Shown: piece after piece, positions 1-64,000 of the stretch
Position numbering within the stretch: the stretch's first letter is position 1
Layout of the letters: the number at the start of each line of letters is the position of its first letter
NCBI RefSeq assembly: GCF_003019035.1
Contig: NZ_CP027447.1
Length of the DNA stretch: 64,000 nt
Strand: one strand, 5' to 3'
Source of the DNA: Escherichia coli
GTDB lineage: Bacteria; Pseudomonadota; Gammaproteobacteria; Enterobacterales; Enterobacteriaceae
Translations under genes and position numbers: made by a program
Notes under the pieces: model-generated
Told to the model about the DNA's origin: nothing
What the model saw: only the letters and a program-made list of their open reading frames with translations
The model's database searches: none

Positions 1-127
1 GACACATCATCAGTATTTTGCCGCAGTATAACATGAAGGCGTCTTTGTTGTTATGCAACGGTTGGAGCAGCGTTCACCTGACGCTATACTGCTTCTCTTT
101 CTTATTGCTCAAACTGTCGACATCACT

Positions 128-919
128 ATGCCCGTTTTTGCTCTGCTCGCGCTTGTCGCCTACTCCGTCAGTCTTGCGCTGATTGTTCCCGGTCTGCTGC
201 AAAAAAACGGCGGCTGGCGGCGCATGGCTATTATTTCTGCGGTCATTGCGCTGGTCTGCCACGCAATCGCTCTGGAAGCCCGCATCCTGCCCGACGGTGA
301 TAGCGGACAAAACCTCAGCCTGCTGAACGTTGGTTCATTGGTCAGTTTGATGATCTGTACGGTAATGACCATTGTGGCTTCTCGCAATCGTGGCTGGTTG
401 CTGCTACCCATTGTCTATGCCTTTGCGCTTATCAACCTGGCGCTGGCGACCTTCATGCCCAATGAATACATAACCCATCTGGAAGCAACGCCTGGGATGC
501 TGGTGCACATTGGCTTATCGCTCTTTTCCTATGCCACGCTAATTATCGCCGCCCTGTACGCGCTGCAACTGGCGTGGATTGATTACCAACTGAAGAACAA
601 GAAACTGGCGTTTAACCAGGAAATGCCGCCATTGATGAGTATCGAGCGTAAAATGTTCCACATCACGCAGATTGGCGTGGTGCTGCTAACGCTCACGCTT
701 TGCACTGGCCTGTTCTACATGCACAACTTATTTAGCATGGAAAATATCGACAAGGCCGTGCTCTCTATCGTGGCGTGGTTTGTCTATATTGTGCTGCTGT
801 GGGGACATTATCATGAAGGATGGCGTGGACGCCGCGTCGTCTGGTTTAACGTTGCGGGTGCAGTCATTCTGACACTGGCCTACTTCGGCAGCCGAATTGT
901 CCAGCAGTTAATCAGCTAA
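128..919 (+). CDS. ypjD: inner membrane protein YpjD (cytochrome c assembly-like family)
   Basis: ORF 53..919; translation from MPVFALLALVAYSV matches remembered E. coli YpjD (263 aa). ATG at 128 chosen over the upstream alternative start of the ORF track. Confidence 0.85.
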   Translation: MPVFALLALVAYSVSLALIVPGLLQKNGGWRRMAIISAVIALVCHAIALEARILPDGDSGQNLSLLNVGSLVSLMICTVMTIVASRNRGWLLLPIVYAFALINLALATFMPNEYITHLEATPGMLVHIGLSLFSYATLIIAALYALQLAWIDYQLKNKKLAFNQEMPPLMSIERKMFHITQIGVVLLTLTLCTGLFYMHNLFSMENIDKAVLSIVAWFVYIVLLWGHYHEGWRGRRVVWFNVAGAVILTLAYFGSRIVQQLIS

Positions 920-963
920 ACCCAGAAAAGGAGTTTCCCCTGGAACACATTTCTACTACTACG

Positions 964-2226
964 TTGATCATTATTCTGATCATCATGGTGGTCATTTCAG
1001 CCTATTTTTCCGGGTCCGAAACCGGAATGATGACCCTCAACCGCTATCGTCTGCGACATATGGCGAAACAGGGTAATCGCTCGGCCAAACGCGTCGAAAA
1101 ATTGCTGCGTAAGCCAGACCGCCTGATTAGCCTGGTGTTAATCGGCAATAACCTGGTCAATATTCTTGCCTCCGCGCTCGGCACTATTGTTGGGATGCGT
1201 TTGTACGGCGATGCGGGCGTGGCAATTGCAACTGGTGTGCTGACTTTTGTCGTACTGGTATTTGCTGAGGTATTGCCGAAAACCATTGCCGCGCTGTACC
1301 CGGAAAAAGTCGCTTATCCGAGTAGTTTTCTGCTGGCTCCGCTGCAAATTTTGATGATGCCGCTGGTCTGGTTGCTGAATGCTATCACCCGTATGCTGAT
1401 GCGCATGATGGGTATCAAAACCGATATCGTGGTTAGCGGCTCTTTGAGCAAAGAAGAGTTGCGCACCATCGTGCACGAATCGCGCTCACAAATTTCCCGT
1501 CGCAATCAGGATATGCTGCTTTCGGTACTCGATCTGGAAAAGATGACCGTCGATGACATCATGGTGCCGCGCAGTGAAATTATCGGTATTGATATCAACG
1601 ATGACTGGAAATCGATTCTGCGCCAACTCTCCCACTCACCTCACGGACGTATCGTGCTCTACCGTGACTCGCTGGACGATGCCATCAGTATGCTGCGAGT
1701 ACGTGAAGCCTGGCGACTCATGTCGGAGAAAAAAGAGTTCACCAAAGAGACGATGCTGCGTGCTGCGGACGAAATCTATTTTGTCCCGGAAGGTACGCCG
1801 CTCAGCACGCAGTTGGTGAAGTTTCAGCGCAACAAAAAGAAAGTCGGCCTGGTCGTCAACGAGTACGGAGACATTCAGGGGCTGGTGACGGTTGAAGATA
1901 TTCTGGAAGAGATTGTCGGCGATTTCACTACGTCGATGTCGCCAACACTTGCCGAAGAGGTCACGCCGCAAAACGACGGGTCGGTAATTATCGATGGCAC
2001 CGCCAACGTGCGAGAAATTAACAAAGCCTTTAACTGGCATCTACCGGAAGATGATGCTCGTACTGTTAACGGCGTCATTCTGGAAGCGCTGGAGGAGATC
2101 CCGGTAGCAGGCACCCGCGTGCGTATTGGCGAGTACGATATCGATATTCTCGACGTACAGGACAATATGATTAAGCAGGTAAAAGTTTTTCCTGTAAAAC
2201 CGCTGCGCGAGAGTGTGGCGGAGTAA
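964..2226 (+). CDS. yfjD: CNNM/CorC-family membrane protein (DUF21-CBS-CorC domains)
   Basis: 420-aa ORF; N-terminal multi-TM region and CBS/CorC-type C-terminus; position between ypjD and grpE as in K-12. ORF-track start at 964 is TTG; a GGAG Shine-Dalgarno at 928-931 is better spaced for the in-frame CTG at 940, so the true start is uncertain. Confidence 0.85.
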   Translation: MIIILIIMVVISAYFSGSETGMMTLNRYRLRHMAKQGNRSAKRVEKLLRKPDRLISLVLIGNNLVNILASALGTIVGMRLYGDAGVAIATGVLTFVVLVFAEVLPKTIAALYPEKVAYPSSFLLAPLQILMMPLVWLLNAITRMLMRMMGIKTDIVVSGSLSKEELRTIVHESRSQISRRNQDMLLSVLDLEKMTVDDIMVPRSEIIGIDINDDWKSILRQLSHSPHGRIVLYRDSLDDAISMLRVREAWRLMSEKKEFTKETMLRAADEIYFVPEGTPLSTQLVKFQRNKKKVGLVVNEYGDIQGLVTVEDILEEIVGDFTTSMSPTLAEEVTPQNDGSVIIDGTANVREINKAFNWHLPEDDARTVNGVILEALEEIPVAGTRVRIGEYDIDILDVQDNMIKQVKVFPVKPLRESVAE

Positions 2227-2280
2227 CGAAAACGGCCCGGCATTCGCATGCTGGGCCGTGATTTATTACGAAAGCAGAAA

Positions 2281-3876
<1,596 letters not shown>

Positions 3877-3893
3877 TTTTACGCCAGCCTCTT

Positions 3894-3935
3894 TACTGTA
3901 TATAAAACCAGTTTATACTGTACACAATAACAGTA
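3894..3935 (+). promoter_or_regulatory. two LexA (SOS) boxes in the recN promoter
   Basis: TACTGTATATAAAACCAGTT (3894-3913) and TACTGTACACAATAACAGTA (3916-3935) fit the CTGT-N8-ACAG consensus, directly upstream of recN. Confidence 0.75.
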
Positions 3936-3961
3936 ATGGTTTTTCATACAGGAAAACAACT

Positions 3962-5623
3962 ATGTTGGCACAACTGACCATCAGCAACTTTGCTATCGTT
4001 CGTGAGCTTGAGATTGATTTTCATAGCGGCATGACCGTAATAACTGGCGAGACCGGCGCGGGTAAATCTATTGCAATAGATGCCCTCGGTCTTTGTCTCG
4101 GTGGTCGCGCTGAAGCCGACATGGTGCGTACCGGCGCTGCTCGCGCTGACCTGTGCGCCCGTTTTTCTCTGAAAGATACGCCAGCGGCCCTGCGCTGGCT
4201 GGAAGAAAACCAGCTTGAAGACGGGCATGAATGTTTGCTTCGTCGCGTAATCAGCAGCGATGGTCGCTCCCGTGGTTTTATCAACGGTACAGCGGTTCCT
4301 CTTTCACAACTGCGCGAACTGGGTCAGTTGCTGATTCAGATCCATGGTCAGCACGCTCATCAGTTACTCACCAAACCCGAGCACCAAAAATTCCTGCTTG
4401 ATGGCTATGCCAATGAAACCTCTCTACTCCAGGAAATGACCGCACGTTATCAGTTGTGGCATCAAAGCTGCCGTGACCTCGCGCATCATCAACAGTTAAG
4501 TCAGGAACGCGCCGCCCGTGCAGAACTGCTGCAATACCAATTAAAAGAACTTAACGAATTTAATCCGCAGCCCGGAGAGTTTGAGCAAATCGACGAAGAG
4601 TACAAACGTCTGGCGAACAGCGGTCAATTGCTGACTACCAGCCAGAATGCATTGGCAGTAATGGCCGACGGTGAAGACGCAAACCTGCAAAGTCAGCTTT
4701 ACACGGCTAAACAACTGGTGAGCGAATTGATTGGCATGGACAGCAAACTGTCCGGCGTACTTGATATGCTGGAAGAAGCTACCATCCAGATTGCTGAAGC
4801 CAGCGATGAACTGCGCCACTACTGCGATCGTCTGGATCTCGATCCCAACCGACTGTTTGAACTTGAACAGCGCATCTCAAGACAGATTTCGCTGGCACGT
4901 AAACATCACGTCAGCCCTGAGGCATTGCCACAGTATTACCAGTCGCTACTGGAAGAACAGCAGCAACTGGACGATCAGGCCGACTCACAAGAAACGCTCG
5001 CGCTGGCGGTAACGAAACATCATCAGCAGGCACTGGAAACGGCGCGCGCGTTACACCAGCAACGCCAGCACTATGCAGAAGAACTTGCACAGCTGATCAC
5101 CGACAGTATGCATGCACTCTCTATGCCGCATGGGCAGTTTACGATCGATGTTAAATTTGACGAGCATCACCTGGGCGCTGACGGCGCTGATCGTATTGAG
5201 TTTCGGGTAACCACCAACCCAGGTCAGCCAATGCAGCCTATTGCCAAAGTCGCATCCGGTGGTGAATTGTCCCGCATCGCATTGGCAATTCAGGTCATCA
5301 CAGCGCGTAAAATGGAAACCCCGGCACTGATTTTTGATGAAGTGGATGTAGGGATTAGCGGTCCAACAGCGGCAGTTGTCGGCAAACTGCTGCGTCAACT
5401 CGGCGAATCAACTCAGGTGATGTGTGTTACCCACCTGCCACAAGTCGCGGGATGTGGTCATCAACACTATTTTGTCAGCAAAGAAACCGATGGTGCGATG
5501 ACAGAAACGCATATGGAGTCGCTGGACAAAAAAGCGCGGTTACAAGAGCTGGCGCGCCTGCTTGGTGGCAGTGAAGTCACACGTAACACACTGGCGAATG
5601 CGAAAGAACTGCTTGCGGCGTAA
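3962..5623 (+). CDS. recN: DNA repair protein RecN
   Basis: 553-aa ORF; Walker A GETGAGKS near N-terminus, long coiled-coil middle, C-terminal SMC-like signature; matches E. coli RecN. Confidence 0.95.
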
Positions 5624-5771
5624 ACTTTTTTCCTGCTTCACGGTCAGAGTAAACAGCAAAACGCCGTAAGACCGGAAAGCAAAAGGTTTTAAAGTGATGA
5701 AAGGTCTATTATCATCGGCATATTACAGATGAGCCACGTACTGCTCGGGCCCGAAAAGGAATCAAATCACT

Positions 5772-6113
5772 ATGCGCTGTAAAACGCTGACTGCTGCAGC
5801 AGCAGTACTATTGATGTTGACCGCAGGCTGTTCCACTCTGGAGCGAGTGGTTTACCGTCCTGACATCAACCAGGGGAACTATCTGACCGCTAACGACGTA
5901 TCCAAAATACGTGTTGGCATGACGCAACAACAAGTTGCGTACGCATTGGGTACACCGCTGATGTCCGATCCATTTGGTACGAATACCTGGTTCTATGTCT
6001 TCCGCCAGCAACCAGGTCATGAAGGTGTAACGCAGCAAACGCTGACGCTGACCTTTAATAGTAGCGGGGTGTTGACCAATATTGATAATAAACCTGCGCT
6101 GAGTGGTAACTAA
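5772..6113 (+). CDS. bamE: outer membrane protein assembly factor BamE (SmpA) lipoprotein
   Basis: 113 aa; signal peptide with lipobox LTAGC; matches E. coli BamE. Confidence 0.9.
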
Positions 6114-6139
6114 TAATAAAGTTGCTCTCAAAGACGTTA

Positions 6140-6168
6140 AAAAAGGTGCTCAATGAGCACCTTTTTTC
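6140..6168. terminator. bidirectional rho-independent terminator between bamE and ratB
   Basis: Hairpin AGGTGCTC-aatg-GAGCACCT flanked by an A-run and a T-run. Confidence 0.6.
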
Positions 6169-6174
6169 TGTCTG

Positions 6175-6465
6175 TTATTTATTCGCTGATTTTTCTGCTC
6201 GTTGCCTGCGCAGCTCTTTCGGATCGGCAATGAGAGGACGATAAATCTCCACCCGATCGCCATCATGCACGGTATCGCTCAGTTTGGCCGGACGGCTGTA
6301 AATGCCGACTTTGTTTTTAGTTAAATTGATATCGGTACGCAATTCCAGCAAGCCACTGGCACGAATAGCTTCTTCAACCGTCGCACCCTCCTGCAGCGTC
6401 ACGCGCTGCAGGTACTGCTTCTCAGGTAGCGCATAAGCCACCTCAACGGCAATTTTACCTGGCAC
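6175..6465 (-). CDS. ratB: UPF0125 protein RatB (YfjF)
   Basis: Translation [22 protein letters not shown]...; GTG start at 6463-6465 (cac on + strand); 96 aa; overlaps ratA stop by 11 nt. Confidence 0.8.
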
Positions 6466-6931
6466 TGTAAACCTCTTTCGCACGAACCGTAAAAGCCTGG
6501 ACCATATTAGCCGCCAGCTCTTTAAACACGCGACCAAAGGCGAGTTCAATCAACTTATTGGTAAACTCAAAGTCGAGATGAAACTCGATACGACACGCCT
6601 CCTGGCTCAGCGGCGTAAACTTCCATCCACCGATCAATTTCTTGAACGGCCCATCTACCAGATTCATAAGAATACTTTGGTTACTGGTCAACTGGTTGCG
6701 GGTAGTAAACGTTTTGCTGATCCCAGCCTTAGAGACATCTACCGCCGCAGTCATCTGCCCAGGAGTGGACTCCAGAATCCGACTTCCGGTACAACCCGGC
6801 AAAAACTGAGGATAAGACTGAACGTCATTCACTAACTGATACATTTGCTCCGCGCTGTAGGGTACCAGTGCGGTCCGGCTAATCTGAGGCATAACAATTT
6901 CCATCAACAAAAATCCAACAAATAATATCAT
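6455..6931 (-). CDS. ratA: ribosome association toxin RatA (YfjG), SRPBCC/polyketide cyclase-like fold
   Basis: 158-aa ORF matching remembered E. coli RatA; conserved position between bamE and smpB. Confidence 0.85.
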
Positions 6932-7062
6932 TTATCCTGCTGTAAAAAAAACGCTATCCCGGCGCTGGGTAACATCGGGTTCATGCTAAGATAGAGCCTT
7001 GTCCCCCGCAGGATTGATATGGGGTGTTTTCGATTTCAGATTACCGATGATTCACGACGCTT

Positions 7063-7545
7063 ATGACGAAGAAAAAAGCACATAAACCTGGTTCAGCGAC
7101 CATCGCGCTTAACAAGCGCGCCCGGCACGAATACTTTATCGAAGAAGAGTTCGAGGCGGGACTTGCCCTGCAAGGCTGGGAGGTTAAATCCCTGCGCGCA
7201 GGAAAAGCCAATATCAGCGACAGCTACGTCCTTCTGCGTGACGGAGAGGCATTTCTGTTTGGCGCTAACATCACGCCAATGGCTGTGGCCTCCACGCATG
7301 TGGTGTGCGATCCTACCCGTACCCGCAAGTTACTTCTCAACCAGCGCGAACTGGACTCATTGTACGGTCGCGTCAATCGAGAAGGCTATACCGTAGTGGC
7401 GCTCTCCCTGTACTGGAAAAATGCCTGGTGCAAAGTGAAAATCGGCGTCGCCAAAGGTAAGAAACAGCATGATAAACGTTCAGATATCAAAGAACGCGAA
7501 TGGCAGGTGGATAAAGCGCGTATCATGAAAAACGCCCACCGTTAA
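7063..7545 (+). CDS. smpB: SsrA-binding protein SmpB
   Basis: 160 aa; translation [28 protein letters not shown]... matches E. coli SmpB. Confidence 0.95.
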
Positions 7546-7759
7546 ACCTGCACTCCAATTATTGACCCGCTCCTCACCGCGCCTCCCTCTCCGGCGGCGC
7601 GAATGCACATCTTATTGGCTATCACATCCGACACAAATGTTGCCATCCCATTGCTTAATCGAATAAAAATCAGGCTACATGGGTGCTAAATCTTTAACGA
7701 TAACGCCATTGAGGCTGGTCATGGCACTCATGAATCTGGTATACTTACCGTTACACATT

Positions 7760-8122
7760 GGGGCTGATTCTGGATTCGACGGGATTTGCGAAACCCAAGG
7801 TGCATGCCGAGGGGCGGTTGGCCTCGTAAAAAGCCGCAAAAAATAGTCGCAAACGACGAAAACTACGCTTTAGCAGCTTAATAACCTGCTTAGAGCCCTC
7901 TCTCCCTAGCCTCCGCTCTTAGGACGGGGATCAAGAGAGGTCAAACCCAAAAGAGATCGCGTGGAAGCCCTGCCTGGGGTTGAAGCGTTAAAACTTAATC
8001 AGGCTAGTTTGTTAGTGGCGTGTCCGTCCGCAGCTGGCAAGCGAATGTAAAGACTGACTAAGCATGTAGTACCGAGGATGTAGGAATTTCGGACGCGGGT
8101 TCAACTCCCGCCAGCTCCACCA
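7760..8122 (+). ncRNA. ssrA: tmRNA (SsrA, 10Sa RNA)
   Basis: 363 nt from GGGGCTGATTCTGGATTCGACGGG to GGTTCAACTCCCGCCAGCTCCACCA; contains the tag-peptide ORF region (GCAAACGACGAAAACTACGCTTTAGCAGCTTAA) and a tRNA-like 3' end. Confidence 0.95.
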
Positions 8123-8158
8123 CTTTTTAGTAAAATGACGTCTACTAAAGTCTACTAA

Positions 8159-8190
8159 GGCCGCATACCACAAGGGTTTGCGGCCTTTTT
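8159..8190 (+). terminator. rho-independent terminator downstream of ssrA
   Basis: Hairpin GGCCGCA-taccacaagggtt-TGCGGCC followed by TTTTT. Confidence 0.6.
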
Positions 8191-8289
8191 CATGTCCAGT
8201 GAAGTCTACTGAGAATTGCTAGAAACCACTCCTTATGGCACCCTCCTATTATCCCTCGTCGATGAGGGAGTAAAAACGAGGGAGCAAAA

Positions 8290-9522
8290 ATGCCAAAGGT
8301 AGCAACAAAACTCACTGACACAGAGATCAAAAAGGCCAAGCCCACAGAGAAAGAGTTCACGCTATGGGATGGAGATGGCTTGTTCCTGCGCATCAAACCA
8401 AGTGGCAAAAAAATCTGGCACCTCGGCTATACCGTTCCATTAACCAAGAAACGGGCCAAAATGAGTCTTGGGTTCTATCCCTACCTGACACTTGCTCAAG
8501 CAAGAGCGCTACGGGATGAATACCTCTCTTTGCTTGCACAGGGTATCGATCCCCAATCCCACAATGAGCAAAAAGCCCAAGCGCTTAAAGATGCCACTGA
8601 ACACACATTCCAGACTGTAGCGAAAAAATGGCTTGATGAAAAAATTAAAACATCAGGCATATCGCAAGATCATGCTAAGGATATCTGGCGTAGCCTTGAA
8701 CGGAACATCTTTCCTACTTTAGGGGATGTTCCCATTAAAGAGATCCGCCCTAAAATGTTAAAACAACACCTTGACCCCATAGAACAAAGGGGCGTACTCG
8801 AAACCTTGCGACGTATAATTTCCCGACTTAATGAAATTTTCCGCTATGCCGCGACAGAAGAACTCATTGAGTTCAACCCCGCTGACAACCTTATCCAACG
8901 TTTTAGTAAACCCAAAAAGCAAAATATGCCTGCGTTGCCGCCAGATGAACTACCCCGTTTCATGACAGCATTATCAAACGCATCTATACGCTTAGAAACA
9001 CGTCTACTAATTGAATGGCAACTTCTTACTTGGGTTCGTCCCGGTGAAGCTGTACGCGCTCGCTGGACTGACATAGACGAAGAAAGCAAGTATTGGAACA
9101 TTCCATCCGATTTCATGAAGATGAAACGTCCTCATAAGGTTCCATTGAGCAAAGAAGCTATACGTATTCTTGAATCCATGAAACCAATCAGCGGTCATCG
9201 TGAGTGGGTTTTCCCCAGCATAAAAAATCCTTTAACACATATGCACGAGCAAACTGCCAACGCCGCATTAATCCGAATGGGCTTAGGTGGAGAACTCGTA
9301 GCACATGGCATGCGTTCTATTGCAAGAACAGCAGCAGAAGAAGCAGGAAAATTTAGGACAGAAGTTCTTGAAGCGGCTCTCGCCCACTCAAAAAAAGATG
9401 AAATCATTGCTGCTTATAACCGTACAGAATATTTAGTCGAGCGTGTCGAGTTAATGCAATGGTGGAGTGATTATCTCCAAATACAAAAATATAAGTCTTT
9501 AACAACTCTGATCGCCAGCTAA
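8290..9522 (+). CDS. P4-family tyrosine integrase (IntA-like, but not the CP4-57 IntA sequence)
   Basis: 410 aa; N-terminal LTDTEIKKAKP...LWDGDGLFLRIKPSGKK arm-binding-type domain typical of P4-like integrases; C-terminal AHGMRSIARTAAEE...LAHS catalytic region; sits immediately 3' of ssrA. Confidence 0.85.
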   Translation: MPKVATKLTDTEIKKAKPTEKEFTLWDGDGLFLRIKPSGKKIWHLGYTVPLTKKRAKMSLGFYPYLTLAQARALRDEYLSLLAQGIDPQSHNEQKAQALKDATEHTFQTVAKKWLDEKIKTSGISQDHAKDIWRSLERNIFPTLGDVPIKEIRPKMLKQHLDPIEQRGVLETLRRIISRLNEIFRYAATEELIEFNPADNLIQRFSKPKKQNMPALPPDELPRFMTALSNASIRLETRLLIEWQLLTWVRPGEAVRARWTDIDEESKYWNIPSDFMKMKRPHKVPLSKEAIRILESMKPISGHREWVFPSIKNPLTHMHEQTANAALIRMGLGGELVAHGMRSIARTAAEEAGKFRTEVLEAALAHSKKDEIIAAYNRTEYLVERVELMQWWSDYLQIQKYKSLTTLIAS

Positions 9523-9679
9523 TCCTACAATCAACCCAATATCAGAAGCTGGCTTTAGTAGGGATACTTCCATTTTTCTGATATTGTATTACCATGTAGC
9601 TGAAAGTCAGATACCAAGTAGAAAAACACATTTTTATGTATGCTTTATCGAATAAAACATTAACCAAATAGGGGGACTA

Positions 9680-10399
9680 ATGGAAGATTTAGTTTGTAGT
9701 TGGTCACCAAAGCTGATCGTTGATCTTATAAAAAGTATCGCTTGGCCAGTAGTCGTCCTTCTCATCGGCTTCAGTTTTCGAACTCGAATTTTTGAAGTGG
9801 CACGTTCATTTTTTTCTAAAAACACAGTTTCAGAAATATCAGCTACAGTATCAGGTGTATCGGCAAAATTTGTGACAGCAAAGCAAACAACTGAAGTATT
9901 AGAAAGTGCTAGTACCAATGCAGCGAATTTACCAAAGAGTATGAGTATTGAGGCTATAAGAGCGCGACATGAACAGCATAAAACAGAATTCAGCGAAGAG
10001 TTATATCAATCAATAATTAAACATGCTTCCTCTTTAGATATTAATAATGATGAAAAAGTCAAAATTCTGGCACGTGAATTGTCTATTTATCAAGCTATAA
10101 TACGATATATTGACATTAATAAGATATTATTTCGCTCACAATACAATTTATTTTGTTCTATAAATAGTAATGGTGGTCAAATAAATAAAGAAGACGCCAA
10201 TCTTTTTTTTGAGGCGACCAAGAACAACAATAAAGAAGCATTCTCCGATTGGGATTGGATTAAATATATTGCCTATCCTGTTAGTAATAGCCTTATCTAT
10301 GAAGATAATAATTTTTATAAACTTACAGAGTTGGGAAGATCGTATATAGCTTTTATGTCAAAAAATCCACAACTAATCGACGAACTTGCAAAATTATAG
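9680..10399 (+). CDS. hypothetical membrane-anchored protein (island cargo)
   Basis: 239-aa ORF, AT-rich codon usage, one N-terminal hydrophobic segment (IAWPVVVLLIGFSF); no recognisable family motif. Confidence 0.5.
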   Translation: MEDLVCSWSPKLIVDLIKSIAWPVVVLLIGFSFRTRIFEVARSFFSKNTVSEISATVSGVSAKFVTAKQTTEVLESASTNAANLPKSMSIEAIRARHEQHKTEFSEELYQSIIKHASSLDINNDEKVKILARELSIYQAIIRYIDINKILFRSQYNLFCSINSNGGQINKEDANLFFEATKNNNKEAFSDWDWIKYIAYPVSNSLIYEDNNFYKLTELGRSYIAFMSKNPQLIDELAKL

Positions 10400-10629
10400 T
10401 AGGGAATAATATTAAACCCTACTCAATGACTGTTTCAGATCTTGGTTCTGTATCCCATAAATGATCAGGTAAAGTCTAAGCGAATAGCGTTTAACAGGTG
10501 GGATGACTCACTACGTGAACCACCCACCTATAAAAAGGGTTTTTCTTCTGGTGAGTTGTCAATAAAAATGAAGGTTTCCACCTTTCATGCGGACCCTCCT
10601 TAATTTTTTTTGACAAGTTGAGATCGAGA

Positions 10630-11082
10630 CTATTTATCATTACGTTTTTTCATAAAATATTTATAACGTTCATCAGCTTCTTTTTGAAACTTTTCAGCGT
10701 CAAACGTATCAGTTTCTATTTTTATTTTTTGTTTTACCGCTTCATCTAATCTTTTATTTTCTTTCAATCTTTCTTTTTCTACTAATATAAGTTTATAGTA
10801 TTTTAGCTTAATATTAAAACTTGCTTTTGCTAACTCCTTAGCGTCAAAACCTATATTGTATTTTTTAAGAAGTTTCAATATATAATCTATAGTCATTTTT
10901 TTCACTTCCTTTTTTATTTTTTCTTCATGCGCATCTTTTTTTATACTCCCACTTTTTAACCATTGCTTAAATTTATAGCCATTATAATGCTGCCATTGAT
11001 ATATTTCAGCGGCATACATCACCGACAACATACAAACAATAAAAAATACAACCATAAAAACCACACATATTAAATAATACAT
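10630..11082 (-). CDS. hypothetical membrane-anchored Lys-rich coiled-coil protein (last gene of operon)
   Basis: 150 aa; N-terminal TM helix (YYLICVVFMVVFFIVCMLSVMY) followed by a charged helical region; 1-nt gap to the upstream ORF. Confidence 0.5.
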   Translation of the reverse strand: MYYLICVVFMVVFFIVCMLSVMYAAEIYQWQHYNGYKFKQWLKSGSIKKDAHEEKIKKEVKKMTIDYILKLLKKYNIGFDAKELAKASFNIKLKYYKLILVEKERLKENKRLDEAVKQKIKIETDTFDAEKFQKEADERYKYFMKKRNDK

Positions 11083-11083
11083 A

Positions 11084-11320
11084 TCAGCCCCCGCCTTTCC
11101 TTCTATATTGTTCTTTTATTAATGCTACGTGATATTTTTTTGCGTTGCTTATACTTACATCAGCAGAGTTTCTAGCAGAAGCAAAAGCACTTGAAACAAC
11201 AGAAGCAATAATGGCAACTAAGAAAGCAGCAACAAAAAAACCCATCACTGGCCCCATAAAACTAGCCCCACCGTCATCTATTGCTGGTTTTGCTTTTGCT
11301 AATAATGATAATAGGCTCAT
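11084..11320 (-). CDS. hypothetical small membrane protein
   Basis: 78 aa; central hydrophobic segment PVMGFFVAAFLVAIIASVVSSAF; basic Gly-rich C-terminus. Confidence 0.5.
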   Translation of the reverse strand: MSLLSLLAKAKPAIDDGGASFMGPVMGFFVAAFLVAIIASVVSSAFASARNSADVSISNAKKYHVALIKEQYRRKGGG

Positions 11321-11730
11321 ATATTTCTCTCTTCTTCAATGTTTTTAATCGCTGTTTCTATTCTTTGTTTTACAAAGTCTCTAAACACATAACCTATTAT
11401 TCGCGCGTCTTCACATATATCTAACTCATCTTTTTTATGAAAATATAAATCAGCGCTTAAAAGCTCTTCGCTTTGAATATTTAACATTTTACTAGCAAGT
11501 GATATTCTAATAATATTTCGCACTTCTAAATCCAAGCTTGCTCTATCATGCTTATTCAAAAGCTGGAGCGGATGAAAATCTTTTTTTCTTTTCATTTCTT
11601 GCATATCATTATCAAAATCTATCATTAAAAAATGTAAGCAAGTAAAAGACGTATCATAGAAGTTTAAGCGGTTCATCATATCCGCCGTTCCCTCTTTTCG
11701 AGGGTTCGGGTTAGGTCTTAATTTATTCAT
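11317..11730 (-). CDS. hypothetical protein
   Basis: 137 aa; no recognisable motif; 4-nt overlap with the downstream ORF. Confidence 0.5.
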   Translation of the reverse strand: MNKLRPNPNPRKEGTADMMNRLNFYDTSFTCLHFLMIDFDNDMQEMKRKKDFHPLQLLNKHDRASLDLEVRNIIRISLASKMLNIQSEELLSADLYFHKKDELDICEDARIIGYVFRDFVKQRIETAIKNIEEERNI

Positions 11731-12064
11731 CTGCTTTACTCCTTTTCTTGTTGTTTTTTAGCTTCCATTCATTCAATCTTTTATCGCCTTCAACTTTTAA
11801 GAACTCACGCTGATCGTGTATTCTTTTCAGTATTAGATTATTAGTTAACGCTCCTACTAACAAAGAAATATCATTCGCAAAATCTAATGTCTCGATGTTA
11901 TTTTCTCTAACTATTCTTATTAGTTCAGCGCCGGCTTTTATTTTACGTGTCGTATCTTTTTTCCTTTCTTCTGCCTTCATTTCTTGCTCCATTCTATTCA
12001 ATAAGTTTGCTCTTTGCTCAATTTCTTTTTTTAATTTATTATATTTTTCTATATTAAACGCCAT
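11723..12064 (-). CDS. hypothetical coiled-coil, Lys/Glu-rich protein
   Basis: 113 aa; highly charged helical sequence; overlaps neighbours (12064/12054, 11730/11723). Confidence 0.5.
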   Translation of the reverse strand: MAFNIEKYNKLKKEIEQRANLLNRMEQEMKAEERKKDTTRKIKAGAELIRIVRENNIETLDFANDISLLVGALTNNLILKRIHDQREFLKVEGDKRLNEWKLKNNKKRSKADE

Positions 12065-12383
12065 TTTCTGAACCTCTCTTTTCTTTTATCGTAATAAAAA
12101 AGGCAATCAACCCACTGATCAATAAAATTGGTAAAGTTAAAATAAACCCTACCAATAACACTAATGAAAATCCGAGCACGCCGGACATCTCATATAGATT
12201 TCCGAACAATGTGCTTTCGTTTTTATACTCAACCATATTCTGTAAAACAGACCTTTTTTCAATATCTTTTTCTTTTAAAGAATCTTCTCTATATTCATAA
12301 TCTTCACAACTCAAAGAAATTTCCACAGTGTTATCATTCAAATACTCATTATCATAATAGTCGTAATCATTATTCCCAATCAT
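12054..12383 (-). CDS. hypothetical membrane protein with acidic Tyr/Asp-rich N-terminus and C-terminal TM segment
   Basis: 109 aa; hydrophobic stretch GVLGFSLVLLVGFILTLPILLISGLIAFFI; overlapping stop/start with both neighbours. Confidence 0.5.
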   Translation of the reverse strand: MIGNNDYDYYDNEYLNDNTVEISLSCEDYEYREDSLKEKDIEKRSVLQNMVEYKNESTLFGNLYEMSGVLGFSLVLLVGFILTLPILLISGLIAFFITIKEKRGSENGV

Positions 12384-12565
12384 TCTAGATCTCCTTCTAA
12401 CGTGTCATAAACAACAGTAAAATCATTCTCATGAGAAAGAAGATTGTAAGTTATAAATAAGCTTGTCCTATAAACAATATCTGTATTTTCATCCTGTAGT
12501 TTTTGAATAATCAACTTAACAAGATCAGACGCTGCCACTTCAATTTTTTTATCAATATCATTCAT
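12380..12565 (-). CDS. hypothetical small protein (first gene of six-gene island operon)
   Basis: 61-aa ORF; stop overlaps the start of the next ORF (12383/12380); divergent from mobA. Confidence 0.45.
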   Translation of the reverse strand: MNDIDKKIEVAASDLVKLIIQKLQDENTDIVYRTSLFITYNLLSHENDFTVVYDTLEGDLE

Positions 12566-12729
12566 GTTCCACCTCTTTTATTTTTTATGATTTCTGTTAT
12601 ATATATTAAGTAATATAATTATTTATTTAAGTAAAGCGCGATATATATTTTTTTGTTTTTAGAACGCATTTTTCAGATAAAAGGCTCACGTGCGGCGGCT
12701 ATTTTAGTTTTGCTAAAAACTACAATAGC

Positions 12730-12762
12730 GCACTTATACATTCTTCGAATGTGTGCGCCCCA
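12730..12762 (+). other. candidate MobQ-type origin of transfer (inverted repeat plus nick-site-like GTGCGCCC)
   Basis: ACATTC-ttcg-GAATGT inverted repeat immediately followed by GTGCGCCC, resembling the RSF1010 oriT arrangement (inverted repeat then TAAGTGCG/CCCT nick region); about 140 bp upstream of mobA. Confidence 0.45.
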
Positions 12763-12901
12763 TAAATGGGGGTTTACTAACGCAGAAAAATAAAAAGTAA
12801 TATTCGCTTTATGCTCAATATTACTTAATCGCTTTTCAAAAAAGCAAATATATTTTTATTATTTTAAAAAGTATGTGTTTCAATATCAGGAGATAAAAAC
12901 A

Positions 12902-14203
12902 ATGGCAATATTTCATATGAGCGCTCAAACAATAACACGCAGCAAGGGGTATAGTAGCGTAGCTGCGGCAGCTTATCGCCACGGCGAAAAGTTAACGGAC
13001 GAACACACAGGAGAGATCCACGACTACAGCAAAAAGAAAGGTGTTTCAGACAGTGTTATATTAATACCTGAAAGCGCAGACCGTAATTTTTTAAAGCCTG
13101 CGTATTTATGGAACATGATAGAAAAAAGCGAAAAAAGAAAAGATGCGCAGTTAGCTCGCGAGTTTAATATTGCGCTTCCTGTCGAAATGACAGATGAACA
13201 AAAAAAGGCGTTAGCAATAGATTTTTGCCAAGAGCATTTTGTAAAAAATGGAATGATTGCTGATATAGCTTTTCACAAGCTCGATAGCGACAACCCACAT
13301 TTTCATGTAATGCTAACCACCCGCAGCCTTACGCCGGACGGTTCAGAGTTCGGACATAAAGTCAGGGAATGGAACAACAAAGAGCAGCTCGAAGGCTGGC
13401 GCAAGAGCTGGGCTGACACAGCGAACGAGCACATGCAAAAGGCTGGCATCGATGCGCATATAGATCACAGATCACTGAAAGAACAAAAAGCAGAGCTTGA
13501 CGCTATCCTCCCCCCTCTCAGAACGATTGAGCAAGAGGCGCAGGCTATCAGCTTAGACAGACCGCCGACTATCCATAGAGGCCATAGCCGCAATCCAGAG
13601 CGACAAGCACGCTTTGACGTGCTCCAAGAAGTGAAAGTATCACAAGAGGAAAAAGCACTTAACCACATTGAACAGAAACAACTTAAGCCCTCGCCGCTGG
13701 CTCCAGCTTCCTCCCCTGCCGCATCTTTGCAAGATGCTACACAAGGAGGCAATGAAAACAACCCGCAAAATAGACTCGGCGAAGTTGGCGAATATCTTCA
13801 ATCTAAACTCAATAAAGAAGATAAAGCAGATCTTAATACTGATAATGAAATCAAAGTTCACACTACTAAAAATAATAGGGAAAGCAGTTCAGCAGCAGCT
13901 ATAGGTTCAACATCAAATATTAATTTAACCGATGAGAAAACAGATAAGAATCTACACTTAACAGAAGCACAAAAAGAAGAGTTAGAGGATTTAGAAAATA
14001 AAGAAGCAGCAGCGAAGAAAAAAGCTTATCTGATGAGCGGAGCTGCCGTTCCTGAACTTTCTCAAGATTACAAAACACTGTCAAAAAGTGAGTTTAAAAA
14101 TAAGCTTCATACAGCTAAACAATCAATATCATTAACTGAAAAGAGATTTAATGAAGAATGTGAAGCATATGATAACAGAAGAAAACGACCAATACCGCGC
14201 TAA
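12902..14203 (+). CDS. mobA: MobA/MobL-family (MobQ-type) conjugative relaxase
   Basis: N-terminus MAIFHMSAQTITRSKGYSSVAAAAYRHGEKL is the characteristic MobA/MobL signature; HFHVML histidine motif present; Ser/Glu/Lys-rich low-complexity C-terminus; AGGAG RBS 8 nt upstream of ATG 12902. Confidence 0.8.
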   Translation: MAIFHMSAQTITRSKGYSSVAAAAYRHGEKLTDEHTGEIHDYSKKKGVSDSVILIPESADRNFLKPAYLWNMIEKSEKRKDAQLAREFNIALPVEMTDEQKKALAIDFCQEHFVKNGMIADIAFHKLDSDNPHFHVMLTTRSLTPDGSEFGHKVREWNNKEQLEGWRKSWADTANEHMQKAGIDAHIDHRSLKEQKAELDAILPPLRTIEQEAQAISLDRPPTIHRGHSRNPERQARFDVLQEVKVSQEEKALNHIEQKQLKPSPLAPASSPAASLQDATQGGNENNPQNRLGEVGEYLQSKLNKEDKADLNTDNEIKVHTTKNNRESSSAAAIGSTSNINLTDEKTDKNLHLTEAQKEELEDLENKEAAAKKKAYLMSGAAVPELSQDYKTLSKSEFKNKLHTAKQSISLTEKRFNEECEAYDNRRKRPIPR

Positions 14204-14563
14204 GTATTTTGCTCATTTTTTATCCCCAATGAATGACTTAGCGTTATATTTACTTTAACTAATTGATACTATTGATTTATTTTCACCTCACGTCGTATCG
14301 TTTATATCGATCAAAATCGACAAAGTGATAGTTAACACCTATCACAACCAATTCATCGATCGATTAAAACAATTAATACACCGATCGATAAACGAGATTT
14401 AATCGTTAAAAACTATCAATATTAAATAATTGATCTGTTATAACGATCATTTTGCTTGAGAGTAGCCCTCCTCATGGTATGCTCGGAGCGTGGAAGACCG
14501 GGCTACTCACCTTGATATCTTCTTGATTAAGCAAAACTATCGCTCTATGAGGAATGAAATTTT

Positions 14564-15058
14564 ATGAAAACCGAAAACATTATTTTTCTTGTTTGGGCAG
14601 TGATTTTTATCCTGATTCTCTGCCAACTTTTTTATTTTGGCCCTAAAAAAAGAAGATACCTCAATACTTATATAGAGGTATTAGATGGTGATGTCCTCTC
14701 ATATGAATGTCAAAATACCGGCGTAGTTATTGATACTAAAAAAAACACAGTACGTATTTTCAATACATATAAGGACAGCACTTTCAAATACGACAACATC
14801 AGGGAAATAAATTATACGCTATCCGAAGCCGGAAAAATTTATAGCACAAGTAATAATCTAAACTCTATGATAAAGTCCGCTGGAGCTAACAGTAATGAAC
14901 AAATGTTAGCTAATCAGCGTTCCGGTATTTTTATACTGACAGATGATATAAAAAATCCTTCATGGAAAATCAATCTACCAATGAAAAACAAAACATCATC
15001 TACCAATCAGGAGATCTGCGATCGATGGCTTCTCATTTTTAAAAAATACGTTTTATAA
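14564..15058 (+). CDS. hypothetical membrane-anchored protein
   Basis: 164 aa; N-terminal hydrophobic helix IIFLVWAVIFILILCQLFYF; AT-rich; no recognisable motif. Confidence 0.5.
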   Translation: MKTENIIFLVWAVIFILILCQLFYFGPKKRRYLNTYIEVLDGDVLSYECQNTGVVIDTKKNTVRIFNTYKDSTFKYDNIREINYTLSEAGKIYSTSNNLNSMIKSAGANSNEQMLANQRSGIFILTDDIKNPSWKINLPMKNKTSSTNQEICDRWLLIFKKYVL

Positions 15059-15090
15059 CTTTGTTTTTTATTTTTATCTTTGGAGTTGAC

Positions 15091-15468
15091 ATGAAAAAAT
15101 TGATTGCGGCAGCATTTATTATTCTCCCTTTAGCAAGTTGTACTGTTTATGGAAACAAATCCATTAAAGACGAAACGCAGCAAAATATAGCCTCTAAAAT
15201 TATAAAAGGTAAAACTACTCAAAAAGATATCCTTCAACTTTATGGAGAACCTCAGACTAAAGAAACTAACGATGGTAAAGAAATGTGGGGATATTCCGTT
15301 ATGTCCGGTGAATCTCAGATTTCAAATTACATACCGGGATTAGCGTTATTGAAGAATAGCAGCACAGCGCACATGAAAGAACTTGAGATCTTGTTTAAAG
15401 GTGATGTAGTTGAACGCTATACCTTTAGACAAACGGCAAGCAAAGCTTCTCGCGGGTTGTTAGATTAA
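15091..15468 (+). CDS. putative lipoprotein
   Basis: Start chosen at ATG 15091 (GGAG RBS upstream); signal peptide MKKLIAAAFIILPLASC with lipobox L-A-S-C; 125 aa. Confidence 0.55.
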   Translation: MKKLIAAAFIILPLASCTVYGNKSIKDETQQNIASKIIKGKTTQKDILQLYGEPQTKETNDGKEMWGYSVMSGESQISNYIPGLALLKNSSTAHMKELEILFKGDVVERYTFRQTASKASRGLLD

Positions 15469-16469
15469 TTTAAATTAAATACCATTTTATCTTTAAAAAG
15501 AAGTTGGAATAGTCCGACTTCTTTTCTATTTTATCAATAACATGCATTATTTATATTAGTGCCTTATGAAATGGCACCTTACTTTTTATATTTCCCTATC
15601 TGGGGGTTTAACCTTTGTTTTTTATTAAAAAAAATTTTGTACTAGTAGTACTAATTAATTAATTTAAAAATTTTTGGTTTTAAGGTTTTGGGGTTTGTGT
15701 TTTAGCGGGGCGGCTTTCAGCCGTAGTAGTTTTCCTCCGAAGGAGGAAATAGTTTTTCTTTAAGCATTCCCCCCCTACCCCCCACGCCAAAAAGGCTAAA
15801 AAAGAGAGATAGGAGATGCTCATTGCGTCTTGAAAATATTCAGAACGTTTCCATTCTGATACTTCCCCCACGACCCACGCAAACACAAATCATGAAACTT
15901 TCAAACAACTCTCGTTTTACTAAAGAGTCTATGCTACTGTTTGTAAATTTTTTAGATTGTGCGATTCAGGTTGGCAGCTACGCATATCCCGGTTAACCGC
16001 TGCCGCAATATTCTAAGTTTCACCAAACACTCGATGTCCTTCGTACTTAGACCTTGATACAACAAGGGTAATATTATATTGCTTTTGTAGATTAAATGTT
16101 TCTGGAAATGGTATTGACATTTTATCTATGTCAAAGTCGGCGAAATTTGTTTAATCATGCAGATTAGAGGCTTCTGGAAGTGGTATTTAATATTAGTTAA
16201 AAGTCGACGAAGCATTTCTAATCTTTTGTATCTTTATATTATATAAATCTATATATAACACCAGTCAATAGATGAAATCAAAAATATTTTAAAAACATGA
16301 CTAGATGAAAAACAAAAAAAGACCAGATTAAACCCCAGTCTCTTTTTTACTTAATATCAGTTATGTTTTTCATATATAGTTCTAAAACGCTCTGTACGCG
16401 ATTTTGAGACGTTTTACACTGGAAGCGGCGTAATCATATAAATAATAAAATAGAATACTGTAATGATTT

Positions 16470-16685
16470 TTATGCCGCTTGATTACGCGAATAAAAAATC
16501 TTATCATCAATCCATTCGTCAACTTCACTTTCAACAAATGCGATAGTTCTTTCACCAGTCTTGATCGGAGAAGGGAAATCACCCCGGCTAATCAGCCGAT
16601 AGATCCACGCTTTACAAAAACCAGTCTTGTTTAACACTTCGGGTATGCGGATAAGTCTTTTTCTTTCGTTCATATATTTCCTCAT
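16470..16685 (-). CDS. AlpA-family phage-type transcriptional regulator / excisionase-like DNA-binding protein
   Basis: 71-aa ORF; RIPEVLNKTGFCKAWIYRLISRGDFPSP resembles the AlpA/Xis helix-turn-helix region. Confidence 0.7.
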   Translation of the reverse strand: MRKYMNERKRLIRIPEVLNKTGFCKAWIYRLISRGDFPSPIKTGERTIAFVESEVDEWIDDKIFYSRNQAA

Positions 16686-17133
16686 AGTTGTTTTGATGAG
16701 GCTATTATTCGAATATCGCTTATGACGATCAACAACTTTTTTAGCAAAAAGTGCTTTTTTAGTTGACTATTTTAAATTAACAGTCATTTAATCACCTTTG
16801 GAAGTTGAACTCATGAGTTCAACTCCTCACCGCTAGTCATGACATTCAAAATGTGCTTATTTTTTAGCCACAATACTTTTTTTATCCCTTTATTGCACCT
16901 CAATGTAAAATACAAATAATTAATATATTTAATAATCAAATGATTAAAGAGTCGATTACAGGGACGCCAGCCAATCATGATTGGACGGTGTAAGGACAAC
17001 ACTAATAAAAACAGGAAGTTAGCAGTCTCAGCAGGACACCGACCAGACGGTGAGGAGACATAAAAGGATACGCAAAGGAGCCGCGGCCCCTGGTGATATG
17101 AAAGCCCACAGATGTGGGCTTTTTCGTTGATGG

Positions 17134-20100
17134 TCAGAACGACCAGTTCACACCAGCCACTGCGTTCCACGGGGATTCCACACCGGCACCATGGCTATAC
17201 CCCACCCCGAGATGCCCGCTTAACGAACTGCTGAATGAGGCTTTAATACCTGCCTGGTATATTCCACGTCTGCCCGACAAATCATTGACAAAATTACCGT
17301 CATTATTCACTTTCACCCGGTTATCATCGACAAATTCTTTGCGCACAGCCGCCTTCAGCCACGGCTCAACTTCCATGCCGTTCCCCAGACGCATGTTGTA
17401 ACTCAGCGTTGCGCCCAGTTCACGATATATACTGCGGGTATCGACTGATTTCGATTCCATGCCATTGGATAAATGATATTCGGGGTTATCAGCGGTGAAC
17501 CCCGTTAACGATGCATACGGCGTCAGGTTCCAGTTACCATCGGTAAATCGCATCCCGGTTTCAATGTGACCGCCCAGCCCGTTGCTGCGATAACTGCCGT
17601 TGGCGGCTCCACCGCTGCTCATTTTACCGGCTACGTTACTTTCAAAGCGGTTCAGCTTCACGATACCGTCCAGATAGAAACCACTTTCATGTTCCCAGCT
17701 GGCATAGCCCCCCAGAGAATAACTGCCCACACTGCCATGTCCTCCACGATCAAAACCGATATGTGAATGGGAATAACCCATAAAAGCGCCCAGCGTCGCA
17801 ATCCCCTCAGGAATATCATTACGGCTATCGATCCCCACCGTCATTCCGGTCAGCGTCTGCTCAAACCCGGCACCCGCATCGGTGGTGACATTATTACGGG
17901 TGTTATACGTCGTCCCCCAGACATTATTGTTGTGTGGACTCGCTTTCATTATGTTCAACCGCTCGCGAATACTGTTTAGCTCAGCATCAAAGACCAACGG
18001 TAATGTTGCTGCCATATTGAGTACGGCTGCCGTAGAAGGCGTGATGCGTTTCTCCGGGACGGGTGTCGGCGTTGGATCGGGAGTCGGGTCTGGTTTCGGA
18101 TCCGGTTTTGGGTCTGGTTTTGGATCCGGCTTCGGATTTGGGTTGGGGTCCGGGTTGGGTTTGACATCATTGGTCAGGTTCCAGTTGCTGTTGCCGTCGC
18201 TTTTCAGGACATACTCATAGGTCCCAAGATCAACGAAACCGCCGGTATTACCCAGCGTAAACGAAGCATCCCCTCCCCCTGTTTTCACCAGCGTCATCGC
18301 GTCGTCAGACTGAGGGCTGACGCCGGTATCCTGAACAAAGATTTTAAAATTACCAGTGGCGTTGTTGTTGACGACCAGTTGATCGCCCCGGGAGCCTGCA
18401 ACGTTGGTATGCAGGTAGAAATTACCGCTGCCGGAAAGTTCACTGGTTGTCAGCGTATTGTAGATACCGTTAGTTGTGGCAGGCGCTGCTGTTTGTGCTG
18501 ATAAATAAACATCACCGTCGTTGAGGAGCAAACTGTTTACTCTATATTCGCAGTTGCTGGTACCTGCACAGGAATTATTGCTGTTAAGCCAGACACTGCC
18601 CCGGCTGGCAGCCGTCAGGTCGGTAAGCGTCGTATCGACGCCATTTCCGATAGTTAATGTCGCGCTATCGGTAATCCGGATCGCCCCTTCGAGTTTAACT
18701 GGCGTAACATTATCCCGTGGCGTCATTAACGACAGGCTTCCTGTCGCGCCACTGACCGATGCATCCGCCAGCGTACCTGCATAGACGATTGCCGTCCCGC
18801 CAGCGACCTGGAGATCTTCTGCCCGGGCCAGAGCCTGAAACTCATCTTTTGACCGCCCAAGGGTATATTGCCCGCCAGAGTTAACCTTTGTGGCGGAGTC
18901 CTGACCCAGGTTTTGCATTGCACCACCCTTGCCAACCTTGGAGTCACGGGCTTCGGTACCTGCTAATACCAATAAATTACCGCCATTTTCCAGCAGCACA
19001 TTGGTCGCTAAATTGCCGGCAATGGAAAAGGTGCCGTACTGGTGAGTACCGCTGATTTCAATACCGTTAGCCGTGCTCGTCTGGAGAGCGGCACCGCTGT
19101 TCTGGACGATATCTGTCGCTTTGCCATTATCGTTGACTGTCAGCGTACCGCCTTCATTGATCGTTGTTTTTATTGCCTCTCCGTTAGCCGAAACTGTTTG
19201 TATTCCGCCGTCGTTAATCGTTGTCTCATTCGCCACACCCTCGACGATTTGTTCGCCGCCGGTGAGCGTCGTGCCTGTCGCAGTGGCTTTTGTTTTGACG
19301 ATCTCCCGCCCGCCCGCATTGACCTGTGTTTTGACGGAAGAGGTGTCTGACTCCACGGTTAACACGCCGCCATTTGTCAGCAGGATATTGTTCGCCGCAC
19401 CCTGCTCGATGCTGAACGCGACGCCATCAGCGCGTGTCCCTGTGACCCGCGTCGCCCTGGTGGTTGCAACCAACGCGCCCTGGCTACTTTGCTGTATCCC
19501 CGTTGCGCTGCCTTTCTCCCGCACATCGAGTGTGCCGCCGTCATTAAGCACCGAGTTTTCAGCCAGACCGCCCTCATTAACTACCTGTGAACCGCCATTA
19601 ATAATGGAACCTTCCGCTGTCCCGTTTACCATAATTTGTTGTAGGCCAGAGACGATATCGGTATTGATCGCCTTACCATAATTCTGAACGGTTTGCGTAC
19701 CGCCATTGATGTGCGTTTTGTCTGTTGACCCACCATCAACAATTTGTTCACCACTTTCGATATTTGCCTCAGTGGCTAAACCATATACCGTTTGCTTGCC
19801 ACCTTTGATATTTGCTTTATCAGAAGTGGCACTGGCATATATTGTTTGGGTACCCGCACTATTGAGTACAGTGCCAACATCTTTTCCATAAACATCCATT
19901 TTACCGTTGGCATTAATAATCGTATCAACTGCCCGGGAACCAGTAACGACTGTTAATGAGCCAGCGTTTTCCAGCACTACATTTTTAGCTTCTGAATTCC
20001 TGATGTAGAAAGCATCACCATAACTGTTGGTTCCTTCGATAAGTGTTCCGGAAGTCGTGGAAGCAATTAATGCGCCGCCGGATTGTTGCTCAACATGCTT

Positions 20101-30357: not shown

Positions 30358-31806
30358 ATGAAACTTAACGACAGTAACTTATTCCGCCAGCAGGCGTTGA
30401 TTAACGGGGAATGGCTGGACGCCAACAATGGCGAGGTCATCGACGTCACCAATCCGGCGAACGGCGACAAGCTGGGTAGCGTGCCGAAAATGGGCGCTGA
30501 TGAAACCCGCGCCGCTATCGACGCCGCCAACCGCGCCCTGCCCGCCTGGCGTGCGCTCACCGCCAAAGAACGCGCCAACATTCTGCGCAACTGGTTCAAT
30601 TTGATGATGGAGCATCAGGACGATTTAGCGCGCCTGATGACCCTCGAACAGGGCAAACCACTGGCCGAAGCGAAAGGCGAAATCAGCTACGCCGCCTCAT
30701 TTATTGAGTGGTTTGCTGAAGAAGGCAAACGTATTTATGGCGACACCATTCCCGGTCATCAGGCCGATAAACGCCTGATTGTTATCAAGCAGCCGATTGG
30801 CGTCACCGCGGCTATCACGCCGTGGAACTTCCCGGCGGCGATGATTACCCGTAAAGCAGGTCCGGCGCTGGCGGCAGGCTGCACGATGGTGCTGAAGCCC
30901 GCCAGTCAGACGCCGTTCTCTGCGCTGGCGCTGGCAGAATTGGCGATTCGCGCGGGCGTTCCGGCTGGCGTGTTTAACGTGGTCACCGGTTCGGCGGGCG
31001 CGGTCGGTAACGAACTGACCAGCAACCCGCTGGTGCGCAAGCTGTCGTTTACCGGCTCGACCGAAATTGGCCGCCAGTTAATGGAACAGTGCGCGAAAGA
31101 CATCAAGAAAGTGTCGCTGGAGCTGGGCGGCAACGCGCCGTTTATCGTCTTTGACGATGCCGACCTCGACAAAGCCGTGGAAGGCGCACTGGCCTCGAAA
31201 TTCCGCAACGCCGGGCAAACCTGCGTCTGCGCCAACCGTTTATACGTGCAGGACGGCGTGTATGACCGCTTTGCCGAAAAATTACAGCAGGCGGTGAGCA
31301 AACTGCACATCGGCGACGGGCTGGAGAATGGCGTCACCATCGGGCCGCTGATTGATGAAAAAGCGGTAGCAAAAGTGGAAGAGCATATTGCCGATGCGCT
31401 GGAGAAAGGTGCGCGTGTGGTTTGCGGCGGTAAAGCGGATGAACGCGGCGGCAACTTCTTCCAGCCGACCATTCTGGTGGACGTTCCGGCCAACGCCAAA
31501 GTGTCGAAAGAAGAGACGTTCGGCCCCCTTGCCCCGCTATTCCGCTTTAAAGATGAAGCCGATGTGATTGCGCAGGCCAATGACACCGAGTTTGGCCTTG
31601 CCGCCTATTTCTACGCCCGTGATTTAAGCCGCGTCTTCCGCGTGGGCGAAGCGCTGGAGTACGGCATCGTCGGCATCAATACCGGCATTATTTCCAATGA
31701 AGTGGCCCCGTTCGGCGGCATTAAAGCCTCGGGTCTGGGTCGTGAAGGTTCGAAGTATGGCATCGAAGATTACTTAGAAATCAAATATATGTGCATCGGT
31801 CTTTAA
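30358..31806 (+). CDS. gabD: succinate-semialdehyde dehydrogenase (NADP+) GabD
   Basis: 482 aa; aldehyde dehydrogenase motifs (ELGGNAP, catalytic Cys region GQTCVCANR). Confidence 0.95.
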   Translation: MKLNDSNLFRQQALINGEWLDANNGEVIDVTNPANGDKLGSVPKMGADETRAAIDAANRALPAWRALTAKERANILRNWFNLMMEHQDDLARLMTLEQGKPLAEAKGEISYAASFIEWFAEEGKRIYGDTIPGHQADKRLIVIKQPIGVTAAITPWNFPAAMITRKAGPALAAGCTMVLKPASQTPFSALALAELAIRAGVPAGVFNVVTGSAGAVGNELTSNPLVRKLSFTGSTEIGRQLMEQCAKDIKKVSLELGGNAPFIVFDDADLDKAVEGALASKFRNAGQTCVCANRLYVQDGVYDRFAEKLQQAVSKLHIGDGLENGVTIGPLIDEKAVAKVEEHIADALEKGARVVCGGKADERGGNFFQPTILVDVPANAKVSKEETFGPLAPLFRFKDEADVIAQANDTEFGLAAYFYARDLSRVFRVGEALEYGIVGINTGIISNEVAPFGGIKASGLGREGSKYGIEDYLEIKYMCIGL

Positions 31807-31819
31807 CTGGAGAACGCGA

Positions 31820-33100
31820 ATGAGCAGCAATAAAGAGTTAATGCAGCGCCGTAGTCAGGCAGTTCCTCGTGGCGTTGGGCAAATTCACCCCATTTTCGCT
31901 GACCGCGCGGAAAACTGCCGGGTGTGGGACGTTGAAGGCCGTGAGTATCTTGATTTCGCGGGCGGCATTGCGGTGCTCAATACCGGGCACCTGCATCCGA
32001 AAGTGGTTGCGGCGGTGGAAGCGCAGTTGAAAAAGCTGTCGCACACCTGCTTCCAGGTGCTGGCTTACGAACCGTATCTGGAGCTGTGCGAGATTATGAA
32101 TCAGAAGGTGCCGGGAGATTTCGCCAAAAAAACGCTGCTGGTAACGACCGGTTCTGAAGCGGTGGAGAACGCGGTGAAAATCGCCCGCGCCGCCACCAAA
32201 CGCAGCGGGACCATCGCCTTTAGCGGTGCATATCACGGGCGTACGCACTACACGCTGGCGCTGACCGGCAAGGTAAATCCGTACTCTGCGGGTATGGGGC
32301 TGATGCCAGGCCATGTTTATCGCGCGCTTTATCCTTGCCCGCTGCACGGCATCAGTGAAGATGACGCTATCGCCAGCATCCACCGGATCTTCAAAAATGA
32401 CGCCGCGCCGGAAGATATCGCAGCCATCGTGATTGAGCCCGTTCAGGGCGAAGGCGGTTTCTACGCCGCGACGCCAGCCTTTATGCAGCGTTTACGCGCT
32501 CTGTGTGACGAGCACGGGATCATGCTGATTGCCGATGAAGTGCAGAGCGGCGCGGGGCGTACCGGCACGCTGTTTGCGATGGAGCAGATGGGCGTTGCGC
32601 CGGATCTTACCACCTTTGCGAAATCGATCGCGGGCGGCTTCCCGCTGGCGGGCGTCACCGGGCGCGCGGAAGTGATGGATGCCGTCGCTCCAGGCGGTCT
32701 GGGCGGCACCTATGCCGGTAACCCGATTGCCTGCGTAGCGGCGCTGGAAGTGTTGAAGGTGTTCGAGCGGGAAAATCTGCTGCAGAAAGCCAACGTTCTG
32801 GGGCAGAAGCTGAAAGACGGATTGCTGGCGATCGCCGAAAAACACCCGGAGATCGGCGACGTACGCGGGCTGGGGGCGATGATCGCCATCGAGCTGTTTG
32901 AAGATAGCGATCCCAGCAAACCGGACGCAAAACTCACCGCCGAGATCGTGGCACGCGCCCGCGATAAGGGTCTGATTCTTCTCTCCTGCGGCCCGTATTA
33001 CAACGTGCTGCGCATCCTTGTACCGCTCACCATTGAAGACGCTCAGATCCGTCAGGGTCTGGAGATCATCAGCCAGTGTTTTGCTGAGGCGAAGCTGTAG
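31820..33100 (+). CDS. gabT: 4-aminobutyrate aminotransferase GabT
   Basis: 426 aa; class III aminotransferase; matches E. coli GabT. Confidence 0.95.
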   Translation: MSSNKELMQRRSQAVPRGVGQIHPIFADRAENCRVWDVEGREYLDFAGGIAVLNTGHLHPKVVAAVEAQLKKLSHTCFQVLAYEPYLELCEIMNQKVPGDFAKKTLLVTTGSEAVENAVKIARAATKRSGTIAFSGAYHGRTHYTLALTGKVNPYSAGMGLMPGHVYRALYPCPLHGISEDDAIASIHRIFKNDAAPEDIAAIVIEPVQGEGGFYAATPAFMQRLRALCDEHGIMLIADEVQSGAGRTGTLFAMEQMGVAPDLTTFAKSIAGGFPLAGVTGRAEVMDAVAPGGLGGTYAGNPIACVAALEVLKVFERENLLQKANVLGQKLKDGLLAIAEKHPEIGDVRGLGAMIAIELFEDSDPSKPDAKLTAEIVARARDKGLILLSCGPYYNVLRILVPLTIEDAQIRQGLEIISQCFAEAKL

Positions 33101-33104
33101 CACC

Positions 33105-33250
33105 GCACCATGCCGGAGGCGACGCTTTGCGGCTTGTCCGGCCTACGAGAATCCAGGTCGGATAAGGCGTTTACGCCGCATCCGACAATCTGTACGTGAA
33201 CAGGAATAAATCTATGTCGGCCGGATAAGGCGGAGCCGCTCTCCGGCAAA
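33105..33250. repeat. REP/BIME palindromic elements in the gabT-gabP intergenic region
   Basis: GGCCTAC...GGATAAGGCGTTTACGCCGCATCCGAC and GCCGGATAAGGCGGAGCCGC units typical of enterobacterial REP sequences. Confidence 0.7.
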
Positions 33251-33336
33251 AAGAACCAATAACAATTAAACGCGTGACCCGACGCGGGAAATGTCGGGGC
33301 GCTCTCCCAAGTGACACACTTTCGAGAGGATTCAGG

Positions 33337-34737
33337 ATGGGGCAATCATCGCAACCACATGAGTTAGGCGGCGGGCTGAAGTCACGCCACGTCACCATGT
33401 TGTCTATTGCCGGTGTTATCGGCGCAAGTCTGTTTGTCGGTTCCAGCGTCGCCATCGCCGAAGCGGGCCCGGCGGTATTACTGGCCTATCTGTTCGCCGG
33501 ATTACTGGTGGTTATGATTATGCGGATGTTGGCGGAAATGGCGGTTGCCACGCCCGATACCGGTTCGTTTTCCACCTATGCCGATAAAGCCATTGGCCGT
33601 TGGGCGGGCTATACCATCGGCTGGTTGTACTGGTGGTTTTGGGTACTGGTTATCCCACTGGAAGCCAACATCGCCGCCATGATCCTGCACTCGTGGGTTC
33701 CAGGCATTCCCATCTGGTTATTTTCCCTGGTCATTACCCTCGCCTTGACTGGCAGTAATTTATTAAGCGTTAAAAACTACGGCGAATTTGAGTTCTGGCT
33801 GGCGCTGTGCAAAGTCATCGCTATCCTGGCCTTTATTTTCCTTGGTGCAGTCGCAATTAGCGGTTTTTACCCTTATGCCGAAGTGAGCGGGATCTCAAGA
33901 TTGTGGGATAGCGGCGGCTTTATGCCCAACGGCTTCGGTGCGGTATTAAGCGCGATGTTGATCACCATGTTCTCGTTTATGGGCGCAGAAATTGTCACTA
34001 TTGCCGCCGCGGAATCTGACACGCCGGAAAAACATATTGTCCGCGCCACCAACTCGGTTATCTGGCGTATTTCTATCTTCTATTTGTGCTCTATTTTTGT
34101 CGTCGTGGCATTAATACCGTGGAATATGCCGGGGCTGAAAGCCGTTGGATCTTATCGCTCGGTTCTGGAGTTGCTCAATATTCCCCATGCGAAATTAATC
34201 ATGGACTGCGTGATATTACTTTCCGTAACCAGTTGCCTGAACTCGGCGCTGTATACCGCTTCCAGAATGCTCTACTCCTTAAGCCGTCGCGGTGATGCGC
34301 CCGCGGTAATGGGTAAAATCAACCGCAGTAAAACCCCGTATGTGGCGGTATTACTCTCCACCGGCGCGGCATTTTTAACGGTGGTGGTGAATTATTACGC
34401 GCCTGCGAAAGTGTTTAAATTTCTGATCGACAGCTCCGGTGCTATCGCCCTGCTGGTTTATTTAGTCATCGCCGTTTCACAATTGCGGATGCGCAAAATT
34501 CTGCGAGCAGAAGGAAGCGAAATTCGCCTGCGGATGTGGCTTTATCCGTGGCTCACCTGGCTGGTCATCGGCTTTATTACCTTTGTGTTGGTAGTGATGC
34601 TATTCCGCCCGGCGCAACAGTTAGAAGTGATCTCCACCGGCTTATTAGCGATAGGGATTATCTGTACCGTGCCAATTATGGCTCGCTGGAAAAAGCTGAT
34701 AATGTGGCAAAAAACACCCATTCATAATACGCGCTGA
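33337..34737 (+). CDS. gabP: GABA permease GabP (APC family)
   Basis: Translation from MGQSSQPHELGGGLKSRHVTMLSIAGVIG (466 aa); 12 TM-type profile. Confidence 0.95.
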   Translation: MGQSSQPHELGGGLKSRHVTMLSIAGVIGASLFVGSSVAIAEAGPAVLLAYLFAGLLVVMIMRMLAEMAVATPDTGSFSTYADKAIGRWAGYTIGWLYWWFWVLVIPLEANIAAMILHSWVPGIPIWLFSLVITLALTGSNLLSVKNYGEFEFWLALCKVIAILAFIFLGAVAISGFYPYAEVSGISRLWDSGGFMPNGFGAVLSAMLITMFSFMGAEIVTIAAAESDTPEKHIVRATNSVIWRISIFYLCSIFVVVALIPWNMPGLKAVGSYRSVLELLNIPHAKLIMDCVILLSVTSCLNSALYTASRMLYSLSRRGDAPAVMGKINRSKTPYVAVLLSTGAAFLTVVVNYYAPAKVFKFLIDSSGAIALLVYLVIAVSQLRMRKILRAEGSEIRLRMWLYPWLTWLVIGFITFVLVVMLFRPAQQLEVISTGLLAIGIICTVPIMARWKKLIMWQKTPIHNTR

Positions 34738-34757
34738 TAATGATCAGGAGTCACACC

Positions 34758-35420
34758 ATGACCATTACCTCTCTGGATGGCTATCGCTGGCTGAAGAACG
34801 ATATTATTCGCGGCAATTTTCAGCCGGATGAAAAATTACGGATGAGTTTGCTGACATCGCGTTATGCACTTGGCGTTGGGCCGTTGCGGGAAGCGCTTTC
34901 GCAACTGGTGGCAGAACGACTGGTCACGGTGGTGAATCAAAAAGGGTATCGGGTGGCGTCTATGTCAGAGCAAGAGCTGCTCGATATTTTCGATGCCCGC
35001 GCCAATATGGAAGCGATGTTGGTGAATCTGGCGATTGCCCGCGGTGGCGATGAATGGGAGGCAGACGTTCTTGCGAAGGCGCATCTGCTCAGTAAGCTGG
35101 AGGCCTGTGACGCCAGTGAGAAAATGCTTGATGAGTGGGATCTTCGTCATCAGGCGTTTCATACTGCAATTGTGGCGGGCTGTGGTTCTCACTATTTGCT
35201 GCAAATGCGTGAACGGTTGTTTGATCTGGCGGCGCGCTATCGATTTATCTGGCTGCGGCGAACAGTGCTTTCGGTGGAAATGCTGGAGGATAAACACGAT
35301 CAGCACCAGACCCTGACTGCGGCGGTACTGGCGCGAGATACCGCGCGCGCCAGTGAGTTAATGCGCCAGCATTTACTGACGCCAATTCCCATTATCCAGC
35401 AGGCGATGGCTGGCAATTAA
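34758..35420 (+). CDS. csiR: GntR-family transcriptional repressor CsiR (GabC)
   Basis: Translation from MTITSLDGYRWLKNDIIRGNF; 220 aa; ATG at 34758. Confidence 0.9.
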   Translation: MTITSLDGYRWLKNDIIRGNFQPDEKLRMSLLTSRYALGVGPLREALSQLVAERLVTVVNQKGYRVASMSEQELLDIFDARANMEAMLVNLAIARGGDEWEADVLAKAHLLSKLEACDASEKMLDEWDLRHQAFHTAIVAGCGSHYLLQMRERLFDLAARYRFIWLRRTVLSVEMLEDKHDQHQTLTAAVLARDTARASELMRQHLLTPIPIIQQAMAGN

Positions 35421-35870
35421 CTACTCTTCAGGAATACGCAACACTTGCCCCGGGTAAATTTTATCCGGGCTTTTTAGCATCGGTTTATTCGCTTCGAAGA
35501 TTTTATTGTACAGATTGGCGTTACCGTAGACCTGTTTGGAAATGGCACTCAGAGTGTCGCCAGACTTAACGGTATAAAACTGGCTGGCAGTGGCTGGTGT
35601 CGTCGTTTTCACCTGATCATCGACACTGGCAATACCGGAAATATTCCCCACCGCAACAAGGATTTTCTCCTTCGCCTCCTGACTCAGGCCGTCACCCGTG
35701 ACCGTCGCTTTGCCGTCGGCAATTTGAATATTCACTTTATCGGCATCAGGTATACCGGTTTTGTTCAGATGCTCCTGCACCTTCTTCGCCTGATCGTCTT
35801 TATCGTGCAGACCTGTAACCGCGTCCCAGAGTTTTTCTCCGGCATCTTTCACAAAATTGAACAGACCCAT
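35421..35870 (-). CDS. ygaU: potassium-binding protein Kbp (YgaU), BON plus LysM domains
   Basis: Translation [20 protein letters not shown]...; C-terminal LysM ([18 protein letters not shown]). Confidence 0.9.
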
Positions 35871-35953
35871 AGCTACCTCATTCGTTAACGGAAACACTCA
35901 GAAAGTGTAGCAGAGGAACGCGGCGCGTTAACGCCGCGGGGGTGAACACAGAT

Positions 35954-36112
35954 TTAATCGCGGGTTTGCACCCAAAACGCGTGAATCAAACCGGGGATAT
36001 ACCCAAGCAGTGTCAGCAGAATATTAATAATGAACGCCCAACCGAACCCTTTACCGAGCAGCACGCCGAGCGGCGGCAGAATGATGGTGATGACGATTCT
36101 CCAGAAACCCAT
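35954..36112 (-). CDS. yqaE: Pmp3/UPF0057-family small membrane protein YqaE
   Basis: Minus-strand translation MGFWRIVITIILPPLGVLLGKGFGWAFIINILLTLLGYIPGLIHAFWVQTRD (52 aa); not in the ORF track (below length cut-off); the + strand ORF 35942..36127 is its antisense artefact. Confidence 0.85.
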   Translation of the reverse strand: MGFWRIVITIILPPLGVLLGKGFGWAFIINILLTLLGYIPGLIHAFWVQTRD

Positions 36113-36294
36113 ATGTACTCCCTATAAGAAAATTACTCATTGTTTAAAAAGAGATTTTATCTCTTAAGCGTAGTAATTTTAGCGGAGCCTGCCAGTTTCA
36201 GCTTACGCTTTTACTCTCATTTACGCTGCTGAGGCTGGTATATGTTGCATTTTTAGTTTAGAGTTTGCTTAATTTAGAAAATACTTAAATAACT

Positions 36295-36594
36295 ATGACT
36301 GAACTCGCGCAATTACAGGCCAGTGCCGAACAGGCAGCGGCCTTATTGAAAGCAATGAGCCACCCTAAACGGTTGCTGATTCTGTGCATGCTTAGCGGTT
36401 CCCCCGGCACCAGCGCGGGAGAGCTGACTCGCATTACCGGACTGAGTGCCTCTGCGACATCACAGCATCTCGCTCGTATGCGGGACGAAGGGCTTATCGA
36501 CAGCCAACGGGATGCCCAACGCATTCTATATTCCATTAAAAATGAGGCGGTAAATGCCATTATCGCCACCCTGAAAAATGTCTATTGTCCGTAA
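36295..36594 (+). CDS. ygaV: ArsR/SmtB-family transcriptional regulator YgaV
   Basis: 99 aa; HTH with ELTRITGLSASATSQHLARMRDEGL. Confidence 0.9.
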   Translation: MTELAQLQASAEQAAALLKAMSHPKRLLILCMLSGSPGTSAGELTRITGLSASATSQHLARMRDEGLIDSQRDAQRILYSIKNEAVNAIIATLKNVYCP

Positions 36595-36603
36595 GGAGTC
36601 ACT

Positions 36604-37128
36604 ATGGCTTTGACAACCATTTCGCCGCATGATGCACAAGAATTAATCGCACGCGGCGCAAAGTTAATCGATATTCGTGACGCTGATGAATATCTTCGTG
36701 AACATATTCCTGAAGCAGATCTGGCTCCATTATCCGTACTGGAACAGTCAGGTCTTCCGCCTAAATTACGTCGCGAGCAAATTATATTCCACTGCCAGGC
36801 AGGTAAACGCACCAGTAATAACGCCGATAAATTAGCAGCGATTGCCGCCCCCGCAGAAATCTTTTTACTCGAAGATGGGATTGATGGCTGGAAAAAAGCA
36901 GGATTACCAGTAGCGGTAAATAAATCTCAACCCTTGCCGTTAATGCGCCAGGTGCAGATCGCTGCGGGTGGTTTAATATTAATCGGCGTTATACTGGGTT
37001 ATACCGTAAATAGCGGTTTCTTCTTATTAAGCGGCTTTGTTGGTGCCGGGTTACTGTTTGCAGGAATTAGCGGTTTTTGTGGGATGGCAAGGTTGTTAGA
37101 TAAGATGCCGTGGAACCAACGAGCTTGA
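36604..37128 (+). CDS. ygaP: membrane-anchored rhodanese-domain sulfurtransferase YgaP
   Basis: 174 aa; rhodanese active-site CQAGKR; C-terminal TM helices. Confidence 0.9.
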
Positions 37129-37135
37129 GAAGAGA

Positions 37136-37168
37136 CGCCGGACGCGCCATAGCGGCGGCATCCGGCCT
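37136..37168. repeat. REP element between ygaP and stpA
   Basis: GCCGGACGCGCCATAGCGGCGGCATCCGGCC palindromic unit. Confidence 0.6.
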
Positions 37169-37174
37169 CAGTAA

Positions 37175-37579
37175 TTAGATCAGGAAATCGTCGAGAGATT
37201 TACCTTCTGCCAGCGCCTGAGCGATTGGCTTCGGTGTACGGCCCTGACCGGTCCAGGTTTTAGTTTCACCGTTAACATCGGTGAATTTATATTTCGCCGG
37301 ACGCGGCTGGCGTTTTTTACCAGCGCGTGGGGCAGCCGCAGAGTTATTACCCAATAACTCTTCCGGGTTAATTCCGTCAGCTTTCATCAGCTCCAGCCAG
37401 GTGCTAATTTTTTCCTGGCGCTCTGCCAGCTCACGCTGCTGCTGTTCTTCTTCTTCACGTCTTTCTTTAGTGACAACCCTGAATTTTTCGAGCATTTCTT
37501 CAAGAACGTCAATGGAGAATTCGCGAGCCATCGCACGGAGAGTGCGAATGTTATTTAAACTTTGTAACATTACGGACAT
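37175..37579 (-). CDS. stpA: H-NS paralogue StpA (DNA-binding / RNA chaperone)
   Basis: 134 aa; translation [32 protein letters not shown]... matches StpA. Confidence 0.95.
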
Positions 37580-38245
37580 AATAAAGAAAACCTTTTAACG
37601 CCAAAACAAAAAAGTATTTCGTCGCGTAGTGTAAGCGATCACTTATTATATTTCCACAAAATTTAATCTATTTACAGTCCTGCACGAGATTATTTCAGCT
37701 GTTATTTTCTGAAACTCTCAGAATAATTTCAAGATTATATATTAGCCATTTTGATGAGTAATTTCGGTTATTGGTGAACAGAGCGGCGCTCTCTGCTCGC
37801 TAATTCCGCAAGCCTGACAAAACCAAAGTGAATAAAAATGCAACTCAACAGAATAAAAGAAAACATCACTCACTGGTGCTTTCTGCTGTCAATGTACGTT
37901 ATCTGGCATAAAAAATGCTGAAAATGACCCGGTCACGACATACACCGAATTCTCTACGCTTATAGCGTTACCTCCCCCCAAACCTTCATGAGTGAAAATA
38001 AAGGTAAACACATATCCAATTGATTTAATTAAAAATAAATCATATCGGCATGTAAAAATCCACAATGTACAAAAAACGCGCCGTTACGGAATATTTTATC
38101 TACAAAAACAGATTAAATAAAAATTTTTCACTAATTGATTAGTCATAGCCAGCGATATACGCTATGCGAAAATGCAGATGGCAATGAGATCCACTGCTTT
38201 CACCTCCATTAACATCCCATTACGCTTTTATTAAGGAGCATTAGC

Positions 38246-38695
38246 ATGTTCTCACCGCAGTCACGCTTGCGTCATGCAGTTGCAGATACGTTCGCGATGG
38301 TTGTTTACTGTTCTGTCGTGAACATGTGTATTGAAGTTTTCCTCTCCGGAATGAGCTTCGAACAGTCTTTTTATTCCAGATTGGTAGCGATTCCGGTGAA
38401 CATCTTAATTGCATGGCCATACGGTATGTACCGCGATCTGTTTATGCGCGCAGCACGCAAAGTTAGCCCGTCGGGCTGGATAAAAAATCTGGCGGATATC
38501 ATGGCTTATGTGACGTTCCAGTCACCGGTGTATGTGGCGATCTTGTTAGTGGTGGGCGCAGACTGGCATCAGATTATGGCGGCAGTCAGTTCAAACATCG
38601 TTGTTTCGATGTTGATGGGGGCGGTTTATGGCTACTTCCTCGATTATTGCCGCCGACTGTTTAAAGTCAGCCGTTACCAGCAGGTAAAAGCCTGA
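38246..38695 (+). CDS. alaE: L-alanine exporter AlaE (YgaW)
   Basis: 149 aa; multi-TM; matches E. coli AlaE. Confidence 0.9.
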
Positions 38696-38704
38696 CCCTT
38701 CTTT

Positions 38705-38733
38705 TCGCGACTGGCATCGCCAGTCGCGTCTTT
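38705..38733. terminator. bidirectional terminator between alaE and ygaC
   Basis: Hairpin CGCGACTGGC-atc-GCCAGTCGCG with flanking T-rich sequence. Confidence 0.55.
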
Positions 38734-39076
38734 AACTGGCTTCGCCAAATAAACCATTCAAATAACGTTCAAGCGCAACACGCGAACTAAAGCCATGTGG
38801 GATACCGTAATGCTCATGACGTTCACCCGCTAAATAGAGCGGAAATTGCTGGTAATGATCGCAAGTTTTAATATCGGAAGCGGGTTCAGCCAGTGTTGAA
38901 CTACGTTCTTTTAATGTTGGATGAATCACCAGGGCGGTACGTCCCATTCGCGCTTCGCGATTAACATAGACATAATTTTCCCCACGGCGGTAACCATACG
39001 CTTTCTGGGTTACCACATCGACAGTAAAACCGACTTTTTCAAGTACGCGCGCCACCTCGTCTGGTCGTAAATACAT
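38732..39076 (-). CDS. ygaC: uncharacterised protein YgaC (DUF2002)
   Basis: 114 aa; matches remembered E. coli YgaC ([20 protein letters not shown]...). Confidence 0.85.
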
Positions 39077-39227
39077 ATTTGATCCTCGTTATTATCAACC
39101 GCGGGCCTACCTTACCTGATTGCGCATTCACAACGCTTTCAGAAAAGTCCATAAAGCCGCGATGAACCTCAGTTAAGAAAATTATGGTCTACACTGAAAA
39201 TTACATCGAATTCTAATGGGGGATCAT

Positions 39228-39557
39228 ATGTTTAACCGACCGAACCGCAACGACGTTGATGATGGCGTGCAGGATATCCAGAATGATGTCAATCAATTAG
39301 CTGACAGTCTCGAATCTGTATTGAAGTCCTGGGGCAGCGACGCCAAAGGGGAAGCCGAAGCCGCTCGTAGTAAAGCGCAGGCTCTACTGAAAGAAACCAG
39401 GGCGCGGATGCATGGTCGTACTCGCGTCCAGCAAGCCGCGCGCGATGCCGTTGGCTGCGCGGATTCTTTTGTTCGTGAAAGACCCTGGTGTAGTGTGGGT
39501 ACAGCGGCAGCGGTGGGTATTTTTATCGGCGCACTGTTAAGCATGCGCAAATCGTAG
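39228..39557 (+). CDS. ygaM: ribosome/membrane-associated protein YgaM (ElaB family, C-terminal TM anchor)
   Basis: Translation from MFNRPNRNDVDDGVQDIQ (109 aa); ATG at 39228. Confidence 0.9.
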   Translation: MFNRPNRNDVDDGVQDIQNDVNQLADSLESVLKSWGSDAKGEAEAARSKAQALLKETRARMHGRTRVQQAARDAVGCADSFVRERPWCSVGTAAAVGIFIGALLSMRKS

Positions 39558-39587
39558 TGCAAAAATGATAATAAATACGCGTCTTTG

Positions 39588-39616
39588 ACCCCGAAGCCTG
39601 GCTTCGGGGTTTTTTA
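39588..39616. terminator. bidirectional terminator after ygaM
   Basis: Hairpin CCCCGAAGCC-tg-GCTTCGGGG followed by TTTTTT. Confidence 0.65.
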
Positions 39617-40948
39617 GCTTAAGGCTTTACGTAATTGTTGTGCTACCTGTCGCGCCATACCTTCGTTAACGATATTAGTAAACGAAAGCAGTAATCCACC
39701 TTCCCCACTTGAACGGATACGCCAGTCGCTAAGTGCCTGCACCGCAAGGCCTGCAGCATTGGCTTTACGCGCATGGGCAATATCATCGCCTATCATTCTG
39801 ATCACCATCTGGATACCACCTTTCTGCGGCACAACCTGAAATCCTTGCTGCGTCAACGCTTGCTCAATCCATTGCCGACGTTGAGCATAATGCTGACGCA
39901 TTTTCTTCAGATGCCGCCAGAAATGCCCCTCGCGAAGAAAGTCTGCCAGTGTGTTCTGCCATAGAACAGGTACCGCACATGGAGCCAGTGACGCCTGGTG
40001 GCGGAATTGTGCAATTTGCTTCACCGGCACCACCAGCCACGCACAGCGCAATGCAGGAAATAGCGCTTTGCTGAATGTTCCGGCATAAATTACCCGCTGC
40101 GGTGCGTCGAGACTTTTCAACGCCGGTAACGGCTTACCGTGATAGCGAAACTCACTGTCATAATCATCTTCAATAATCCATGCCTGACTACGATCTGCCC
40201 ATTCCAGTATCTGATGCCTGCGCGCTAAAGAGAGCGCCACACCCAGCGGACTTTGGTGTGCTGGTGTTATCAGGGCAAAACGCGCATCAGGATAATTTTG
40301 TATTCCGCTTGTGATATCCAGTCCATTGTCATCAACCGGCACAGGCAAAATTTCCACATCATGGCGAGTGACAATCGGGCGAATCAGTGGAAAGCCGGGA
40401 TCTTCTATCCACATCCCGTTTCCCGGTTTCGCCAGCGCGTGCAGAATTAAAGCTATTGAGGCCGCATAACCGTGAGTGATAAAGACCTGCTCTGGCTGAC
40501 AATCAATCCCACGTGAAACGCGTAAGTAATCAACTATTGCCTCGCGCAACGCCACCTCACCGCAAACATCGCCTAACGCCAAATCAAAGCGCGTCTGGGT
40601 ACGAAGGCGACGCCCCATCACCCGCGCCCACAGCTCTCGCGGAAAGAGATCGAGTGCGGGTAATCCCATTTGAAATGGCAACGGTTGCTGACTTTCACCG
40701 GCAAAAGCTACAACTTGTACAGTAGATTGTTGCGGATATATCCGCTCACTGACAAATGTGCCAGCCTGTCCCCGCCTGATCAGCCATCCTTGCGCCACCA
40801 GCTCAGCATACGCATTTTCGACAGTGGAACGAGACACCCCCAGCTCCTGCGACCAGGTACGACTTGAAGGCAGCCTTGCGCCGGGTTTCAGTTCCCCTTG
40901 CTCAATAGCCGTTTTTAACTGACGGGCGATATCCTGATAGCGCGGCAT
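39614..40948 (-). CDS. MocR/GabR-type transcriptional regulator (GntR HTH fused to a PLP-dependent aminotransferase-fold domain)
   Basis: 444 aa; N-terminal GntR-type HTH (LPSSRTWSQELGVSRSTVENAYAELVAQGW); C-terminal fold-type I aminotransferase domain with putative PLP-lysine in GTFSKALFP. Not present between ygaM and nrdH in K-12 as far as I recall. Confidence 0.75.
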   Translation of the reverse strand: MPRYQDIARQLKTAIEQGELKPGARLPSSRTWSQELGVSRSTVENAYAELVAQGWLIRRGQAGTFVSERIYPQQSTVQVVAFAGESQQPLPFQMGLPALDLFPRELWARVMGRRLRTQTRFDLALGDVCGEVALREAIVDYLRVSRGIDCQPEQVFITHGYAASIALILHALAKPGNGMWIEDPGFPLIRPIVTRHDVEILPVPVDDNGLDITSGIQNYPDARFALITPAHQSPLGVALSLARRHQILEWADRSQAWIIEDDYDSEFRYHGKPLPALKSLDAPQRVIYAGTFSKALFPALRCAWLVVPVKQIAQFRHQASLAPCAVPVLWQNTLADFLREGHFWRHLKKMRQHYAQRRQWIEQALTQQGFQVVPQKGGIQMVIRMIGDDIAHARKANAAGLAVQALSDWRIRSSGEGGLLLSFTNIVNEGMARQVAQQLRKALS

Positions 40949-41035
40949 ATGGTCTGCTTTTTTAGGTAATTTATGGCTCTCTTTAGCAGTCCATTATAGT
41001 GCTACATTGCGGGCGTTAATAAGAGGAGAAACTGT

Positions 41036-41467
41036 ATGACTACATTACGTCAGCCTTACTACGAACTTAGCCCGGCAGTGTATAACGCACTAGTGCAGGC
41101 CAAAACGGCACTGGAAAATAGCACGCTGGATACCACGTTGATGGAGTTAGTTTATTTGCGCGTCTCGCAAATCAACGGCTGCGCATTTTGTCTGGAGATG
41201 CACAGCAAAGCATTGCGCAAATCCGGCGTGCCACAGCACAAACTGGACGCCCTGGCAGGTTGGCGCGTAAGCCATCATTTTGATGAACGCGAGCGGGCGG
41301 CGCTGGCATGGGCGGAATCGGTAACCGAAATTGCCAGAACCCATGCGGAAGACGAGGTTTATCAGCCTTTGCTTGAGCATTTCAGCGCAGCAGAGATCAG
41401 CGACTTAACGTTTGCCATCGGGCTGATGAATTGTTTTAACCGTCTGGCCGTTTCCATGCGGATGTAA
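41036..41467 (+). CDS. carboxymuconolactone decarboxylase / AhpD-like family protein
   Basis: 143 aa; CxxCxxxH motif (CAFCLEMH) characteristic of the AhpD/CMD family; divergent from the MocR-type regulator. Confidence 0.7.
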   Translation: MTTLRQPYYELSPAVYNALVQAKTALENSTLDTTLMELVYLRVSQINGCAFCLEMHSKALRKSGVPQHKLDALAGWRVSHHFDERERAALAWAESVTEIARTHAEDEVYQPLLEHFSAAEISDLTFAIGLMNCFNRLAVSMRM

Positions 41468-41554
41468 CTTCTTGATGCCGGGTATTCGCCCGGCAAAAAA
41501 ACACAAAATCCCCTACCCCGTTGAGCCATTCATCGGTGGCGTAACCAATCTAAA

Positions 41555-41605
41555 ATTCCCATATCTTGTGTGGTTGAATCTTTTTTCAACTACATCTAGT
41601 ATCTC
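41555..41605 (+). promoter_or_regulatory. nrdHIEF promoter region with NrdR-box-like motifs
   Basis: CCCATATCTTGTGTGG and AACTACATCTAGTATC resemble the NrdR box consensus (acaCwAtATaTwGtgt); exact boundaries uncertain. Confidence 0.35.
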
Positions 41606-41675
41606 TGTATCAACAGAGAGACAACCCGACGCGTATCATCGCGCCGTATCTTCATTTTAAACGGAAATACGAATC

Positions 41676-41921
41676 ATGCGCATTACTATTTACACTCGTA
41701 ACGATTGCGTTCAGTGCCACGCCACCAAACGGGCGATGGAAAACCGGGGCTTTGATTTTGAAATGATTAATGTCGATCGCGTTCCTGAAGCGGCAGAAAC
41801 GCTGCGTGCTCAGGGCTTTCGTCAGTTGCCGGTTGTGATTGCAGGCGATCTTAGCTGGTCTGGTTTCCGCCCGGACATGATCAATCGTCTGCATCCAGCG
41901 CCACACGCGGCCAGTGCATGA
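41676..41921 (+). CDS. nrdH: glutaredoxin-like protein NrdH
   Basis: 81 aa; CVQC redox motif; [21 protein letters not shown]. Confidence 0.95.
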
Positions 41922-42328
41922 GCCAGCTCGTCTACTTTTCCAGCAGCTCCGAAAATACGCAGCGTTTTATCGAACGTTTAGGGCTGCCCGCGGTGCGCAT
42001 CCCGCTCAATGAGCGGGAACGGATTCAGGTAGACGAGCCTTACATCCTGATCGTGCCCTCTTACGGCGGCGGCGGTACGGCTGGCGCGGTGCCACGACAG
42101 GTCATTCGCTTTTTAAACGACGAGCATAACCGGGCGTTGCTGCGCGGCGTTATTGCTTCGGGTAATCGCAACTTTGGTGAGGCATATGGCCGCGCCGGAG
42201 ATGTGATTGCCCGGAAATGCGGCGTGCCGTGGCTGTACCGCTTTGAACTCATGGGTACGCAAAGCGATATCGAAAACGTTCGTAAAGGAGTAACCGAATT
42301 TTGGCAACGACAACCGCAGAACGCCTGA
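41918..42328 (+). CDS. nrdI: ribonucleotide reductase stimulatory flavodoxin NrdI
   Basis: 136 aa; [21 protein letters not shown]; overlaps nrdH stop. Confidence 0.95.
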
Positions 42329-44445
42329 CGCAGGAAACGATGGATTATCACGCTCTGAATGCGATGCTTAACCTTTACGATAGCGCAGGTCGCATTCAGT
42401 TCGATAAAGATCGCCAGGCAGTAGACGCCTTTATGACAACGCATGTGCGTCCGAACAGTGTGGCCTTCAGTAGCCAGCAGCAGCGCCTGAACTGGCTGGT
42501 TAACGAAGGTTACTATGATGAAAGCGTCCTTAATCGCTACTCTCGCGATTTTGTCATTACGCTGTTTGCCCACGCGCACGCCAGCGGTTTTCGTTTCCAG
42601 ACATTCCTCGGAGCATGGAAGTTTTACACCAGCTATACGTTGAAGACATTCGACGGTAAGCGTTATCTGGAAGATTTTGCCGATCGCGTCACGATGGTGG
42701 CGCTGACGCTGGCACAAGGCGATGAAACACTGGCGACGCAGCTCACTGATGAGATGCTGTCAGGACGCTTTCAGCCAGCCACGCCAACATTCCTCAACTG
42801 CGGTAAGCAGCAGCGCGGCGAACTGGTTTCCTGTTTTCTGCTGCGTATTGAAGACAATATGGAGTCGATTGGCCGGGCAGTAAATTCCGCACTACAACTG
42901 TCGAAACGCGGCGGCGGCGTAGCATTTTTGCTGTCGAATCTGCGGGAAGCGGGCGCGCCAATTAAACGTATTGAAAATCAATCTTCTGGCGTGATTCCGG
43001 TGATGAAAATGCTGGAAGACGCATTTTCCTATGCCAACCAACTCGGCGCGCGTCAGGGGGCTGGGGCAGTCTATTTACATGCTCATCATCCCGATATTCT
43101 GCGTTTTCTCGATACAAAACGGGAAAATGCCGACGAAAAAATCCGCATTAAAACACTGTCGCTGGGCGTGGTGATCCCGGATATCACTTTCCATCTGGCG
43201 AAAGAGAATGCGCAGATGGCGCTGTTTTCGCCCTATGACGTTGAGCGGGTTTATGGCAAGCCGTTTGCCGATGTCGCCATCAGCGAACGCTATGACGAAC
43301 TGGTTGCCGATGAACGCATTCGCAAAAAATACCTCAACGCCCGTGATTTCTTCCAGCGACTGGCAGAGATCCAGTTTGAGTCTGGCTATCCGTACATCAT
43401 GTATGAAGACACGGTTAACCGTGCTAACCCTATCGCCGGGCGCATAAATATGAGCAATCTCTGCTCAGAAATTTTGCAGGTTAACAGCGCCTCAGAGTAT
43501 GACGAGAATCTCGACTATGCTCGTACAGGACATGATATTTCCTGCAATCTAGGGTCGTTGAATATTGCCCACACCATGGATTCCCCCGACTTTGCCCGCA
43601 CGGTAGAGACTGCCGTACGCGGTTTAACGGCGGTGTCAGATATGAGTCATATCCGCAGCGTGCCGTCCATCGAAGCCGGAAATGCCGCCTCACACGCCAT
43701 CGGTCTGGGGCAGATGAATTTACACGGTTATCTGGCGCGAGAAGGCATCGCTTATGGTTCGCCGGAAGCACTGGATTTCACCAATCTCTATTTCTATACC
43801 ATCACCTGGCACGCACTGCGTACCTCGATGTTGCTGGCGCGCGAACGCGGTGAAACCTTCGCCGGGTTCAAACAGTCACGCTATGCCAGTGGTGAATATT
43901 TCAGCCAATATCTGCAAAGTAACTGGCAGCCGAAAACGGCGAAAGTTGGCGAACTGTTTGCCCGTAGTGGTGTTACGTTACCTACCCGTGAGATGTGGGC
44001 GCAGCTGCGCGACGACGTGATGCGCTATGGCATATACAACCAGAATCTCCAGGCGGTGCCCCCAACCGGTTCTATCTCTTATATCAACCATGCCACGTCG
44101 AGTATTCATCCGATTGTGGCGAAAGTAGAGATACGCAAAGAGGGCAAAACAGGACGCGTTTACTACCCTGCCCCGTTTATGACTAACGAAAATCTGGCGC
44201 TGTATCAGGACGCTTACGAAATCGGCGCAGAAAAGATCATCGACACCTACGCGGAAGCGACTCGCCATGTCGATCAGGGGCTGTCGCTGACGCTGTTTTT
44301 CCCCGATACCGCCACCACTCGCGATATCAACAAAGCGCAGATTTACGCCTGGCGCAAGGGTATCAAAACGCTCTATTACATTCGCCTGCGTCAGATGGCG
44401 CTGGAAGGCACTGAAATTGAAGGCTGCGTCTCCTGTGCACTTTAA
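42301..44445 (+). CDS. nrdE: class Ib ribonucleotide reductase alpha subunit NrdE
   Basis: 714 aa; matches E. coli NrdE; C-terminal redox cysteines (CVSCAL). Confidence 0.95.
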
Positions 44446-45414
<969 letters not shown>

Positions 45415-45673
45415 GGGGGTTATTTTCAAAAATATCACTACCCGCGACAGGGAAATAATTCCCGCCAAATAGCTTTTTATCACGCAAATATTTTGTGGTG
45501 ATCTACACTGACACTCTGTTGCATTATTCGCCTGAAACCACAATATTCAGGCGTTTTTTCGCTATCTTTGATAAAAAATATCAACTTTTCTCGATTTGCT
45601 CTCAGCCCTTATATCATGGGAAATTCCGGCGATTTGCTCACATCAATATTCATGCCACATTTGCCATCAGGGG

Positions 45674-45701
45674 TTGCCTCAGATTCTCAGTATGTTAGGG
45701 T
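45674..45701 (+). promoter_or_regulatory. proU (proVWX) osmoregulated sigma70 promoter, -35 TTGCCT / -10 TAGGGT
   Basis: TTGCCT at 45674-45679 and TAGGGT at 45696-45701 with a 16-bp spacer, about 70 bp upstream of proV; matches the described proU P2 promoter hexamers. Confidence 0.6.
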
Positions 45702-45769
45702 AGAAAAAAGTGACTATTTCCATTGGGTAATGTATCGACATAAACAAATAACAGGAATCTTTCTATTGC

Positions 45770-46972
45770 ATGGCAATTAAATTAGAAATTAAAAATCTTT
45801 ATAAAATATTTGGTGAGCATCCACAGCGAGCTTTCAAATATATCGAACAAGGACTTTCAAAAGAACAAATTCTGGAAAAAACTGGGCTATCGCTTGGCGT
45901 AAAAGACGCCAGTCTGGCCATTGAAGAAGGCGAGATATTTGTCATCATGGGATTATCCGGTTCGGGTAAATCCACAATGGTACGCCTTCTCAATCGCCTG
46001 ATTGAACCCACCCGCGGGCAAGTGCTGATTGATGGTGTGGATATTGCCAAAATATCCGACGCCGAACTCCGTGAGGTGCGCAGAAAAAAGATTGCGATGG
46101 TCTTCCAGTCCTTTGCCTTAATGCCGCATATGACCGTGCTGGACAATACTGCGTTCGGTATGGAACTGGCCGGAATTAATGCCGAAGAACGCCGGGAAAA
46201 AGCCCTTGATGCACTGCGTCAGGTCGGGCTGGAAAATTATGCCCACAGCTACCCGGATGAACTCTCTGGCGGGATGCGTCAACGTGTGGGATTAGCCCGC
46301 GCGTTAGCGATTAATCCGGATATATTATTAATGGACGAAGCCTTCTCGGCGCTCGATCCATTAATTCGCACTGAGATGCAGGATGAGCTGGTAAAATTAC
46401 AGGCGAAACATCAGCGCACCATTGTCTTTATTTCCCACGATCTCGATGAAGCTATGCGTATTGGTGACCGAATTGCCATTATGCAAAATGGTGAAGTGGT
46501 GCAGGTTGGTACACCGGATGAAATTCTTAATAATCCGGCGAATGATTATGTCCGTACCTTCTTCCGTGGCGTCGATATTAGCCAGGTGTTCAGTGCGAAA
46601 GATATTGCCCGTCGTACACCGAACGGCTTAATTCGTAAAACCCCCGGCTTCGGCCCGCGTTCGGCACTGAAATTATTGCAGGATGAAGATCGCGAATATG
46701 GCTACGTCATCGAACGCGGTAATAAGTTTGTCGGCGCTGTGTCTATCGATTCGCTTAAAGCCGCGTTAACGCAGCAGCAAGGTCTTGATGCGGCGCTGAT
46801 TGATGCGCCGTTAGCGGTCGATGCACAAACGCCTCTTAGCGAGTTGCTCTCTCATGTCGGACAGGCACCCTGTGCGGTGCCCGTGGTCGACGAGGACCAA
46901 CAGTATGTCGGCATCATTTCGAAAGGAATGCTGCTGCGCGCTTTAGATCGTGAGGGGGTAAATAATGGCTGA
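45770..46972 (+). CDS. proV: glycine betaine/proline ABC transporter ATP-binding protein ProV
   Basis: 400 aa; Walker [13 protein letters not shown] signature LSGGMRQR, C-terminal CBS domains. Confidence 0.95.
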
Positions 46973-48029
46973 TCAAAATAATCCGTGGGATACCACGCCA
47001 GCGGCGGACAGTGCCGCACAATCCGCAGACGCCTGGGGTACACCGGCTGCTGCACCGACTGACGGCGGTGGTGCTGACTGGCTGACCAGTACGCCTGCGC
47101 CAAACGTCGAGCATTTTAATATTCTCGATCCGTTCCATAAAACTCTGATCCCGCTCGACAGTTGGGTCACTGAAGGGATCGACTGGGTCGTTACCCATTT
47201 TCGTCCCGTCTTTCAGGGCGTGCGCGTTCCGGTTGATTACATCCTCAACGGTTTCCAGCAATTGCTGCTGGGTATGCCCGCGCCGGTGGCGATTATCGTT
47301 TTCGCTCTCATCGCCTGGCAGATTTCCGGGGTCGGAATGGGCGTGGCGACGCTGGTTTCGCTGATTGCCATCGGCGCAATCGGTGCCTGGTCGCAGGCAA
47401 TGGTTACTCTGGCGCTGGTGTTAACCGCCCTGCTGTTCTGTATCGTCATCGGTTTACCGTTGGGGATCTGGCTGGCGAGAAGTCCGCGAGCAGCGAAAAT
47501 TATTCGTCCACTGCTTGATGCCATGCAGACCACGCCCGCGTTTGTTTATCTGGTGCCAATCGTCATGCTGTTTGGTATCGGTAACGTGCCGGGCGTGGTG
47601 GTGACGATCATCTTTGCGCTGCCGCCGATTATCCGTCTGACGATTCTGGGAATTAACCAGGTTCCGGCGGATCTGATTGAAGCCTCGCGCTCATTCGGTG
47701 CCAGCCCGCGCCAGATGCTGTTCAAAGTTCAGTTACCGCTGGCGATGCCAACCATTATGGCGGGCGTTAACCAGACGCTGATGCTGGCCCTTTCTATGGT
47801 GGTCATCGCCTCGATGATTGCCGTCGGCGGGCTGGGTCAGATGGTACTTCGCGGTATCGGTCGTCTGGATATGGGGCTTGCCACCGTTGGCGGCGTCGGG
47901 ATTGTGATCCTCGCCATTATCCTCGATCGCCTGACGCAGGCCGTTGGGCGCGACTCACGCAGTCGCGGCAACCGTCGCTGGTACACCACTGGCCCTGTCG
48001 GTCTTCTGACCCGCCCATTCATTAAGTAA
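46965..48029 (+). CDS. proW: glycine betaine/proline ABC transporter permease ProW
   Basis: 354 aa; multi-TM permease; overlaps proV stop. Confidence 0.95.
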
Positions 48030-48086
48030 CTCTGCACTTGCCCGGTGACGCCGGGCATTATCACCCTGCCAAAAAAAGGAATAACA

Positions 48087-49079
48087 ATGCGACATAGCGT
48101 ACTTTTTGCGACAGCGTTTGCCACGCTTATCTCTACACAAACTTTTGCTGCCGACCTGCCGGGCAAAGGCATTACTGTTAATCCGGTTCAGAGCACCATC
48201 ACCGAAGAAACTTTCCAGACGCTGCTGGTCAGCCGCGCGCTGGAGAAATTAGGTTATACCGTCAATAAACCCAGCGAAGTGGATTACAACGTTGGGTACA
48301 CCTCGCTTGCTTCCGGCGATGCAACCTTCACCGCCGTGAACTGGACGCCGCTGCATGACAACATGTACGAAGCTGCCGGTGGCGATAAGAAATTTTATCG
48401 TGAAGGAGTATTTGTTAACGGCGCGGCACAGGGTTACCTGATCGATAAGAAAACCGCCGACCAGTATAAAATTACCAACATCGCGCAACTTAAAGATCCG
48501 AAGATCGCCAAACTGTTCGATACCAACGGCGACGGTAAAGCGGATTTAACCGGCTGTAACCCAGGCTGGGGCTGCGAAGGTGCGATCAACCACCAGCTTG
48601 CCGCGTATGGACTGACCAATACCGTGACGCATAATCAGGGGAACTACGCAGCGATGATGGCTGACACCATCAGTCGTTACAAAGAGGGTAAGCCGGTGTT
48701 TTACTACACCTGGACGCCGTACTGGGTGAGTAACGAACTGAAACCGGGGAAAGATGTGGTCTGGTTGCAGGTGCCGTTCTCCGCACTGCCGGGCGATAAA
48801 AATGCCGATACCAAACTGCCGAATGGCGCGAATTACGGCTTCCCGGTCAGTACCATGCATATCGTTGCCAACAAAGCCTGGGCCGAGAAAAATCCGGCGG
48901 CAGCGAAACTGTTTGCCATTATGCAGTTGCCAGTGGCAGATATTAACGCCCAGAACGCCATTATGCATGACGGCAAAGCCTCAGAAGGCGATATTCAGGG
49001 CCACGTTGATGGCTGGATCAAAGCCCACCAGCAGCAGTTCGATGGCTGGGTGAATGAAGCGCTGGCAGCGCAGAAGTAA
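48087..49079 (+). CDS. proX: glycine betaine-binding periplasmic protein ProX
   Basis: Translation from [21 protein letters not shown] (signal peptide), 330 aa; ATG at 48087. Confidence 0.95.
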
Positions 49080-49084
49080 TTTTT

Positions 49085-49170
49085 ATTCGGGCGGATAAGG
49101 CGTTTTTGCCTCATCCGCCGCTCTGTACACAATGCCTGATGCGACGCTGGCGCGTCTTATCATACCTACA
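49085..49170. repeat. REP/BIME elements downstream of proX
   Basis: GCGGATAAGGCGTTTTTGCCTCATCCGCC and GCCTGATGCGACGCTGGCGCGTCTTATCATACCTAC REP units. Confidence 0.7.
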
Positions 49171-49270
49171 AACCACACCGCACATTTCAACAATCTATCT
49201 TTCATCCCATATTCATCAACATCCGCTATTATTGATTTCCAGCTTAATCATCACCTGATGAACAAAAATA

Positions 49271-50455
49271 ATGACTAAACCTAATCATGAGCTTAGCCCG
49301 GCGCTGATCGTGCTGATGTCTATCGCCACCGGTCTGGCGGTAGCCAGTAACTATTACGCCCAGCCATTGCTCGACACCATCGCGCGTAACTTTTCCCTTT
49401 CCGCCAGTTCGGCAGGCTTTATTGTTACCACCGCGCAGTTGGGCTATGCCGCAGGTCTGCTGTTTCTTGTTCCCCTCGGTGATATGTTTGAACGCCGCCG
49501 CCTGATTGTCTCGATGACCTTACTGGCGGCAGGCGGCATGTTAATCACTGCCAGCAGTCAGTCGCTGGCGATGATGATCCTCGGTACGGCATTAACCGGT
49601 TTATTCTCAGTCGTGGCACAAATTCTGGTTCCGCTGGCAGCGACGCTGGCTTCACCGGACAAACGCGGCAAAGTGGTCGGCACCATTATGAGCGGGCTGC
49701 TGTTGGGGATCTTGCTGGCACGGACCGTTGCCGGATTGCTGGCGAGTCTCGGTGGCTGGCGAACTGTCTTTTGGGTCGCTTCGGTATTAATGGCACTGAT
49801 GGCGCTGGCGTTATGGCGTGGTCTGCCACAAATGAAATCAGAAACCCACCTCAACTACCCACAGTTGCTAGGTTCTGTTTTCAGCATGTTTATCAGCGAT
49901 AAAATCCTGCGCACCCGCGCGTTGCTGGGCTGCCTGACCTTTGCCAACTTCAGCATTCTCTGGACCTCGATGGCCTTTTTGCTTGCCGCTCCACCTTTTA
50001 ACTACAGCGATGGCGTAATTGGTCTGTTCGGACTTGCAGGAGCTGCAGGGGCGTTAGGCGCTCGTCCGGCGGGCGGTTTTGCCGATAAGGGCAAATCACA
50101 CCTCACCACAACTTTCGGCCTGCTGCTGCTGTTACTTTCATGGCTGGCTATCTGGTTTGGACACACTTCTGTACTGGCGCTGGTTATCGGCATCCTGGTG
50201 CTGGATCTCACCGTGCAGGGCGTGCATATCACTAACCAGACGGTAATTTATCGAATTTACCCCGATGCGCGTAATCGCCTGACTGCAGGTTACATGACCA
50301 GCTACTTTATTGGCGGTGCTGCCGGTTCGCTAATTTCAGCCTCAGCCTGGCAACATGGCGGTTGGGCAGGCGTTTGTCTGGCTGGCGCGACGATTGCCCT
50401 GGTTAACTTACTGGTCTGGTGGCGAGGTTTTCATCGTCAGGAAGCCGCAATTTAA
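49271..50455 (+). CDS. ygaY: MFS transporter YgaY (intact here)
   Basis: 394-aa uninterrupted ORF with 12-TM MFS profile; position between proX and ygaZ. Confidence 0.85.
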   Translation: MTKPNHELSPALIVLMSIATGLAVASNYYAQPLLDTIARNFSLSASSAGFIVTTAQLGYAAGLLFLVPLGDMFERRRLIVSMTLLAAGGMLITASSQSLAMMILGTALTGLFSVVAQILVPLAATLASPDKRGKVVGTIMSGLLLGILLARTVAGLLASLGGWRTVFWVASVLMALMALALWRGLPQMKSETHLNYPQLLGSVFSMFISDKILRTRALLGCLTFANFSILWTSMAFLLAAPPFNYSDGVIGLFGLAGAAGALGARPAGGFADKGKSHLTTTFGLLLLLLSWLAIWFGHTSVLALVIGILVLDLTVQGVHITNQTVIYRIYPDARNRLTAGYMTSYFIGGAAGSLISASAWQHGGWAGVCLAGATIALVNLLVWWRGFHRQEAAI

Positions 50456-50578
50456 GCAATCAGCAACCGTTTTCGTGGCTTTACACTTATAAGGGTGTTA
50501 AGAAGCCCATCAGTCTGATAAGGTTAAGATATTCATTCAGTCTATTTATAATATTAACAATCGTTAAGCGTACACTCT

Positions 50579-51316
50579 ATGGAAAGCCCTACTCCACAGC
50601 CTGCTCCTGGTTCGGCGACCTTCATGGAAGGATGCAAAGACAGTTTACCGATTGTTATTAGTTATATTCCGGTGGCCTTTGCGTTCGGTCTGAATGCGAC
50701 CCGTCTGGGATTCTCTCCTCTCGAAAGCGTTTTTTTCTCCTGCATCATTTATGCAGGCGCGAGCCAGTTCGTCATTACCGCGATGCTGGCAGCCGGGAGT
50801 AGTTTGTGGGTTGCTGCACTGACCGTCATGGCAATGGATGTTCGCCATGTTTTGTATGGCCCGTCACTGCGTAGCCGTATTATTCAGCGTCTGCAAAAAT
50901 CGAAAACCGCCCTGTGGGCATTTGGCCTGACGGATGAGGTTTTTGCCGCCGCAACCGCAAAACTGGTACGCAATAATCGCCGCTGGAGCGAGAACTGGAT
51001 GATCGGCATTGCCTTCAGTTCATGGTCATCGTGGGTATTTGGTACGGTAATAGGGGCATTCTCCGGCAGCGGCTTGCTGCAAGGTTATCCCGCCGTTGAA
51101 GCAGCATTAGGTTTTATGCTTCCGGCACTCTTTATGAGTTTCCTGCTCGCCTCTTTCCAGCGCAAACAATCTCTTTGCGTTACCGCAGCGTTAGTTGGTG
51201 CCCTTGCAGGCGTAACGCTATTTTCTATTCCCGTCGCCATTCTGGCAGGCATTGTCTGTGGCTGCCTCACTGCGTTAATCCAGGCATTCTGGCAAGGAGC
51301 GCCCGATGAGCTATGA
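50579..51316 (+). CDS. ygaZ: L-valine exporter subunit YgaZ (AzlC family)
   Basis: 245 aa; AzlC-type membrane protein. Confidence 0.9.
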
Positions 51317-51641
51317 GGTTTTGCTGCTTGGGTTACTGGTTGGCGCGGCGAATTATTGCTTCCGCTATTTGCCGCTGCGCCTGCGTGTGGGTAATGCCCG
51401 CCCAACCAAACGTGGCGCGATAGGCATATTGCTCGACACCATTGGCATCGCCTCGATATGCGCTCTGCTGGTTGTCTCTACCGCACCAGAAGTGATGCAC
51501 GATACACGCCGTTTCGTGCCCACGCTGGTCGGCTTCGCGGTACTGGGTGCCAGTTTCTATAAAACACGCAGCATTATCATCCCAACACTGCTTAGTGCGC
51601 TGGCCTATGGGCTCGCCTGGAAAGTGATGGCGATTATATAA
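51306..51641 (+). CDS. ygaH: L-valine exporter subunit YgaH (AzlD family)
   Basis: 111 aa; overlaps ygaZ stop. Confidence 0.9.
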
Positions 51642-51731
51642 CCCACAAGAATCATTTTTCTAAAACAATACATTTACTTTATTTGTCACTGTCGTTACTA
51701 TATCGGCTGAAATTAATGAGGTCATACCCAA

Positions 51732-52262
51732 ATGGATAGTTCGTTTACGCCCATTGAACAAATGCTAAAATTTCGCGCCAGCCGCCACGAAGATTTTCCT
51801 TATCAGGAGATCCTTCTGACTCGTCTTTGCATGCACATGCAAAGCAAGCTGCTGGAGAACCGCAATAAAATGCTGAAGGCTCAGGGGATTAACGAGACGT
51901 TGTTTATGGCGTTGATTACGCTGGAGTCTCAGGAAAACCACAGTATTCAGCCTTCTGAATTGAGTTGTGCTCTTGGATCATCCCGTACCAACGCGACGCG
52001 TATTGCCGATGAACTGGAAAAACGCGGTTGGATCGAACGTCGTGAAAGCGATAACGATCGCCGCTGCCTGCATCTGCAATTAACGGAAAAAGGTCACGAG
52101 TTTTTGCGCGAGGTTTTACCACCGCAGCATAACTGCCTGCATCAACTCTGGTCCGCGCTCAGCACAACAGAAAAAGATCAGCTCGAGCAAATCACCCGCA
52201 AATTGCTCTCCCGTCTCGACCAGATGGAACAAGACGGTGTGGTTCTCGAAGCGATGAGCTAA
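51732..52262 (+). CDS. mprA: MarR-family repressor MprA (EmrR)
   Basis: 176 aa; [25 protein letters not shown]... matches EmrR. Confidence 0.95.
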
Positions 52263-52310
52263 CGCGTCATCTCGCTCAAAAATCCAGATTTATAAAAGAA
52301 AAAATGACTG

Positions 52311-52338
52311 GCCAGCATCGCAACATGCTGGCCTTTTT
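52311..52338 (+). terminator. intergenic hairpin/terminator-attenuator between mprA and emrA
   Basis: Hairpin GCCAGCATCG-caa-CATGCTGGC followed by CTTTTTGG. Confidence 0.5.
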
Positions 52339-52388
52339 GGCAAGCAGGTCGGCTCAGCCGATGAGTTAAGAAGATCGTGGAGAACAAT

Positions 52389-53561
52389 ATGAGCGCAAAT
52401 GCGGAGACTCAAACCCCGCAGCAACCGGTAAAGAAGAGCGGCAAACGTAAGCGTCTGCTCCTCCTTCTCACCTTGCTCTTTATAATTATTGCCGTAGCGA
52501 TAGGGATTTATTGGTTTTTAGTACTGCGTCATTTCGAAGAAACCGATGACGCATACGTGGCAGGGAATCAGATTCAAATTATGTCTCAGGTGTCTGGCAG
52601 CGTGACGAAAGTCTGGGCCGATAACACCGATTTTGTAAAAGAAGGCGACGTGCTGGTCACTCTCGACCCGACAGATGCTCGCCAGGCGTTTGAAAAAGCC
52701 AAAACTGCACTGGCTTCCAGCGTTCGCCAAACCCACCAGCTGATGATTAACAGCAAACAGTTGCAGGCGAATATTGAGGTGCAAAAAATCGCCCTCGCGA
52801 AAGCACAAAGCGACTACAACCGCCGTGTGCCGCTGGGCAATGCCAACCTGATTGGTCGCGAAGAGCTGCAACACGCCCGTGACGCCGTCACCAGTGCCCA
52901 GGCGCAACTGGACGTCGCTATTCAACAATACAATGCCAATCAGGCGATGATTCTGGGGACGAAACTGGAAGATCAGCCTGCCGTACAACAGGCTGCCACC
53001 GAAGTACGTAACGCCTGGCTGGCGCTGGAGCGTACCCGTATTGTCAGTCCGATGACCGGTTATGTCTCCCGCCGCGCGGTACAGCCTGGGGCGCAAATTA
53101 GCCCAACGACGCCGCTGATGGCGGTCGTTCCAGCCACCAATATGTGGGTGGATGCCAACTTTAAAGAGACGCAGATTGCCAATATGCGTATCGGTCAGCC
53201 GGTCACCATCACCACCGATATTTACGGCGATGATGTGAAATACACCGGAAAAGTGGTTGGTCTGGATATGGGCACAGGTAGCGCGTTCTCACTGCTTCCG
53301 GCGCAAAATGCGACCGGTAACTGGATCAAAGTCGTTCAGCGTCTGCCTGTGCGTATTGAACTGGACCAGAAACAGCTCGAGCAATACCCGCTGCGTATCG
53401 GTTTGTCCACGCTGGTGAGCGTCAATACCACTAACCGTGACGGTCAGGTACTGGCAAATAAAGTACGTTCCACACCGGTCGCGGTAAGCACCGCGCGTGA
53501 AATCAGCCTGGCACCTGTCAATAAACTGATCGACGATATCGTAAAAGCTAACGCTGGCTAA
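52389..53561 (+). CDS. emrA: multidrug efflux membrane fusion protein EmrA
   Basis: Translation from MSANAETQTPQQPVKKSGKRKR; 390 aa. Confidence 0.95.
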   Translation: MSANAETQTPQQPVKKSGKRKRLLLLLTLLFIIIAVAIGIYWFLVLRHFEETDDAYVAGNQIQIMSQVSGSVTKVWADNTDFVKEGDVLVTLDPTDARQAFEKAKTALASSVRQTHQLMINSKQLQANIEVQKIALAKAQSDYNRRVPLGNANLIGREELQHARDAVTSAQAQLDVAIQQYNANQAMILGTKLEDQPAVQQAATEVRNAWLALERTRIVSPMTGYVSRRAVQPGAQISPTTPLMAVVPATNMWVDANFKETQIANMRIGQPVTITTDIYGDDVKYTGKVVGLDMGTGSAFSLLPAQNATGNWIKVVQRLPVRIELDQKQLEQYPLRIGLSTLVSVNTTNRDGQVLANKVRSTPVAVSTAREISLAPVNKLIDDIVKANAG

Positions 53562-53577
53562 TCCAGAGGTGCGTGTG

Positions 53578-64000: not shown

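What the first reader, a model, noticed from the sequence alone, without database searches (positions are those of the whole stretch)
924..966. Ambiguous yfjD start: strong Shine-Dalgarno positioned for a CTG codon
AAAAGGAG at 924-931 lies 8 nt upstream of an in-frame CTG (940) but 32 nt upstream of the TTG (964) used by the ORF track. The intervening codons would encode LEHISTTT. This is either a non-canonical initiation codon or a point change relative to an ancestral ATG.
Basis: seen in the sequence. Interest (0 to 1): 0.2.

Follow-up and report, generated by a model that had tools for sequence, protein, structure and literature searches.

The report
Known CTG start codon of yfjD
The E. coli magnesium-transporter gene yfjD (corB) really does start at the rare CTG codon behind the strong ribosome-binding site, but this was confirmed experimentally and annotated years ago, so the finding is correct and ordinary.

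Summary
The "ambiguity" comes from the ORF rule, which allows only ATG, GTG and TTG. RefSeq already starts yfjD at this CTG (428 aa) in every E. coli genome examined. EcoGene 3.0 (PMC3531124) reports that start-codon mutagenesis with protein fusions confirmed the CTG, and that mutating the TTG at codon 9 had no effect.

Orthologue comparison agrees. In 79 Enterobacteriaceae species residues 2-9 (EHISTTTL) are kept through synonymous changes, and codon 9 is usually CTG, CTC, CTA or CTT.

The "ancestral ATG" alternative is not supported. The start position is CTG in 36 species, TTG in 30, GTG in 13 and ATG in none. Six distant ypjD-linked orthologues (43-49% identity) use TTG or GTG.

One extra detail: CTG species carry a stronger SD (GGAG in 32 of 36) than TTG/GTG species (1 of 43). 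The two features change together on the gene tree, which fits compensation around a deliberately weak start.

Verdict: already known, low interest.

The parts
128..919 (+). ypjD CDS (cytochrome c assembly family inner-membrane protein), upstream gene of the probable operon; stop TAA at 917-919
   Evidence: RefSeq annotation mapped to the window; Pfam Cytochrom_C_asm E=3.7e-48
920..939 (+). 20-nt ypjD-yfjD intergenic spacer that holds the ribosome-binding site
   Evidence: No promoter-like or terminator-like site between the genes. Spacer is 12-30 nt in 68 of the 76 species where it could be measured
926..933 (+). Shine-Dalgarno AAAAGGAG (core GGAG 930-933)
   Evidence: anti-SD duplex -8.2 kcal/mol; the AAGGA core is conserved at -12..-8 in 60-69 of 79 species
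934..939 (+). 6-nt spacer TTTCCC between SD and start codon (7 nt, TTTCCCC, in the O157:H7 lineage)
940..942 (+). CTG initiation codon of yfjD/corB
   Evidence: RefSeq CDS start; mutagenesis reported in EcoGene 3.0, PMC3531124; the position is always NTG, never ATG, in 79 + 6 orthologues
943..963 (+). Codons 2-8 (EHISTTT): the short N-terminal tail before TM1, genuinely coding
   Evidence: Across codons 2-9, 47 nucleotide haplotypes give 5 peptides; all 8 third positions vary against 4 of 16 first/second positions; pairwise codon differences are 8642 synonymous and 386 nonsynonymous. The NCBIfam equivalog PRK11573 aligns from residue 1
964..966 (+). TTG = internal Leu-9, not a start codon (the start used by the ORF track)
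   Evidence: No SD upstream. TTG in only 7 of 79 species; elsewhere CTG, CTC, CTA, CTT or TTA. EcoGene: mutating it had no effect on expression
940..2226 (+). yfjD (corB) CDS, 428 aa, CNNM/CorB-type HlyC/CorC family transporter
   Evidence: Pfam CNNM 11-184, CBS, CorC_HlyC; NCBIfam PRK11573 866.7 bits against a cut-off of 475; PDB relatives 7M1T/7M1U CorB
2232..2259 (+). Terminator-like hairpin after yfjD (between the convergent genes yfjD and grpE)

Best explanation
The CTG at window 940 is the true initiation codon of yfjD (corB), a 428-aa CNNM/CorB-type transporter. yfjD is the second gene of a ypjD-yfjD unit. The 30S subunit is positioned by the AAGGAG Shine-Dalgarno 6 nt upstream, and initiator tRNA reads CUG as a near-cognate start, so the protein begins fMet-Glu-His-Ile-Ser-Thr-Thr-Thr-Leu. 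The TTG at 964 is simply Leu-9. That much is shown. The rest is inferred: the gene is kept on a deliberately weak start. The position moves among TTG, GTG and CTG but never reaches ATG. In lineages that carry the weakest codon, CTG (about 1-2% of AUG in reporter assays), the SD is strengthened from AAGGAA to AAGGAG, which would hold output near a low set-point suited to a membrane Mg2+/Co2+ transporter made alongside YpjD.
For: Annotation: RefSeq starts yfjD at the CTG (428 aa) in all 6 E. coli records inspected, and both genes share a strand with a 20-nt gap. The 428-aa protein cluster has 10,782 member sequences.

Sequence: there is no canonical start in frame between the stop at 847 and 964. 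The SD duplex is -8.2 kcal/mol before the CTG and absent before the TTG.

Comparison: tblastn matches start at residue 1 in 79 of 80 Enterobacteriaceae loci. EHISTTTL is identical in 74 of 79 species with purely third-position variation. Codon 9 is a non-start Leu codon in most species. The 43-nt stretch is identical in 5076 of 5412 E. coli genomes, and the others differ at one position.

Weak-start inference: CTG 36, TTG 30, GTG 13, ATG 0. Six ypjD-linked orthologues at 43-49% identity use TTG or GTG, while the two not linked to ypjD use ATG. GGAG is present in 32 of 36 CTG species against 1 of 43 TTG/GTG species. On the gene tree there are 8 start-codon changes and 7 SD changes, but only 9 for the combined character. 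In tree-aware simulations, 0 of 20,000 runs at each tested number of changes reached the observed concordance of 75/80. Hecht et al. (bioRxiv 10.1101/063800) give CUG 1-2% and GUG/UUG 10-100% of AUG. Belinky et al. (PMC5622118) describe start-codon/SD compensation as a general trend.
Against: The mutagenesis is cited by EcoGene as unpublished work (Dague and Rudd), with no data shown. I found no N-terminal peptide or start-site ribosome-profiling entry for yfjD.

The weak-start and compensation part is correlative. The tree is a midpoint-rooted NJ gene tree. Four CTG species have a weak SD (Atlantibacter, L061, L076) and one TTG species has GGAG (L065). With only 8 inferred changes, never landing on A is only modestly improbable by chance: my own arithmetic gives about (2/3)^8 = 0.04 under equal rates.

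Translational coupling to ypjD is inferred from spacing alone. Eight species have 104-159-nt spacers.
Confidence: 0.95

Rival explanations
1. The TTG at 964 (the ORF-track start) is the real start, giving a 420-aa protein; the SD and CTG upstream are incidental.
For: It is the first ATG/GTG/TTG after the in-frame stop. According to EcoGene it was the earlier annotation, and the MazF-regulon table of Sauert 2016 still measured from it.
Against: There is no SD within 20 nt. TTG occurs at this codon in only 7 of 79 species, and CTC, CTA and CTT cannot initiate. The 8 codons upstream evolve as coding sequence. EcoGene reports that mutating the TTG had no effect. In the predicted RNA fold the TTG sits inside a hairpin, although the fold is not significant (z = -1.5).
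Confidence: 0.02
2. The CTG is a recently decayed ATG: a point mutation from an ancestral ATG, now tolerated or partly disabling the gene.
For: CTG is one substitution from ATG, and ATG is the usual start (81.8% of annotated starts in Hecht et al.).
Against: ATG occurs in 0 of 79 Enterobacteriaceae species and 0 of 6 distant ypjD-linked orthologues. Parsimony roots the family at TTG. The CTG is present throughout Escherichia, Salmonella and the Enterobacter, Kosakonia and Raoultella groups, and the 43-nt start region is identical in 5076 of 5412 E. coli genomes, so it is old and maintained.
Confidence: 0.02
3. Dual initiation: CTG-940 is the main start, but TTG-964 or ATG-985 gives a shorter isoform under stress, for example after MazF cuts the ACA sites at 945-949 and removes the SD and CTG.
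For: Sauert 2016 lists yfjD among MazF-processed, polysome-associated mRNAs with a cleaved ACA 17 nt before 'the start'. That distance fits only TTG-964.
Against: The distance most likely just reflects an outdated annotation, which would make this a cut inside the ORF. The ACA is forced by the Glu-His codons GAA-CAY (78 of 79 species), so its conservation carries no information. The TTG is not conserved. A protein starting at residue 16 would lose part of TM1, since the Pfam CNNM domain starts at residue 11. From my own knowledge, the MazF 'stress ribosome' model has itself been disputed.
Confidence: 0.03
4. The conservation upstream of the TTG reflects a regulatory RNA element (leader or riboswitch), not coding sequence.
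For: CorB-type proteins are linked to Mg2+ transport, and from my own knowledge Mg2+-sensing leader RNAs exist for other Mg2+ transporter genes.
Against: Rfam finds nothing at 700-1200 even at E <= 1. The fold of 890-1000 is not better than shuffled sequence (z = -1.5). Variation has strict 3-nt periodicity, which is the signature of translation. The spacer is only 20 nt.
Confidence: 0.01

Closest known systems
yfjD CTG start as annotated in EcoGene / GenBank U00096 / RefSeq (WP_010723175.1, 428 aa)
   Same: Identical: same gene, same codon, same SD. The window matches E. coli strain SCU-301 at 100% over the 601 bases compared, and K-12 derivatives at 99%.
   Different: Nothing. The window simply contains this known case.
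[quoted passage not shown]
   Same: A near-cognate CUG read by initiator tRNA gives low-level expression of a protein needed in small amounts.
   Different: A different gene and function (regulator of DnaA). I did not examine its SD or its evolutionary pattern here.
Start-codon / Shine-Dalgarno compensation (Belinky, Rogozin and Koonin 2017, PMC5622118)
   Same: Weaker start codons are associated with stronger or more conserved SDs. Here CTG pairs with AAGGAG and TTG/GTG with AAGGAA.
   Different: That study covered ATG, GTG and TTG genome-wide and could not resolve the direction of coupled switches. Here a single gene shows repeated coupled switches that involve CTG, and ATG appears to be excluded rather than favoured.
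infC (AUU start, IF3 autoregulation)
   Same: A non-canonical start codon that, from established knowledge, IF3 discriminates against. A CUG start would also be IF3-sensitive.
   Different: There is no evidence that yfjD is regulated through IF3. Sister species use TTG or GTG, which IF3 accepts, so an IF3-specific circuit is not conserved.

Membership tests
Bacterial genes with a CUG (non-canonical) initiation codon | In-frame CTG preceded by a Shine-Dalgarno at functional spacing (about 5-9 nt) | tested here: met
   GGAG at 930-933, 6-nt spacer, CTG at 940; duplex -8.2 kcal/mol
Bacterial genes with a CUG (non-canonical) initiation codon | No canonical start codon available upstream in frame, and the codons between the CTG and the next canonical start are under coding constraint | tested here: met
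   No ATG, GTG or TTG between the stop at 847 and 964; third-position-only variation in codons 2-9 across 79 species
Bacterial genes with a CUG (non-canonical) initiation codon | Expression is lost when the CTG is mutated and is unaffected when the downstream candidate is mutated | not testable with these tools
   Reported as done, with the CTG confirmed, in EcoGene 3.0 (PMC3531124; cited there as unpublished data)
Bacterial genes with a CUG (non-canonical) initiation codon | N-terminal (f)Met-Glu-His... peptide, or an initiating-ribosome footprint at the CTG | not testable with these tools
   No yfjD entry in the TRAINSPOTTER supplements; the Ribo-RET supplements are not held
CNNM/CorB (HlyC/CorC family, DUF21-CBS-CorC_HlyC) transporters | N-terminal CNNM/DUF21 transmembrane domain, then a CBS pair, then a C-terminal CorC_HlyC domain | tested here: met
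   Pfam CNNM 11-184 (E=8e-54), CBS, CorC_HlyC 344-418; NCBIfam equivalog PRK11573 at 866.7 bits against a cut-off of 475, covering residues 1-427; PDB CorB 7M1T/7M1U E about 1e-43
CNNM/CorB (HlyC/CorC family, DUF21-CBS-CorC_HlyC) transporters | Mg2+ (or Co2+) transport activity | not testable with these tools
   Inferred from homology only. The CorB structure papers list yfjD (P37908) as a family member
Translationally coupled ypjD-yfjD operon | Same strand, short intergenic distance, no intervening promoter or terminator | tested here: met
   20-nt gap; nothing found in the consensus scan; gap of 12-30 nt in most species and ypjD-CNNM gene order kept in orthologues at 43-49% identity
Translationally coupled ypjD-yfjD operon | yfjD translation depends on ypjD translation | not tested
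   Needs a premature stop in ypjD with a yfjD reporter. Eight species with 104-159-nt spacers argue that coupling is not obligatory

The most novel reading that the evidence does not exclude
The ypjD-linked corB/yfjD gene may be under long-term selection against an ATG start across Gammaproteobacteria. The start drifts among TTG, GTG and CTG, SD strength co-evolves to hold a low translation set-point, and ATG appears only where the gene has lost its ypjD neighbour. That would make it an unusually clean natural example of stabilising selection on initiation rate, possibly tied to YpjD:CorB stoichiometry or to re-initiation after ypjD.
Probability: 0.4. Interest if true: 0.35.

Novelty: already known. 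Interest (0 to 1): 0.12.

Why it matters
For genome annotation it is a reminder that ORF finders limited to ATG, GTG and TTG mis-start this gene. Large protein collections hold 409-413-aa truncated versions, and the 50%-identity cluster representative (P0121) starts at residue 16. Biologically, yfjD is one of very few E. coli genes with a CTG start reported as experimentally confirmed. The comparative pattern found here (never ATG, and a stronger SD wherever the codon is CTG) is a tidy single-gene illustration of tuning between start codon and SD. It does not open a new question.

Tried and rejected
1. Outgroups by the search for homologous proteins: the 120 best hits were all Enterobacteriaceae at 87% identity or more, so no outgroup came from it. 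I reached outgroups instead through the 50%-representative search plus look-up of encoding contigs.

2. Independent experimental evidence: the TRAINSPOTTER N-terminomics supplements have no yfjD entry, and the Ribo-RET preprint supplements are not held. A literature search for yfjD with 'CTG' or 'start codon' found only EcoGene 3.0 and the MazF-regulon table.

3. RNA element hypothesis: Rfam found nothing and the fold is not significant.

4. MazF-generated alternative start: the '17 nt' distance fits only the obsolete TTG start, and the ACA is dictated by the Glu-His codons. I rejected it as evidence for a second start.

5. Chance test of the SD motif alone: AAGGAG is at chance frequency in the window, so the motif count is not evidence.

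6. The first MAFFT run for the gene tree timed out; I repeated it with a faster setting.

7. One literature search failed on term length.

Full report
WHAT IS THERE. The first 3.5 kb of the window is the E. coli ffh / ypjD / yfjD / grpE region. A 601-nt probe across the site matches 5425 of 5426 complete E. coli genomes, at 100% to strain SCU-301 and 99% to K-12 derivatives. ypjD (128-919, + strand) ends with TAA at 917-919. After a 20-nt spacer comes yfjD (940-2226, + strand), followed by a terminator-like hairpin at 2232-2259.

The GGAG core is 930-933, the spacer TTTCCC is 6 nt, the CTG is at 940-942, and the TTG at 964-966 is in the same frame, 8 codons downstream. The in-frame stop upstream is at 847, and no ATG, GTG or TTG lies between it and 964. 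That is why a mechanical ORF list, which allows only those three codons, starts at the TTG. Predicted pairing with the 16S rRNA 3' end is -8.2 kcal/mol ahead of the CTG and absent ahead of the TTG. AAGGAG on its own is not over-represented in the window (21 matches against 22.4 expected), so the case rests on position and conservation.

IT IS ALREADY KNOWN. RefSeq places the yfjD CDS start exactly on the CTG (428 aa, WP_010723175.1 and variants) in all six E. coli records I opened. These include a K-12 derivative, O157:H7 and the most divergent strains. The 428-aa protein cluster has 10,782 member sequences.

EcoGene 3.0 (Zhou and Rudd, NAR 2013, PMC3531124) says that two CTG starts were predicted from sequence conservation and ribosome-binding sites. 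[quoted passage not shown] It calls this the second confirmed CTG start in E. coli K-12, after hda.

A scan of one genome per species returned 80 Enterobacteriaceae loci at 87-100% protein identity, and the match begins at residue 1 in 79 of them.

At the position of window 940 the codon is CTG in 36 species, TTG in 30, GTG in 13 and ATG in none. Residues 2-9 are EHISTTTL in 74 of 79 species. Over those codons, 47 different nucleotide haplotypes collapse to 5 peptides. All 8 third positions vary, against only 4 of the 16 first and second positions. Pairwise codon differences are 8642 synonymous and 386 nonsynonymous. These codons are therefore translated.

Codon 9, the E. coli TTG, is CTG in 50 species, CTC in 11, CTA in 6, CTT in 4, TTA in 1 and TTG in only 7, so it is an ordinary leucine. 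Upstream of the start, only the AAGGA core (positions -12 to -8) and a C at -3 are well conserved.

Examples are an extra C in the spacer of O157:H7, and ACG-to-ATG at codon 8 in strain A3024. Both keep the CTG, and both are annotated from it.

The protein-family evidence agrees. The NCBIfam equivalog PRK11573 aligns from residue 1. The Pfam CNNM domain starts at residue 11. Solved CorB structures 7M1T and 7M1U align from query residue 10 to their own residue 11. A short tail of about 10 residues before TM1 is therefore normal for the family.

THE 'ANCESTRAL ATG' IDEA FAILS. No ATG occurs in the 79 species, and Fitch parsimony on a midpoint-rooted NJ gene tree gives TTG as the root state.

To look deeper I took 50%-identity cluster representatives at 43-49% identity and fetched their DNA. 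Six of them lie downstream of a ypjD-like gene, as called genes or Pfam Cytochrom_C_asm hits show. Three of these (L085, L090, L092) also show ffh on the other side. Their start codons are TTG (L085, L087, L091, L093) or GTG (L090, L092). L085, L093 and L092 even keep an AAGGA(A/G) SD at similar spacing. The two representatives without ypjD upstream use ATG: L086 sits directly after ffh, and L089 has no ORF of 80 aa or more that ends upstream. The non-ATG start is therefore ancient for the ypjD-linked gene. The CTG is one of three interchangeable weak codons, not a damaged ATG.

HOW IT MOST LIKELY WORKS. Shown: SD-directed initiation at CUG produces the 428-aa protein.

Inferred: the gene is held at a low initiation rate. 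In reporter assays CUG initiates at about 1-2% of AUG, against 10-100% for GUG and UUG (Hecht et al., bioRxiv 10.1101/063800). Consistent with compensation, a GGAG SD is present in 32 of 36 CTG species but in only 1 of 43 TTG/GTG species, which have AAGGAA, AAGGAC or AAGGAT. Mean duplex energy is -8.1 kcal/mol for CTG species and about -6.0 for the others.

The association is not just shared ancestry. The tree needs 8 start-codon changes and 7 SD changes, but only 9 when the two are scored as one character. When SD changes were placed at random on the tree, 0 of 20,000 simulations at each of 5, 7, 9 and 12 changes reached the observed concordance of 75 tips out of 80. Clear paired switches are the Citrobacter freundii group (GTG with a weak SD) nested among CTG+GGAG relatives, and K. 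pneumoniae (GTG, weak SD) next to a Klebsiella MAG (CTG, GGAG). Exceptions exist: Atlantibacter, L061 and L076 have CTG with a weak SD, and L065 has TTG with GGAG.

Compensation between start codon and SD is a described general trend (Belinky et al. 2017, PMC5622118). What is slightly unusual here is that ATG, which that study found to be generally favoured, never appears.

The tight spacing to ypjD (12-30 nt in most species) and the lack of promoter or terminator signals between the genes suggest co-transcription and possibly translational coupling. This was not tested, and eight species with 104-159-nt spacers show that coupling is not obligatory.

RIVALS. TTG-964 as the start, a decayed ATG, an RNA leader element, and a MazF-generated alternative start were each considered and are contradicted by the data above.

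The MazF point deserves a note. Sauert et al. 2016 (PMC5001579) list yfjD with a cleaved ACA '17 nt' from the start. In the window the only ACA sites that fit are at 945-949, which is 15-17 nt before the TTG. That places them inside codons 2-4 of the real ORF. The nearest ACA before the CTG is 66 nt away. That table therefore used the obsolete start. The ACA is also forced by the Glu-His codons GAA-CAY in 78 of 79 species, so its conservation carries no information.

VERDICT. The feature is already known and annotated. The added comparative detail is neat but falls within a known kind of phenomenon. Interest is low.

Noticed in passing
window 985 (ATG) and window 2438-2728; protein P0121: The 50%-identity cluster representative for E. 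coli YfjD (P0121, 411 aa) starts at the internal ATG (residue 16). Its last ~95 residues equal the + strand ORF 2438-2728, which is antisense to grpE. It therefore comes from a contig with a deletion or misjoin between yfjD and grpE. Other gene-caller versions of 409-413 aa also miss the CTG.
   Followed up: partly
window 934-939; L094 (O157:H7 strain 611): The O157:H7 records examined carry one extra C in the SD-to-CTG spacer (7 nt instead of 6). In all, 336 of 5412 E. coli genomes differ at one position in 924-966.
   Followed up: partly
window 961-963; L095 (strain A3024): Strain A3024 has ACG-to-ATG at codon 8 (Thr8Met), which creates an in-frame ATG one codon before the TTG. RefSeq still starts the CDS at the CTG.
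   Followed up: no
window 917-925; L003 (strain ChlosBP-23-1): A 9-nt tandem duplication (TAACCCCAG) at the ypjD stop codon lengthens the intergenic spacer. The SD and CTG are unchanged.
   Followed up: no
L010, L020, L025, L026, L027, L037 (upstream of position 1501): In Raoultella, Enterobacter sp. 10-1, Citrobacter amalonaticus S646 and Intestinirhabdus, the ypjD-yfjD spacer is 104-159 nt instead of 12-30 nt. Parts look like a GC-rich hairpin or REP-like insert. All of these species have CTG plus GGAG.
   Followed up: no
window 53-130: ypjD has its own start discrepancy. The mechanical ORF begins at ATG 53 (288 aa), while RefSeq annotates ATG 128 (263 aa).
   Followed up: no
window 945-949: The MazF-regulon table (PMC5001579) gives a cleaved ACA 17 nt before the yfjD start. 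That fits only the obsolete TTG start, so the site lies inside codons 2-4 of the real ORF.
   Followed up: yes
window 2248-3876: A 542-aa + strand ORF in the mechanical list runs through the antisense of grpE. Its C-terminal half looks to me like an NAD kinase (nadK) sequence, but that is from my own reading and was not checked with any tool. The long ORF is probably an artefact of the ORF rule rather than a gene.
   Followed up: no

What the first reader, a model, noticed from the sequence alone, without database searches (positions are those of the whole stretch)
8123..16830. ssrA-linked island combining a P4-family integrase, a MobQ relaxase and an AlpA regulator (integrative mobilizable element-like), replacing CP4-57
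The tmRNA 3' end is followed by a P4-type integrase, then AT-rich cargo, a MobA/MobL relaxase with an upstream oriT-like site, and an AlpA-family gene at the far end reading inward. In K-12 this slot holds the CP4-57 prophage with a different integrase. I found no full direct repeat of the ssrA 3' end at the right side, only a 10-bp match GTTCAACTCC at 16818-16827, so the element may be decayed or its attR lies elsewhere.
Basis: partly seen in the sequence, partly recalled or inferred. Interest (0 to 1): 0.6.

Follow-up and report, generated by a model that had tools for sequence, protein, structure and literature searches.

The report
Mobilizable defence island at the tmRNA gene
This is an intact 8.85-kb hitch-hiking genomic island inserted in the end of the tmRNA gene; it pairs an integrase and excisionase with the transfer module of a small plasmid, and it belongs to a known kind of element rather than a new one.

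Summary
ssrA (7760-8122) is followed by a P4-type integrase, AT-rich DNA, six small ORFs, a MobQ relaxase with a conserved upstream oriT-like block, a DUF4755 gene, a lipoprotein gene and an inward-reading alpA.

It reads TTACAGGGA-CGCCAGC-CA (16956-16973) and abuts the conserved ypjA-side backbone at 16974. Eleven related copies in E. coli, Salmonella and metagenomes all lose similarity to this island just after CGCCAGC. What follows is either backbone or the left end of another ssrA island, once CP4-57 itself.

The element therefore spans about 8116-16971. The inferred crossover is the 7-bp CGCCAGC in the last 14 nt of ssrA. The GTTCAACTCC palindrome is internal to the element.

Window 10491-14107 is 78-87% identical to the backbone of 5.4-6.6-kb Rep plasmids of Enterobacterales. 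The island looks like that plasmid's mobilization module with the integrase and AlpA genes in place of Rep.

A slot after int holds DRT9, type II restriction-modification or a HEPN protein in relatives. Here it holds an orphan 239-aa membrane-anchored winged-helix protein.

All genes are intact, with dN/dS of 0.04-0.31. Verdict: a canonical integrative mobilizable element, a new member of a known kind, moderately interesting. Excision and transfer are inferred, not shown.

The parts
7760..8122 (+). ssrA (tmRNA gene), the integration target; its last 14 nt are CGCCAGC (8109-8115) and TCCACCA (8116-8122)
   Evidence: ARAGORN; Rfam tmRNA 295.8 bits; exact coordinates
8109..8122 (+). attL core: the inferred 7-bp crossover CGCCAGC, followed by an ssrA tail (TCCACCA) that the element would supply
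   Evidence: Empty-site strain CI5 reads ...CGCCAGCTCCACCA|ATCATGATTGG, whereas the window reads ...CTCCACCA|CTTTTTAG. CGCCAGC is the only block shared by the attL and attR sides.
8139..8212 (+). Three direct copies of (A/C)GTCTACT(A/G)A at 8139-8148, 8149-8158 and 8203-8212. They are candidate arm-type integrase sites and flank a hairpin with a T-run (8159-8190) that could terminate ssrA.
   Evidence: Pattern scan; sequence read directly; the same motif lies at the left ends of the other ssrA islands. Binding is inferred.
8290..9522 (+). P4-type tyrosine integrase, 410 aa
   Evidence: It is 49% identical to K-12 IntA, and the HxxR, AH and AYNR motifs are conserved in that alignment. dN/dS is 0.05-0.06 against relatives.
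9499..10490 (.). Cargo slot 1, a segment that differs among family members. Here it carries one ORF (9680-10399, +, 239 aa) predicted to have an N-terminal membrane helix, a helical region and a C-terminal winged helix.
10491..14107 (.). Mobilization module shared with small Rep plasmids: six small ORFs, the oriT region and most of mobQ
   Evidence: 78-87% nucleotide identity to 5.4-6.6-kb plasmids of E. coli, Klebsiella, Salmonella, Enterobacter and Kosakonia
10496..10529 (.). Inverted repeat AGGTGGG-N20-CCCACCT at the left edge of the plasmid-type module; function unknown
   Evidence: Conserved in both islands and plasmids exactly where similarity resumes after the cargo slot
10630..12565 (-). 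Six overlapping small ORFs of 150, 78, 137, 113, 109 and 61 aa, transcribed divergently from mobQ; function unknown, possibly relaxosome accessory or establishment proteins
   Evidence: ORF list. Conserved in islands and plasmids with dN/dS 0.04-0.27. No significant family hit; there is only a faint DUF3847 hit for the 113-aa ORF. The 137-aa family is confined to this module, with all hits at least 80% identical.
12698..12761 (+). [not shown]
   Evidence: Alignment A3; coordinates. GTGCGCCC is the core of the published MOBQ oriT consensus NWACCNNTAAGTGCGCCCTYNN (PMC3832669). Nicking is inferred.
12902..14203 (+). MobQ-family relaxase, 433 aa
   Evidence: NCBIfam NF041496 at 254.4 bits, cut-off 200; Pfam MobA_MobL at E 5e-63. 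The AAAAYRHG tyrosine motif and the HKLDSDNPHFH histidine motif can be read in the sequence. dN/dS is 0.06-0.31.
14564..15058 (+). DUF4755 protein, 164 aa, with an N-terminal membrane helix
   Evidence: Pfam PF15947 at E 2.6e-10. Its 90%-identity cluster spans Salmonella, E. coli, Klebsiella and Pectobacterium.
15091..15468 (+). Small lipoprotein, 125 aa, with lipobox LASC; function unknown, entry exclusion is a guess
   Evidence: phrog_3135 at E 1e-28, a family of unknown function; weak LPAM_1 hit; a terminator-like hairpin follows at 15496-15525
16470..16685 (-). AlpA-family excisionase/regulator (PGAP starts it at 16673). A promoter-like site lies at 16732-16704 and a terminator-like hairpin at 16347-16314.
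   Evidence: Pfam Phage_AlpA at E 4e-16; phrog_66; promoter and terminator scan. AlpA acts as the excisionase of the ssrA element CP4So (PMC5148205).
16803..16824 (.). It is internal to the element and marks the inner edge of a 174-bp right-arm module (16799-16972). Function unexplained.
   Evidence: Identical in three diverged E. coli variants and in the Salmonella copies. The 174-bp segment also occurs without the rest of the island (L018) and to the right of an inserted R-M cassette (L016).
16956..16973 (+). attR: TTACAGGGA (element side), CGCCAGC (16965-16971, inferred crossover), CA (a decayed remnant of the displaced ssrA tail TCCACCA). Backbone ATCATGATTGG begins at 16974.
   Evidence: Junction comparison across 13 loci; similarity of relatives in other contexts ends at 16971-16972; empty-site alignment

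Best explanation
The region is an integrative mobilizable element (IME) of about 8.85 kb, spanning roughly 8116-16971. It is integrated into the extreme 3' end of ssrA.

Proposed life cycle:
1. AlpA, encoded next to attR, switches on or directs excision. The P4-type integrase then recombines attL and attR within the shared 7-bp CGCCAGC and releases a circle.
2. The MobQ relaxase nicks the conserved oriT block upstream of its own gene.
3. The single strand is exported through the type IV secretion system of a co-resident conjugative plasmid or ICE, because the island encodes no secretion system of its own.
4. In the recipient the integrase inserts the recircularized element into ssrA. The element supplies a fresh TCCACCA tail and a terminator hairpin, so tmRNA stays functional.

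The mobilization module (10491-14107) is the backbone of a family of 5.4-6.6-kb Rep plasmids of Enterobacterales. The island is that module with integrase and AlpA genes where the plasmids carry Rep.

A slot just downstream of int carries interchangeable cargo, which is anti-phage defence in several relatives.

Shown here: gene content and intactness, family membership of Int, MobQ and AlpA, exact borders, conserved gene order across hosts, sequence sharing with the plasmids, and purifying selection. Inferred: the crossover position, oriT function, the role of AlpA, excision, transfer and the helper.

For: Recombination module. The integrase has the P4-type architecture, scores above the NCBIfam cut-off and keeps the catalytic motifs. 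AlpA matches Pfam at E 4e-16. AlpA is the excisionase of the ssrA element CP4So (PMC5148205).

Mobilization module. MobQ scores above its curated cut-off. A 64-nt block holding a hairpin and GTGCGCCC is invariant, apart from one substitution in one island, across three islands and three plasmids that are otherwise 81-91% identical over that intergenic region. The block matches the core of the published MOBQ oriT consensus. The module is shared with plasmids of five genera.

Coherence and spread. The same gene order occurs in four complete E. coli genomes, two IS1-truncated E. coli copies, five metagenome and two viral-collection loci, and Salmonella enterica. The 90%-identity MobQ cluster has 178 members, mostly from Salmonella. 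dN/dS is 0.04-0.31 for all 11 genes tested.

The island is always the ssrA-proximal member of tandem arrays, as expected for the most recent integration into the functional ssrA end.

No ORF in the island matches a T4SS, coupling-protein, replication or phage structural family.
Against: No excised circle or attP junction was found. Every junction recovered is chromosomal or tandem.

In the window the chromosomal half-site of attR is reduced from TCCACCA to CA. This could impair excision, and excision would leave ssrA without a proper acceptor stem.

The oriT-like match to the published consensus is only 11 of 17 specified positions. TGCGCCCT with one mismatch is not enriched in the window (44 found, 61 expected).

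The function of the six small ORFs is unknown. No helper element can be seen within the window.

The family is rare in complete E. coli genomes: 4 of 5,426.
Confidence: 0.78

Rival explanations
1. This copy is a fixed, no longer mobile derivative of such an element. The family is or was an IME, but here the decayed attR prevents productive excision, and the island persists as a chromosomal carrier of its cargo.
For: attR keeps CGCCAGC but only CA of the TCCACCA half-site. Recombination would replace the ssrA end ...CAGCTCCACCA with ...CAGCCAATCA, which removes the acceptor-stem 3' strand. The analogous loss of a single U after CP4So excision already inactivates tmRNA functions (PMC5148205). 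A near-identical copy in strain SCU-301 (99.6%) already carries frameshifts in several small ORFs and in DUF4755.
Against: All 12 ORFs are intact in the window and evolve under purifying selection. The same CGCCAG-CCA scar adjoins unrelated islands in MZ1211 and O157:H7. That pattern is easiest to explain if islands have been exchanged to the left of this scar by site-specific recombination. CP4-57 in K-12 excises even though its attR is degenerate (established knowledge; cited in PMC5148205).
Confidence: 0.3
2. It is a phage satellite of the P4, PICI or PICMI type, packaged and moved by a helper phage rather than by conjugation. On this reading the relaxase module is incidental cargo.
For: The P4-type integrase, AlpA and tmRNA-gene integration are shared with P4-like satellites and CP4-57. 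Two copies were found in a viral-contig collection.
Against: There is no primase/helicase, no capsid-size or helper-exploitation gene, and no hit of any small ORF to a PHROG of known function. Nothing in 50,697 phage records matches the island. The central 3.6 kb is a complete plasmid mobilization module kept under purifying selection. The viral-collection hits are explained by adjacent CP4-57-like DNA.
Confidence: 0.04
3. It is a chance juxtaposition of remnants of different elements: an integrase stump, an integrated small plasmid and an orphan alpA.
For: The modules differ in divergence: dS is about 0.65 for int but about 0.14 for mobQ against the same relatives, and the alpA allele is replaced in some relatives. 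The mob module also exists on its own as plasmids.
Against: The complete gene order and both borders recur in E. coli, Salmonella and metagenomes. Variation is confined to defined cargo slots. The att ends are cognate: the same TTACA(G/A)GGACGCCAGC end accompanies related integrases that are 63-94% identical.
Confidence: 0.03

Closest known systems
Canonical integrative mobilizable elements ('iMOB'), as defined by Guedon et al. 2017 (PMC5704250) and surveyed in bioRxiv 10.64898/2026.01.13.699239
   Same: It has its own tyrosine integrase and excisionase, its own canonical relaxase and oriT, no T4SS or coupling protein, a small size, and adaptive cargo.
   Different: The 2017 review stated that no described proteobacterial IME was of this canonical type. 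The 2026 survey reports that most oriTs of integrative elements are specific to integrative elements. Here the oriT-mobQ module is shared at 78-87% nucleotide identity with free small plasmids.
CP4-57 cryptic prophage of E. coli K-12 and CP4So of Shewanella
   Same: All integrate in the 3' end of ssrA, use a P4-type integrase with an AlpA-family protein, and have a degenerate attR, so excision damages ssrA.
   Different: Int is only 49% and AlpA only 32% identical to the K-12 proteins. The element side of the core differs: TTACAGGGA here, against TTCAGACTC in CP4-57. alpA lies at the far end and reads inward. No cargo is shared. CP4-57 is 22 kb and has no relaxase. The two can sit in tandem (L020).
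5.4-6.6-kb MobQ/Rep plasmids of Enterobacterales, for example pKFu022_4 (NZ_CP091681.1), K. pneumoniae Kp23-unnamed3 (NZ_CP092396.1) and a Kosakonia oryzendophytica contig
   Same: They carry the same six small ORFs, the same invariant oriT block and the same relaxase N-terminal domain, which is 72-93% identical at the protein level.
   Different: The plasmids carry a 563-aa Rep with weak HUH/IS91-like similarity. They lack int, alpA, DUF4755, the lipoprotein and the cargo slot. The relaxase C-termini differ beyond 14107.
Defence hotspots of P4-like satellites and integrase-associated defence islands
   Same: A variable slot immediately downstream of a P4-type integrase carries DRT9, type II R-M or a HEPN protein in different copies.
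   Different: The carrier here is a conjugatively mobilizable element, not a phage satellite. The window's own cargo matches no known defence family.

Membership tests
Canonical IME (integrative mobilizable element) | Encodes its own integration and excision module | tested here: met
   An intact P4-type integrase and an AlpA-family gene lie at opposite ends, next to attL and attR.
Canonical IME (integrative mobilizable element) | Encodes a canonical relaxase and carries an oriT | tested here: met
   MobQ scores above the curated cut-off. The candidate oriT is a conserved hairpin plus GTGCGCCC block. oriT activity itself was not tested.
Canonical IME (integrative mobilizable element) | Has no T4SS or coupling-protein genes | tested here: met
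   None of the 12 ORFs matches such a family in NCBIfam, Pfam or PHROGs.
Canonical IME (integrative mobilizable element) | Excises as a circle and is mobilized in trans by a conjugative helper | not testable with these tools
   Indirect support only: the same element occurs at ssrA in several genera, and it is always the ssrA-proximal member of tandem arrays.
P4-type tyrosine integrase targeting tRNA or tmRNA genes | Arm-binding N-terminal domain, central domain and catalytic domain, with the R..HxxR..H..Y residues | tested here: met
   Pfam domains; PRK09692 at 462.6 bits, cut-off 434; the motifs align with K-12 IntA.
P4-type tyrosine integrase targeting tRNA or tmRNA genes | Element flanked by a repeat of the 3' end of the target gene | tested here: met
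   [not shown]
MobQ relaxase | Score above the NCBIfam equivalog cut-off, with the N-terminal catalytic Tyr and the HxDx(3)PHxH-type histidine motif | tested here: met
   NF041496 at 254.4 bits, cut-off 200. AAAAYRHG and HKLDSDNPHFH can be read in the translation.
CP4-57 prophage | IntA and AlpA orthologues and the CP4-57 gene set | tested here: not met
   Int is 49% and AlpA 32% identical. No similarity to K-12 exists beyond ssrA and the ypjA flank.
P4-like or PICI-type phage satellite | Replication (primase/helicase) and helper-exploitation or packaging genes | tested here: not met
   No such PHROG, Pfam or NCBIfam hits; no match in the phage collection.
Known anti-phage defence system (for the 239-aa cargo gene) | Match to a PADLOC, NCBIfam or Pfam defence family | tested here: not met
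   Only a chance-level PADLOC hit at E 0.011. The defence role is suggested solely by the gene's position in a slot that holds DRT9, R-M or HEPN genes in relatives.

The most novel reading that the evidence does not exclude
The 239-aa orphan protein in cargo slot 1 (9680-10399) is a previously unrecognized single-gene defence or exclusion determinant. It is predicted to have an N-terminal membrane helix, a disordered linker, a helical region and a C-terminal winged helix. It occupies exactly the slot that carries DRT9, type II R-M or a HEPN protein in sister elements. Its homologues, all about 239 aa, are scattered singly through variable regions of Enterobacterales, Vibrio, Aeromonas and Alteromonas genomes, in one case next to a TIR-domain gene and an IS200-type transposase. 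A second point of some novelty is that the same oriT-mobQ backbone exists both as a Rep plasmid and as an Int/AlpA island. This would be a direct example of conversion between plasmid and IME.
Probability: 0.25. Interest if true: 0.6.

Novelty: new member of a known kind. Interest (0 to 1): 0.4.

Why it matters
The analysis gives exact borders, a testable 7-bp crossover and a candidate oriT for a small, genetically simple IME family. The family is common in Salmonella enterica and sporadic in E. coli and other Enterobacterales.

It shows one mobilization backbone living two lifestyles, as a free Rep plasmid and as an ssrA-integrated island. This bears on how mobilizable plasmids and IMEs interconvert.

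It identifies two cargo slots that shuttle defence systems (DRT9, R-M, HEPN) between genera. That nominates the window's orphan 239-aa gene as a defence candidate.

It also documents tandem stacking, and probably replacement, of islands at the tmRNA gene. attR decay there makes excision costly to the host.

Tried and rejected
1. T-loop crossover at GTTCAACTCC as attR. Rejected: the 139 bp to its right are conserved in every family member and travel with the element into Salmonella and into tandem contexts. Similarity ends only at 16971-16972.

2. The segment 16827-16966 as a remnant of an older island. Rejected for the same reason. It also lacks the hairpin, arm repeats and integrase that mark the left ends of ssrA islands.

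3. CGCCAGC at 9513-9519, at the end of int, as a second att site flanking the cargo. Rejected: it is present only in this cargo variant, and about one such 7-mer is expected by chance.

4. The genome-contig scan with MobQ returned a single locus, a circular Kosakonia plasmid contig. It helped with the plasmid link but not with att.

5. PADLOC, PHROGs, NCBIfam and Pfam gave nothing significant for the six small ORFs or the 239-aa cargo. The faint DUF3847 hit for the 113-aa ORF (E 0.02) is only a hint.

6. The homologue search for the 137-aa ORF found only relatives at 80% identity or more. No deeper profile or structure was attempted.

7. No iterons or replication-origin-like repeats were found in the 1-kb non-coding stretch 15469-16469. 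Rfam found nothing there.

8. The Rfam IsrM hit at 8085-8191 scores 31.6 bits against a gathering score of 376. It is not a member.

9. Williams 2003, 'Traffic at the tmRNA gene', could not be retrieved. Statements about sublocation classes rest on my own knowledge.

10. The correlation of attR core type with integrase lineage was sampled only in K-12, MZ1211, O157:H7 and this family, not tested systematically.

Full report
1. What is there

ARAGORN and Rfam place the tmRNA gene at 7760-8122 on the + strand. Downstream, G+C falls from about 0.50 to 0.28-0.37 between about 9500 and 16750, and returns to about 0.51 at the 3' end of ypjA, which spans 17134-21831 on the - strand.

The ORFs in the island are listed below.

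| Coordinates | Strand | Length | Identity |
|---|---|---|---|
| 8290-9522 | + | 410 aa | int |
| 9680-10399 | + | 239 aa | cargo ORF |
| 10630-12565 | - | 150, 78, 137, 113, 109, 61 aa | six overlapping small ORFs |
| 12902-14203 | + | 433 aa | mobQ |
| 14564-15058 | + | 164 aa | DUF4755 protein |
| 15091-15468 | + | 125 aa | lipoprotein |
| 16470-16685 | - | 71 aa | alpA |

About 1 kb without a credible ORF lies between the lipoprotein gene and alpA.

Family assignments are firm.
- Int has the Arm-DNA-bind_3, Phage_int_M and Phage_integrase domains and scores 462.6 bits against NCBIfam PRK09692, cut-off 434.
- MobQ scores 254.4 bits against NF041496, cut-off 200, and matches Pfam MobA_MobL at E 5e-63.
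- AlpA matches Pfam PF05930 at E 4e-16.
- The integrase keeps the HxxR, AH and AYNR motifs in its alignment with K-12 IntA.
- The relaxase shows the N-terminal AAAAYRHG tyrosine motif and the HKLDSDNPHFH histidine motif (read).

The 10-mer GTTCAACTCC is real, with 2 copies in the window against 0.09 expected, but it lies at 16817-16826, one base left of the stated position.

2. Where the element really ends

E. coli strain CI5 has an empty site...CGCCAGCTCCACCA|ATCATGATTGGACGG..., with ypjA immediately downstream. In the window, ssrA ends ...CGCCAGCTCCACCA (8109-8122) and is followed by CTTTTTAG. The backbone sequence ATCATGATTGG resumes at 16974, preceded by TTACAGGGA-CGCCAGC-CA at 16956-16973.

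I searched a metagenome collection and a viral-contig collection with the invariant palindrome. I also followed the relaxase into Salmonella assemblies. The sequence to the left of TTACAGGGACGCCAG is always this island. What lies to the right depends on context:
- The left end of a different ssrA island in L014, L017, L019 and the Salmonella loci L029-L031.
- The left end of CP4-57, exactly as in K-12, in L020.

BLAST similarity of all these loci to the window stops at 16971-16972.

The switch between island-specific and host-specific sequence therefore falls at CGCCAGC. That is the only block common to the element side (TTACAGGGA|CGCCAGC) and to ssrA (CAACTCC|CGCCAGC). I infer a 7-bp crossover there, at the asymmetric extreme 3' end of the tmRNA gene. 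The element supplies TCCACCA and a hairpin with a T-run (8159-8190), which would keep ssrA intact after integration. The crossover position is an inference from sequence comparison, not a mapped exchange.

Unrelated islands in MZ1211 and O157:H7 end with the same TTACA(G/A)GGACGCCAGCCA. In MZ1211 the ssrA-proximal integrase is 63% identical to the window's. That array also contains an internal GGACGCCAGCACCA about 7.3 kb from ssrA, so it is a tandem array. CP4-57, whose IntA is 49% identical, has a different element-side core, TTCAGACTC|CGCCAGC. These few cases fit a cognate pairing of integrase clade and core, but I did not test this systematically.

GTTCAACTCC lies inside a perfect palindrome, AGTTGAACTC-AT-GAGTTCAACT (16803-16824), 139 bp inside the element. 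The palindrome is identical in three E. coli variants whose flanking bases differ. It is also identical in Salmonella copies that my exact pattern could not have selected.

It marks the inner edge of a 174-bp right-arm segment (16799-16972). That segment also occurs without the rest of the island in L018, and to the right of a 2.5-kb R-M insertion in L016. It is therefore a conserved part of the right arm, not attR and not a remnant of an older island.

Why the right arm should carry a copy of the ssrA T-arm sequence is unexplained. A binding site for Int or AlpA is my guess.

4. A coherent family, not scattered remnants

Salmonella enterica carries the same architecture at ssrA next to fljA-fljB-hin-iroB. 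There it is 90-94% identical over 10491-16115 and 82% identical over the int and alpA regions. The 90%-identity MobQ cluster has 178 members, most of them named as Salmonella. One member alone is recorded on 486 contigs. The DUF4755 cluster also includes Klebsiella and Pectobacterium. The 137-aa ORF occurs in chromosomes of Photorhabdus, Citrobacter and Yersinia.

Pairwise dN/dS against these relatives is 0.04-0.31 for all 11 genes tested (every gene except the variant-specific cargo), including the six small ORFs. These are therefore real genes maintained by selection.

Divergence differs by module: dS is about 0.65 for int but about 0.14 for mobQ against the same relatives, and the alpA allele is replaced in some. 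The family is mosaic, but always within the same architecture.

5. The plasmid connection

Window 10491-14107 covers the six small ORFs, the intergenic region and all but the last roughly 32 codons of mobQ. It is 78-87% identical to 5.4-6.6-kb circular plasmids of E. coli, Klebsiella, Salmonella, Enterobacter and Kosakonia.

The rest of those plasmids is a 563-aa Rep with weak HUH/IS91-like similarity at E 7e-8, below the cut-off. The island's right module (14108-16966) is not found on plasmids, and nothing in the island matches the phage collection.

The full-consensus match is only 11 of 17 specified positions, and the short motif alone is not enriched in the window. The argument for oriT rests on conservation, the hairpin geometry and the position 140 bp upstream of mobQ.

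The island is most simply described as this plasmid's mobilization module with Int, AlpA and att in place of Rep. The direction of that exchange is unknown.

6. Cargo

Similarity among family members breaks at 9473-9498, inside the last codons of int, and resumes at 10455-10491. That point is also the left edge of the plasmid-type module and carries a conserved inverted repeat at 10496-10529.

Contents of this slot in different copies:
- A DRT9 reverse transcriptase in PigCaeca_1 and XJ5.2 (PADLOC E 1e-221).
- A PstI-like type II R-M system in Salmonella.
- Two small ORFs in L016.
- The 239-aa ORF in the window, SCU-301 and 6EVA.

L016 also reveals a second slot, between the alpA promoter region and the palindrome, holding another type II R-M system.

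The 239-aa protein has no hit in Pfam, NCBIfam, PHROGs or PADLOC. It has 73 homologues, nearly all about 239 aa long. They are scattered through Enterobacterales, Vibrio, Aeromonas, Alteromonas and Thalassolituus as single genes in variable neighbourhoods, one of them next to a TIR_2 gene and an IS200-type transposase.

7. Mechanism and state of this copy

The proposed cycle is AlpA-dependent excision by Int at CGCCAGC, nicking at oriT by MobQ, export through a helper's T4SS, and re-integration into ssrA. This follows established knowledge of canonical IMEs (PMC5704250) and of AlpA as the excisionase of ssrA-integrated CP4So (PMC5148205). None of these steps is shown here.

In the window the chromosomal half of attR is reduced to CA. 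Excision at CGCCAGC would leave ssrA ending ...CAGCCAATCA, without its acceptor-stem 3' strand or the U of the G.U pair. Loss of that single U after CP4So excision already alters tmRNA function. Excisants would therefore pay a cost, and excision itself may be impaired.

Against complete immobility, every ORF is intact. The same short scar adjoins unrelated islands in other lineages. That is most easily explained by tandem integration followed by excision of the distal element, that is, island replacement. L020, which is this island plus CP4-57, looks like the tandem intermediate. Recurrent slippage in the C-rich tail could also produce the shared scar, so this point is suggestive only.

8. Comparison and novelty

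The element meets the structural definition of a canonical IME: its own Int and Xis, a canonical relaxase, an oriT and no T4SS. It is not CP4-57 and not a P4-type satellite (see the membership table).

Relaxase-bearing IMEs are now known to be numerous in E. coli and Salmonella (bioRxiv 10.64898/2026.01.13.699239), so the kind is known. The 2017 review noted that no described proteobacterial IME was of the canonical type. The 2026 survey finds that oriTs of integrative elements are mostly distinct from plasmid oriTs. A family whose oriT-mobQ module is shared with free plasmids is thus a useful, though not surprising, case.

I found no paper describing this family, but my literature search was limited.

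I rate it a new member of a known kind, interest 0.4. The most novel reading still open is that the 239-aa cargo gene is a new defence determinant, with a probability of about 0.25.

Noticed in passing
window 24849-24924 (-): ARAGORN calls a tRNA-Met with anticodon CAT. The syntenic gene downstream of ypjA in other E. coli records is annotated tRNA-Ile (L008, L013), so this is presumably ileY, whose CAT anticodon is modified to read Ile.
   Followed up: no
window 60783-61374 (-): Four tandem tRNA-Arg(ACG) genes spaced 139-141 bp apart, followed by tRNA-Ser(GCT). This is an ordinary tRNA operon, well away from the finding.
   Followed up: no
window 16086-16115 and 16158-16187: An imperfect 30-nt direct repeat with 72-bp spacing lies in the non-coding stretch between the lipoprotein gene and alpA. 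Alignments with every diverged relative break and restart exactly here (16115/16161), which suggests an indel or a recombination joint between the right-hand modules.
   Followed up: partly
window 15469-16469: About 1 kb of AT-rich DNA with no conserved ORF, no Rfam hit and no iterons is nevertheless retained in all family members. It contains terminator-like hairpins for the lipoprotein gene and for alpA. Its function is unknown.
   Followed up: partly
window 10496-10529: The inverted repeat AGGTGGG-N20-CCCACCT is conserved in both islands and plasmids. It lies exactly at the junction between cargo slot 1 and the plasmid-type module. It could be a terminator, a single-strand origin or a recombination site.
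   Followed up: no
L001 (E. coli SCU-301, NZ_CP051751.1) 5931-7678 and 9857-10269: The 99.6%-identical copy in SCU-301 is annotated with shortened small ORFs and a frameshifted DUF4755 pseudogene, whereas the window's copies are intact. This is either early decay in that strain or assembly errors.
   Followed up: partly
L008 (E. coli 6EVA) 13441-14138 and L009 (XJ5.2) 14876-15573: In two E. coli genomes an IS1 element truncates the island after the fourth or fifth small ORF. In XJ5.2 everything from there to the alpha-amylase-family gene is absent, including mobQ, alpA, attR and ypjA; in 6EVA some downstream genes and the tRNA-Ile gene remain.
   Followed up: partly
window 16470-16800 versus L007, L016, L020: The alpA coding sequence is replaced by a 67-70%-identical allele in several relatives. 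The roughly 100 bp upstream of it (about 16707-16800, including the promoter-like site) is almost invariant, which suggests a strongly constrained regulatory or arm region.
   Followed up: partly
window 8085-8191 (+): Rfam gives a sub-threshold hit to IsrM, a Salmonella island-encoded sRNA, at 31.6 bits against a gathering score of 376. The hit spans the ssrA end and the island's left arm. It probably reflects shared ssrA-island left-end sequence rather than an IsrM gene.
   Followed up: no
L028 (E. coli MZ1211) and L013 (O157:H7 ATCC 43890): The ssrA-ypjA interval in these strains is a tandem array of several islands, about 31 kb long in MZ1211. The islands are separated by GGACGCCAGC-type scars, and the arrays include sugar-utilization and helicase cargo. 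The locus is a multi-occupancy integration hotspot.
   Followed up: partly
H113 (NZ_OL790696.1, listed in the plasmid collection, 4.8 Mb) 1847059-1848268: A 69%-identical copy of the DUF4755-lipoprotein gene pair lies elsewhere in an E. coli replicon of chromosome size that is filed as a plasmid. The pair may be a self-contained two-gene module.
   Followed up: no

What the first reader, a model, noticed from the sequence alone, without database searches (positions are those of the whole stretch)
8141..8212. Three copies of TCTACT(A/G)A flanking the ssrA terminator hairpin upstream of the integrase gene
TCTACTAA (8141-8148), TCTACTAA (8151-8158) and TCTACTGA (8204-8211) lie between the tmRNA 3' end and the integrase start, on either side of the terminator hairpin. 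Short direct repeats here are candidates for integrase arm-type binding sites of the attL region.
Basis: inference. Interest (0 to 1): 0.3.

Follow-up and report, generated by a model that had tools for sequence, protein, structure and literature searches.

The report
Excisionase-type repeats beside ssrA integrase
The short repeats between the tmRNA gene and the integrase gene are real, conserved parts of a mobile element's attachment site, but they look like docking sites for its excision helper protein, while a different repeat set next to the integrase start fits the integrase arm sites; this is an ordinary, known layout.

Summary
A degenerate fourth copy, GTCCAGTGA, lies at 8194-8202. They form two tandem pairs at a 10-bp period on either side of the ssrA terminator hairpin.

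The window is E. coli chromosome. An ~8.8-kb integrative mobilizable element (P4-family Int, MobQ relaxase, AlpA-family regulator) sits in the 3' end of ssrA, so the repeats lie in the element's int-proximal (P') att arm.

The array is conserved at the same positions, with an invariant GTnnA core, in 27 distinct homologous arms from many Enterobacterales genera. CP4-57 and phage P4 carry GTCC/ATCC equivalents.

It fails the tests for integrase arm-type sites:
- It is absent from seven P arms.
- It does not track the Int N-terminal arm-binding domain.

A second set (8237-8284, plus 16882-16901 near attR) passes both tests. It also coincides in position with the arm repeats annotated in P4 and with the P' sites of KplE1.

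The best reading is an AlpA-type recombination-directionality-factor array. This is inferred, not shown. The layout is ordinary and known.

The parts
7760..8122 (+). ssrA (tmRNA gene). Its last ~14 nt (8109-8122, CGCCAGCTCCACCA) are the att core of attL.
   Evidence: ARAGORN; RefSeq annotation of the identical locus. The K-12 CP4-57 feature starts 15 nt before the ssrA end. Internal junctions of tandem arrays end in GCCAGCCCACCA.
8140..8148 (+). Set 1 site a, GTCTACTAA (block 1).
   Evidence: G and T of the site and the A four bases on are invariant in 27 homologous arms.
8150..8158 (+). Set 1 site b, GTCTACTAA (block 1, 10 bp after site a). Its last bases form the base of the terminator stem.
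8157..8190 (+). Intrinsic terminator-like hairpin (stem 8157-8165/8179-8187, inner stem 8167-8169/8175-8177) plus T5 at 8186-8190. It is carried by the element and serves ssrA.
   Evidence: RNA fold -24 kcal/mol, z -3.7. Covariation: 93.8% paired, against at most 58% when slid, with 3 pairs changed on both sides. The strict consensus terminator scan missed it because of an internal mismatch.
8194..8202 (+). Set 1 site c, GTCCAGTGA (degenerate copy, block 2).
   Evidence: 80% match of the 20-nt tandem unit. GT and A are invariant at these columns in the alignment.
8204..8212 (+). Set 1 site d, GTCTACTGA (block 2, 10 bp after site c).
8216..8221 (+). TTGCTA. TTGCT is invariant in the family and directly follows site d. 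It is a possible -35-like element, but no consensus -10 lies at the proper spacing.
   Evidence: Alignment invariants T105-T109. No promoter called between the hairpin and int. In KplE1 the last TorI site abuts the -35 TTGACA.
8237..8258 (+). Set 2 sites P'1 (GGCACCCTCC, 8237-8246) and P'2 (TTATCCCTCG, 8249-8258): direct, 12-bp spacing. Candidate Int arm-type sites.
   Evidence: P'1 starts 115 bp from the core; the P4 annotated arm repeats start 113 bp from the P4 core.
8264..8284 (-). Set 2 sites P'3 and P'4: GAGGGAG at 8264-8270 and 8278-8284, which are inverted copies of CTCCCTC. They reach the int Shine-Dalgarno region and ATG.
   Evidence: D2, I2, I3. They change in concert with P'2 between element types.
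8290..9522 (+). int: 410-aa P4-family tyrosine integrase (Arm-DNA-bind_3 + Phage_int_M + Phage_integrase).
   Evidence: 29% identical over its full length to KplE1 IntS, which has the same three domains.
16470..16685 (-). alpA-like gene (Phage_AlpA / HTH_17 winged-helix protein, 67-71 aa). Candidate recombination directionality factor of the element.
   Evidence: Its HTH is 39% identical to TorI over 28 aa. AlpA is the excisionase of CP4So and induces CP4-57 excision (PMC5148205, PMC10107115).
16882..16901 (+). Set 2-type pair on the P arm: TTATCCCT (16882-16889) and GCACCTC (16895-16901), 12-bp spacing, about 65-80 bp left of the attR core.
   Evidence: 8-mer TTATCCCT shared with 8249. Type-matched pairs lie at the same place in L039, L054, L059, L034, L012, L008 and K-12.
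16964..16972 (+). attR core remnant ACGCCAGCC, directly followed by AATCATG. It lacks 4 bp (CACC) relative to GCCAGCCCACCAATCATG of K-12 and other strains.
   Evidence: Homology to other E. coli chromosomes resumes at about 16956.

Best explanation
The TCTACT(A/G)A repeats are a phased array of four sites: a and b before the ssrA terminator hairpin, c and d after it, at a 10-bp period within each pair. The array lies in the int-proximal (P') arm of the attachment site of an ssrA-integrating, P4/CP4-57-family mobilizable element.

The array is most likely bound head-to-tail by the element's small AlpA-family winged-helix protein, its recombination directionality factor, and not by the integrase N-terminal domain.

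Proposed mechanism (inferred):
- Bound RDF bends the DNA between the core (ssrA 3' end) and the true Int arm-type sites (8237-8284). This lets Int bridge arm and core in the excisive complex with attR.
- Block 2 ends 3 bp before the family-invariant TTGCT. Occupancy there probably also modulates int transcription.
- The hairpin between the two blocks is an element-supplied intrinsic terminator. It ends the ssrA transcript and shields int from that strong promoter.

Shown here: the repeats, their phasing, their conservation, their restriction to one arm, their lack of coupling to the Int N-domain, and the existence and properties of the second repeat set.

Inferred: which protein binds the array, and the effects on bending and transcription.
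For: 1. The array is real and non-random.

2. It is conserved. In alignment A2 of 27 distinct arms (E. coli, Yersinia, Enterobacter, Kluyvera, Hafnia, Dickeya, Serratia, Photorhabdus and others), G, T and the A four bases on are invariant in all four sites, and the 10-bp and 54-bp offsets are kept. L017 carries GTTC variants in all four sites.

3. The ~50%-identical IntA clade, including K-12 CP4-57, has GTCC/ATCC sites at a 10-bp period in the same two blocks. So does phage P4.

4. It is confined to one arm. No copy or phased equivalent was found in seven P arms.

5. It does not track the Int arm-binding domain. Spearman rho for Set 1 against the N-domain is 0.41, against 0.81 for Set 2. L015 compared with L019-L022 and L026 has Set 1 92-100% identical, the catalytic part 97-99.7% identical, and the N-domain only 73-76% identical.

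6. The arm-type role is already filled by Set 2. Set 2 type predicts N-domain identity: 97.4% against 69.6% among Int pairs whose catalytic parts are at least 95% identical. Type-matched 12-bp-spaced pairs lie on the P arm. Set 2 coincides with the annotated P4 'attP arm sequence repeat' features.

7. The mapped KplE1 attL has the same order. It runs: tRNA core; two TorI sites; three TorI sites at a 10-bp period (cores GTTCG/GTCCG/GATCG) abutting the -35 of PintS; IntS arm-type sites up to the ATG (PMC2951348 section 8; sequence). IntS has the same Pfam architecture as the window Int and is 29% identical to it.

8. The element encodes an AlpA-family protein whose HTH resembles that of TorI.

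9. AlpA is the excisionase for CP4So and drives CP4-57 excision (PMC5148205; PMC10107115).

10. RDF sites are typically direct repeats one helical turn apart (PMC7498355 abstract).

11. RdfS of ICEMlSymR7A binds attL upstream of an arm-type site and stimulates intS (PMC11963761).

12. In 496 locus pairs, the post-hairpin Set 1 region correlates best with AlpA identity: rho 0.75, against 0.65 for the N-domain and 0.64 for the catalytic part.
Against: No binding data exist for any CP4-57-family AlpA on att DNA that I could find.

The AlpA correlation is only slightly higher than the others and is confounded by clade structure.

L030 has the same Set 1 as L034, but the only AlpA-like gene within 11 kb is 40% identical to the L034 protein. 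That gene may belong to another module or element.

Lambda Int arm-type sites P'1-P'3 are also tandem at about 10 bp (my own knowledge), so phasing alone does not exclude Int.

No consensus sigma-70 promoter was found for int, so the transcriptional part of the model is weak.

TorI itself scores only weakly for HTH_17 and not for Phage_AlpA.
Confidence: 0.55

Rival explanations
1. One reading: the repeats are arm-type (P') sites bound by the N-terminal Arm-DNA-bind_3 domain of the integrase, perhaps as a second class alongside Set 2.
For: They lie in the att arm next to int. Int has an arm-binding domain. Tandem 10-bp spacing resembles lambda P'1-P'3, and the unit AAGTCTACTAA loosely resembles the lambda arm consensus (my own knowledge, not tested).
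Against: They are absent from seven P arms. They do not covary with the N-domain, whereas Set 2 does. They are not positionally equivalent to the annotated P4 arm repeats or the KplE1 P' sites, which Set 2 matches. The repeats stay the same across at least three N-domain/Set 2 types.
Confidence: 0.15
2. The sequences act at the RNA level or through a host factor. Sites a and b would be part of the 3' trailer of pre-tmRNA, as a processing or terminator context. Alternatively the array binds a host nucleoid protein such as IHF, Fis or H-NS rather than an element protein.
For: Sites a and b are transcribed with ssrA, upstream of the terminator. Site a can pair with the TTTAGTA that follows CCA (8125-8132 with 8143-8150). 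Site b overlaps the stem base. P4-family att arms are reported to hold IHF sites (PMC7286903).
Against: Sites c and d lie after the terminator yet carry the same motif and phase. The trailer helix shows only weak support: 81.9% paired against 78.1% in shuffles, with little covariation. The motif changes between clades (GTCTA, GTCC, GTTCG) while the host factors stay the same.
Confidence: 0.1
3. The repeats have no function of their own. They persist by common descent and by linkage to the terminator and int.
For: Many arms are closely related, and recombination blocks are evident in the region.
Against: The GTnnA core is invariant in four separate sites while flanking and spacer bases vary across 27 arms from many genera. 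The same two-block, 10-bp-phased layout recurs with different motifs in integrases of about 50% (CP4-57 clade) and 29% (KplE1) identity, and in P4. L017 changes all four sites the same way.
Confidence: 0.1

Closest known systems
KplE1 (CPS-53) attL of E. coli K-12: TorI (RDF) and IntS sites upstream of intS (Panis et al. 2010, PMC2951348)
   Same: The order of parts is the same. It runs: 3' end of a small-RNA gene as core; two RDF sites; a second RDF block at a 10-bp period ending at the int promoter region; Int arm-type sites (two direct at 12 bp, then inverted copies) up to the ATG. Int has the same three Pfam domains and is 29% identical. The RDF HTH is similar.
   Different: The target is argW, not ssrA. 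The RDF site core is GTTCG/GTCCG/GATCG rather than GTCTA/GTCCA. Block 2 has three sites, against two clear ones here. There is no terminator hairpin between the blocks. TorI represses intS, whereas CP4-57 AlpA was reported to raise int expression (as cited in PMC6092414). Binding is mapped for KplE1 and only inferred here.
Satellite phage P4 attP (Pierson and Kahn 1987, as annotated in NC_001609)
   Same: Annotated 12-nt arm repeats (TTGGGGGCAT) occur as a direct pair 113-136 bp from the core on the int side, one inverted copy over the int ATG, and a direct pair on the other arm. This is the layout of Set 2 here. Vis, an AlpA homologue, is the P4 excisionase (PMC6092414, PMC7286903).
   Different: The target is leuX. 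The motifs differ. There is no strong terminator hairpin between the blocks. I could not read the Vis footprint data (Cali et al. 2004).
CP4-57 cryptic prophage of E. coli K-12 (IntA/AlpA) and CP4So of Shewanella
   Same: Same target (ssrA 3' end), same attR lacking one T, same arm layout including the terminator hairpin, an AlpA-family RDF, and a homologous Int.
   Different: IntA is only about 50% identical. Set 1 is GTCC-type and Set 2 is AGGCCCA-type. alpA lies near int rather than next to attR. The cargo differs: the window element carries a MobQ relaxase.
ICEMlSymR7A attL with RdfS and IntS (PMC11963761)
   Same: A winged-helix RDF binds attL between the core and an arm-type site upstream of int, oligomerises along the DNA, stimulates int transcription and promotes excision.
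   Different: A distant element and host. The motif and site number differ. The RDF gene lies in a conjugation operon.

Membership tests
Integrase arm-type sites of P4-family (Arm-DNA-bind_3) integrases | Located in an att arm outside the core, next to an integrase with an arm-binding domain | tested here: met
   The repeats lie at 8140-8212, between the core (8109-8122) and int (8290). Int has PF13356.
Integrase arm-type sites of P4-family (Arm-DNA-bind_3) integrases | Copies on both arms (P and P') of attP | tested here: not met
   No GTCYAST or phased GTCY/RTCCG sites in the 200 bp left of the attR core in 7 elements. Set 2 does recur there with a matching type.
Integrase arm-type sites of P4-family (Arm-DNA-bind_3) integrases | Sequence follows the specificity of the Int N-terminal domain (covariation) | tested here: not met
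   Set 1 against the N-domain gives rho 0.41; Set 2 gives 0.81. L015 and L020 have identical Set 1 but N-domains 75.8% identical.
Integrase arm-type sites of P4-family (Arm-DNA-bind_3) integrases | Positional equivalence with the mapped or annotated arm sites of relatives (P4, KplE1) | tested here: not met
   P4 arm repeats start 113 bp from the core and reach the ATG, and the KplE1 P' sites lie between the -10 and the ATG. Both correspond to window 8237-8284, not 8140-8212.
Integrase arm-type sites of P4-family (Arm-DNA-bind_3) integrases | Bound by the isolated Int N-terminal domain | not testable with these tools
   Needs EMSA or footprinting.
Recombination directionality factor (Xis/TorI/Vis/AlpA winged-helix) binding array | Direct repeats about one helical turn apart | tested here: met
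   Starts at 8140/8150 and 8194/8204. The period is kept in 27 arms, and also in CP4-57-type arms and P4. The rule is stated in PMC7498355.
Recombination directionality factor (Xis/TorI/Vis/AlpA winged-helix) binding array | Confined to one arm, between the core and the Int arm-type sites | tested here: met
   Same place as the TorI sites in KplE1 attL.
Recombination directionality factor (Xis/TorI/Vis/AlpA winged-helix) binding array | A cognate small winged-helix RDF gene in the element | tested here: met
   PF05930 Phage_AlpA protein at 16470-16685, E = 5e-18. Family members act as excisionases.
Recombination directionality factor (Xis/TorI/Vis/AlpA winged-helix) binding array | Site sequence covaries with the RDF | tested here: inconclusive
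   Three AlpA classes go with three Set 1 classes, and rho of 0.75 is the highest of the correlations. But this is confounded by clade structure, and L030 is a possible exception.
Recombination directionality factor (Xis/TorI/Vis/AlpA winged-helix) binding array | Bound and bent by the RDF; required for excision | not testable with these tools
   Needs EMSA or footprinting and excision assays.
Rho-independent terminator (of ssrA), element-encoded | G+C-rich stem-loop followed by a T-run, maintained by compensatory changes | tested here: met
   Present in every ssrA arm examined.

The most novel reading that the evidence does not exclude
The two RDF-type site blocks deliberately bracket the ssrA terminator. 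An AlpA oligomer spanning or looping the 44-bp terminator segment would then change termination, read-through or roadblocking of the very strong ssrA transcription into int. This would couple integrase supply to RDF production. No consensus int promoter was found in this clade, which leaves room for such a device.
Probability: 0.06. Interest if true: 0.6.

Novelty: new member of a known kind. Interest (0 to 1): 0.3.

Why it matters
The result gives testable site assignments for the large CP4-57/ssrA family of islands, prophage remnants and mobilizable elements in Enterobacterales. I found no mapping of AlpA or Int binding sites for this family. The assignments are:
- Set 1 as the RDF array.
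- Set 2 as the Int arm sites on both arms.
- An element-supplied ssrA terminator between the two Set 1 blocks.

It also corrects an easy mis-annotation: the most eye-catching repeats next to int are not necessarily the arm-type sites.

The side observation may be the most useful lead. The Int N-domain and its arm sites are exchanged as a cassette, while the core, Set 1 and the catalytic domain stay the same. This suggests how several elements can share one attB, in tandem, without cross-reacting.

Tried and rejected
1. A direct-repeat search for a long ssrA 3' copy found none at 14 nt or more. attR had to be located by comparison with K-12 psaA and other strains.

2. Plain k-mer sharing between the two arms of the window element was uninformative on its own. 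Only TTATCCCT and TTTTTAGT were shared, at about chance level.

3. The REL606 island was fetched to obtain a second P arm, but it is truncated by IS1.

4. The consensus promoter scan found the ssrA promoter but no int promoter. The strict terminator scan missed the hairpin.

5. I considered P. aeruginosa AlpA, an antiterminator with a GGGACG element between -35 and -10. It is a larger, eight-helix protein loaded at a promoter, so it is not a model for a 70-aa AlpA acting 360 nt downstream of PssrA. I kept it only as a remote lead.

6. The RNA helix between the post-CCA TTTAGTA and site a has weak comparative support.

7. The fourth exact copy, inside int (9002-9010), is not conserved at synonymous sites.

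8. One-mismatch copies near the alpA and mobQ promoters (16759, 12772) are at chance level and are not conserved in L012.

9. Kirby et al. 1994 (PMC205313) is not held, and Cali et al. 2004 could not be read.

Full report
CONTEXT

The window is E. coli chromosome. Positions 7700-9600 are 100% identical to strain SCU-301. The RefSeq annotation there reads smpB, ssrA, an integrase, hypothetical genes, a MobQ relaxase, an HTH regulator, then ypjA and the right-hand remnant of the CP4-57 region.

In window coordinates:
- ssrA: 7760-8122.
- int: 8290-9522, 410 aa, with Arm-DNA-bind_3, Phage_int_M and Phage_integrase domains.
- mobQ: 12875-14203.
- A Phage_AlpA-family gene: 16470-16685, minus strand.

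Homology to other E. coli chromosomes resumes at about 16956. There an attR-type core remnant, ACGCCAGCC (16964-16972), sits exactly where K-12 has psaA.

The element is therefore an ~8.8-kb integrative mobilizable element in the 3' end of ssrA. The 167 bp between ssrA and int belong to the element: they are the P' arm of its attP. Tandem arrays confirm this, because the same arm follows an internal GCCAGCCCACCA junction rather than ssrA (L008, L034).

THE OBSERVATION

The three copies exist. The shared unit has an extra 5' G, and the third copy is 1 nt to the right of the stated position.

GTCTACTRA occurs 4 times in the window against 0.40 expected, and 0 of 100 shuffles reach 4. Three copies lie within 73 bp. 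The fourth, inside int, is not conserved at synonymous positions and is chance.

The repeat finder shows that the 20-nt tandem unit GTCTACTAAAGTCTACTAAG (8140-8159) is repeated at 80% as GTCCAGTGAAGTCTACTGAG (8194-8213). That gives four sites: a and b, then c and d, each pair at a 10-bp period.

Between the pairs lies a stem-loop plus T5, at -24 kcal/mol and z = -3.7. Across 27 homologous arms it stays paired in 93.8% of cells, with three pairs changed on both sides; slid controls reach at most 58%. It is an intrinsic terminator for ssrA carried by the element.

CONSERVATION

Other E. coli ssrA islands keep the same layout. Their int genes are 80-92% identical to the window's at nucleotide level.

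A scan of one genome per species returned 79 loci. In 27 distinct arms of the close clade, the G, T and the A four bases on are invariant in all four sites. These arms come from Yersinia, Enterobacter, Kluyvera, Hafnia, Dickeya, Serratia, Photorhabdus and others. The TTGCT that follows site d is also invariant, while spacers vary.

L017 carries GTTC variants at all four sites. In the ~50%-identical IntA clade, which includes K-12 CP4-57, the same two blocks hold GTCC/ATCC sites at a 10-bp period. An example is GTCTGTCGTT|GTCCGAGAAC|ATCCGGCTAA|ATCCAGAGAA.

CP4-57 excises when AlpA is over-produced (PMC10107115).

A SECOND REPEAT SET

Closer to int there is another set, here called Set 2:
- Two direct copies 12 bp apart: GGCACCCTCC (8237-8246) and TTATCCCTCG (8249-8258).
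- Two inverted copies: GAGGGAG at 8264-8270 and 8278-8284. The last one abuts the ATG.

Across elements, the sites of this set change together, apart from a constant P'1 in the close clade. The types seen are CCCTC, GGACCC, AGTAyCCC, GGTACAC, GGTATAC, AGGCCCA, AGGCACC and GTAACA.

WHICH SET FITS INT ARM-TYPE SITES?

Three tests were applied.

(i) Covariation with the arm-binding domain.
- Among integrase pairs whose catalytic parts are at least 95% identical, pairs with the same Set 2 type have N-domains 97.4% identical (n = 51). Pairs with different types have 69.6% (n = 13).
- Within the close clade (325 pairs), Set 2 identity against N-domain identity gives rho 0.81, and against the catalytic part 0.23. 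For Set 1 the values are 0.41 and 0.35.
- L015 and L020 differ in Set 2 (CCCTC against GGACCC). Their N-domains are 75.8% identical. Their Set 1 is identical, and their catalytic parts are 99.7% identical.
- This is a cassette exchange with one breakpoint between Set 1 and Set 2 and another at the N-domain boundary.
- Linkage could explain co-inheritance of Set 2 with the adjacent N-domain coding region, but not tests (ii) and (iii).

(ii) Presence on both arms.
- A 12-bp-spaced pair of the same type as the element's own Set 2 lies roughly 60-100 bp left of the attR core.
- Observed types: L039 and L059 GGTACAC; L054 GGTATAC; K-12 and the upstream element of L008 AGG(A/C)CCA; L034 GGACCC/GAACCC; strain 4/1-1 GAACCC.
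- In the window the pair is TTATCCCT/GCACCTC at 16882-16901.
- Set 1 motifs are absent from all seven P arms.

(iii) Position in relatives with annotated or mapped sites.
- The P4 record annotates 12-nt 'attP arm sequence repeat' features. There is a direct pair 113-136 bp from the core on the int side, an inverted copy over the int ATG, and a direct pair on the other arm.
- Window P'1 starts 115 bp from the core.
- In KplE1 attL the IntS P' sites share TAAA, and P'1 overlaps the -10 (PMC2951348). My reading of the sequence places them as GG(G/A)TAAAA copies, two direct at 12 bp and two inverted, between the -10 and the ATG.

Set 2 passes all three tests and Set 1 fails all three.

WHAT SET 1 RESEMBLES

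In KplE1 attL the excisionase TorI has five sites in two blocks. One block of two sites lies nearer the core. One block of three sites, at a 10-bp period, has cores GTTCG, GTTCG and GATCG and ends at the -35 of PintS (sequence).

That matches Set 1 in place, block structure and phase.

P4 has RTCC sites at a 10-bp period in the same two places. Its AlpA homologue Vis is the excisionase and represses Pint (PMC6092414; PMC7286903).

The window element encodes an AlpA-family protein. Its helix-turn-helix, TGFCKAWIYRLISRGDFP, resembles TorI's TGFGKTFIYDRIKSGDLP.

Supporting literature:
- AlpA is required for CP4So excision (PMC5148205).
- RDF sites are typically direct repeats one turn apart (PMC7498355).
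- RdfS binds attL upstream of an arm-type site and stimulates intS (PMC11963761).

Across loci with an AlpA gene, three AlpA classes go with three Set 1 classes. The post-hairpin Set 1 region correlates best with AlpA (rho 0.75, against 0.65 and 0.64). The margin is small and clade structure confounds it. L030 is a possible exception.

MECHANISM

Shown:
- The anatomy of the arm.
- Conservation and phasing of Set 1.
- Its restriction to one arm.
- Its lack of coupling to the Int N-domain.
- The terminator.

Inferred:
- AlpA-type RDF molecules bind sites a-d head-to-tail.
- They bend the P' arm so that Int bound at Set 2 can reach the core in the excisive complex.
- They influence int transcription through block 2. 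No consensus int promoter was found, so this part is the weakest.

Confidence:
- About 0.85 that Set 1 is a binding array for a protein of the recombination module.
- About 0.55 that the binding protein is the RDF.
- About 0.15 that it is Int.

NOVELTY

The layout is that of P4 and KplE1, so this is a new member of a known kind. I found no mapped Int or AlpA sites for the CP4-57/ssrA family, so the assignments here are predictions, not rediscoveries.

The window copy is probably immobile. Its attR core lacks 4 bp.

Noticed in passing
window 8237-8284 and 16882-16901: A second repeat set (GGCACCCTCC, TTATCCCTCG, then inverted GAGGGAG twice before the int ATG) with a matching 12-bp-spaced pair near attR. 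It behaves as the true Int arm-type set. It may also autoregulate int, since it covers the Shine-Dalgarno region; TCCCTCGT at 8252-8259 can pair with ACGAGGGA at 8276-8283.
   Followed up: yes
Int residues 1-95 with window 8247-8289; loci L015 versus L019-L022 and L026, L069 versus L070, L073 versus L074: The Int N-terminal arm-binding domain and its arm sites are exchanged as a cassette between elements whose core, Set 1 and catalytic domains are nearly identical. At least eight arm-site types share the same ssrA core.

Where both neighbours in a tandem array could be typed, they differ: the element upstream of L008 is AGGCCCA-type and the downstream one GGACCC-type. This hints at arm-site orthogonality among elements that share one attB.
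   Followed up: partly
window 16964-16979: The attR core reads ACGCCAGCC|AATCATG and lacks 4 bp (CACC) relative to GCCAGCCCACCAATCATG in K-12 and GCCAGCCCACCA in other strains. The element is probably locked in place.
   Followed up: partly
window 16803-16837; L034 19537-19566; L012 about 1518-1550: Inside the P arm, about 130-150 bp left of attR, lies a degenerate copy of the ssrA T-arm/3' region (GAGTTCAACTCCTCACCGCTAG against GGGTTCAACTCCCGCCAGCTCC). In the window it is embedded in a perfect palindrome, AGTTGAACTCATGAGTTCAACT. It is conserved in two related elements. Its function is unknown: it may be an old att remnant or an extra binding site.
   Followed up: partly
window 8123-16975: The element is a small integrative mobilizable element: int, about eight small ORFs without family matches, a MobQ/MobA_MobL relaxase (12875-14203), a DUF4755 protein and alpA. 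A close relative with 75%-identical AlpA lies in Enterobacter sp. JUb54 (L034), in tandem with a CP4-57-like element.
   Followed up: partly
attR cores in L003, L008, L012, L034, L039, L054, L059: attR-type cores read GCCAGC-CCACCA, lacking the T of the ssrA GCCAGCTCCACCA. This matches the reported one-T deletion left in ssrA after excision of CP4-57 and CP4So (PMC10107115, PMC5148205).
   Followed up: yes
window 8125-8132 with 8143-8150: The TTTAGTA right after the tmRNA CCA end is an inverted partial copy of site a and could form a helix in the pre-tmRNA 3' trailer. Comparative support is weak.
   Followed up: yes
window 16737-16767 and L034 19250-19290: An inverted repeat, AAAAAGCAC...GTGCTTTTTT, lies about 60-95 bp upstream of alpA, conserved between the window and L034. 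It may be an operator or terminator in the alpA control region.
   Followed up: no

What the first reader, a model, noticed from the sequence alone, without database searches (positions are those of the whole stretch)
10630..12565. Six-gene, translationally coupled operon of small unrecognisable proteins inside the ssrA island
Six consecutive minus-strand ORFs (61, 109, 113, 137, 78 and 150 aa) have overlapping or abutting stop/start codons (12383/12380, 12064/12054, 11730/11723, 11320/11317, 11082/11084), so they look like one co-translated module. Three carry a single predicted transmembrane helix and two are highly charged coiled-coil proteins. None shows a motif I can assign to a known family, and AT content is very high, suggesting recent acquisition. 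The operon is divergent from the relaxase gene across the oriT-like region. Its architecture fits a membrane-associated accessory module of a mobile element (exclusion, abortive infection/defence, or a relaxosome/transfer accessory set), but nothing in the sequence identifies which. This is my best candidate for an undescribed system in the window.
Basis: partly seen in the sequence, partly recalled or inferred. Interest (0 to 1): 0.75.

Follow-up and report, generated by a model that had tools for sequence, protein, structure and literature searches.

The report
MobC-led accessory operon of mobilisation module
The six small genes are real and conserved, and they form the accessory half of a plasmid-type DNA-transfer (mobilisation) module next to its transfer origin and relaxase; one is a distant MobC relative and the other five, three of them membrane-anchored, remain of unknown function.

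Summary
Six tightly packed minus-strand ORFs (10630-12565) are under purifying selection. They are conserved as a block in about 20 loci.

They are not a free-standing new system. They always sit across a near-invariant 67-nt origin of transfer from a MOBQ relaxase. That three-part unit occurs on two unrelated backbones:
- 5.4-7.2 kb Rep_1 rolling-circle plasmids of Enterobacterales that carry little else;
- ssrA-integrated mobilisable islands, as in this window.

The oriT has the same hairpin plus TAAGTGCGC architecture and orientation as the RSF1010 and MOBQ4 oriTs. ORF3 (113 aa) is a distant homologue of the RSF1010/MOBQ4 accessory protein MobC (hhalign 95.6 %, controls at most 6.4 %).

Defence-like genes occupy a separate, variable cargo slot next to the integrase. 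The operon itself stays constant.

ORFs 1, 2, 4, 5 and 6 have no detectable sequence or fold relatives and occur only in this element family. The best reading is an expanded MobC operon that helps relaxosome function or docking at the membrane. Entry exclusion or establishment roles are not excluded.

Verdict: a new variant of a known kind, of moderate interest.

The parts
12380..12565 (-). ORF1, 61 aa, acidic (net -8), soluble. It is the promoter-proximal, fast-evolving position of the operon and is absent from the 5.4 and 5.75 kb plasmids.
   Evidence: One search gives the ORF. dN/dS is 0.15-0.24. There is no family hit. It is related to the alternative 66-aa first gene of plasmid L004 (hhalign 87.5 %).
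12054..12383 (-). ORF2, 109 aa. It has a conserved MIGNNND start, a very acidic N-terminal half, and a C-terminal hydrophobic segment of about 38 residues with a central S/L-Pro followed by a basic end. It is absent from the 5.4 kb plasmids.
   Evidence: Pfam gives only a marginal DUF4017 hit on the hydrophobic segment (E 1.1e-3). It is recognisable in the divergent plasmids L010, L026 and L028.
11723..12064 (-). ORF3, 113 aa, basic coiled-coil protein. It is a distant homologue of the RSF1010/MOBQ4-type relaxase accessory protein MobC over residues about 5-56.
   Evidence: hhalign of the ORF3 family against the MobC family gives 93.9 %, E 1.5e-7. With more diverse profiles this rises to 95.6 %, E 1.3e-8. 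Reversed and shuffled controls reach at most 1.4 % and 6.4 %. Against MOBQ4 MobC the result is 69 %, E 4e-5. Pfam gives a weak DUF3847 hit on the same residues. dN/dS is 0.04-0.09. In the 5.4 kb plasmids it is the first gene next to oriT.
11317..11730 (-). ORF4, 137 aa, a soluble helical-bundle protein with no detectable relatives outside this element family.
11084..11320 (-). ORF5, 78 aa, a bitopic membrane protein. The core is one transmembrane helix plus a conserved basic tail, KKYHVALIKEQYRRKGGG. The first 22 residues or so are dispensable.
   Evidence: (the alignment shows that the L010 and L006 versions start at the transmembrane helix). There is no family hit.
10630..11082 (-). ORF6, 150 aa. 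It has an N-terminal transmembrane helix followed by a strongly basic (net +13), all-helical domain that is presumably cytoplasmic. It is the best conserved of the unknown proteins (50-53 % identity in the divergent plasmids).
   Evidence: The AlphaFold2 model has pLDDT 79 and pTM 0.45. Foldseek against PDB finds nothing. The profile against PDB sequences finds nothing. There are 85 clusters, all unnamed and all from Enterobacterales.
12695..12761 (-). Candidate oriT core: 67 nt that are identical in nine loci and nearly so in the divergent plasmids.
   Evidence: The operon-sense strand folds into three hairpins, z = -4.5 against shuffles.
12728..12736 (-). TAAGTGCGC, the nick-region 9-mer shared with the RSF1010 and MOBQ4 oriTs. 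It lies immediately 3' of the hairpin ACATTC-GAA-GAATGT (12738-12752).
   Evidence: It occurs once in the 64 kb window. The same 9-mer and hairpin architecture, on the mobC-sense strand, is seen in RSF1010 and pMG828-2.
12902..14203 (+). MOBQ relaxase. The ORF as listed starts at GTG 12875; the family alignment and RefSeq annotation of the near-identical copy start at ATG 12902.
   Evidence: NCBIfam MobQ scores 254 bits. PDB matches are NES 4HT4 (E 4e-32) and R1162 MobA 2NS6 (E 6e-11). RefSeq annotates the L002 copy as a MobQ family relaxase.
8290..9522 (+). Tyrosine integrase of the ssrA-inserted element that carries the module.
   Evidence: Pfam Phage_integrase is recorded on orthologues.

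Best explanation
The six genes are the accessory (DNA-processing) arm of a MOBQ-type mobilisation module. The element in the window is an integrative mobilisable element inserted at ssrA. Its transfer unit has three parts: the six-gene operon, the oriT and the mobQ relaxase.

Shown:
- The unit is conserved as a whole on two unrelated backbones.
- The intergenic core is a homologue of the RSF1010/MOBQ4 oriT, in the same orientation.
- ORF3 is a MobC-family protein.

Inferred:
- ORF3 binds at oriT and helps the relaxase open and nick the TAAGTGCG/C site, as MobC does for RSF1010.
- The nicked strand is the operon-sense strand, so the operon is the first DNA to enter a recipient and mobQ the last.
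- ORF4 (soluble), ORF5, ORF6 and ORF2 (membrane-anchored, with basic or acidic cytoplasmic parts) are co-translated partners. They hold the relaxosome at the inner membrane or present it to the coupling protein and secretion system of a helper conjugative plasmid. This role is analogous, not homologous, to that of the small membrane-anchored MobB of RSF1010.
- ORF1 and ORF2 are dispensable, fast-evolving add-ons.
For: - Linkage. Every locus examined has the operon opposite a MobA_MobL/MobQ relaxase. This includes Rep_1 plasmids that hold only rep, mobQ and 4-6 of these ORFs and ssrA islands in E. coli, Yersinia and Photorhabdus. The islands have no Rep, which argues against a replication role.
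- oriT. A 67-nt core is invariant while the flanking genes have dS 0.5-1.5. The hairpin plus TAAGTGCGC motif lies on the operon-sense strand, as in RSF1010 and pMG828-2. The strand folds with z = -4.5. The MOBQ4 oriT was mapped experimentally to the mobA-mobC intergenic region (PMC6856555).
- ORF3 as MobC. hhalign gives 93.9-95.6 % with clean controls. ORF3 is the first gene next to oriT in the 5.4 kb plasmids. mobC deletion reduces RSF1010 and MOBQ4 transfer (PMC6856555).
- Backbone versus cargo. The slot between the integrase and ORF6 varies while the operon is constant. It holds a 239-aa ORF, a HEPN protein, a methyltransferase plus a 492-aa protein, or a reverse-transcriptase protein.
- Selection and coupling. 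Purifying selection and conserved translational coupling hold for all six.
- MobB analogy. IncQ MobB is a 137-aa protein with a C-terminal hydrophobic anchor (sequence read).
Against: - Only ORF3 has any homology support, and only over its N-terminal half.
- ORFs 1, 2, 4, 5 and 6 have no sequence or fold relatives. Their transfer role rests on linkage alone.
- Known MOBQ modules manage with one or two accessory proteins, so five extra genes is unusual.
- No attR copy of the ssrA end was found in the window, so this island copy may no longer be excisable.
- MOB-suite types all 12 plasmids as non-mobilizable, and no transfer data exist.
- Position 4 in plasmid L028 holds a protein not detectably related to ORF4.
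Confidence: 0.55

Rival explanations
1. Entry exclusion or immunity. The membrane proteins ORF2, ORF5 and ORF6 act in a cell that already carries the element to block entry of a second copy or of the helper. This would resemble the exclusion functions encoded within the ColE1 mob region.
For: Three of the six proteins are membrane-anchored. They are backbone genes of a selfish element on both plasmids and islands. From general knowledge, not tested here, there is precedent for exclusion genes inside mob operons.
Against: None has a lipoprotein signal or a sizeable periplasmic domain; their conserved parts are predicted to be cytoplasmic. They are translationally coupled to a MobC homologue. 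Mobilisable elements do not build the pore on which exclusion acts.
Confidence: 0.15
2. Establishment or anti-defence genes of the leading region. Because the operon is predicted to enter the recipient first, ORF1 and ORF2 (acidic, variable) and perhaps others protect or establish the incoming DNA.
For: By homology with RSF1010, the orientation of the nick region places the operon on the leading side. Positions 1 and 2 are variable, acidic and dispensable.
Against: The transferred strand would be the sense strand, so the genes cannot be read from incoming single-stranded DNA. There is no similarity to any known anti-restriction family. ORFs 3-6 are slow-evolving, not arms-race-like.
Confidence: 0.15
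3. An anti-phage defence, abortive-infection or addiction (toxin) module carried as cargo.
For: The proteins are small, membrane-associated and unknown, and lie in an AT-rich island.
Against: There are no PADLOC hits. The operon is constant backbone, while defence-like genes occupy a separate variable slot. Several plasmids carry a separate ParE/RHH addiction pair as well. The DNA is not found in phages.
Confidence: 0.07
4. Plasmid maintenance functions (copy control, partition, multimer resolution) of the Rep_1 plasmids.
For: On the 5.4 kb plasmids these are the only genes besides rep and mobQ.
Against: The operon is retained intact, under purifying selection, in chromosomally integrated islands that have no Rep. 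It is always on the oriT side, not next to rep.
Confidence: 0.05

Closest known systems
RSF1010/R1162 (IncQ1, MOBQ1) mobilisation region: mobC - oriT - mobA/mobB
   Same: A MOBQ relaxase sits opposite a MobC-family gene across oriT. The oriT has a hairpin with a GAA loop followed by TAAGTGCGC on the mobC-sense strand. ORF3 aligns to the MobC core. A small membrane-anchored accessory protein is present (MobB).
   Different: The relaxase domain is only distantly related (2NS6, E 6e-11). There is no primase fusion and no MobB homologue. Four to five extra conserved genes lie in the mobC operon. The backbone is a Rep_1 replicon or an integrase instead of IncQ replication genes.
MOBQ4 plasmids of enterobacteria (e.g. 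pMG828-2; PMC6856555)
   Same: They carry the nearest outside relaxases (about 53 % identity in the relaxase domain). The oriT is very similar: GGGCGCACAC..hairpin..TGTATAAGTGCGC. mobC lies next to oriT, divergent from mobA.
   Different: MOBQ4 plasmids have Rep_3 or ColE2 replicons and only mobA plus mobC. Here the replicon is Rep_1, and the mobC-like gene is embedded in a 4-8 gene operon.
Pfam DUF3847 (PF12958)
   Same: A weak match covers the same coiled-coil/RK-x-x-T-R-K-I-x-x-G segment of ORF3 (E 5.9e-4). One family member carries the precomputed annotation.
   Different: The match is below a confident threshold for most members, and the family has no assigned function.
Integrative mobilisable elements (IMEs)
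   Same: The element has an integrase at a tRNA-like gene (ssrA), an AlpA-type regulator, a relaxase and oriT, and no mating-pore genes.
   Different: The transfer unit is shared nearly intact with small rolling-circle plasmids. attR was not located in this copy.

Membership tests
RSF1010/MOBQ4-type MobC (relaxase accessory protein) | Profile similarity to the MobC family core (coiled coil followed by RK-x-D/E-T-R-R/K-K-I/V-x-x-G-A/G) | tested here: met
   ORF3 residues 5-56 score hhalign 95.6 %, E 1.3e-8. Reversed and shuffled controls reach at most 6.4 %. The C-terminal half does not align.
RSF1010/MOBQ4-type MobC (relaxase accessory protein) | A small gene next to oriT, transcribed away from a MOBQ relaxase gene | tested here: met
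   It is the first gene after oriT in the 5.4 kb plasmids. It is third in the window because ORF1 and ORF2 are interposed.
RSF1010/MOBQ4-type MobC (relaxase accessory protein) | Stimulates nicking or strand opening at oriT and raises mobilisation frequency | not testable with these tools
   This needs EMSA or nicking assays and mating assays with a deletion mutant.
MOBQ oriT | An inverted repeat followed within a few bases by the conserved nick region TAAGTGCGC(C), on the strand with the sense of mobC | tested here: met
   Window minus strand 12752-12728 reads ACATTC-GAA-GAATGT-A-TAAGTGCGC. The same design is seen in RSF1010 and pMG828-2. It lies inside a 67-nt invariant block.
MOBQ oriT | Site- and strand-specific cleavage by the cognate relaxase | not testable with these tools
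   Biochemical assay required.
MOBQ4 plasmid group (PMC6856555) | Rep_3 or ColE2 replicon, and a transfer region of only mobA plus mobC | tested here: not met
   The replicon is Rep_1 (PF01446). The operon has 4-8 genes. The relaxase domain is only about 53 % identical to MOBQ4.
IncQ-type MobB | Sequence similarity to MobB | tested here: not met
   hhalign of all six families against RSF1010 MobB gives at most 0.7 %. There is no NCBIfam hit.
Known anti-phage defence systems (PADLOC-DB v2) | A significant match of any component to a defence-system model | tested here: not met
   The best E-values are 0.011-0.017 on short segments, with none for ORFs 3-6.
Type IV coupling protein / secretion-system components | NTPase or other T4SS Pfam/NCBIfam domains | tested here: not met
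   No such hits for any of the six. None is large enough to hold an NTPase domain.
Integrative mobilisable element | An integrase plus relaxase and oriT, without mating-pore genes, inserted at a tRNA-type gene | tested here: met
   The integrase (8290-9522) is next to ssrA, with MobQ and oriT. The same layout occurs in Yersinia and Photorhabdus.
Integrative mobilisable element | Flanking direct repeats (attL/attR) | tested here: inconclusive
   No second copy of the ssrA 3' end is present in the window, even allowing 3 mismatches.

The most novel reading that the evidence does not exclude
ORF2, ORF4, ORF5 and ORF6 form a previously unknown, ATPase-free, membrane-anchored docking complex. A small hitchhiking element brings it along to plug its own relaxosome into the coupling protein or secretion channel of unrelated helper plasmids. 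This would be a new class of mobilisation proteins that could set helper range.
Probability: 0.3. Interest if true: 0.65.

Novelty: new variant of a known kind. Interest (0 to 1): 0.42.

Why it matters
Small mobilisable plasmids and islands move much of the accessory genome, yet how their relaxosomes engage foreign conjugation machines is poorly understood.

This family carries the familiar mobC-oriT-mobQ core plus four or five conserved extra proteins, three of them in the membrane. The 5.4 kb plasmids contain almost nothing else, so they make a convenient test bed.

The work also shows that typing tools call these plasmids non-mobilizable although they carry a relaxase and a recognisable oriT. 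It further shows that the same transfer unit has been exchanged between rolling-circle plasmids and ssrA islands whose cargo slot holds defence-like genes.

Tried and rejected
- Library scans. Pfam, NCBIfam, PHROG and PADLOC scans of all six proteins gave nothing beyond a marginal DUF3847 hit for ORF3.
- Homologue searches. Word-indexed searches for ORF4, ORF3 and ORF6 found only unnamed Enterobacterales proteins. An exhaustive HMMER search of 1.84 billion representatives with the ORF3 profile found 7 clusters.
- tblastn of ORF3 against plasmids found only the close family.
- Structures. The AlphaFold2 models of ORF4 and ORF6 gave no meaningful fold matches. Profile searches against PDB sequences found nothing.
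- MobB homology and paralogy among the six proteins were rejected.
- Phage origin was rejected: there is no match in 50,697 phage records.
- Decay of the operon in strain SCU-301 was rejected. Its frameshifts are almost all single-base changes in A/T homopolymers, typical of assembly error.
- Membership of the MOBQ4 plasmid group was rejected.
- attR was searched for and not found.
- The species-representative genome scan found a single locus.
- Literature searches found no description of these proteins or plasmids.
- The variable first genes of other operon copies also have no family hits.
Full report
**1. Observation**

The six minus-strand ORFs exist at the stated coordinates: 12380-12565, 12054-12383, 11723-12064, 11317-11730, 11084-11320 and 10630-11082. 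The junctions are -4, -11, -8, -4 and +1 nt, and each ORF has a Shine-Dalgarno-like sequence.

GC is 0.29-0.33 here against about 0.50 in the flanking chromosome. The window is E. coli chromosome. In order it holds smpB, the tmRNA gene ssrA (7760-8122), a tyrosine integrase (8290-9522), a 239-aa ORF, the six ORFs, a MobQ relaxase (NCBIfam NF041496, 254 bits), a DUF4755-like gene, a lipoprotein gene, an AlpA-like gene and the ypjA/ehaD autotransporter.

ORF2, ORF5 and ORF6 have hydrophobic segments. ORF3 (+7) and ORF6 (+13) are basic; ORF1 (-8) and ORF2 (-10) are acidic.

**2. The ORFs are real genes**

Orthologues from E. coli, Klebsiella, Salmonella, Yersinia and Photorhabdus loci give dN/dS of 0.04-0.3 at dS 0.3-1.5 for every ORF. 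The tight junctions (-23 to +6 nt) are kept in ten operon copies, including plasmids whose proteins are only 33-57 % identical to those here.

A 99.4 % identical copy in strain SCU-301 looks frameshifted. Its 12 indel columns are almost all single-base changes in A or T homopolymers, which indicates assembly error rather than decay.

**3. Where the block occurs**

In 5,426 complete E. coli genomes it is rare (12 genomes). It is found either in ssrA islands or on 5.4 kb plasmids.

PLSDB holds 12 plasmids of 5.4-6.2 kb from Klebsiella, E. coli, Enterobacter and Salmonella. These plasmids encode only three things:
- a 563-aa Rep (Pfam Rep_1; weak similarity to the HUH IS91 transposase);
- the MobQ relaxase;
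- four (ORF3-6), five (ORF2-6) or six of the small ORFs.

Some also carry a ParE/RHH pair.

More divergent plasmids from sequencing runs (L010, L026, L028) keep the layout of Rep_1, MobA_MobL and 5-8 small ORFs.

ssrA islands with the same order were found in Yersinia enterocolitica and Photorhabdus. The order is integrase, variable gene(s), operon, intergenic region, relaxase, DUF4755, 125-aa gene, AlpA.

Among about 100,000 species-representative genomes only one locus was found, a 6.6 kb Kosakonia contig. No phage record matches.

The gene(s) between the integrase and ORF6 differ from island to island while the operon is constant. The slot holds the 239-aa ORF here, a HEPN protein, a methyltransferase plus a 492-aa protein, or a reverse-transcriptase-domain protein. 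The operon is therefore backbone, not cargo. It is linked to the relaxase rather than to replication, because the islands have no Rep.

**4. The intergenic region is an oriT**

A 67-nt stretch (12695-12761) is identical in nine loci whose flanking genes have diverged to dS 0.5-1.5. It is nearly identical in the divergent plasmids.

| Element (strand read) | Sequence |
|---|---|
| Window (operon sense) | GGGGCGCACACATTC-GAA-GAATGT-A-TAAGTGCGC-TATTG... |
| RSF1010 (mobC sense) | CCAGTTTCTC-GAA-GAGAAACCGG-TAAGTGCGCCCT |
| pMG828-2, MOBQ4 (mobC sense) | GGGCGCACACAAACTC-GACGAAGGA-GAGTTTGTATAAGTGCGC |

The 9-mer TAAGTGCGC occurs once in the 64 kb window, at 12728-12736 on the minus strand. The strand folds into three hairpins with z = -4.5 against shuffles. 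The first hairpin shows a compensatory change between lineages, CCCCA..TGGGG versus CCCCC..GGGGG.

For MOBQ4 plasmids the oriT was mapped experimentally to the mobA-mobC intergenic region (PMC6856555).

By homology, the nicked strand here is the operon-sense strand. The operon would then enter a recipient first and mobQ last. This step is inferred, not shown.

**5. ORF3 is a MobC relative**

A MobC family alignment was built from annotated genes of IncQ and other MOBQ plasmids. It matches the ORF3 family at hhalign probability 93.9 %, E 1.5e-7, over ORF3 residues 6-54.

Reversed and column-shuffled controls give at most 1.4 %, and the other five proteins at most 0.3 %. Adding the divergent ORF3 orthologues and the MOBQ4 MobC raises the match to 95.6 %, E 1.3e-8, with controls at most 6.4 %.

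Pfam gives a weak DUF3847 hit on the same segment. In the 5.4 kb plasmids ORF3 is the first gene after oriT, exactly like mobC.

The ORF3 family itself is tiny: 7 cluster representatives among 1.84 billion proteins.

The relaxase is closest to the staphylococcal NES (4HT4, E 4e-32) and more distant from R1162 MobA (2NS6, E 6e-11). Among plasmids, relaxase identity drops from 80-90 % within the family straight to 55 % or less; the MOBQ4 plasmids are at about 53 %. MOBQ4 plasmids have other replicons and only mobA and mobC, so this is a separate group.

**6. The other five proteins**

| Protein | What was found |
|---|---|
| ORF4 | Models as a helical bundle (pLDDT 80, pTM 0.70); matches only its own orthologue in AFDB50 and generic bundles in PDB |
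| ORF6 | A transmembrane helix followed by long basic helices (pLDDT 79, pTM 0.45); no fold or sequence relatives |
| ORF5 | Core is one transmembrane helix plus an invariant basic tail |
| ORF2 | Keeps an MIGNNND start, a very acidic N-terminal half and a hydrophobic C-terminal segment with a central proline |
| ORF1 | Belongs to a fast-diverging family at the first position |

None resembles IncQ MobB, and the six are not paralogues of one another. IncQ MobB is nevertheless also a small protein with a C-terminal membrane anchor, so a membrane-anchored mobilisation helper has precedent. MobB's function is taken from general knowledge of RSF1010, not tested here.

At position 4 plasmid L028 has a protein that is not detectably related to ORF4.

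**7. Interpretation**

The best-supported reading is that the operon is an expanded mobC operon, the accessory arm of a MOBQ mobilisation module. That module has moved between rolling-circle plasmids and ssrA islands.

What is shown is the linkage, the oriT homology and the MobC homology. The roles of ORF2 and ORF4-6 are inferred from linkage, co-translation and topology. They may anchor or present the relaxosome at the membrane.

Entry exclusion, establishment or anti-defence (especially for ORF1 and ORF2), defence or toxin, and plasmid maintenance were considered. They are ranked lower for the reasons given under the rival explanations.

No literature describing these proteins or plasmids was found.

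**8. Verdict**

This is not a categorically new system but a new variant of a known kind, with five conserved proteins still unexplained. Interest is moderate (0.42).

Noticed in passing
window 9680-10399 (+): The 239-aa ORF between the integrase and the operon occupies a slot that differs in every island lineage. In other strains and genera the slot holds a HEPN protein, a methyltransferase plus a 492-aa protein, or a reverse-transcriptase-domain protein. It looks like a defence-gene cargo hotspot. The 239-aa protein itself has no significant family hit.
   Followed up: partly
PLSDB plasmids NZ_CP092396.1, NZ_CP083084.1 and 10 others (L004, L005, L022, L023): MOB-suite typing lists all 12 plasmids of this family as non-mobilizable with no replicon type. 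They nevertheless encode a MobQ relaxase, a MobC-like protein, a recognisable MOBQ oriT and a Rep_1 initiator.
   Followed up: partly
L021 (pMG828-2) 2399-2689: The MOBQ4 MobC, reported as having no homology to other accessory proteins by PSI-BLAST (PMC6856555), aligns to the RSF1010 MobC family at hhalign probability 96 %, E 3.4e-9.
   Followed up: partly
window 8138-8215: The motif GTCTACT(A/G)A occurs three times just downstream of ssrA and upstream of the integrase gene. These may be integrase arm-type binding sites.
   Followed up: no
window 8040-30000: No second copy of the ssrA 3' end (attR) was found, so the right boundary of the island is undefined and this copy may not be excisable. 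In two other E. coli strains (L024, L025) IS1 has removed oriT and mobQ, and ORF1 (plus ORF2 in L025), leaving ORF3-6.
   Followed up: partly
window 14564-15468 (+): A DUF4755-like membrane protein (164 aa) and a lipoprotein (135 aa, phrog_3135, E 1.4e-28) follow mobQ in the islands but are absent from the plasmids. Their role is unknown.
   Followed up: no
L002 (E. coli SCU-301) 9001-11493: This 99.4 % identical copy is annotated as five fragmentary hypothetical genes. The cause is 12 indel columns, almost all in A/T homopolymers, which is probably long-read assembly error.
   Followed up: yes
L026 1-13511: This metagenome contig is a head-to-tail dimer of a 6.5 kb plasmid of the family. It is either an assembly artefact of a circular molecule or a true multimer.
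   Followed up: no
window 22000-28000: A second AT-rich stretch (GC 0.34-0.41) contains a tRNA-Met gene at 24849-24924 (minus strand). It is probably another horizontally acquired segment and was not examined.
   Followed up: no

What the first reader, a model, noticed from the sequence alone, without database searches (positions are those of the whole stretch)
12700..12770. RSF1010-like oriT candidate between the divergent operon and mobA
The sequence CACTTATACATTCTTCGAATGTGTGCGCCCC contains a 6-bp inverted repeat (ACATTC/GAATGT) immediately followed by GTGCGCCC, echoing the RSF1010 oriT arrangement of an inverted repeat followed by the nick region TAAGTGCG/CCCT. It lies in the AT-rich divergent promoter region upstream of the relaxase, the usual oriT location.
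Basis: partly seen in the sequence, partly recalled or inferred. Interest (0 to 1): 0.55.

Follow-up and report, generated by a model that had tools for sequence, protein, structure and literature searches.

The report
MOBQ transfer origin, nick on opposite strand

Summary
CACTTATACATTCTTCGAATGTGTGCGCCCC lies at 12731-12761, in the 336-bp gap between a six-ORF operon (minus strand) and a MobA/MobL (MOBQ) relaxase gene at 12902-14203. The element is an island beside ssrA in E. coli, and the same module occurs on 5.4-6.2 kb enterobacterial plasmids.

The oriT interpretation holds; the proposed nick site does not. The repeat is part of a larger palindrome, GCGCAC-TTAT-ACATTC-TTC-GAATGT-GTGCGC. 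Read on the minus strand it gives ACATTC-GAA-GAATGT-ATAAGTGCG|C, the canonical MOBQ layout: a hairpin, then 9 nt, then a GpC nick.

- A covariance model built only from distant relatives finds one site in 64 kb, 12763-12719 on the minus strand (32 bits, E 8e-7). It finds nothing on the plus strand there.
- In 77 of 80 relatives, and in RSF1010-type, pSK41 and pRE25 plasmids, the nick-type strand is opposite the relaxase gene.

The predicted nick is between 12729 and 12728 on the minus strand. This is a new member of a known kind, and no nicking or transfer was tested.

The parts
12719..12763 (-). oriT core: 5' flank, hairpin, nick core and 9 nt beyond, read on the minus strand as ATGGGGCGCACACATTCGAAGAATGTATAAGTGCGCTATTGTAGT
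   Evidence: Only significant hit of model R1 in the window (32.3 bits, E 8e-7). R1 was built from 10 distant loci and did not include the window.
12728..12737 (-). Nick core ATAAGTGCG|C. The predicted cut is between G (complement of 12729) and C (complement of 12728).
   Evidence: Only exact copy in the window. Same 10-mer, same strand relative to the relaxase gene and same 9-nt spacing from the hairpin as in pSK41 and pRE25. Cleavage at 5'-GpC-3' is reported for pIP501 TraA (PMC4981023). The position here is inferred by homology, not measured.
12738..12752 (.). Inner inverted repeat (IR-1): ACATTC 12738-12743, loop 12744-12746, GAATGT 12747-12752
   Evidence: The equivalent helix in relatives is 99.8% paired, and all 7 pairs show changes on both sides. 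Invariant among 7 close relatives.
12753..12758 (-). It is complementary to the nick core at 12728-12733, across an ATAA bulge (outer repeat, IR-2-like).
   Evidence: Column pair 11-66 covaries in 78 distinct sequences (GC 40, AU 24, GU 3). The T12754->C change in strain Z1323 turns an A-T pair into G-T. pIP501 has a described imperfect IR-2 (PMC4981023); equating it with this outer helix is my inference.
12758..12771 (.). Small G+C hairpin CCCCA-TAAA-TGGGG, 5' of the oriT core on the nicked strand
   Evidence: Predicted in both strand folds. Compensatory change to CCCCCT-TTT-AGGGGG in the Klebsiella plasmid and in Photorhabdus. Unrelated small hairpins occupy the same place in distant relatives.
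12698..12729 (.). Third hairpin: 14-nt arms GCTATTTTAGTTTT / AAAACTACAATAGC. It starts at the -1 G of the nick and runs 3' of it on the nicked strand. Possible accessory-protein site.
   Evidence: (I6, 93% complementary). One variable column (12705) among 7 relatives. Relatives have non-homologous inverted repeats 3' of the nick. Its function is inferred.
12902..14203 (+). mobQ relaxase, 433 aa; ATG at 12902 preceded by AGGAG
   Evidence: Pfam MobA_MobL 1.8e-63. NES relaxase domain 4HT4 E 1e-32 and R1162 MobA 2NS6 E 5e-12. 35% identity to pSK41 Nes. Tyr25 and the H125/H133/H135 motif are invariant in 32 homologues.
10630..12565 (-). Divergent operon of six small ORFs (61, 109, 113, 137, 78 and 150 aa). 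It would be the leading region if the minus strand is transferred.
   Evidence: The same gene set is kept with mobQ on plasmids and islands. No hit in NCBIfam, PHROGs or PADLOC. The first ORF is not similar to MOBQ4 MobC.
12607..12827 (.). Three copies of (T/A)AAGTAATAT bracketing the oriT core (12607-12616 +, 12794-12803 +, 12818-12827 -). Possible operator or accessory-protein sites.
   Evidence: (I9, I14). Both exact copies in the 64-kb window lie here. Function not tested.
7760..9522 (+). ssrA (tmRNA, 7760-8122) and the island's tyrosine integrase (8290-9522): the integration module of the element that carries the oriT
   Evidence: (NF007246, 462.6 bits).
16470..16685 (-). AlpA-like helix-turn-helix gene near the right end of the island
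   Evidence: Annotated in the near-identical strain and in related islands; Phage_AlpA Pfam hit in the Photorhabdus locus. Not scanned separately here.

Best explanation
Window 12698-12771 is the origin of transfer of an integrative mobilizable island of roughly 8.5-9 kb, inserted next to ssrA. The same oriT-mobQ module also sits on small enterobacterial plasmids. Proposed mechanism, all steps inferred by homology with the RSF1010, pIP501 and pSK41 systems: the island excises as a circle using its integrase and an AlpA-like factor. The MobQ relaxase recognises the hairpin ACATTC-GAA-GAATGT and the 9 nt that follow it on the minus strand. It then cuts between G and C of ATAAGTGCG|C (between 12729 and 12728) using Tyr25, with a metal held by the His triad, and stays linked to the 5' end. 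A co-resident conjugative plasmid or ICE supplies the coupling protein and secretion system. The minus strand enters the recipient 5' to 3', so the six-ORF operon goes first and mobQ goes last. The hairpin plus nick core is recognised again to rejoin the ends. The CCCC is the stem of a neighbouring small hairpin.
For: Relaxase identity: Pfam MobA_MobL 1.8e-63; NES 4HT4 E 1e-32 with Tyr25 aligned to the catalytic position; catalytic residues invariant in 32 homologues. Site: model R1, built without the window, gives one hit at 12763-12719 on the minus strand (32.3 bits, E 8e-7) and no plus-strand hit. The same model finds its best hit on the strand opposite the relaxase gene, 12-168 nt upstream, in 77 of 80 loci with 42-53% identical relaxases, including 67 of the 70 loci not used for training. 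It also hits the strand opposite the relaxase gene at the oriT sites of pSK41, an IncQ1 RSF1010-type plasmid and a MOBQ4 plasmid, whose 178-bp intergenic region is a functional oriT (PMC6856555). Orientation in reference systems: with 51, and 84-86. Conservation: 12719-12752 has 0 of 34 variable columns, against 92 of 336 for the whole intergenic region. Hairpin covariation. MOBQ oriT consensus NWACCNNTAAGTGCGCCCTYNN (PMC3832669); the minus strand matches TAAGTGCGC exactly.
Against: No nicking or transfer was tested. Immediately 3' of the predicted nick the sequence is CTATTG rather than the usual C(C/A)CT(T/C), so the match to the 12-nt consensus core is 10 of 12, against 9 of 12 for the plus-strand reading. 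Sequence similarity alone therefore does not decide the strand. No MobC-like accessory protein was recognised. No clean attR repeat was found, so excision competence is unproven. No helper conjugation system is in the window. MOB-suite types the related plasmids as non-mobilizable, which I read as a gap in its reference set.
Confidence: 0.8

Rival explanations
1. One reading: the relaxase nicks the plus (mobQ-coding) strand at GTGCG|CCCC (12757/12758), 5 nt after the inverted repeat, and mobQ is transferred first.
For: GTGCGCCC matches 8 consecutive bases of the RSF1010 nick region, including the CCC 3' of the cut. The MOBQ4 plasmid even has GTGCGCCCT at the equivalent place on its coding strand.
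Against: The strand is wrong relative to the relaxase gene when compared with RSF1010-type, pSK41 and pRE25 plasmids and with 77 of 80 relatives. Hairpin-to-nick spacing is 5 nt instead of 8-9. There is no model hit on the plus strand. The core is substituted in close relatives (12754 T->C in Z1323; G->T at the position of 12755 in Photorhabdus), and 3 of 9 columns vary. In distant relatives the corresponding flank is variable, while ATAAG(T/C)GCGC on the other strand is nearly invariant.
Confidence: 0.05
2. The palindromes are only operators for the divergent promoters, bound by a regulator or by the relaxase acting as a repressor, or they are an inactive relic. The island is not mobilized from this site.
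For: The site lies between divergent operons. pIP501 TraA represses its own promoter by binding at oriT (PMC4981023), so a regulatory role is likely in any case. No attR or helper system was found. The element is rare: 4 of 5426 E. coli genomes carry it chromosomally.
Against: The nick core is invariant and the relaxase gene is intact, with all catalytic residues, in every copy on both plasmids and chromosomes. The family-wide match includes the nick core as well as the repeats. Regulation and nicking are not mutually exclusive.
Confidence: 0.08
3. The conserved block is a replication origin (double- or single-strand origin) of the small, probably rolling-circle plasmids, carried passively into the island.
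For: The related plasmids encode a 563-aa 'protein rep' with weak similarity to HUH IS91-type proteins. Hairpin-rich conserved non-coding DNA is typical of such origins.
Against: The islands keep the block without any rep gene. The motif travels with MobQ relaxases on unrelated replicons in 77 loci and in theta-replicating MOBQ4 plasmids. On the plasmids, rep lies on the far side of mobQ.
Confidence: 0.02

Closest known systems
oriT/Nes of staphylococcal pSK41, pGO1 and pLW1043, and oriT/TraA of pIP501 and pRE25 (MOBQ3, 'IncQ-type' relaxases)
   Same: The relaxase domain is the closest solved structure (4HT4, E 1e-32; 35% identity). Read in the relaxase direction the layout is the same: GCGCACTTAT, arm, TTC, arm, GTGC. 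The nick core ATAAGTGCG|C is identical, the spacing is 9 nt, the loop is GAA, and the strand is opposite the relaxase gene. The outer complementarity GCAC/GTGC is also present (I infer it equals pIP501 IR-2).
   Different: The 3' side of the nick is CTATTG rather than CCCTTA. The arms are 6 bp and of different sequence. The relaxase is short (433 aa against 665). The host is Gram-negative. The element is mobilizable rather than conjugative. It has a six-ORF divergent operon and can integrate into the chromosome.
MOBQ4 mobilizable plasmids of enterobacteria (pIGWZ12- and ColE9-J-like)
   Same: Closest characterised relaxase by identity (about 50% over 198 aa). Same hosts. oriT lies in the gap between divergent genes and mobA. 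The same mirror palindrome is present, with ATAAGTGCG|C on the strand opposite mobA. That intergenic region was shown to act as an oriT (PMC6856555).
   Different: There is no MobC homologue. The replicon differs (HUH-like rep or chromosomal integration, against Rep_3 or ColE2). The relaxase is 433 aa against 719 aa. The MOBQ4 hairpin has a much longer loop. MOB-suite types MOBQ4 as MOBQ but types these plasmids as non-mobilizable.
RSF1010/R1162 oriT (MOBQ1, IncQ1)
   Same: MobA/MobL relaxase (2NS6, E 5e-12). The nick core TAAGTGCG|C follows an inverted repeat with a GAA loop. The nicked strand is opposite mobA and reads away from it, towards a divergent gene.
   Different: Only distant relaxase similarity. 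RSF1010 has 10-bp arms, 8-nt spacing and CCCT 3' of the nick. Its GCGCAC lies 45 nt upstream rather than adjacent to the repeat. Its accessory proteins MobB and MobC have no counterpart here, and MobA is fused to a primase.

Membership tests
MOBQ-type oriT (RSF1010 / pIP501 / pSK41 kind) | Adjacent cognate relaxase of the MobA/MobL (MOBQ) family, with an N-terminal catalytic Tyr and a His-triad motif | tested here: met
   Pfam PF03389 1.8e-63. Tyr25 aligns with the catalytic position of NES. Y25, H125, H133 and H135 are invariant in 32 homologues.
MOBQ-type oriT (RSF1010 / pIP501 / pSK41 kind) | Conserved nick core (N)TAAGTGCG|CCCT | tested here: met
   The minus strand has TAAGTGCGC exactly, then TAT instead of CCT, giving 10 of 12. 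The 5' part, which is the conserved part across 77 relatives, is fully met. The 3' CCT is not met.
MOBQ-type oriT (RSF1010 / pIP501 / pSK41 kind) | Inverted repeat 5' of the nick on the nicked strand, 8-9 nt away | tested here: met
   ACATTC-GAA-GAATGT, then 9 nt to the predicted nick on the minus strand. The helix covaries in relatives.
MOBQ-type oriT (RSF1010 / pIP501 / pSK41 kind) | Nicked strand opposite the relaxase coding strand, with the repeat on the relaxase side | tested here: met
   Holds in pSK41, an IncQ1 plasmid, pRE25 and 77 of 80 relatives. The window hit is on the minus strand, 139 nt upstream of mobQ.
MOBQ-type oriT (RSF1010 / pIP501 / pSK41 kind) | Site-specific nicking by the relaxase and cis-acting mobilization | not testable with these tools
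   Needs in vitro cleavage and mating assays.
MOBQ4 plasmid family | MobC accessory gene divergent from mobA, and a Rep_3 or ColE2 replicon | tested here: not met
   No alignment between the first divergent ORF and MOBQ4 MobC. The plasmid rep is HUH/IS91-like, and the window copy is chromosomal. Relaxase identity of about 50% makes this a sister group, not a member.
Integrative mobilizable element (relaxase-encoding IME) | Integrase, attachment sites, relaxase and oriT, with no mating-pair formation genes | tested here: inconclusive
   An integrase lies next to ssrA. The relaxase and oriT are present, and no secretion-system genes occur between ssrA and ypjA. No clean attR repeat was found.
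Rolling-circle replication origin | Nick site in a hairpin loop, next to and dependent on a rep gene | tested here: not met
   The predicted nick is outside the loop. The islands have the block but no rep.

The most novel reading that the evidence does not exclude
The oriT-mobQ-six-ORF module may be an unrecognised sister clade of MOBQ4 that current typing tools call non-mobilizable. It has no MobC and uses unknown small proteins instead. It moves between rolling-circle-type plasmids and ssrA islands that carry a variable cargo slot, while keeping its oriT core invariant. In this clade and its relatives, the nick core is held in a conserved, covarying stem with the 5' flank of the hairpin, which could act as a switch that hides or presents the cut site.
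Probability: 0.35. Interest if true: 0.45.

Novelty: new member of a known kind. Interest (0 to 1): 0.3.

Why it matters
The result assigns a transfer mechanism, a nick site and a transfer direction to a small E. coli island at ssrA and to a set of Enterobacteriaceae plasmids that PLSDB (MOB-suite) lists as non-mobilizable. Those plasmids should probably be counted as mobilizable.

It also shows a general trap. In this relaxase clade the oriT is mirror-symmetric, so GTGCGCCC on the coding strand mimics the nick site, and motif matching alone picks the wrong strand. The strand decides which genes enter a recipient first. Here that is the six unknown ORFs, and in the integrated state the chromosomal flank beyond ssrA.

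The same oriT core on both plasmids and integrated islands is a small counter-example to the reported split between plasmid and integrative-element oriTs (bioRxiv 10.64898/2026.01.13.699239).

Tried and rejected
- attR search: I looked for a direct repeat of the ssrA 3' end. Only a degenerate GTTCAACTCC at about 16813 was seen by eye, so the right boundary is left open between the AlpA-like gene and ypjA.
- Small ORFs and cargo: NCBIfam, PHROGs and PADLOC scans of the six small ORFs, the 239-aa cargo ORF and the two ORFs after mobQ gave nothing usable.
- Rfam scan of 12300-13000: no hit.
- Promoter/terminator scan: 4 promoter-like sites against 2.7 expected, so not informative.
- The first MAFFT alignment of 14 oriT sequences (A3) was distorted by long-loop members, so I rebuilt it from 10 regular ones (A4).
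- An alternative pairing of the nick core with GTGCG at 12690-12694, seen in the minimum-energy folds, was rejected because those bases vary among close relatives.
- The conservation figure for the 61-aa ORF is inflated by a truncated sequence and is not used.
- Papers not held: Edwards 2013 (NES-DNA structure) and Meyer 2009 (IncQ review). RSF1010 under NC_001740 is not in the plasmid collection, so an identical IncQ1 oriT was used instead.
- The MOBQ4 paper's supplement does not mark a nick site.
- No literature was found on DUF4755 or on this island type.

Full report
**1. What is there**

The window is E. coli chromosome, 99.8% identical to strain SCU-301 over the queried segment 12380-14210. 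G+C drops from about 50% to 31-37% between roughly 10 and 16 kb.

This low-G+C stretch is an island directly downstream of ssrA (tmRNA, 7760-8122). Its parts are:
- a tyrosine integrase at 8290-9522;
- a 239-aa cargo ORF;
- six small minus-strand ORFs at 10630-12565;
- a 336-bp gap;
- a relaxase gene at 12902-14203;
- two more ORFs and an AlpA-like gene, followed by the chromosomal ypjA.

The quoted sequence is at 12731-12761.

**2. The neighbouring gene is a MOBQ relaxase**

It matches Pfam MobA_MobL at 1.8e-63. The closest solved structures are the NES relaxase domain of S. aureus pLW1043 (4HT4, E 1e-32) and R1162 MobA (2NS6, E 5e-12). Identity to pSK41 Nes is 35% over about 200 residues. 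Tyr25 aligns with the catalytic position, and Y25, H125, H133 and H135 are invariant in an alignment of 32 homologues.

**3. The module is mobile and conserved**

The same six-ORF, gap and mobQ module occurs in three places:
- at ssrA in three other E. coli chromosomes (92-93% identity), each with a different gene next to the integrase;
- on twelve 5.4-6.2 kb plasmids of Klebsiella, Escherichia, Enterobacter and Salmonella in PLSDB (82-86% identity), of which the two inspected for it carry a rep gene;
- in a Photorhabdus chromosome, where the relaxase is 85% identical.

Across seven of these sequences, 92 of 336 intergenic columns vary. Positions 12719-12752 have 0 of 34 variable columns. The block 12695-12757 has 3 of 63 variable, against 83 of 255 for the rest of the gap (Fisher p 1e-6).

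**4. The key anatomical point**

The 6-bp repeat sits inside a longer palindrome: GCGCAC-TTAT-ACATTC-TTC-GAATGT-GTGCGC (12728-12758). The GTGCGC motif therefore reads on both strands.

- On the plus strand: GAATGT-GTGCG|CCCC.
- On the minus strand: ACATTC-GAA-GAATGT-ATAAGTGCG|CTATTG, with 9 nt of spacing.

Against the published MOBQ consensus NWACCNNTAAGTGCGCCCTYNN (PMC3832669), the 12-nt core matches 10 of 12 on the minus strand and 9 of 12 on the plus strand. Similarity alone does not decide between them.

**5. Which strand: reference systems**

- pSK41. Read in the nes coding direction, the upstream DNA is ...GTAAGG-GCGCACTTAT-GCGAACG-TTC-CGTTCGC-GTGC.... This is the same layout as the window read in the mobQ direction. 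The strand carrying the nick-type core ATAAGTGCG|CCCTTAC is therefore opposite nes.
- pRE25, which carries a pIP501-type tra region. Read in the traA direction it is TAAGG-GCGCACTTAT-ACGCAGTAAC-TTC-GTTACT..., so again the nick-type strand is opposite the relaxase gene.
- An IncQ1 plasmid whose oriT matches the RSF1010 oriT sequence I supplied from memory at 100%. GGTAAGTGCG|CCCT lies on the strand opposite mobB and repB (which overlap or are fused to mobA in RSF1010) and reads away from them towards mobC.

In all three systems that I know to be experimentally characterised, the hairpin lies on the relaxase-gene side and the relaxase gene would be transferred last. That the nick falls at G|C within this core is from the literature: 5'-GpC-3' for pIP501 TraA (PMC4981023). 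For RSF1010 and pSK41 it rests on my own knowledge.

**6. Which strand: relatives**

I fetched 80 loci encoding relaxase domains 42-53% identical to the query. In those with an exact AAGTGCGC, the strand opposite the relaxase reads (G)CGCAC-AC-arm-GAA-arm-GT-ATAAGTGCG|C(C/A)CTT.

I then built a covariance model from 10 of these loci, with the window excluded. In the training alignment the inner helix is 100% paired, and 4 of its 7 pairs show changes on both sides.

- Run on the whole window with filters off, the model gives one significant hit: 12763-12719 on the minus strand (32.3 bits, E 8e-7). The next best hit scores 10.2 bits. There is no plus-strand hit at the site, even up to E 10.
- On the 80 loci, the best hit is on the strand opposite the relaxase, 12-168 nt upstream (median 21), in 77 of them. 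This includes 67 of the 70 loci not used for training. The other three give no hit, and one of those has no upstream sequence.
- The model also hits the strand opposite the relaxase gene at the pSK41 oriT, the IncQ1 oriT and a MOBQ4 plasmid.

**7. Which strand: substitutions**

Strain Z1323 has GCGCGCCC, Photorhabdus has GTTCGCCC, and 3 of 9 columns in 12753-12761 vary. In contrast, ATAAGTGCGCTATTGTAG on the minus strand is identical in every copy.

**8.

GTGCGC is the complement of the conserved 5' flank GCGCAC. That flank can pair with the nick core across an ATAA bulge. Across 78 distinct sequences this outer helix covaries: column pair 11-66 is GC in 40, AU in 24 and GU in 3, and pair 8-68 also shows changes on both sides. 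Only the inner four pairs are consistently paired.

That alignment was fitted to the model, which favours the structure somewhat. However, sliding the partner column by 1-3 positions drops pairing to 8-51%. pIP501 is described as having a perfect IR-1 and an imperfect IR-2 at its oriT (PMC4981023). I infer that this outer helix is the same feature, so it is not new in kind.

The CCCC begins a separate hairpin, CCCCA-TAAA-TGGGG (12758-12771). Its stem shows a compensatory change in two relatives, and unrelated small hairpins occupy the same position in distant relatives.

A third hairpin, with 14-nt arms (12698-12729), begins at the -1 G of the nick.

**9. Mechanism (inferred)**

The island would excise as a circle. 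MobQ would bind the hairpin and the following 9 nt, and cut at G12729|C12728 on the minus strand using Tyr25. A helper conjugation system would then transfer the minus strand, with the six-ORF operon leading and mobQ last. The ends would be rejoined at the regenerated site, and the element would integrate at ssrA.

None of these steps was tested. No helper system is in the window, no MobC-like accessory protein was recognised, and attR was not found.

**10. Comparison with known systems and novelty**

By relaxase identity the closest characterised group is MOBQ4 (pIGWZ12-like plasmids, about 50%). Their mobC-mobA gap is a functional oriT (PMC6856555), and it carries the same mirror palindrome.

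This element is not a MOBQ4 member. It has no MobC, a different replicon or chromosomal integration, and a shorter relaxase. By oriT layout it is closest to pSK41 and pIP501.

It is therefore a new member of a known kind. It matters mainly for two reasons: it corrects the strand, and it shows that plasmids typed as non-mobilizable carry a complete relaxase and oriT module.

Noticed in passing
window 9680-10399; L003 4426-6024; L004 4286-6025: The slot between the integrase and the six-ORF operon holds a different gene in each related island: a 239-aa unknown protein here, a reverse-transcriptase-domain protein in strain PigCaeca_1, and an LA2681-family HEPN protein in strain Z1323. This looks like a swappable cargo slot, possibly for defence genes. 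The window's protein has no PADLOC, NCBIfam or PHROGs hit.
   Followed up: partly
related plasmids H1-H12 (e.g. L002, L005, L006): All 12 PLSDB plasmids carrying this mobQ-oriT module are typed 'non-mobilizable' by MOB-suite, although NCBI annotates a MobQ relaxase on most of them and the oriT core is invariant in the three aligned. This is probably a gap in the typing reference set.
   Followed up: partly
window 12607-12616 (+), 12794-12803 (+), 12818-12827 (-): Three copies of (T/A)AAGTAATAT bracket the oriT core. Both exact copies in the 64-kb window are here, and two of the copies form a 10-nt inverted repeat 12 nt apart. They may be operator or accessory-protein sites.
   Followed up: partly
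alignment A5 (77 relatives plus reference plasmids); window 12728-12733 with 12753-12758: The nick core GTGC and the 5' flank of the hairpin covary across the family (for example GTGCGC with GCGCAC, GCGCGC with GCGC, GTGGGC with GCCCAC, GCGAGC with GCTCGC). This implies selection for pairing of the nick region, or for a symmetric protein-binding site.
   Followed up: partly
L005 3682-5373 (-), L006 1684-3375 (-): The 563-aa 'protein rep' of the related plasmids has only a weak match to IS91-family HUH transposases (E 7e-8, below the family cut-off). This suggests rolling-circle-type replication by an uncharacterised Rep.
   Followed up: no
window 16700-17130: No clean direct repeat of the ssrA 3' end marks the island's right end. 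Only a degenerate GTTCAACTCC was seen near 16813. The island may be fixed in place, or may use a short or degenerate attR.
   Followed up: partly
L009 (contig SFGY01000080.1, 4148 bp, labelled as a Clostridiales MAG): Its oriT region is almost identical to that of a 4.09-kb E. coli MOBQ4 plasmid (L092). The contig is probably an enterobacterial pIGWZ12-like plasmid binned into the wrong genome.
   Followed up: no
window 12875-12902: The mechanical ORF list starts mobQ at GTG 12875. The ATG at 12902, preceded by AGGAG, aligns with Met1 of Nes and of all homologues and is the likely start.
   Followed up: yes
L088 2468-2541: In RSF1010-type oriT a GCGCAC lies 45 nt upstream of TAAGTGCGC, with a small hairpin and the inverted repeat in between. 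This may be a more distant version of the flank-to-nick complementarity.
   Followed up: no

What the first reader, a model, noticed from the sequence alone, without database searches (positions are those of the whole stretch)
14290..14520. GATC/ATCGAT-dense segment with inverted repeats and a 9-bp-stem hairpin downstream of mobA
Five GATC sites fall within about 140 bp (14309, 14358, 14393, 14432, 14445), mostly as ATCGATCGAT-like palindromes, in otherwise AT-rich DNA. The same stretch has an inverted repeat GTGATAG-N7-CTATCAC (14325-14345) and a stem-loop GAGTAGCCC-N31-GGGCTACTC (14460-14508) about 55 bp upstream of the next gene. Such GATC clusters occur in Dam/SeqA-controlled origins and in methylation-dependent phase-variable promoters, so this could be a regulatory switch or an origin/partition-like site of the element.
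Basis: seen in the sequence. Interest (0 to 1): 0.5.

Follow-up and report, generated by a model that had tools for sequence, protein, structure and literature searches.

The report
Predicted Dam/OxyR epigenetic switch array
The GATC-rich stretch is a deeply conserved array of OxyR-type binding sites with Dam methylation sites built into them, placed just upstream of a promoter for envelope-protein genes in a mobilizable genomic island; it is most likely an on/off epigenetic switch like Salmonella gtr/opvAB and E. coli agn43, not a replication origin.

Summary
The five GATC sites and the GTGATAG-N7-CTATCAC repeat are real; one coordinate is a typo (14383, not 14393). GATC density alone is weak evidence: 28% of whole-window shuffles reach it. 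The evidence is comparative. The 200 bp at 14255-14455 recur in 592 of 5426 complete E. coli genomes, in Yersinia, Samsonia and Affinibrenneria, and in about 76 metagenome contigs. All five GATCs are kept in 60-63 of 63 distinct copies, and site spacing is invariant. The repeated unit is the OxyR dimer half-site ATAGnTnnnAnCTAT. There are five copies (10, 9, 8, 8 and 7 of 10 matches), 31 bp apart within each of two mirror-image groups. Consensus positions are conserved and N positions vary freely. One half-site contains the exact 16-mer of the agn43 OxyR/Dam site. Each group lines up with the A-B-C half-sites of the phage P22 gtr switch. The last half-site, flanked by two GATCs 13 bp apart, ends 8 bp before a conserved promoter (TTGAGA-16-TGnTATGCT). 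That promoter drives a membrane-anchored DUF4755 protein and a lipoprotein. The 9-bp hairpin is not conserved and overlaps the promoter spacer. Nothing supports an origin or partition site. Verdict: a predicted, undescribed Dam/OxyR phase-variation cassette in a ROD21-like mobilizable island. No binding or methylation data exist.

The parts
12875..14203 (+). mobQ (MobA/MobL-family relaxase) gene upstream of the array. The RefSeq-style ATG start is at 12902.
   Evidence: PF03389, E=2e-63; annotated MobQ family relaxase.
14256..14280 (.). Block 1: a degenerate sixth half-site (14266-14280; 7/10 here, 7-8/10 in most relatives) plus the vestigial -35 (TTAGTT, TTGGTT in relatives) of a leftward promoter. 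In relatives that promoter drives a lipoprotein operon, which is missing from this island.
14297..14311 (.). Half-site a, ATCGTTTATATCGAT (8/10 to ATAGnTnnnAnCTAT). GATC no. 1 (14309-14312) overlaps its right end. With the next base it is the same 16-mer as in the agn43 OxyR/Dam site.
   Evidence: (8/10 in 63 of 63 copies).
14328..14342 (.). Half-site e, ATAGTTAACACCTAT: a perfect 10/10 OxyR half-site with no GATC.
   Evidence: (the only 0-mismatch match in the window).
14359..14373 (.). Half-site b, ATCGATTAAAACAAT (8/10). GATC no. 2 (14358-14361) overlaps its left end.
14371..14385 (.). Weak half-site b', AATTAATACACCGAT (5/10; only the right half AnCGAT is good). GATC no. 3 (14383-14386) overlaps its right end. 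It is the distal member of the right triplet, 31 bp from c. The dyad centre of the whole array is at 14372.
14402..14416 (.). Half-site c, ATCGTTAAAAACTAT (9/10), with no GATC. It is the shared centre of the right triplet.
14433..14447 (.). Half-site d, ATCTGTTATAACGAT (7/10), the promoter-proximal site. It is flanked by GATC no. 4 (14432-14435) and no. 5 (14445-14448), 13 bp apart, in the same register as the GATC pairs of gtr half-sites A and C.
14456..14483 (+). Predicted sigma-70 promoter: -35 TTGAGA (14456-14461), 16-bp spacer, extended -10 TG (14475-14476), -10 TATGCT (14478-14483). The inferred start is near 14490.
   Evidence: The hexamers are conserved while the spacer diverges in E. 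coli serU-island, Samsonia and Affinibrenneria copies.
14460..14508 (.). It is not conserved and is not considered part of the functional element. Its 5' arm lies in the promoter spacer.
14564..15058 (+). First regulated gene: a DUF4755 protein of 164 aa with an N-terminal transmembrane helix and a PH-like beta-sandwich domain.
   Evidence: It lies directly downstream of the array in 52 of 84 loci.
15091..15468 (+). Second regulated gene: a 125-aa lipoprotein (signal peptide with lipobox LASC).
   Evidence: Present in 49 of 84 loci.

Best explanation
The segment 14255-14455 is an upstream regulatory array of OxyR (LysR-type) dimer half-sites with Dam GATC targets embedded in them. It controls the promoter at 14456-14483, which transcribes a DUF4755 membrane protein and a lipoprotein.

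The proposed mechanism follows gtr and opvAB by analogy. OxyR tetramers bind pairs of half-sites 31 bp apart. The central sites e and c have no GATC, match the consensus best, and act as fixed anchors. The outer sites a, b, b' and d carry GATCs, so Dam methylation there blocks OxyR, and bound OxyR blocks Dam. This gives two self-perpetuating, heritable states.
- State 1: OxyR on e+b and c+d; GATC 2, 4 and 5 unmethylated; GATC 1 and 3 methylated.
- State 2: OxyR on a+e and b'+c; the opposite methylation pattern.

Occupancy of d, which ends 8 bp upstream of the -35 hexamer, decides promoter activity. I favour d-bound as ON, as at opvAB OBS-D, but the sign is not established.

What is shown: the sites, their match to the consensus, their geometry, their conservation, and the conserved promoter elements. 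What is inferred: OxyR binding, methylation sensitivity, bistability and the ON/OFF assignment.

The array is a conserved backbone module of ROD21-like (EARL-related) integrative mobilizable islands. In those islands it normally lies between two divergent envelope-protein operons. In this island the left operon is missing, because mobQ abuts the array.
For: 1. Five 15-bp units match the OxyR half-site ATAGnTnnnAnCTAT (consensus confirmed in the literature). The scores are 8, 10, 8, 9 and 7 of 10. The window has only 24 positions scoring 8 or more; 4 of them are here, including the only 10/10.
2. A triplet scoring at least 7, 9 and 7 at 30-32 bp spacing is unique in the window and appeared in 0 of 300 shuffles.
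3. Across 63 distinct homologous arrays, OxyR-specified positions have 0.17 bit of entropy and the N positions 1.06 bit (Mann-Whitney p=1.4e-9). Centre-to-centre spacing of 31 bp is kept in 60-63 of 63 copies. The GATCs are kept in 63, 60, 62, 61 and 61 of 63.
4. Site a plus the next base is the identical 16-mer ATCGTTTATATCGATC found in the E. coli K-12 agn43 OxyR/Dam site.
5. The phage P22 gtr region, G-ATCG..CGAT-C / ATAG..CTAT / G-ATCG..CGAT-C with 32-bp spacing, aligns colinearly with both triplets. For gtr, methylation abolishes OxyR binding and OxyR binding blocks methylation (PMC2909390).
6. opvAB has half-sites at -148, -116, -75 and -43 scoring 10, 8, 10 and 7. Sites e, b, c and d here score 10, 8, 9 and 7 with spacings of 31, 43 and 31 bp (PMC4856963).
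7. A promoter follows site d at a fixed distance in most classes of relatives.
8. The array is 77% identical between islands whose flanking proteins share only 29-44% identity. That points to a conserved host factor.
9. The regulated products are envelope proteins, as in gtr, opvAB and agn43.
Against: - No binding, methylation or expression data exist for this locus or its relatives.
- The promoter-side distal half-site b' is weak (5/10), so the right-hand toggle is less clear than the left one.
- The two best sites carry no GATC, unlike opvAB OBS-A and OBS-C, so OxyR could stay bound in both states.
- The transcription start is only predicted. Site d does not overlap the -35 hexamer as gtr site C does, so activation and repression cannot be told apart.
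- ATC-N9-GAT is a generic LysR-type box, so another LTTR is possible.
- GATC density alone is not significant at window scale.
- In the Yersinia copy the downstream gene is missing and the promoter is altered, yet the array is intact.
Confidence: 0.65

Rival explanations
1. The boxes are bound by a different sequence-specific regulator. It could be another host LysR-type factor (HdfR is a known Dam-sensitive example) or an island-encoded protein such as the AlpA/SEN1998-like excision factor. This would be an ordinary operator array, with or without Dam sensitivity.
For: ATC-N9-GAT / T-N11-A is a generic LTTR motif (established knowledge). HdfR binding at std is blocked by GATC methylation (PMC6735912). 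A related 18-mer, ATCGCTTATGACGATCAA, lies in the alpA promoter of this island and of the Yersinia island. AlpA homologues co-occur with the array.
Against: The sites match OxyR-specific positions (T6, A10, ATAG/CTAT), not just T-N11-A, and one site is identical to the agn43 site. In other islands the alpA-promoter element reads TTGAACGTCATAAGCGATC, which is only 6/10 and differs in its GATC, so the link to alpA is weak. The array stays 77% identical while island proteins diverge to 29-52% identity, which favours a conserved host factor. The std architecture (three GATCs in 25 bp) is different.
Confidence: 0.15
2. The array is mainly a cluster of high-affinity H-NS nucleation sites that silences this AT-rich horizontally acquired promoter. 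The GATCs would be incidental.
For: Matches to the H-NS motif TCGWTWAATT with up to 2 mismatches number 13 of the island's 74 within 210 bp. The island is 31-37% GC. Related islands encode H-NS paralogues and truncated H-NS.
Against: Only one match has a single mismatch or fewer, so specificity at 2 mismatches is low. H-NS binding does not explain base-by-base conservation that follows the OxyR consensus with free N positions, the exact 31-bp spacing, or the invariant GATCs. It may act as an additional layer.
Confidence: 0.07
3. The segment is a Dam/SeqA-controlled replication origin, a partition centromere, or a second oriT of the element.
For: The DNA is AT-rich with clustered GATCs and many short repeats in both orientations. 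A one-mismatch DnaA box, TTATCCCCA, lies at 14220-14228. Some relatives carry repL.
Against: The DnaA-like box lies outside the conserved module and is absent from distant copies. In Yersinia, repL is 1.1 kb away and has its own iterons. This island has no rep or par genes. An RSF1010-like oriT (inverted repeat plus GTGCGCCCC) already lies upstream of mobQ at 12739-12766. The GATC spacings of 49, 25, 49 and 13 bp are off helical phase for SeqA. A promoter is attached at a fixed distance.
Confidence: 0.03
4. The segment acts as a nucleic-acid structure. It could be a set of hairpins in single-stranded transferred DNA (an Frpo-like single-strand promoter of a leading region) or in an RNA leader, and would include the 9-bp stem.
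For: As single-stranded DNA, both strands fold better than shuffles (z = -5.0 and -4.1) into five local hairpins.
Against: The hairpins simply reflect the palindromic protein sites. The arms of the long repeat 14402-14447 accumulate 4-8 uncompensated mismatches in relatives. The 9-bp stem is broken in close relatives and absent in distant ones. No Rfam family matches the segment. The 5' arm of the stem is upstream of the predicted transcription start.
Confidence: 0.03

Closest known systems
gtr (O-antigen glucosyltransferase) Dam/OxyR phase-variation switch of phage P22 and Salmonella (Broadbent et al. 2010, PMC2909390)
   Same: Three OxyR half-sites about 31-32 bp apart. The central one is a near-perfect ATAG..CTAT without GATC. 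The outer ones are ATCG..CGAT variants carrying GATCs, with a GATC pair 13 bp apart flanking the promoter-proximal site. The region aligns colinearly with both triplets here. The regulated genes are horizontally acquired envelope functions.
   Different: Here there are two triplets in mirror orientation sharing a 150-bp dyad, plus a sixth degenerate site. Spacing is 31 bp rather than 32. The proximal site ends 8 bp upstream of the -35 hexamer instead of overlapping it (last GATC near -45 rather than -33). The right distal site is weak and has one GATC. No experiments have been done.
opvAB Dam/OxyR switch of Salmonella enterica (Cota et al. 2012 and 2016, PMC3350482 and PMC4856963)
   Same: Four half-sites spaced 32, 41 and 32 bp with scores 10, 8, 10 and 7, against 31, 43 and 31 bp with scores 10, 8, 9 and 7 here. 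The GATC pattern is symmetrical. The weakest site lies immediately upstream of the -35 hexamer. The locus is horizontally acquired, low in GC and encodes membrane proteins.
   Different: In opvAB every half-site has a GATC, and the perfect sites are the methylation-protected ones in the OFF state. Here the two best sites have no GATC. This array has an extra upstream site and serves divergent promoters in relatives.
agn43 (flu) Dam/OxyR switch of E. coli
   Same: The half-site 16-mer ATCGTTTATATCGATC is identical, and the CGATCGATAA context is similar.
   Different: agn43 has a single full OxyR site with 22-bp half-site spacing and three GATCs. It lies downstream of the transcription start, where OxyR represses. 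There are no alternative sites.
pap-type Lrp/Dam switches
   Same: They are Dam-dependent heritable switches with GATCs inside regulator sites. An ACGATC context occurs at GATC no. 5.
   Different: pap needs two GATCs 102-103 bp apart within six Lrp sites, plus PapI and PapB. None of this is present, and the motif here is OxyR-like.
EARL / ROD21-like genomic islands (Pina-Iturbe et al. 2018 and 2022, PMC6035254 and PMC8844411)
   Same: The host element has a P4-like integrase, a MobA/MobL relaxase and a SEN1998/AlpA-like excision factor (52-69% identical to those of the E. coli serU island and a Yersinia island). The array is a backbone feature of such islands.
   Different: This island sits at ssrA rather than at a tRNA-Asn gene, and it lacks the pilin genes and the left lipoprotein operon. 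The array is not mentioned in the papers on this family.

Membership tests
Dam/OxyR phase-variation switch (gtr / opvAB / agn43 type) | Two or more OxyR dimer half-sites matching ATAGnTnnnAnCTAT, at a spacing compatible with tetramer binding | tested here: met
   Five sites score 8, 10, 8, 9 and 7 of 10, with 31-bp centre spacing inside each group. gtr uses 32 bp and opvAB 32/41/32. The arrangement occurred in 0 of 300 shuffles.
Dam/OxyR phase-variation switch (gtr / opvAB / agn43 type) | GATC sites overlapping the OxyR half-sites | tested here: met
   GATCs 1, 2, 3, 4 and 5 overlap the ends of a, b, b' and d, in the register G-ATCG / CGAT-C used in agn43 and gtr. They are conserved in 60-63 of 63 copies.
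Dam/OxyR phase-variation switch (gtr / opvAB / agn43 type) | Alternative, mutually exclusive OxyR tetramer sites that share a half-site | tested here: inconclusive
   The left triplet a-e-b fits (8/10/8). The right triplet b'-c-d has a weak distal site (5/9/7).
Dam/OxyR phase-variation switch (gtr / opvAB / agn43 type) | A promoter adjacent to, or overlapped by, the proximal half-site | tested here: met
   The predicted promoter TTGAGA-16-TGnTATGCT starts 8 bp after site d, and its hexamers are conserved. The transcription start has not been mapped.
Dam/OxyR phase-variation switch (gtr / opvAB / agn43 type) | OxyR binding that is blocked by GATC methylation, and methylation that is blocked by OxyR | not testable with these tools
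   Needs EMSA or footprinting with methylated and unmethylated DNA.
Dam/OxyR phase-variation switch (gtr / opvAB / agn43 type) | Heritable ON and OFF lineages with opposite methylation patterns, lost in dam and oxyR mutants | not testable with these tools
   Needs single-cell reporters and read-level methylation data.
Dam/SeqA-controlled replication origin (oriC / P1 oriR type) | Conserved DnaA boxes, AT-rich unwinding repeats or iterons, with a cognate initiator | tested here: not met
   The only DnaA-like box (14220-14228, one mismatch) lies outside the conserved module. This island has no rep gene. repL in relatives has its own iterons elsewhere.
Plasmid partition centromere | A repeat array upstream of a parA/parM-type NTPase and a centromere-binding protein operon | tested here: not met
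   The downstream genes are a transmembrane-anchored PH-like protein and a lipoprotein.
pap-type Lrp/Dam switch | Two GATCs 102-103 bp apart in Lrp sites, with papI/papB-like regulators | tested here: not met
   The GATC intervals are 49, 25, 49 and 13 bp. No such genes are in the island.
EARL (ROD21-like) island family (host element) | P4-like integrase, a SEN1998-like excision factor and a MobA/MobL relaxase | tested here: met
   The AlpA-like protein is 52-69% identical to those of the serU and Yersinia islands, and the family range is 48-100%.
EARL (ROD21-like) island family (host element) | Integration at a tRNA-Asn gene, with type IV pilin genes and TraD | tested here: not met
   The island lies next to ssrA (7760-8122). 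No pilin genes are present. It is a relative rather than a typical member.

The most novel reading that the evidence does not exclude
The array is a portable, mirror-symmetric double toggle. Two gtr-like OxyR/Dam triplets lie back to back around a dyad at 14372 and serve two divergent promoters in most islands that carry it. A one-register (31-bp) shift of the OxyR tetramers would then turn one envelope-protein operon on and the other off. That would give a mobilizable island family, including the serU island found in about 11% of complete E. coli genomes, two heritable cell-surface states, for example for phage resistance or conjugation exclusion. No Dam/OxyR switch with this bidirectional, reciprocal layout has been described.
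Probability: 0.25. Interest if true: 0.75.

Novelty: new variant of a known kind. Interest (0 to 1): 0.6.

Why it matters
Only a few Dam-dependent epigenetic switches are known in enterobacteria: pap-like fimbriae, agn43, gtr, opvAB and std. This would add a widespread one that travels on mobilizable genomic islands. It occurs in the serU island of extra-intestinal pathogenic E. coli (592 of 5426 complete genomes) and in islands of Yersinia and of plant-associated Pectobacteriaceae. It would control uncharacterized envelope proteins.

It gives a concrete starting point for finding what those DUF4755 and lipoprotein genes do. It also predicts specific undermethylated GATCs that can be checked in existing PacBio or Nanopore data. 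Its six-site mirror architecture could test how OxyR tetramers choose between alternative half-site pairs.

Tried and rejected
- **GATC count as the evidence.** It is not significant at window level.
- **Hairpin 14460-14508 as a regulatory structure.** It is not conserved.
- **oriT.** An RSF1010-like inverted repeat plus GTGCGCCCC lies upstream of mobQ instead.
- **Origin or partition site.** No supporting genes or boxes are present.
- **RNA family.** Rfam finds nothing in the segment.
- **Structured single-stranded DNA or RNA.** Folds have good z-scores, but there are no compensatory changes.
- **An ad hoc 18-mer, ATCGTTNNNNNCNATCAA, as an island-specific operator shared with the alpA promoter**. 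It turned out to be the OxyR half-site plus flank, and the alpA element is only 6-7/10 and varies in other islands.
- **H-NS motif enrichment.** It is low in specificity.
- **IHF, FNR, Fur, CRP, TrpR and Lrp consensus comparisons by eye.** There were no convincing matches; this was inference, not a tool test.
- **Near-identity searches of plasmids and phages.** They found nothing. The three 'plasmid' hits in distant mode are chromosome-sized records.
- **DUF4755 function.** Pfam, NCBIfam and a fold search gave only a weak PH-like resemblance.
- **Literature search for DUF4755, or for ROD21/serU islands together with OxyR or Dam.** Nothing relevant was found.
- **Two search for related loci attempts.** Both failed because of queueing.

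Full report
**Context.** The window is E. coli chromosome. It contains ssrA (tmRNA, 7760-8122), MicA and tRNA genes. Immediately right of ssrA lies an AT-rich island of about 9 kb (31-43% GC against about 51% in the flanks). Its order is: integrase, a cargo ORF, six small leftward ORFs, mobQ (MobA/MobL family, Pfam E=2e-63), the segment in question, a DUF4755 gene, a small lipoprotein gene, about 900 bp of non-coding DNA, and a leftward alpA-like gene. The chromosomal ypjA follows. The same island is in four complete E. coli genomes, at 99% and 92% identity. An RSF1010-like oriT signature, the inverted repeat ACATTCTTCGAATGT followed by GTGCGCCCC, lies upstream of mobQ at 12739-12766 (the comparison with RSF1010 rests on my own knowledge). 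The element is therefore an integrative mobilizable element. By gene content it is related to the ROD21-like (EARL) islands.

**The observation.** GATCs are at 14309, 14358, 14383, 14432 and 14445; 14393 in the finding is a typo. The repeat GTGATAG-N7-CTATCAC and the stem GAGTAGCCC-N31-GGGCTACTC are present. GATC is not over-represented in the window (227 against 228.8 expected). An equally dense cluster exists at 32830-32944. Five GATCs within 140 bp are reached in 28% of block shuffles of the window and in 2% of shuffles of the island alone. The count by itself is therefore weak evidence.

**Conservation.**
- Among the 92%-identical islands, the GATC-containing blocks are invariant while the spacers between them change. 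The hairpin loses 2-3 of its 9 pairs.
- A distant-mode search found the stretch 14255-14461 at about 77% identity in 588 further complete E. coli genomes, 592 of 5426 in all. It is always unannotated.
- In strain MCJCHV-1 it lies in the island at tRNA-Ser next to the yersiniabactin island. It sits between a leftward lipoprotein gene and a rightward DUF4755-like gene.
- It is also present in Samsonia, Affinibrenneria and Yersinia pseudotuberculosis.
- A pattern scan of metagenome contigs followed by an nhmmer filter gave about 76 more full copies.
- In 63 distinct sequences the five GATCs are kept in 63, 60, 62, 61 and 61 copies.
- The non-coding array is far better conserved than its neighbours: 77% DNA identity, where the downstream proteins share 29% and the relaxases 44%.
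- Flanking genes across 84 loci are as follows. On the left, transcribed leftward, are a lipoprotein of about 190 aa (68 loci) and a 101-aa zinc-ribbon membrane protein (43 loci). On the right, transcribed rightward, are DUF4755 (52 loci) and a 125-aa lipoprotein (49 loci).
- In the window's type of island, mobQ replaces the left pair.

**What the repeats are.** I first extracted an 18-mer, ATCGTTNNNNNCNATCAA, with 8 of its 14 window matches inside the segment. Its 15-bp core proved to be the OxyR dimer half-site ATAGnTnnnAnCTAT. That consensus is confirmed in PMC13050107 and PMC2909390. The sites are:
- a, 14297-14311, 8/10
- b, 14359-14373, 8/10
- c, 14402-14416, 9/10
- d, 14433-14447, 7/10
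- a weak b' at 14371-14385 (5/10) and a degenerate block 1 at 14266-14280

Only 24 positions in the 64-kb window score 8 or more. Four of them are here, including the only perfect one. A 7/9/7 triplet at 30-32 bp spacing is unique in the window and occurred in 0 of 300 shuffles. Across the 63 distinct homologues, OxyR-specified positions have a mean entropy of 0.17 bit against 1.06 bit at the N positions (p=1.4e-9). Centre spacings of 31, 31, 42-43 and 31 bp are essentially invariant. The array also has a dyad centred at 14372, with 52% complementarity over 82 pairs against about 27% elsewhere. This symmetry maps a onto d, e onto c, and b onto b'.

**Comparison with known switches.**
- *agn43.* The E. 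coli K-12 regulatory region contains GATCGTTTATATCGATC. Its 16-mer ATCGTTTATATCGATC is identical to window 14297-14312.
- *P22 gtr.* The region reads G-ATCGGTAACAACGAT-C, 17 nt, ATAGATAAAAACTAT, 17 nt, G-ATCGCTTGTATCGAT-C. It aligns colinearly with both halves of the array. For gtr it is established that OxyR binds either AB or BC, that methylation of the GATC pairs (13 bp apart) abolishes binding, that binding blocks methylation, and that this produces phase variation. Here GATCs 4 and 5 are likewise 13 bp apart and flank site d.
- *opvAB.* It has four half-sites at -148, -116, -75 and -43 scoring 10, 8, 10 and 7, with a symmetrical GATC pattern. Sites e, b, c and d here score 10, 8, 9 and 7 with spacings of 31, 43 and 31 bp.

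**Promoter.** A sigma-70 match lies at 14456-14483: TTGAGA, 16 bp, TG-n-TATGCT. Its hexamers are conserved, while the spacer diverges, in the serU-island, Samsonia and Affinibrenneria copies. Other classes of relatives carry a different promoter at the same place (TTGCTA-17-TAAAGT). One class has an extended -10 that would put the last GATC near -33, as in gtr. Where the left operon exists, a leftward promoter TTGGTT-17-TGTNAT starts 4 nt from block 1. It is degenerate in the window. With an inferred start near 14490, site d spans about -57 to -43.

**Mechanism proposed.** This part is inferred by analogy. OxyR tetramers bind half-site pairs 31 bp apart. The GATC-free sites e and c are shared anchors. 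Dam methylation and OxyR binding exclude each other at a, b, b' and d. Two heritable states follow: GATCs 2, 4 and 5 unmethylated with 1 and 3 methylated, or the reverse. Occupancy of d sets promoter activity. Its sign is unknown; I lean to d-bound as ON, as at opvAB. The regulated proteins are envelope proteins. DUF4755 has a transmembrane helix and a PH-like sandwich (pLDDT 75; only weak PDB matches). Its partner has a lipobox.

**Rivals.** Another LysR-type or island-encoded regulator cannot be excluded without experiments. The related element in the alpA promoter is a clear phylogenetic footprint between E. coli and Yersinia. In other islands, however, it reads TTGAACGTCATAAGCGATC (6/10), so it does not tie alpA firmly to the same factor. 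H-NS-like motifs are enriched only at a permissive threshold. The origin, partition, oriT and nucleic-acid-structure readings each fail a defining feature.

**Novelty.** Searches of the paper library for DUF4755, and for ROD21 or serU islands together with OxyR, Dam or phase variation, found no description of this array. It is best filed as a new, architecturally distinct variant of the Dam/OxyR phase-variation switch. It is predicted from sequence and comparative evidence only.

Noticed in passing
window 12739-12766: An RSF1010/R1162-like oriT signature upstream of mobQ: the inverted repeat ACATTCTTCGAATGT followed by GTGCGCCCC, which resembles the MOBQ nick region TAAGTGCGCCCT. It lies in the divergent region between mobQ and the six small leftward ORFs.
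   Followed up: partly
window 25099-25147: Two strong OxyR-like half-sites 21 bp apart, ATAGTTATCATCGAT (9/10) and ATAGTTTGTAATGAT (8/10). This is close to the canonical oxidized-OxyR arrangement, and there is no GATC. They lie between the tRNA at 24849-24924 and the next rightward gene (an alpha-amylase-like gene in RefSeq relatives).
   Followed up: no
window 16704-16732; L007 11986-12003: A 19-bp element, GTTGATCGTCATAAGCGAT on the alpA sense strand, overlaps the predicted -35 hexamer (TTGATC, which contains a GATC) of the alpA-like excision-factor gene. It is invariant between this E. coli island and a Yersinia island although the flanks have diverged. In other islands it reads TTGAACGTCATAAGCGATC. 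It could be an operator for AlpA or Int, or a Dam-sensitive promoter.
   Followed up: partly
window 9680-10399; L002 1662-3401; L003 1802-3400: The slot just after the integrase carries different cargo in otherwise similar islands. Here it is a hypothetical 239-aa protein, in L002 an LA2681-family HEPN protein, and in L003 a reverse-transcriptase-domain protein. This looks like a defence-gene hotspot.
   Followed up: no
window 16100-16225: Two imperfect direct repeats of about 45 bp, roughly 72 bp apart (TTCTGGAAATGGTATTGACATTTTA...GTCGGCGAA and TTCTGGAAGTGGTATTTAATATTA...GTCGACGAA). They lie in the 900-bp non-coding stretch between the lipoprotein gene and alpA. In relatives this region holds repL with iterons.
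   Followed up: no
window 32830-33067: A second GATC cluster: 5 sites in 115 bp and 7 in about 240 bp, in GC-rich DNA (57%). It equals the density of the cluster under study.
   Followed up: no
L007 10130-10230: Five direct repeats of about 18 bp (TTCTTCGTTATTGTAGAT-like) lie immediately upstream of repL in the Yersinia island. These are typical iterons. They show that the replication module of this island family is separate from the GATC array.
   Followed up: partly
window 24849-24924: ARAGORN calls this tRNA Met (anticodon CAT), whereas RefSeq annotates the orthologous gene as tRNA-Ile. It is presumably ileY, whose CAU anticodon is lysidine-modified.
   Followed up: no
L009 34542-36648: The E. 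coli serU-type island that carries the array also encodes a truncated and a full-length H-NS paralogue, a DUF4756 protein and RepL. This island lacks all of them.
   Followed up: no

Follow-up and report, generated by a model that had tools for sequence, protein, structure and literature searches.

A gene pair for a membrane protein and a BamE-like lipoprotein in ROD21-type mobilisable islands lies downstream of a candidate OxyR/Dam switch

Two adjacent genes in a 64,000-nucleotide stretch of Escherichia coli DNA (contig NZ_CP027447.1; hereafter the window) form a conserved-backbone unit of a small integrative mobilisable element related to the larger islands of the ROD21/EARL type (EARL, Enterobacteriaceae-associated ROD21-like). 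The first gene, ORF A, is predicted to encode a PH-like domain tethered by one transmembrane (TM) helix to the cytoplasmic face of the inner membrane, and the second, ORF B, encodes a lipoprotein that, judged by profile comparison, is a divergent BamE-domain paralogue. We propose, with moderate confidence, that the pair and a conserved array upstream of it constitute a bistably expressed envelope module of the island, in which the lipoprotein has an exclusion-type role and the PH-like protein an accessory one. The pair has already been catalogued, with no function attached, as SEN1983/SEN1984 of ROD21-type mobilisable islands; new here are the recognition of the lipoprotein as a BamE-domain paralogue, the non-obligate pairing and the conserved OxyR/GATC-type array.

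Results

The island, mobilisable, approximately 8.5-9 kb long and of 35.6% G+C, is integrated at ssrA (tmRNA; 7760-8122, plus strand; identified by ARAGORN, Rfam and the RefSeq annotation of a near-identical locus). It encodes a P4-type tyrosine integrase (8290-9522, plus strand; Pfam Arm-DNA-bind_3, Phage_int_M and Phage_integrase), a MobQ-family relaxase (12875-14203, plus strand; NCBIfam MobQ, 254 bits at a cut-off of 200; Pfam MobA_MobL) and, at its far end, an AlpA-family excisionase/regulator (16470-16685, minus strand; Pfam Phage_AlpA, E 5e-18; PHROGs excisionase families). The search for attachment sites returned only a 10-nt direct-repeat match, between ssrA (8099) and 16817. Rfam recognized no RNA family in the island except tmRNA, and among the island ORFs there were no type IV secretion or mating-pair-formation genes, the relaxase standing alone, and no recognisable regulator other than AlpA.

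In ROD21 the MobQ gene SEN1980 and the lipoprotein gene SEN1982 are followed by SEN1983 (488 bp, a pseudogene called 'exported protein') and SEN1984 (378 bp) (PMC3198454; PMC10655114). We found the same gene order in Klebsiella, Yersinia, Salmonella, Brenneria, Samsonia and E. coli CFT073. The ROD21/EARL islands, including the tcpC island of CFT073, carry the orthologous pair in the same order and orientation, with 57-77% amino-acid identity for the ORF A (DUF4755) protein and 68-74% for the lipoprotein, whose synteny is the same at 10 loci; they also have in common with the window island the upstream array, the MobQ relaxase, the P4-type integrase and the AlpA-type excision factor (51-58% identical to EARL AlpA). 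The window island differs from them in sitting at ssrA rather than at an Asn-tRNA gene, and none of its ORFs encodes a type IV pilin, a TraD homologue, an H-NS-like protein or a divergent SEN1982-like lipoprotein, so that the array directly adjoins the 3' end of the relaxase gene. As part of the EARL traits is missing, the island is a reduced relative rather than a canonical member of the family. Among 5426 complete E. coli genomes, the pair itself was found in 404. The islands that bear it have variable defence genes beside them, for example for ApeA, TIR/SIR2 and a reverse transcriptase. A literature search on the CFT073 locus tags c2401, c2402 and c2403 found no relevant paper.

ORF A (14564-15058, plus strand; ATG at 14564, stop at 15056-15058), a SEN1983 homologue, encodes 164 amino acids with a hydrophobic helix at approximately residues 6-25, followed by GPKKRRY. 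Residues 41-160 match DUF4755 (Pfam PF15947; 45.3 bits, cut-off 27) over profile positions 7-127 of 129, and the profile is matched by 23 of the 27 aligned ORF A relatives (best E 2e-60). AlphaFold modelling of DUF4755 with close homologues alone gave a pLDDT of 51, and TM-less and two-TM variants were then added. The predicted structure is a 7-8-stranded, partly open beta-sandwich closed by a C-terminal helix, the PH-like superfold. Searched by sequence, solved structures yielded no match for DUF4755, and the Pfam bPH families no match for any of its members. TM-less variants of 113-149 amino acids (hmmsearch E 1e-19 for one) and variants with a two-TM hairpin exist, and because of these we place the domain in the cytoplasm. 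YdbS and YdbT are membrane proteins with bacterial PH-like (bPH) domains. DUF4755 resembles proteins of this type in its beta-sandwich, in the C-terminal helix cap with a conserved Trp and in the one or two N-terminal TM helices that tether the domain to the cytoplasmic face of the membrane; unlike them, it has a long helix (residues 99-119 of ORF A) inserted between strands.

ORF B (15091-15468, plus strand; stop at 15466-15468), a SEN1984 homologue, encodes 125 amino acids. The mechanical ORF list starts it at TTG 15061; the ATG at 15091 is preferred, the homologues all being of 125 amino acids. A GGAG ribosome-binding site, read from the sequence, lies at 15082-15085 (plus strand), 5 nt before the ATG. 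The N-terminus, MKKLIAAAFIILPLASC, is a lipoprotein signal peptide with lipobox LASC and Cys17, which is nearly invariant among 73 ORF B relatives; the residue at +2 is Thr, and the lipoprotein is therefore predicted to be sorted to the outer membrane. The sequence-only reading of this region, which had an N-terminal TM helix in a 164-residue protein and a 125-residue lipoprotein with its own ribosome-binding site, thus agrees with ours, and its description of an inner-membrane protein paired with an exported lipoprotein in a mobile island was right. The gap between the ORF A stop and the ORF B start, put there at 33 bp, counts 32 nt.

BamE (SmpA/OmlA) is a lipoprotein subunit of the beta-barrel assembly machine (BAM). 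ORF B itself scores below the Pfam BamE (PF04355) threshold and has no Pfam hit; 62 of its 73 relatives match this domain. Aligned by hhalign, the ORF B family profile and E. coli BamE gave a probability of 92% (E 6e-7), and the search of solved structures with the lipoprotein family gave weak hits to BamE alone (E 0.06-0.1). Like BamE, ORF B is a lipoprotein of approximately 110-125 amino acids with this domain. It differs from BamE in its 22% identity, in a family-specific insertion of 14 residues with a conserved NYIPG motif and in being carried on mobile elements and phages; a genuine bamE lies elsewhere in the window (5772-6113), and ORF B is not an orthologue of the BAM subunit. ORF B also matches phrog_3135 (E 1e-28) and is 68% identical to a Salmonella island lipoprotein encoded directly after a DUF4755 gene, like SEN1984 in ROD21; one RefSeq record bears the name 'SEN1984 family lipoprotein'. 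Phyre2 had assigned SEN1984 as BamE-like (PMC10655114).

Both ORFs are real genes and not chance reading frames, given the DUF4755 score, the phrog_3135 match, the intact orthologues of both in many genera and the dN/dS values of 0.145 for ORF A and 0.092 for ORF B (each against E. coli PigCaeca_1), which place both under purifying selection. They have in common one upstream region and one terminator, an intrinsic-terminator-like hairpin with a 13-bp stem and a T run (15496-15525, plus strand; terminator scan) that ends the two-gene unit.

Upstream of ORF A lies a conserved non-coding array (14253-14455) in which five OxyR-type half-sites (ATAGnTnnnAnCTAT) are combined with five GATC sites. 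The half-sites are at 14297-14311 (8/10 consensus matches), 14328-14342 (10/10), 14359-14373 (8/10), 14402-14416 (9/10) and 14433-14447 (7/10), and the GATC sites start at 14309, 14358, 14383, 14432 and 14445. A score of 8/10 or better is reached by four half-sites, compared with 0.33 in shuffled sequences, and none of 500 shuffles reached four; no other stretch of the window has five half-sites and five GATC sites within 160 bp. Over 11 to 19 loci from at least eight genera, neither the dyad arms nor any of the five GATC sites varies. A promoter-like site (14456-14483, plus strand; consensus scan: TTGAGA, 16 nt, TG-extended TATGCT) begins 8 bp past the last half-site. Its -10 element, TGgTATGCT, is retained in the lineages of Yersinia, Brenneria and Samsonia; the DNA between the array and the start codon varies among lineages. 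Transcription of the unit would thus start just downstream of the candidate OxyR half-site/GATC array.

The array has the sequence layout of an OxyR/Dam switch, with at least three half-sites at the spacing expected for reduced OxyR, GATC inside or beside them, and a position upstream of a promoter. Its half-sites are spaced by 31/43/31 bp with match qualities of 10/8/9/7, the corresponding values for opvAB being 32/41/32 and 10/8/10/7. The alignment of the array with the P22 gtr switch has a z of 5.6 and covers the OxyR(B)-OxyR(C) segment, including a GATC pair 13 bp apart. As the array is built like the gtr and opvAB switches and can be aligned with them, the unit is probably expressed bistably, in ON and OFF lineages. 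Two other assignments of the array were rejected on its spacing and units: its GATC spacings of 49, 25, 49 and 13 bp are not the helical multiples of a SeqA-type arrangement, and its units are dyads, not the direct repeats of iterons.

Of the 5426 complete E. coli genomes, 592 (approximately 11%), including CFT073, 536 and Nissle 1917, have the array, which is conserved across genera in many other Enterobacterales and at the loci compared is always flanked by genes for envelope proteins. It also occurs in another type of island, which lacks the pair and has a different relaxase family and different downstream genes. The array may, for this reason, have another target, or act on the divergent lipoprotein gene. 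It could be something other than an OxyR/Dam switch, which we consider unlikely but a serious alternative. Its company of differing relaxases and downstream genes is compatible with that, and its five dyads exceed the three of gtr and the four of opvAB. Against it stand the dyad with an exact 10/10 OxyR consensus, invariant across genera, a dyad identical to one of the agn43 operator, the alignment with gtr, and the lack of any recognisable regulator beyond AlpA in so compact an island. The array is also not the origin of transfer, as an oriT-like site, an RSF1010-like inverted repeat with GTGCGCCCC, sits elsewhere, upstream of the relaxase gene; the occurrence of the array with a different relaxase family argues in the same direction. 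The CFT073 methylome gives the switch no support: the clusters it lists, of three or more neighbouring GATC sites that are all unmethylated, lie upstream of Ag43 and a TonB receptor and nowhere else (PMC4752239).

Relatives of ORF B are recurrent morons of lambdoid prophages. In 29 of 80 viral contigs with such relatives the gene is co-oriented with, and shortly downstream of, a gene for a cI-type repressor, most commonly by approximately 50 bp, and in about 36 of the 80 it is a moron inserted between the gene for the major tail protein and that for the tape measure. DUF4755 was not found in the phage collection, and phages thus offer no case of the pair; ORF58 of Klebsiella phage RAH1, upstream of the phage lipoprotein gene, was considered as a partner and is not DUF4755-like. 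The prophage positions, together with the defence cargo around the pair-bearing islands, make an exclusion-type role plausible for the lipoprotein, and an envelope-level role of exclusion or immunity is our best guess, by analogy. Counting against it, neither protein matches a PADLOC model or a known exclusion protein, and BamE-like lipoproteins of the family are also found on plasmids, in settings that have nothing to do with exclusion. To this extent the analogy with exclusion or immunity genes drawn in the sequence-only reading stands; its tie to conjugation and the relaxase does not. In the mechanism we propose from gene context, the lipoprotein, working from the periplasmic side, would act on a component of the outer membrane, the changed cell surface would exclude an incoming phage or another envelope-targeting attack, and the PH-like protein would be a dispensable accessory rather than an obligate partner.

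The lipoprotein could instead be a factor of host fitness or virulence conversion that modulates BAM, envelope stress or resistance to serum or host, like Bor and TraT, to the advantage of the carrier cell in colonisation. ORF B has the fold of a BAM subunit, phase-variable envelope proteins are typical for host interaction, and the module is found in the uropathogenic strains CFT073 and 536 and in Nissle 1917. However, the lipoprotein gene is a pseudogene in CFT073, and the family, equally common in plant pathogens and environmental Enterobacterales and present in phages of several hosts, suggests a general rather than a host-specific role. ROD21 aids organ colonisation, and mutants of SEN1982, the neighbouring lipoprotein gene, are attenuated (PMC10655114), but no phenotype is reported in the literature for SEN1984 or SEN1983; our search found functional data for neither protein in any organism, and no paper that mentions DUF4755. 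We judge a fitness factor to be rather improbable.

Beyond the envelope module itself, a more specific scheme can be put forward, which we offer as doubtful. Here the array would be a functional, hitherto undescribed OxyR/Dam switch that makes the envelope proteins of the island bistable, the lipoprotein would be a BamE mimic acting from the periplasmic side on BAM or an outer-membrane receptor, a phage-resistant subpopulation would result, and lambdoid prophages with the cI-linked gene would use the same trick.

A lipoprotein gene or its remnant follows the TM-anchored DUF4755 gene by 31-58 bp on the same strand at all 11 independent loci. The DUF4755 gene is, however, a pseudogene in ROD21, SCU-301 and NIPH17_0020 and absent in Pectobacterium and Dickeya, and the lipoprotein gene is frameshifted in CFT073. 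The pairing is thus not obligate, either gene being deleted or frameshifted in some lineages, and this independent loss means that neither gene is essential to the island and that joint action is not required. ORF A and ORF B might even be functionally unrelated neighbours, held together by backbone synteny only, the PH-like protein acting on the biology of the island or on the membrane and the lipoprotein independently of it. Their soluble domains are in different compartments, one island variant has a TM-less DUF4755 gene, two other genes and only then the lipoprotein gene, and distant plasmid-borne DUF4755 genes are not followed by a lipoprotein gene. Against this, the spacing at the 11 loci and the common upstream region and terminator make such independence improbable.

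We find a conjugative entry- or surface-exclusion pair, the possibility raised in the sequence-only reading, very improbable. ORF A would be the counterpart of TraS or Eex and ORF B of TraT or TrbK, blocking re-entry of the same or a helper element. As in F traS-traT, adjacent genes for an inner-membrane protein and an outer-membrane lipoprotein lie in a transferable element, here near a relaxase gene, and a cytoplasmic domain would be compatible with exclusion, since the SXT exclusion protein Eex acts via a cytoplasmic segment. Profile searches, which that reading had proposed as a check, matched DUF4755 and phrog_3135 and brought no exclusion protein: in Pfam and NCBIfam neither protein matches TraS, TraT, TrbK or Eex, and in PADLOC neither ORF matches a defence model. 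ORF A, with a single-pass anchor and a cytoplasmic PH-like domain, is not polytopic as TraS is, the domains of the two proteins lie in different compartments, and each gene decays independently of the other. Prophages commonly carry members of the lipoprotein family, and phages do not conjugate. Relatives occur on 100 plasmids typed as conjugative, mostly from Burkholderia, but the neighbours of the gene on the Burkholderia plasmid examined are PLD, zeta-toxin, DsbD and YadA-like genes, and it is not in the traG-traS-traT position. The proximity to the relaxase gene holds here, but in larger relatives variable cargo and the divergent lipoprotein gene lie between relaxase and pair, and it is an accident of the compact island. 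Finally, the window element has no type IV secretion system, and the EARL islands are mobilisable and not conjugative, being without mating-pair-formation genes and dependent on a helper plasmid (PMC6035254, PMC3976249).

Discussion

The pair is a module in the backbone of mobilisable islands of a widespread family, which includes ROD21 of Salmonella Enteritidis. The prediction that DUF4755 is a membrane-tethered cytoplasmic PH-like domain is a testable point. A large BamE-like family with members in prophage immunity regions includes the SEN1984-type lipoprotein, and this makes it a candidate for a new class of envelope exclusion or conversion factors. The array, if functional, would be a mobile and widely distributed addition to the short list of OxyR/Dam phase-variable systems, and its switch-like nature could help to explain the heterogeneous behaviour of these pathogenicity islands.

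The envelope module that we favour has two kinds of known counterpart. The first is the gtr (P22, Salmonella), opvAB and agn43 switches, with which the array has in common half-sites with embedded GATC sites, upstream of a promoter and of acquired envelope genes. It differs from them in having five half-sites and five GATC sites and in being carried on mobilisable islands, usually between divergent genes. The second is Cor (phi80, N15 and HK022) and Llp (T5), superinfection-exclusion lipoproteins expressed by lysogens, which change the cell surface and exclude phage. Like the predicted ORF B product, these are small outer-membrane lipoproteins with genes that lie on mobile elements and are expressed in the resident cell, and the phage relatives of ORF B occupy classic moron positions; ORF B differs from both in having no sequence similarity to them and a different fold.

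Results

ORF A, which encodes a DUF4755 protein homologous to SEN1983, runs from an ATG at 14564 to a stop codon at 15056-15058 (164 aa) and specifies a single hydrophobic helix (residues ~6-25) followed by GPKKRRY. ORF B, which encodes a BamE-like lipoprotein homologous to SEN1984, begins with an ATG at 15091 and stops at 15466-15468 (125 aa); its GGAG ribosome-binding site (15082-15085) lies 5 nt 5′ of the ATG, and a strong terminator-like hairpin with a T run (15496-15525) lies downstream. The sequence-only reading had described these two products, the LASC lipobox and the GGAG correctly, except that the gap it gave as 33 bp is 32 nt. The ORF B product starts with MKKLIAAAFIILPLASC, its lipobox cysteine being Cys17 with Thr at +2. 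By the standard Lol sorting rule Thr at +2 directs a lipoprotein to the outer membrane, where the ORF B product is predicted to reside. Both ORFs are genuine genes, because ORF A matches DUF4755 (45.3 bits; Pfam cut-off 27), ORF B matches phrog_3135 (E 1e-28), both have intact orthologues across many genera, and dN/dS against E. coli PigCaeca_1 is low (0.145 and 0.092, respectively). A perfect 9-bp inverted repeat with a 31-nt loop (14460-14468, GAGTAGCCC; 14500-14508, GGGCTACTC) overlaps the predicted ORF A promoter and 5′ leader; it is specific to the window's island lineage, with no conservation in other genera.

The genes lie in an island (35.6% G+C; flanks ~50%) inserted in the E. coli chromosome at ssrA (tmRNA; 7760-8122). 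It carries a P4-type integrase (8290-9522), a variable slot for cargo, occupied here by the gene of a 239-aa protein whose N-terminus has a hydrophobic segment (9680-10399), six small minus-strand ORFs, a MobQ relaxase (12875-14203) and a minus-strand AlpA-type excisionase (16470-16685). Mating-pair-formation genes were not found in the island, which is therefore an integrative mobilisable element. The slot between the integrase and the small ORFs holds the same 239-aa protein in SCU-301, while PigCaeca_1 instead has a reverse-transcriptase-domain protein; it is probably a hotspot for defence cargo. The corresponding region of comparison locus L002 is at 9502-11100. Upstream of the MobQ gene is an oriT-like site (12738-12761): the arms of an inverted repeat, ACATTC at 12738-12743 and GAATGT at 12747-12752, precede GTGCGCCCC at 12753-12761. 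This resembles the nic region of RSF1010, GTGCGCCCT. A 70-bp non-coding stretch (16049-16115), located past the lipoprotein terminator and before alpA, shares 80% identity with part of a small island type that is otherwise different (L045 and L046; ~3296-3371).

We compared the gene context of divergent homologues in K. oxytoca, Klebsiella sp., Yersinia, Salmonella, Brenneria, Affinibrenneria, Samsonia and Escherichia. All share one order: TraD-like, MobQ, variable cargo, a divergent 176-184-aa lipoprotein, DUF4755, the 125-aa lipoprotein and further cargo, with type IV pilin, H-NS-like and AlpA genes nearby. These loci belong to the excisable and mobilisable islands known as the ROD21/EARL family. 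In ROD21, SEN1980 is MobQ, SEN1982 a lipoprotein, SEN1983 (488 bp) a pseudogene annotated as 'exported protein', and SEN1984 is 378 bp long (PMC3198454); for SEN1984, Phyre2 similarity to BamE is all that was reported (PMC10655114). We found no functional work on SEN1983 or SEN1984 in the literature. ORF A and ORF B are already catalogued, uncharacterised members of a known island family, and one RefSeq record already bears the name 'SEN1984 family lipoprotein'. Among 5426 complete E. coli genomes an EARL-type pair occurs in 404, and a near-identical version is rare (four genomes).

The close DUF4755 subfamily comprises a mere 62 proteins, which share at least 50% identity and are confined to Enterobacterales; it was found in only four of ~100,000 species-representative genomes. 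More distant members are either TM-less (113-149 aa; hmmsearch E 1e-19 for one) or have a two-TM hairpin. Because of these variants and the KKRR stretch after the single TM helix, the domain is placed in the cytoplasm on sequence grounds. Once both variants had been included in the alignment, AlphaFold modelled the domain with confidence (pLDDT 87.7, pTM 0.78): it has eight strands, an inserted long helix and, at the C-terminus, a helix bearing the invariant Trp. Topology and model together indicate a cytoplasmic PH-like domain tethered to the membrane.

The ORF B protein scored below every Pfam threshold. An exhaustive search, however, gathered 578 cluster representatives (125-135 aa). Of 73 relatives that were aligned, 62 hit Pfam BamE, and the family profile matches E. 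coli BamE (92% probability, E 6e-7) with a 14-residue insertion carrying a conserved NYIPG motif. ORF B is not BamE itself but a mobile paralogue, because the real bamE lies in the same window (5772-6113). A host-fitness or virulence role through BAM or envelope stress is a plausible alternative to the envelope function proposed below. Relatives also occur on 133 plasmids and are frequent in phages: of 80 viral contigs retrieved, 29 have a cI-type repressor gene shortly upstream and co-oriented (~50 bp away in the commonest arrangement), ~36 have the relative as a moron lying between the genes for the major tail and tape-measure proteins, and seven are island-type loci. A 128-aa paralogue (38% identity; loci L015-L019, 8001-8387) turns up in >7000 blocks of the contig index. 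It belongs to the backbone of a second, very common type of enterobacterial island, which has two or three tyrosine recombinases, AlpA and DUF6387 and is flanked by defence cargo, such as Kiwa, Abi_2 and OLD-like genes, and by kinase cargo. On Burkholderia plasmids (L020, from Burkholderia glumae; 6935-13666) the BamE-like lipoprotein gene is co-oriented with genes for a DsbD-N-domain protein and a YadA-like trimeric autotransporter, a hint that in this lineage it may function in adhesin biogenesis.

In 11 of 11 independent loci a lipoprotein gene or its remnant follows TM-anchored DUF4755 by 31-58 bp. The pairing is thus conserved synteny, and the genes are probably co-transcribed. The pair is not, however, an obligate two-component device, because the lipoprotein occurs without DUF4755 in Pectobacterium and Dickeya islands, DUF4755 is a pseudogene in ROD21, SCU-301 and NIPH17_0020, the CFT073 lipoprotein gene is frameshifted, another island variant has a TM-less DUF4755 gene with two unrelated genes, and the soluble domains of the two proteins occupy different compartments. 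A rival reading has the two genes as unrelated neighbours.

Upstream of ORF A, the non-coding array at 14253-14455 is strikingly conserved in E. coli, Yersinia, Samsonia, Salmonella, Klebsiella, Brenneria, Acerihabitans, Pectobacterium and Dickeya (mean identity to the window 0.76, versus 0.47 just downstream; 62-76% for the coding DNA). It contains five dyads fitting the OxyR half-site ATAGnTnnnAnCTAT, starting at 14297 (8/10), 14328 (10/10), 14359 (8/10), 14402 (9/10) and 14433 (7/10), and five invariant GATC sites (14309, 14358, 14383, 14432 and 14445). Four half-sites match at 8/10 or better, versus 0.33 in dinucleotide shuffles, none of 500 of which reached four, and such a density of half-sites and GATC is unique within the 64-kb window. 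A promoter-like TTGAGA-16-TGgTATGCT begins 8 bp past the last dyad. The array is most probably an OxyR/Dam switch, as judged from its sequence; a non-OxyR role is the alternative, and the array site is not listed in the CFT073 methylome table. Three GATC sites and three OxyR-like half-sites scoring 7/10 or more form a second, smaller cluster at 10311-10490, in the intergenic DNA that follows the cargo gene.

Of 5426 complete E. coli genomes, 592 carry the array, CFT073, 536 and Nissle 1917 among them. It is also found in another small island type that lacks the pair, beside a divergent 95-aa lipoprotein gene. The gene divergent from it always encodes a lipoprotein, either SEN1982-like (176-184 aa) or the 95-aa version with a similar signal peptide, and is followed by a gene for a 91-aa membrane protein (L045, 2159-2446 and 1872-2147; L014, 8525-9055; L038, 6365-6895); the genes flanking the array therefore all specify envelope proteins. 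From the window's island the left arm of this cluster has been lost, and in so compact an island the DUF4755-lipoprotein unit would be the array's only possible target.

Discussion

Most likely, the pair and the array make up an envelope module with bistable expression, carried by a mobilisable island. Acting from the periplasmic side of the outer membrane, the lipoprotein would keep out phage or change the surface in some other way, as its cI-linked prophage relatives and the phage superinfection-exclusion lipoproteins Cor and Llp suggest by analogy; the PH-like DUF4755 protein would be an accessory. The entry-exclusion idea of the sequence-only reading thus survives in part, as general envelope exclusion (of phage) and by analogy, whereas a conjugative exclusion pair is a weak explanation, given no homology to exclusion proteins, no secretion system in the island, a lipoprotein family distributed in phages and two genes that decay independently.

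The main addition made here is the gtr/opvAB-like array; DUF4755's fold and topology and the occurrence of the lipoprotein family as prophage morons are also new. ROD21 excision increases with peroxide, and we found no paper tying this to OxyR. The array resembles known OxyR/Dam phase-variation switches in several respects. Its four promoter-proximal dyads, with spacing 31/43/31 bp and match quality 10/8/9/7, are close to those of opvAB (32/41/32 and 10/8/10/7; PMC4856963), and its first dyad is identical to ATCGTTTATATCGAT of the K-12 agn43 operator. Aligned with the regulatory region of P22 gtr, across OxyR(B), the spacer and OxyR(C), the array scores 99 versus 59 ± 7 for shuffles (maximum 86; z 5.6); for its copies in CFT073 and KFu023 the scores are 112 and 106. 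Finally, gtr half-sites contain two GATC sites 13 bp apart (PMC2909390), and the last dyad of the array is alike.
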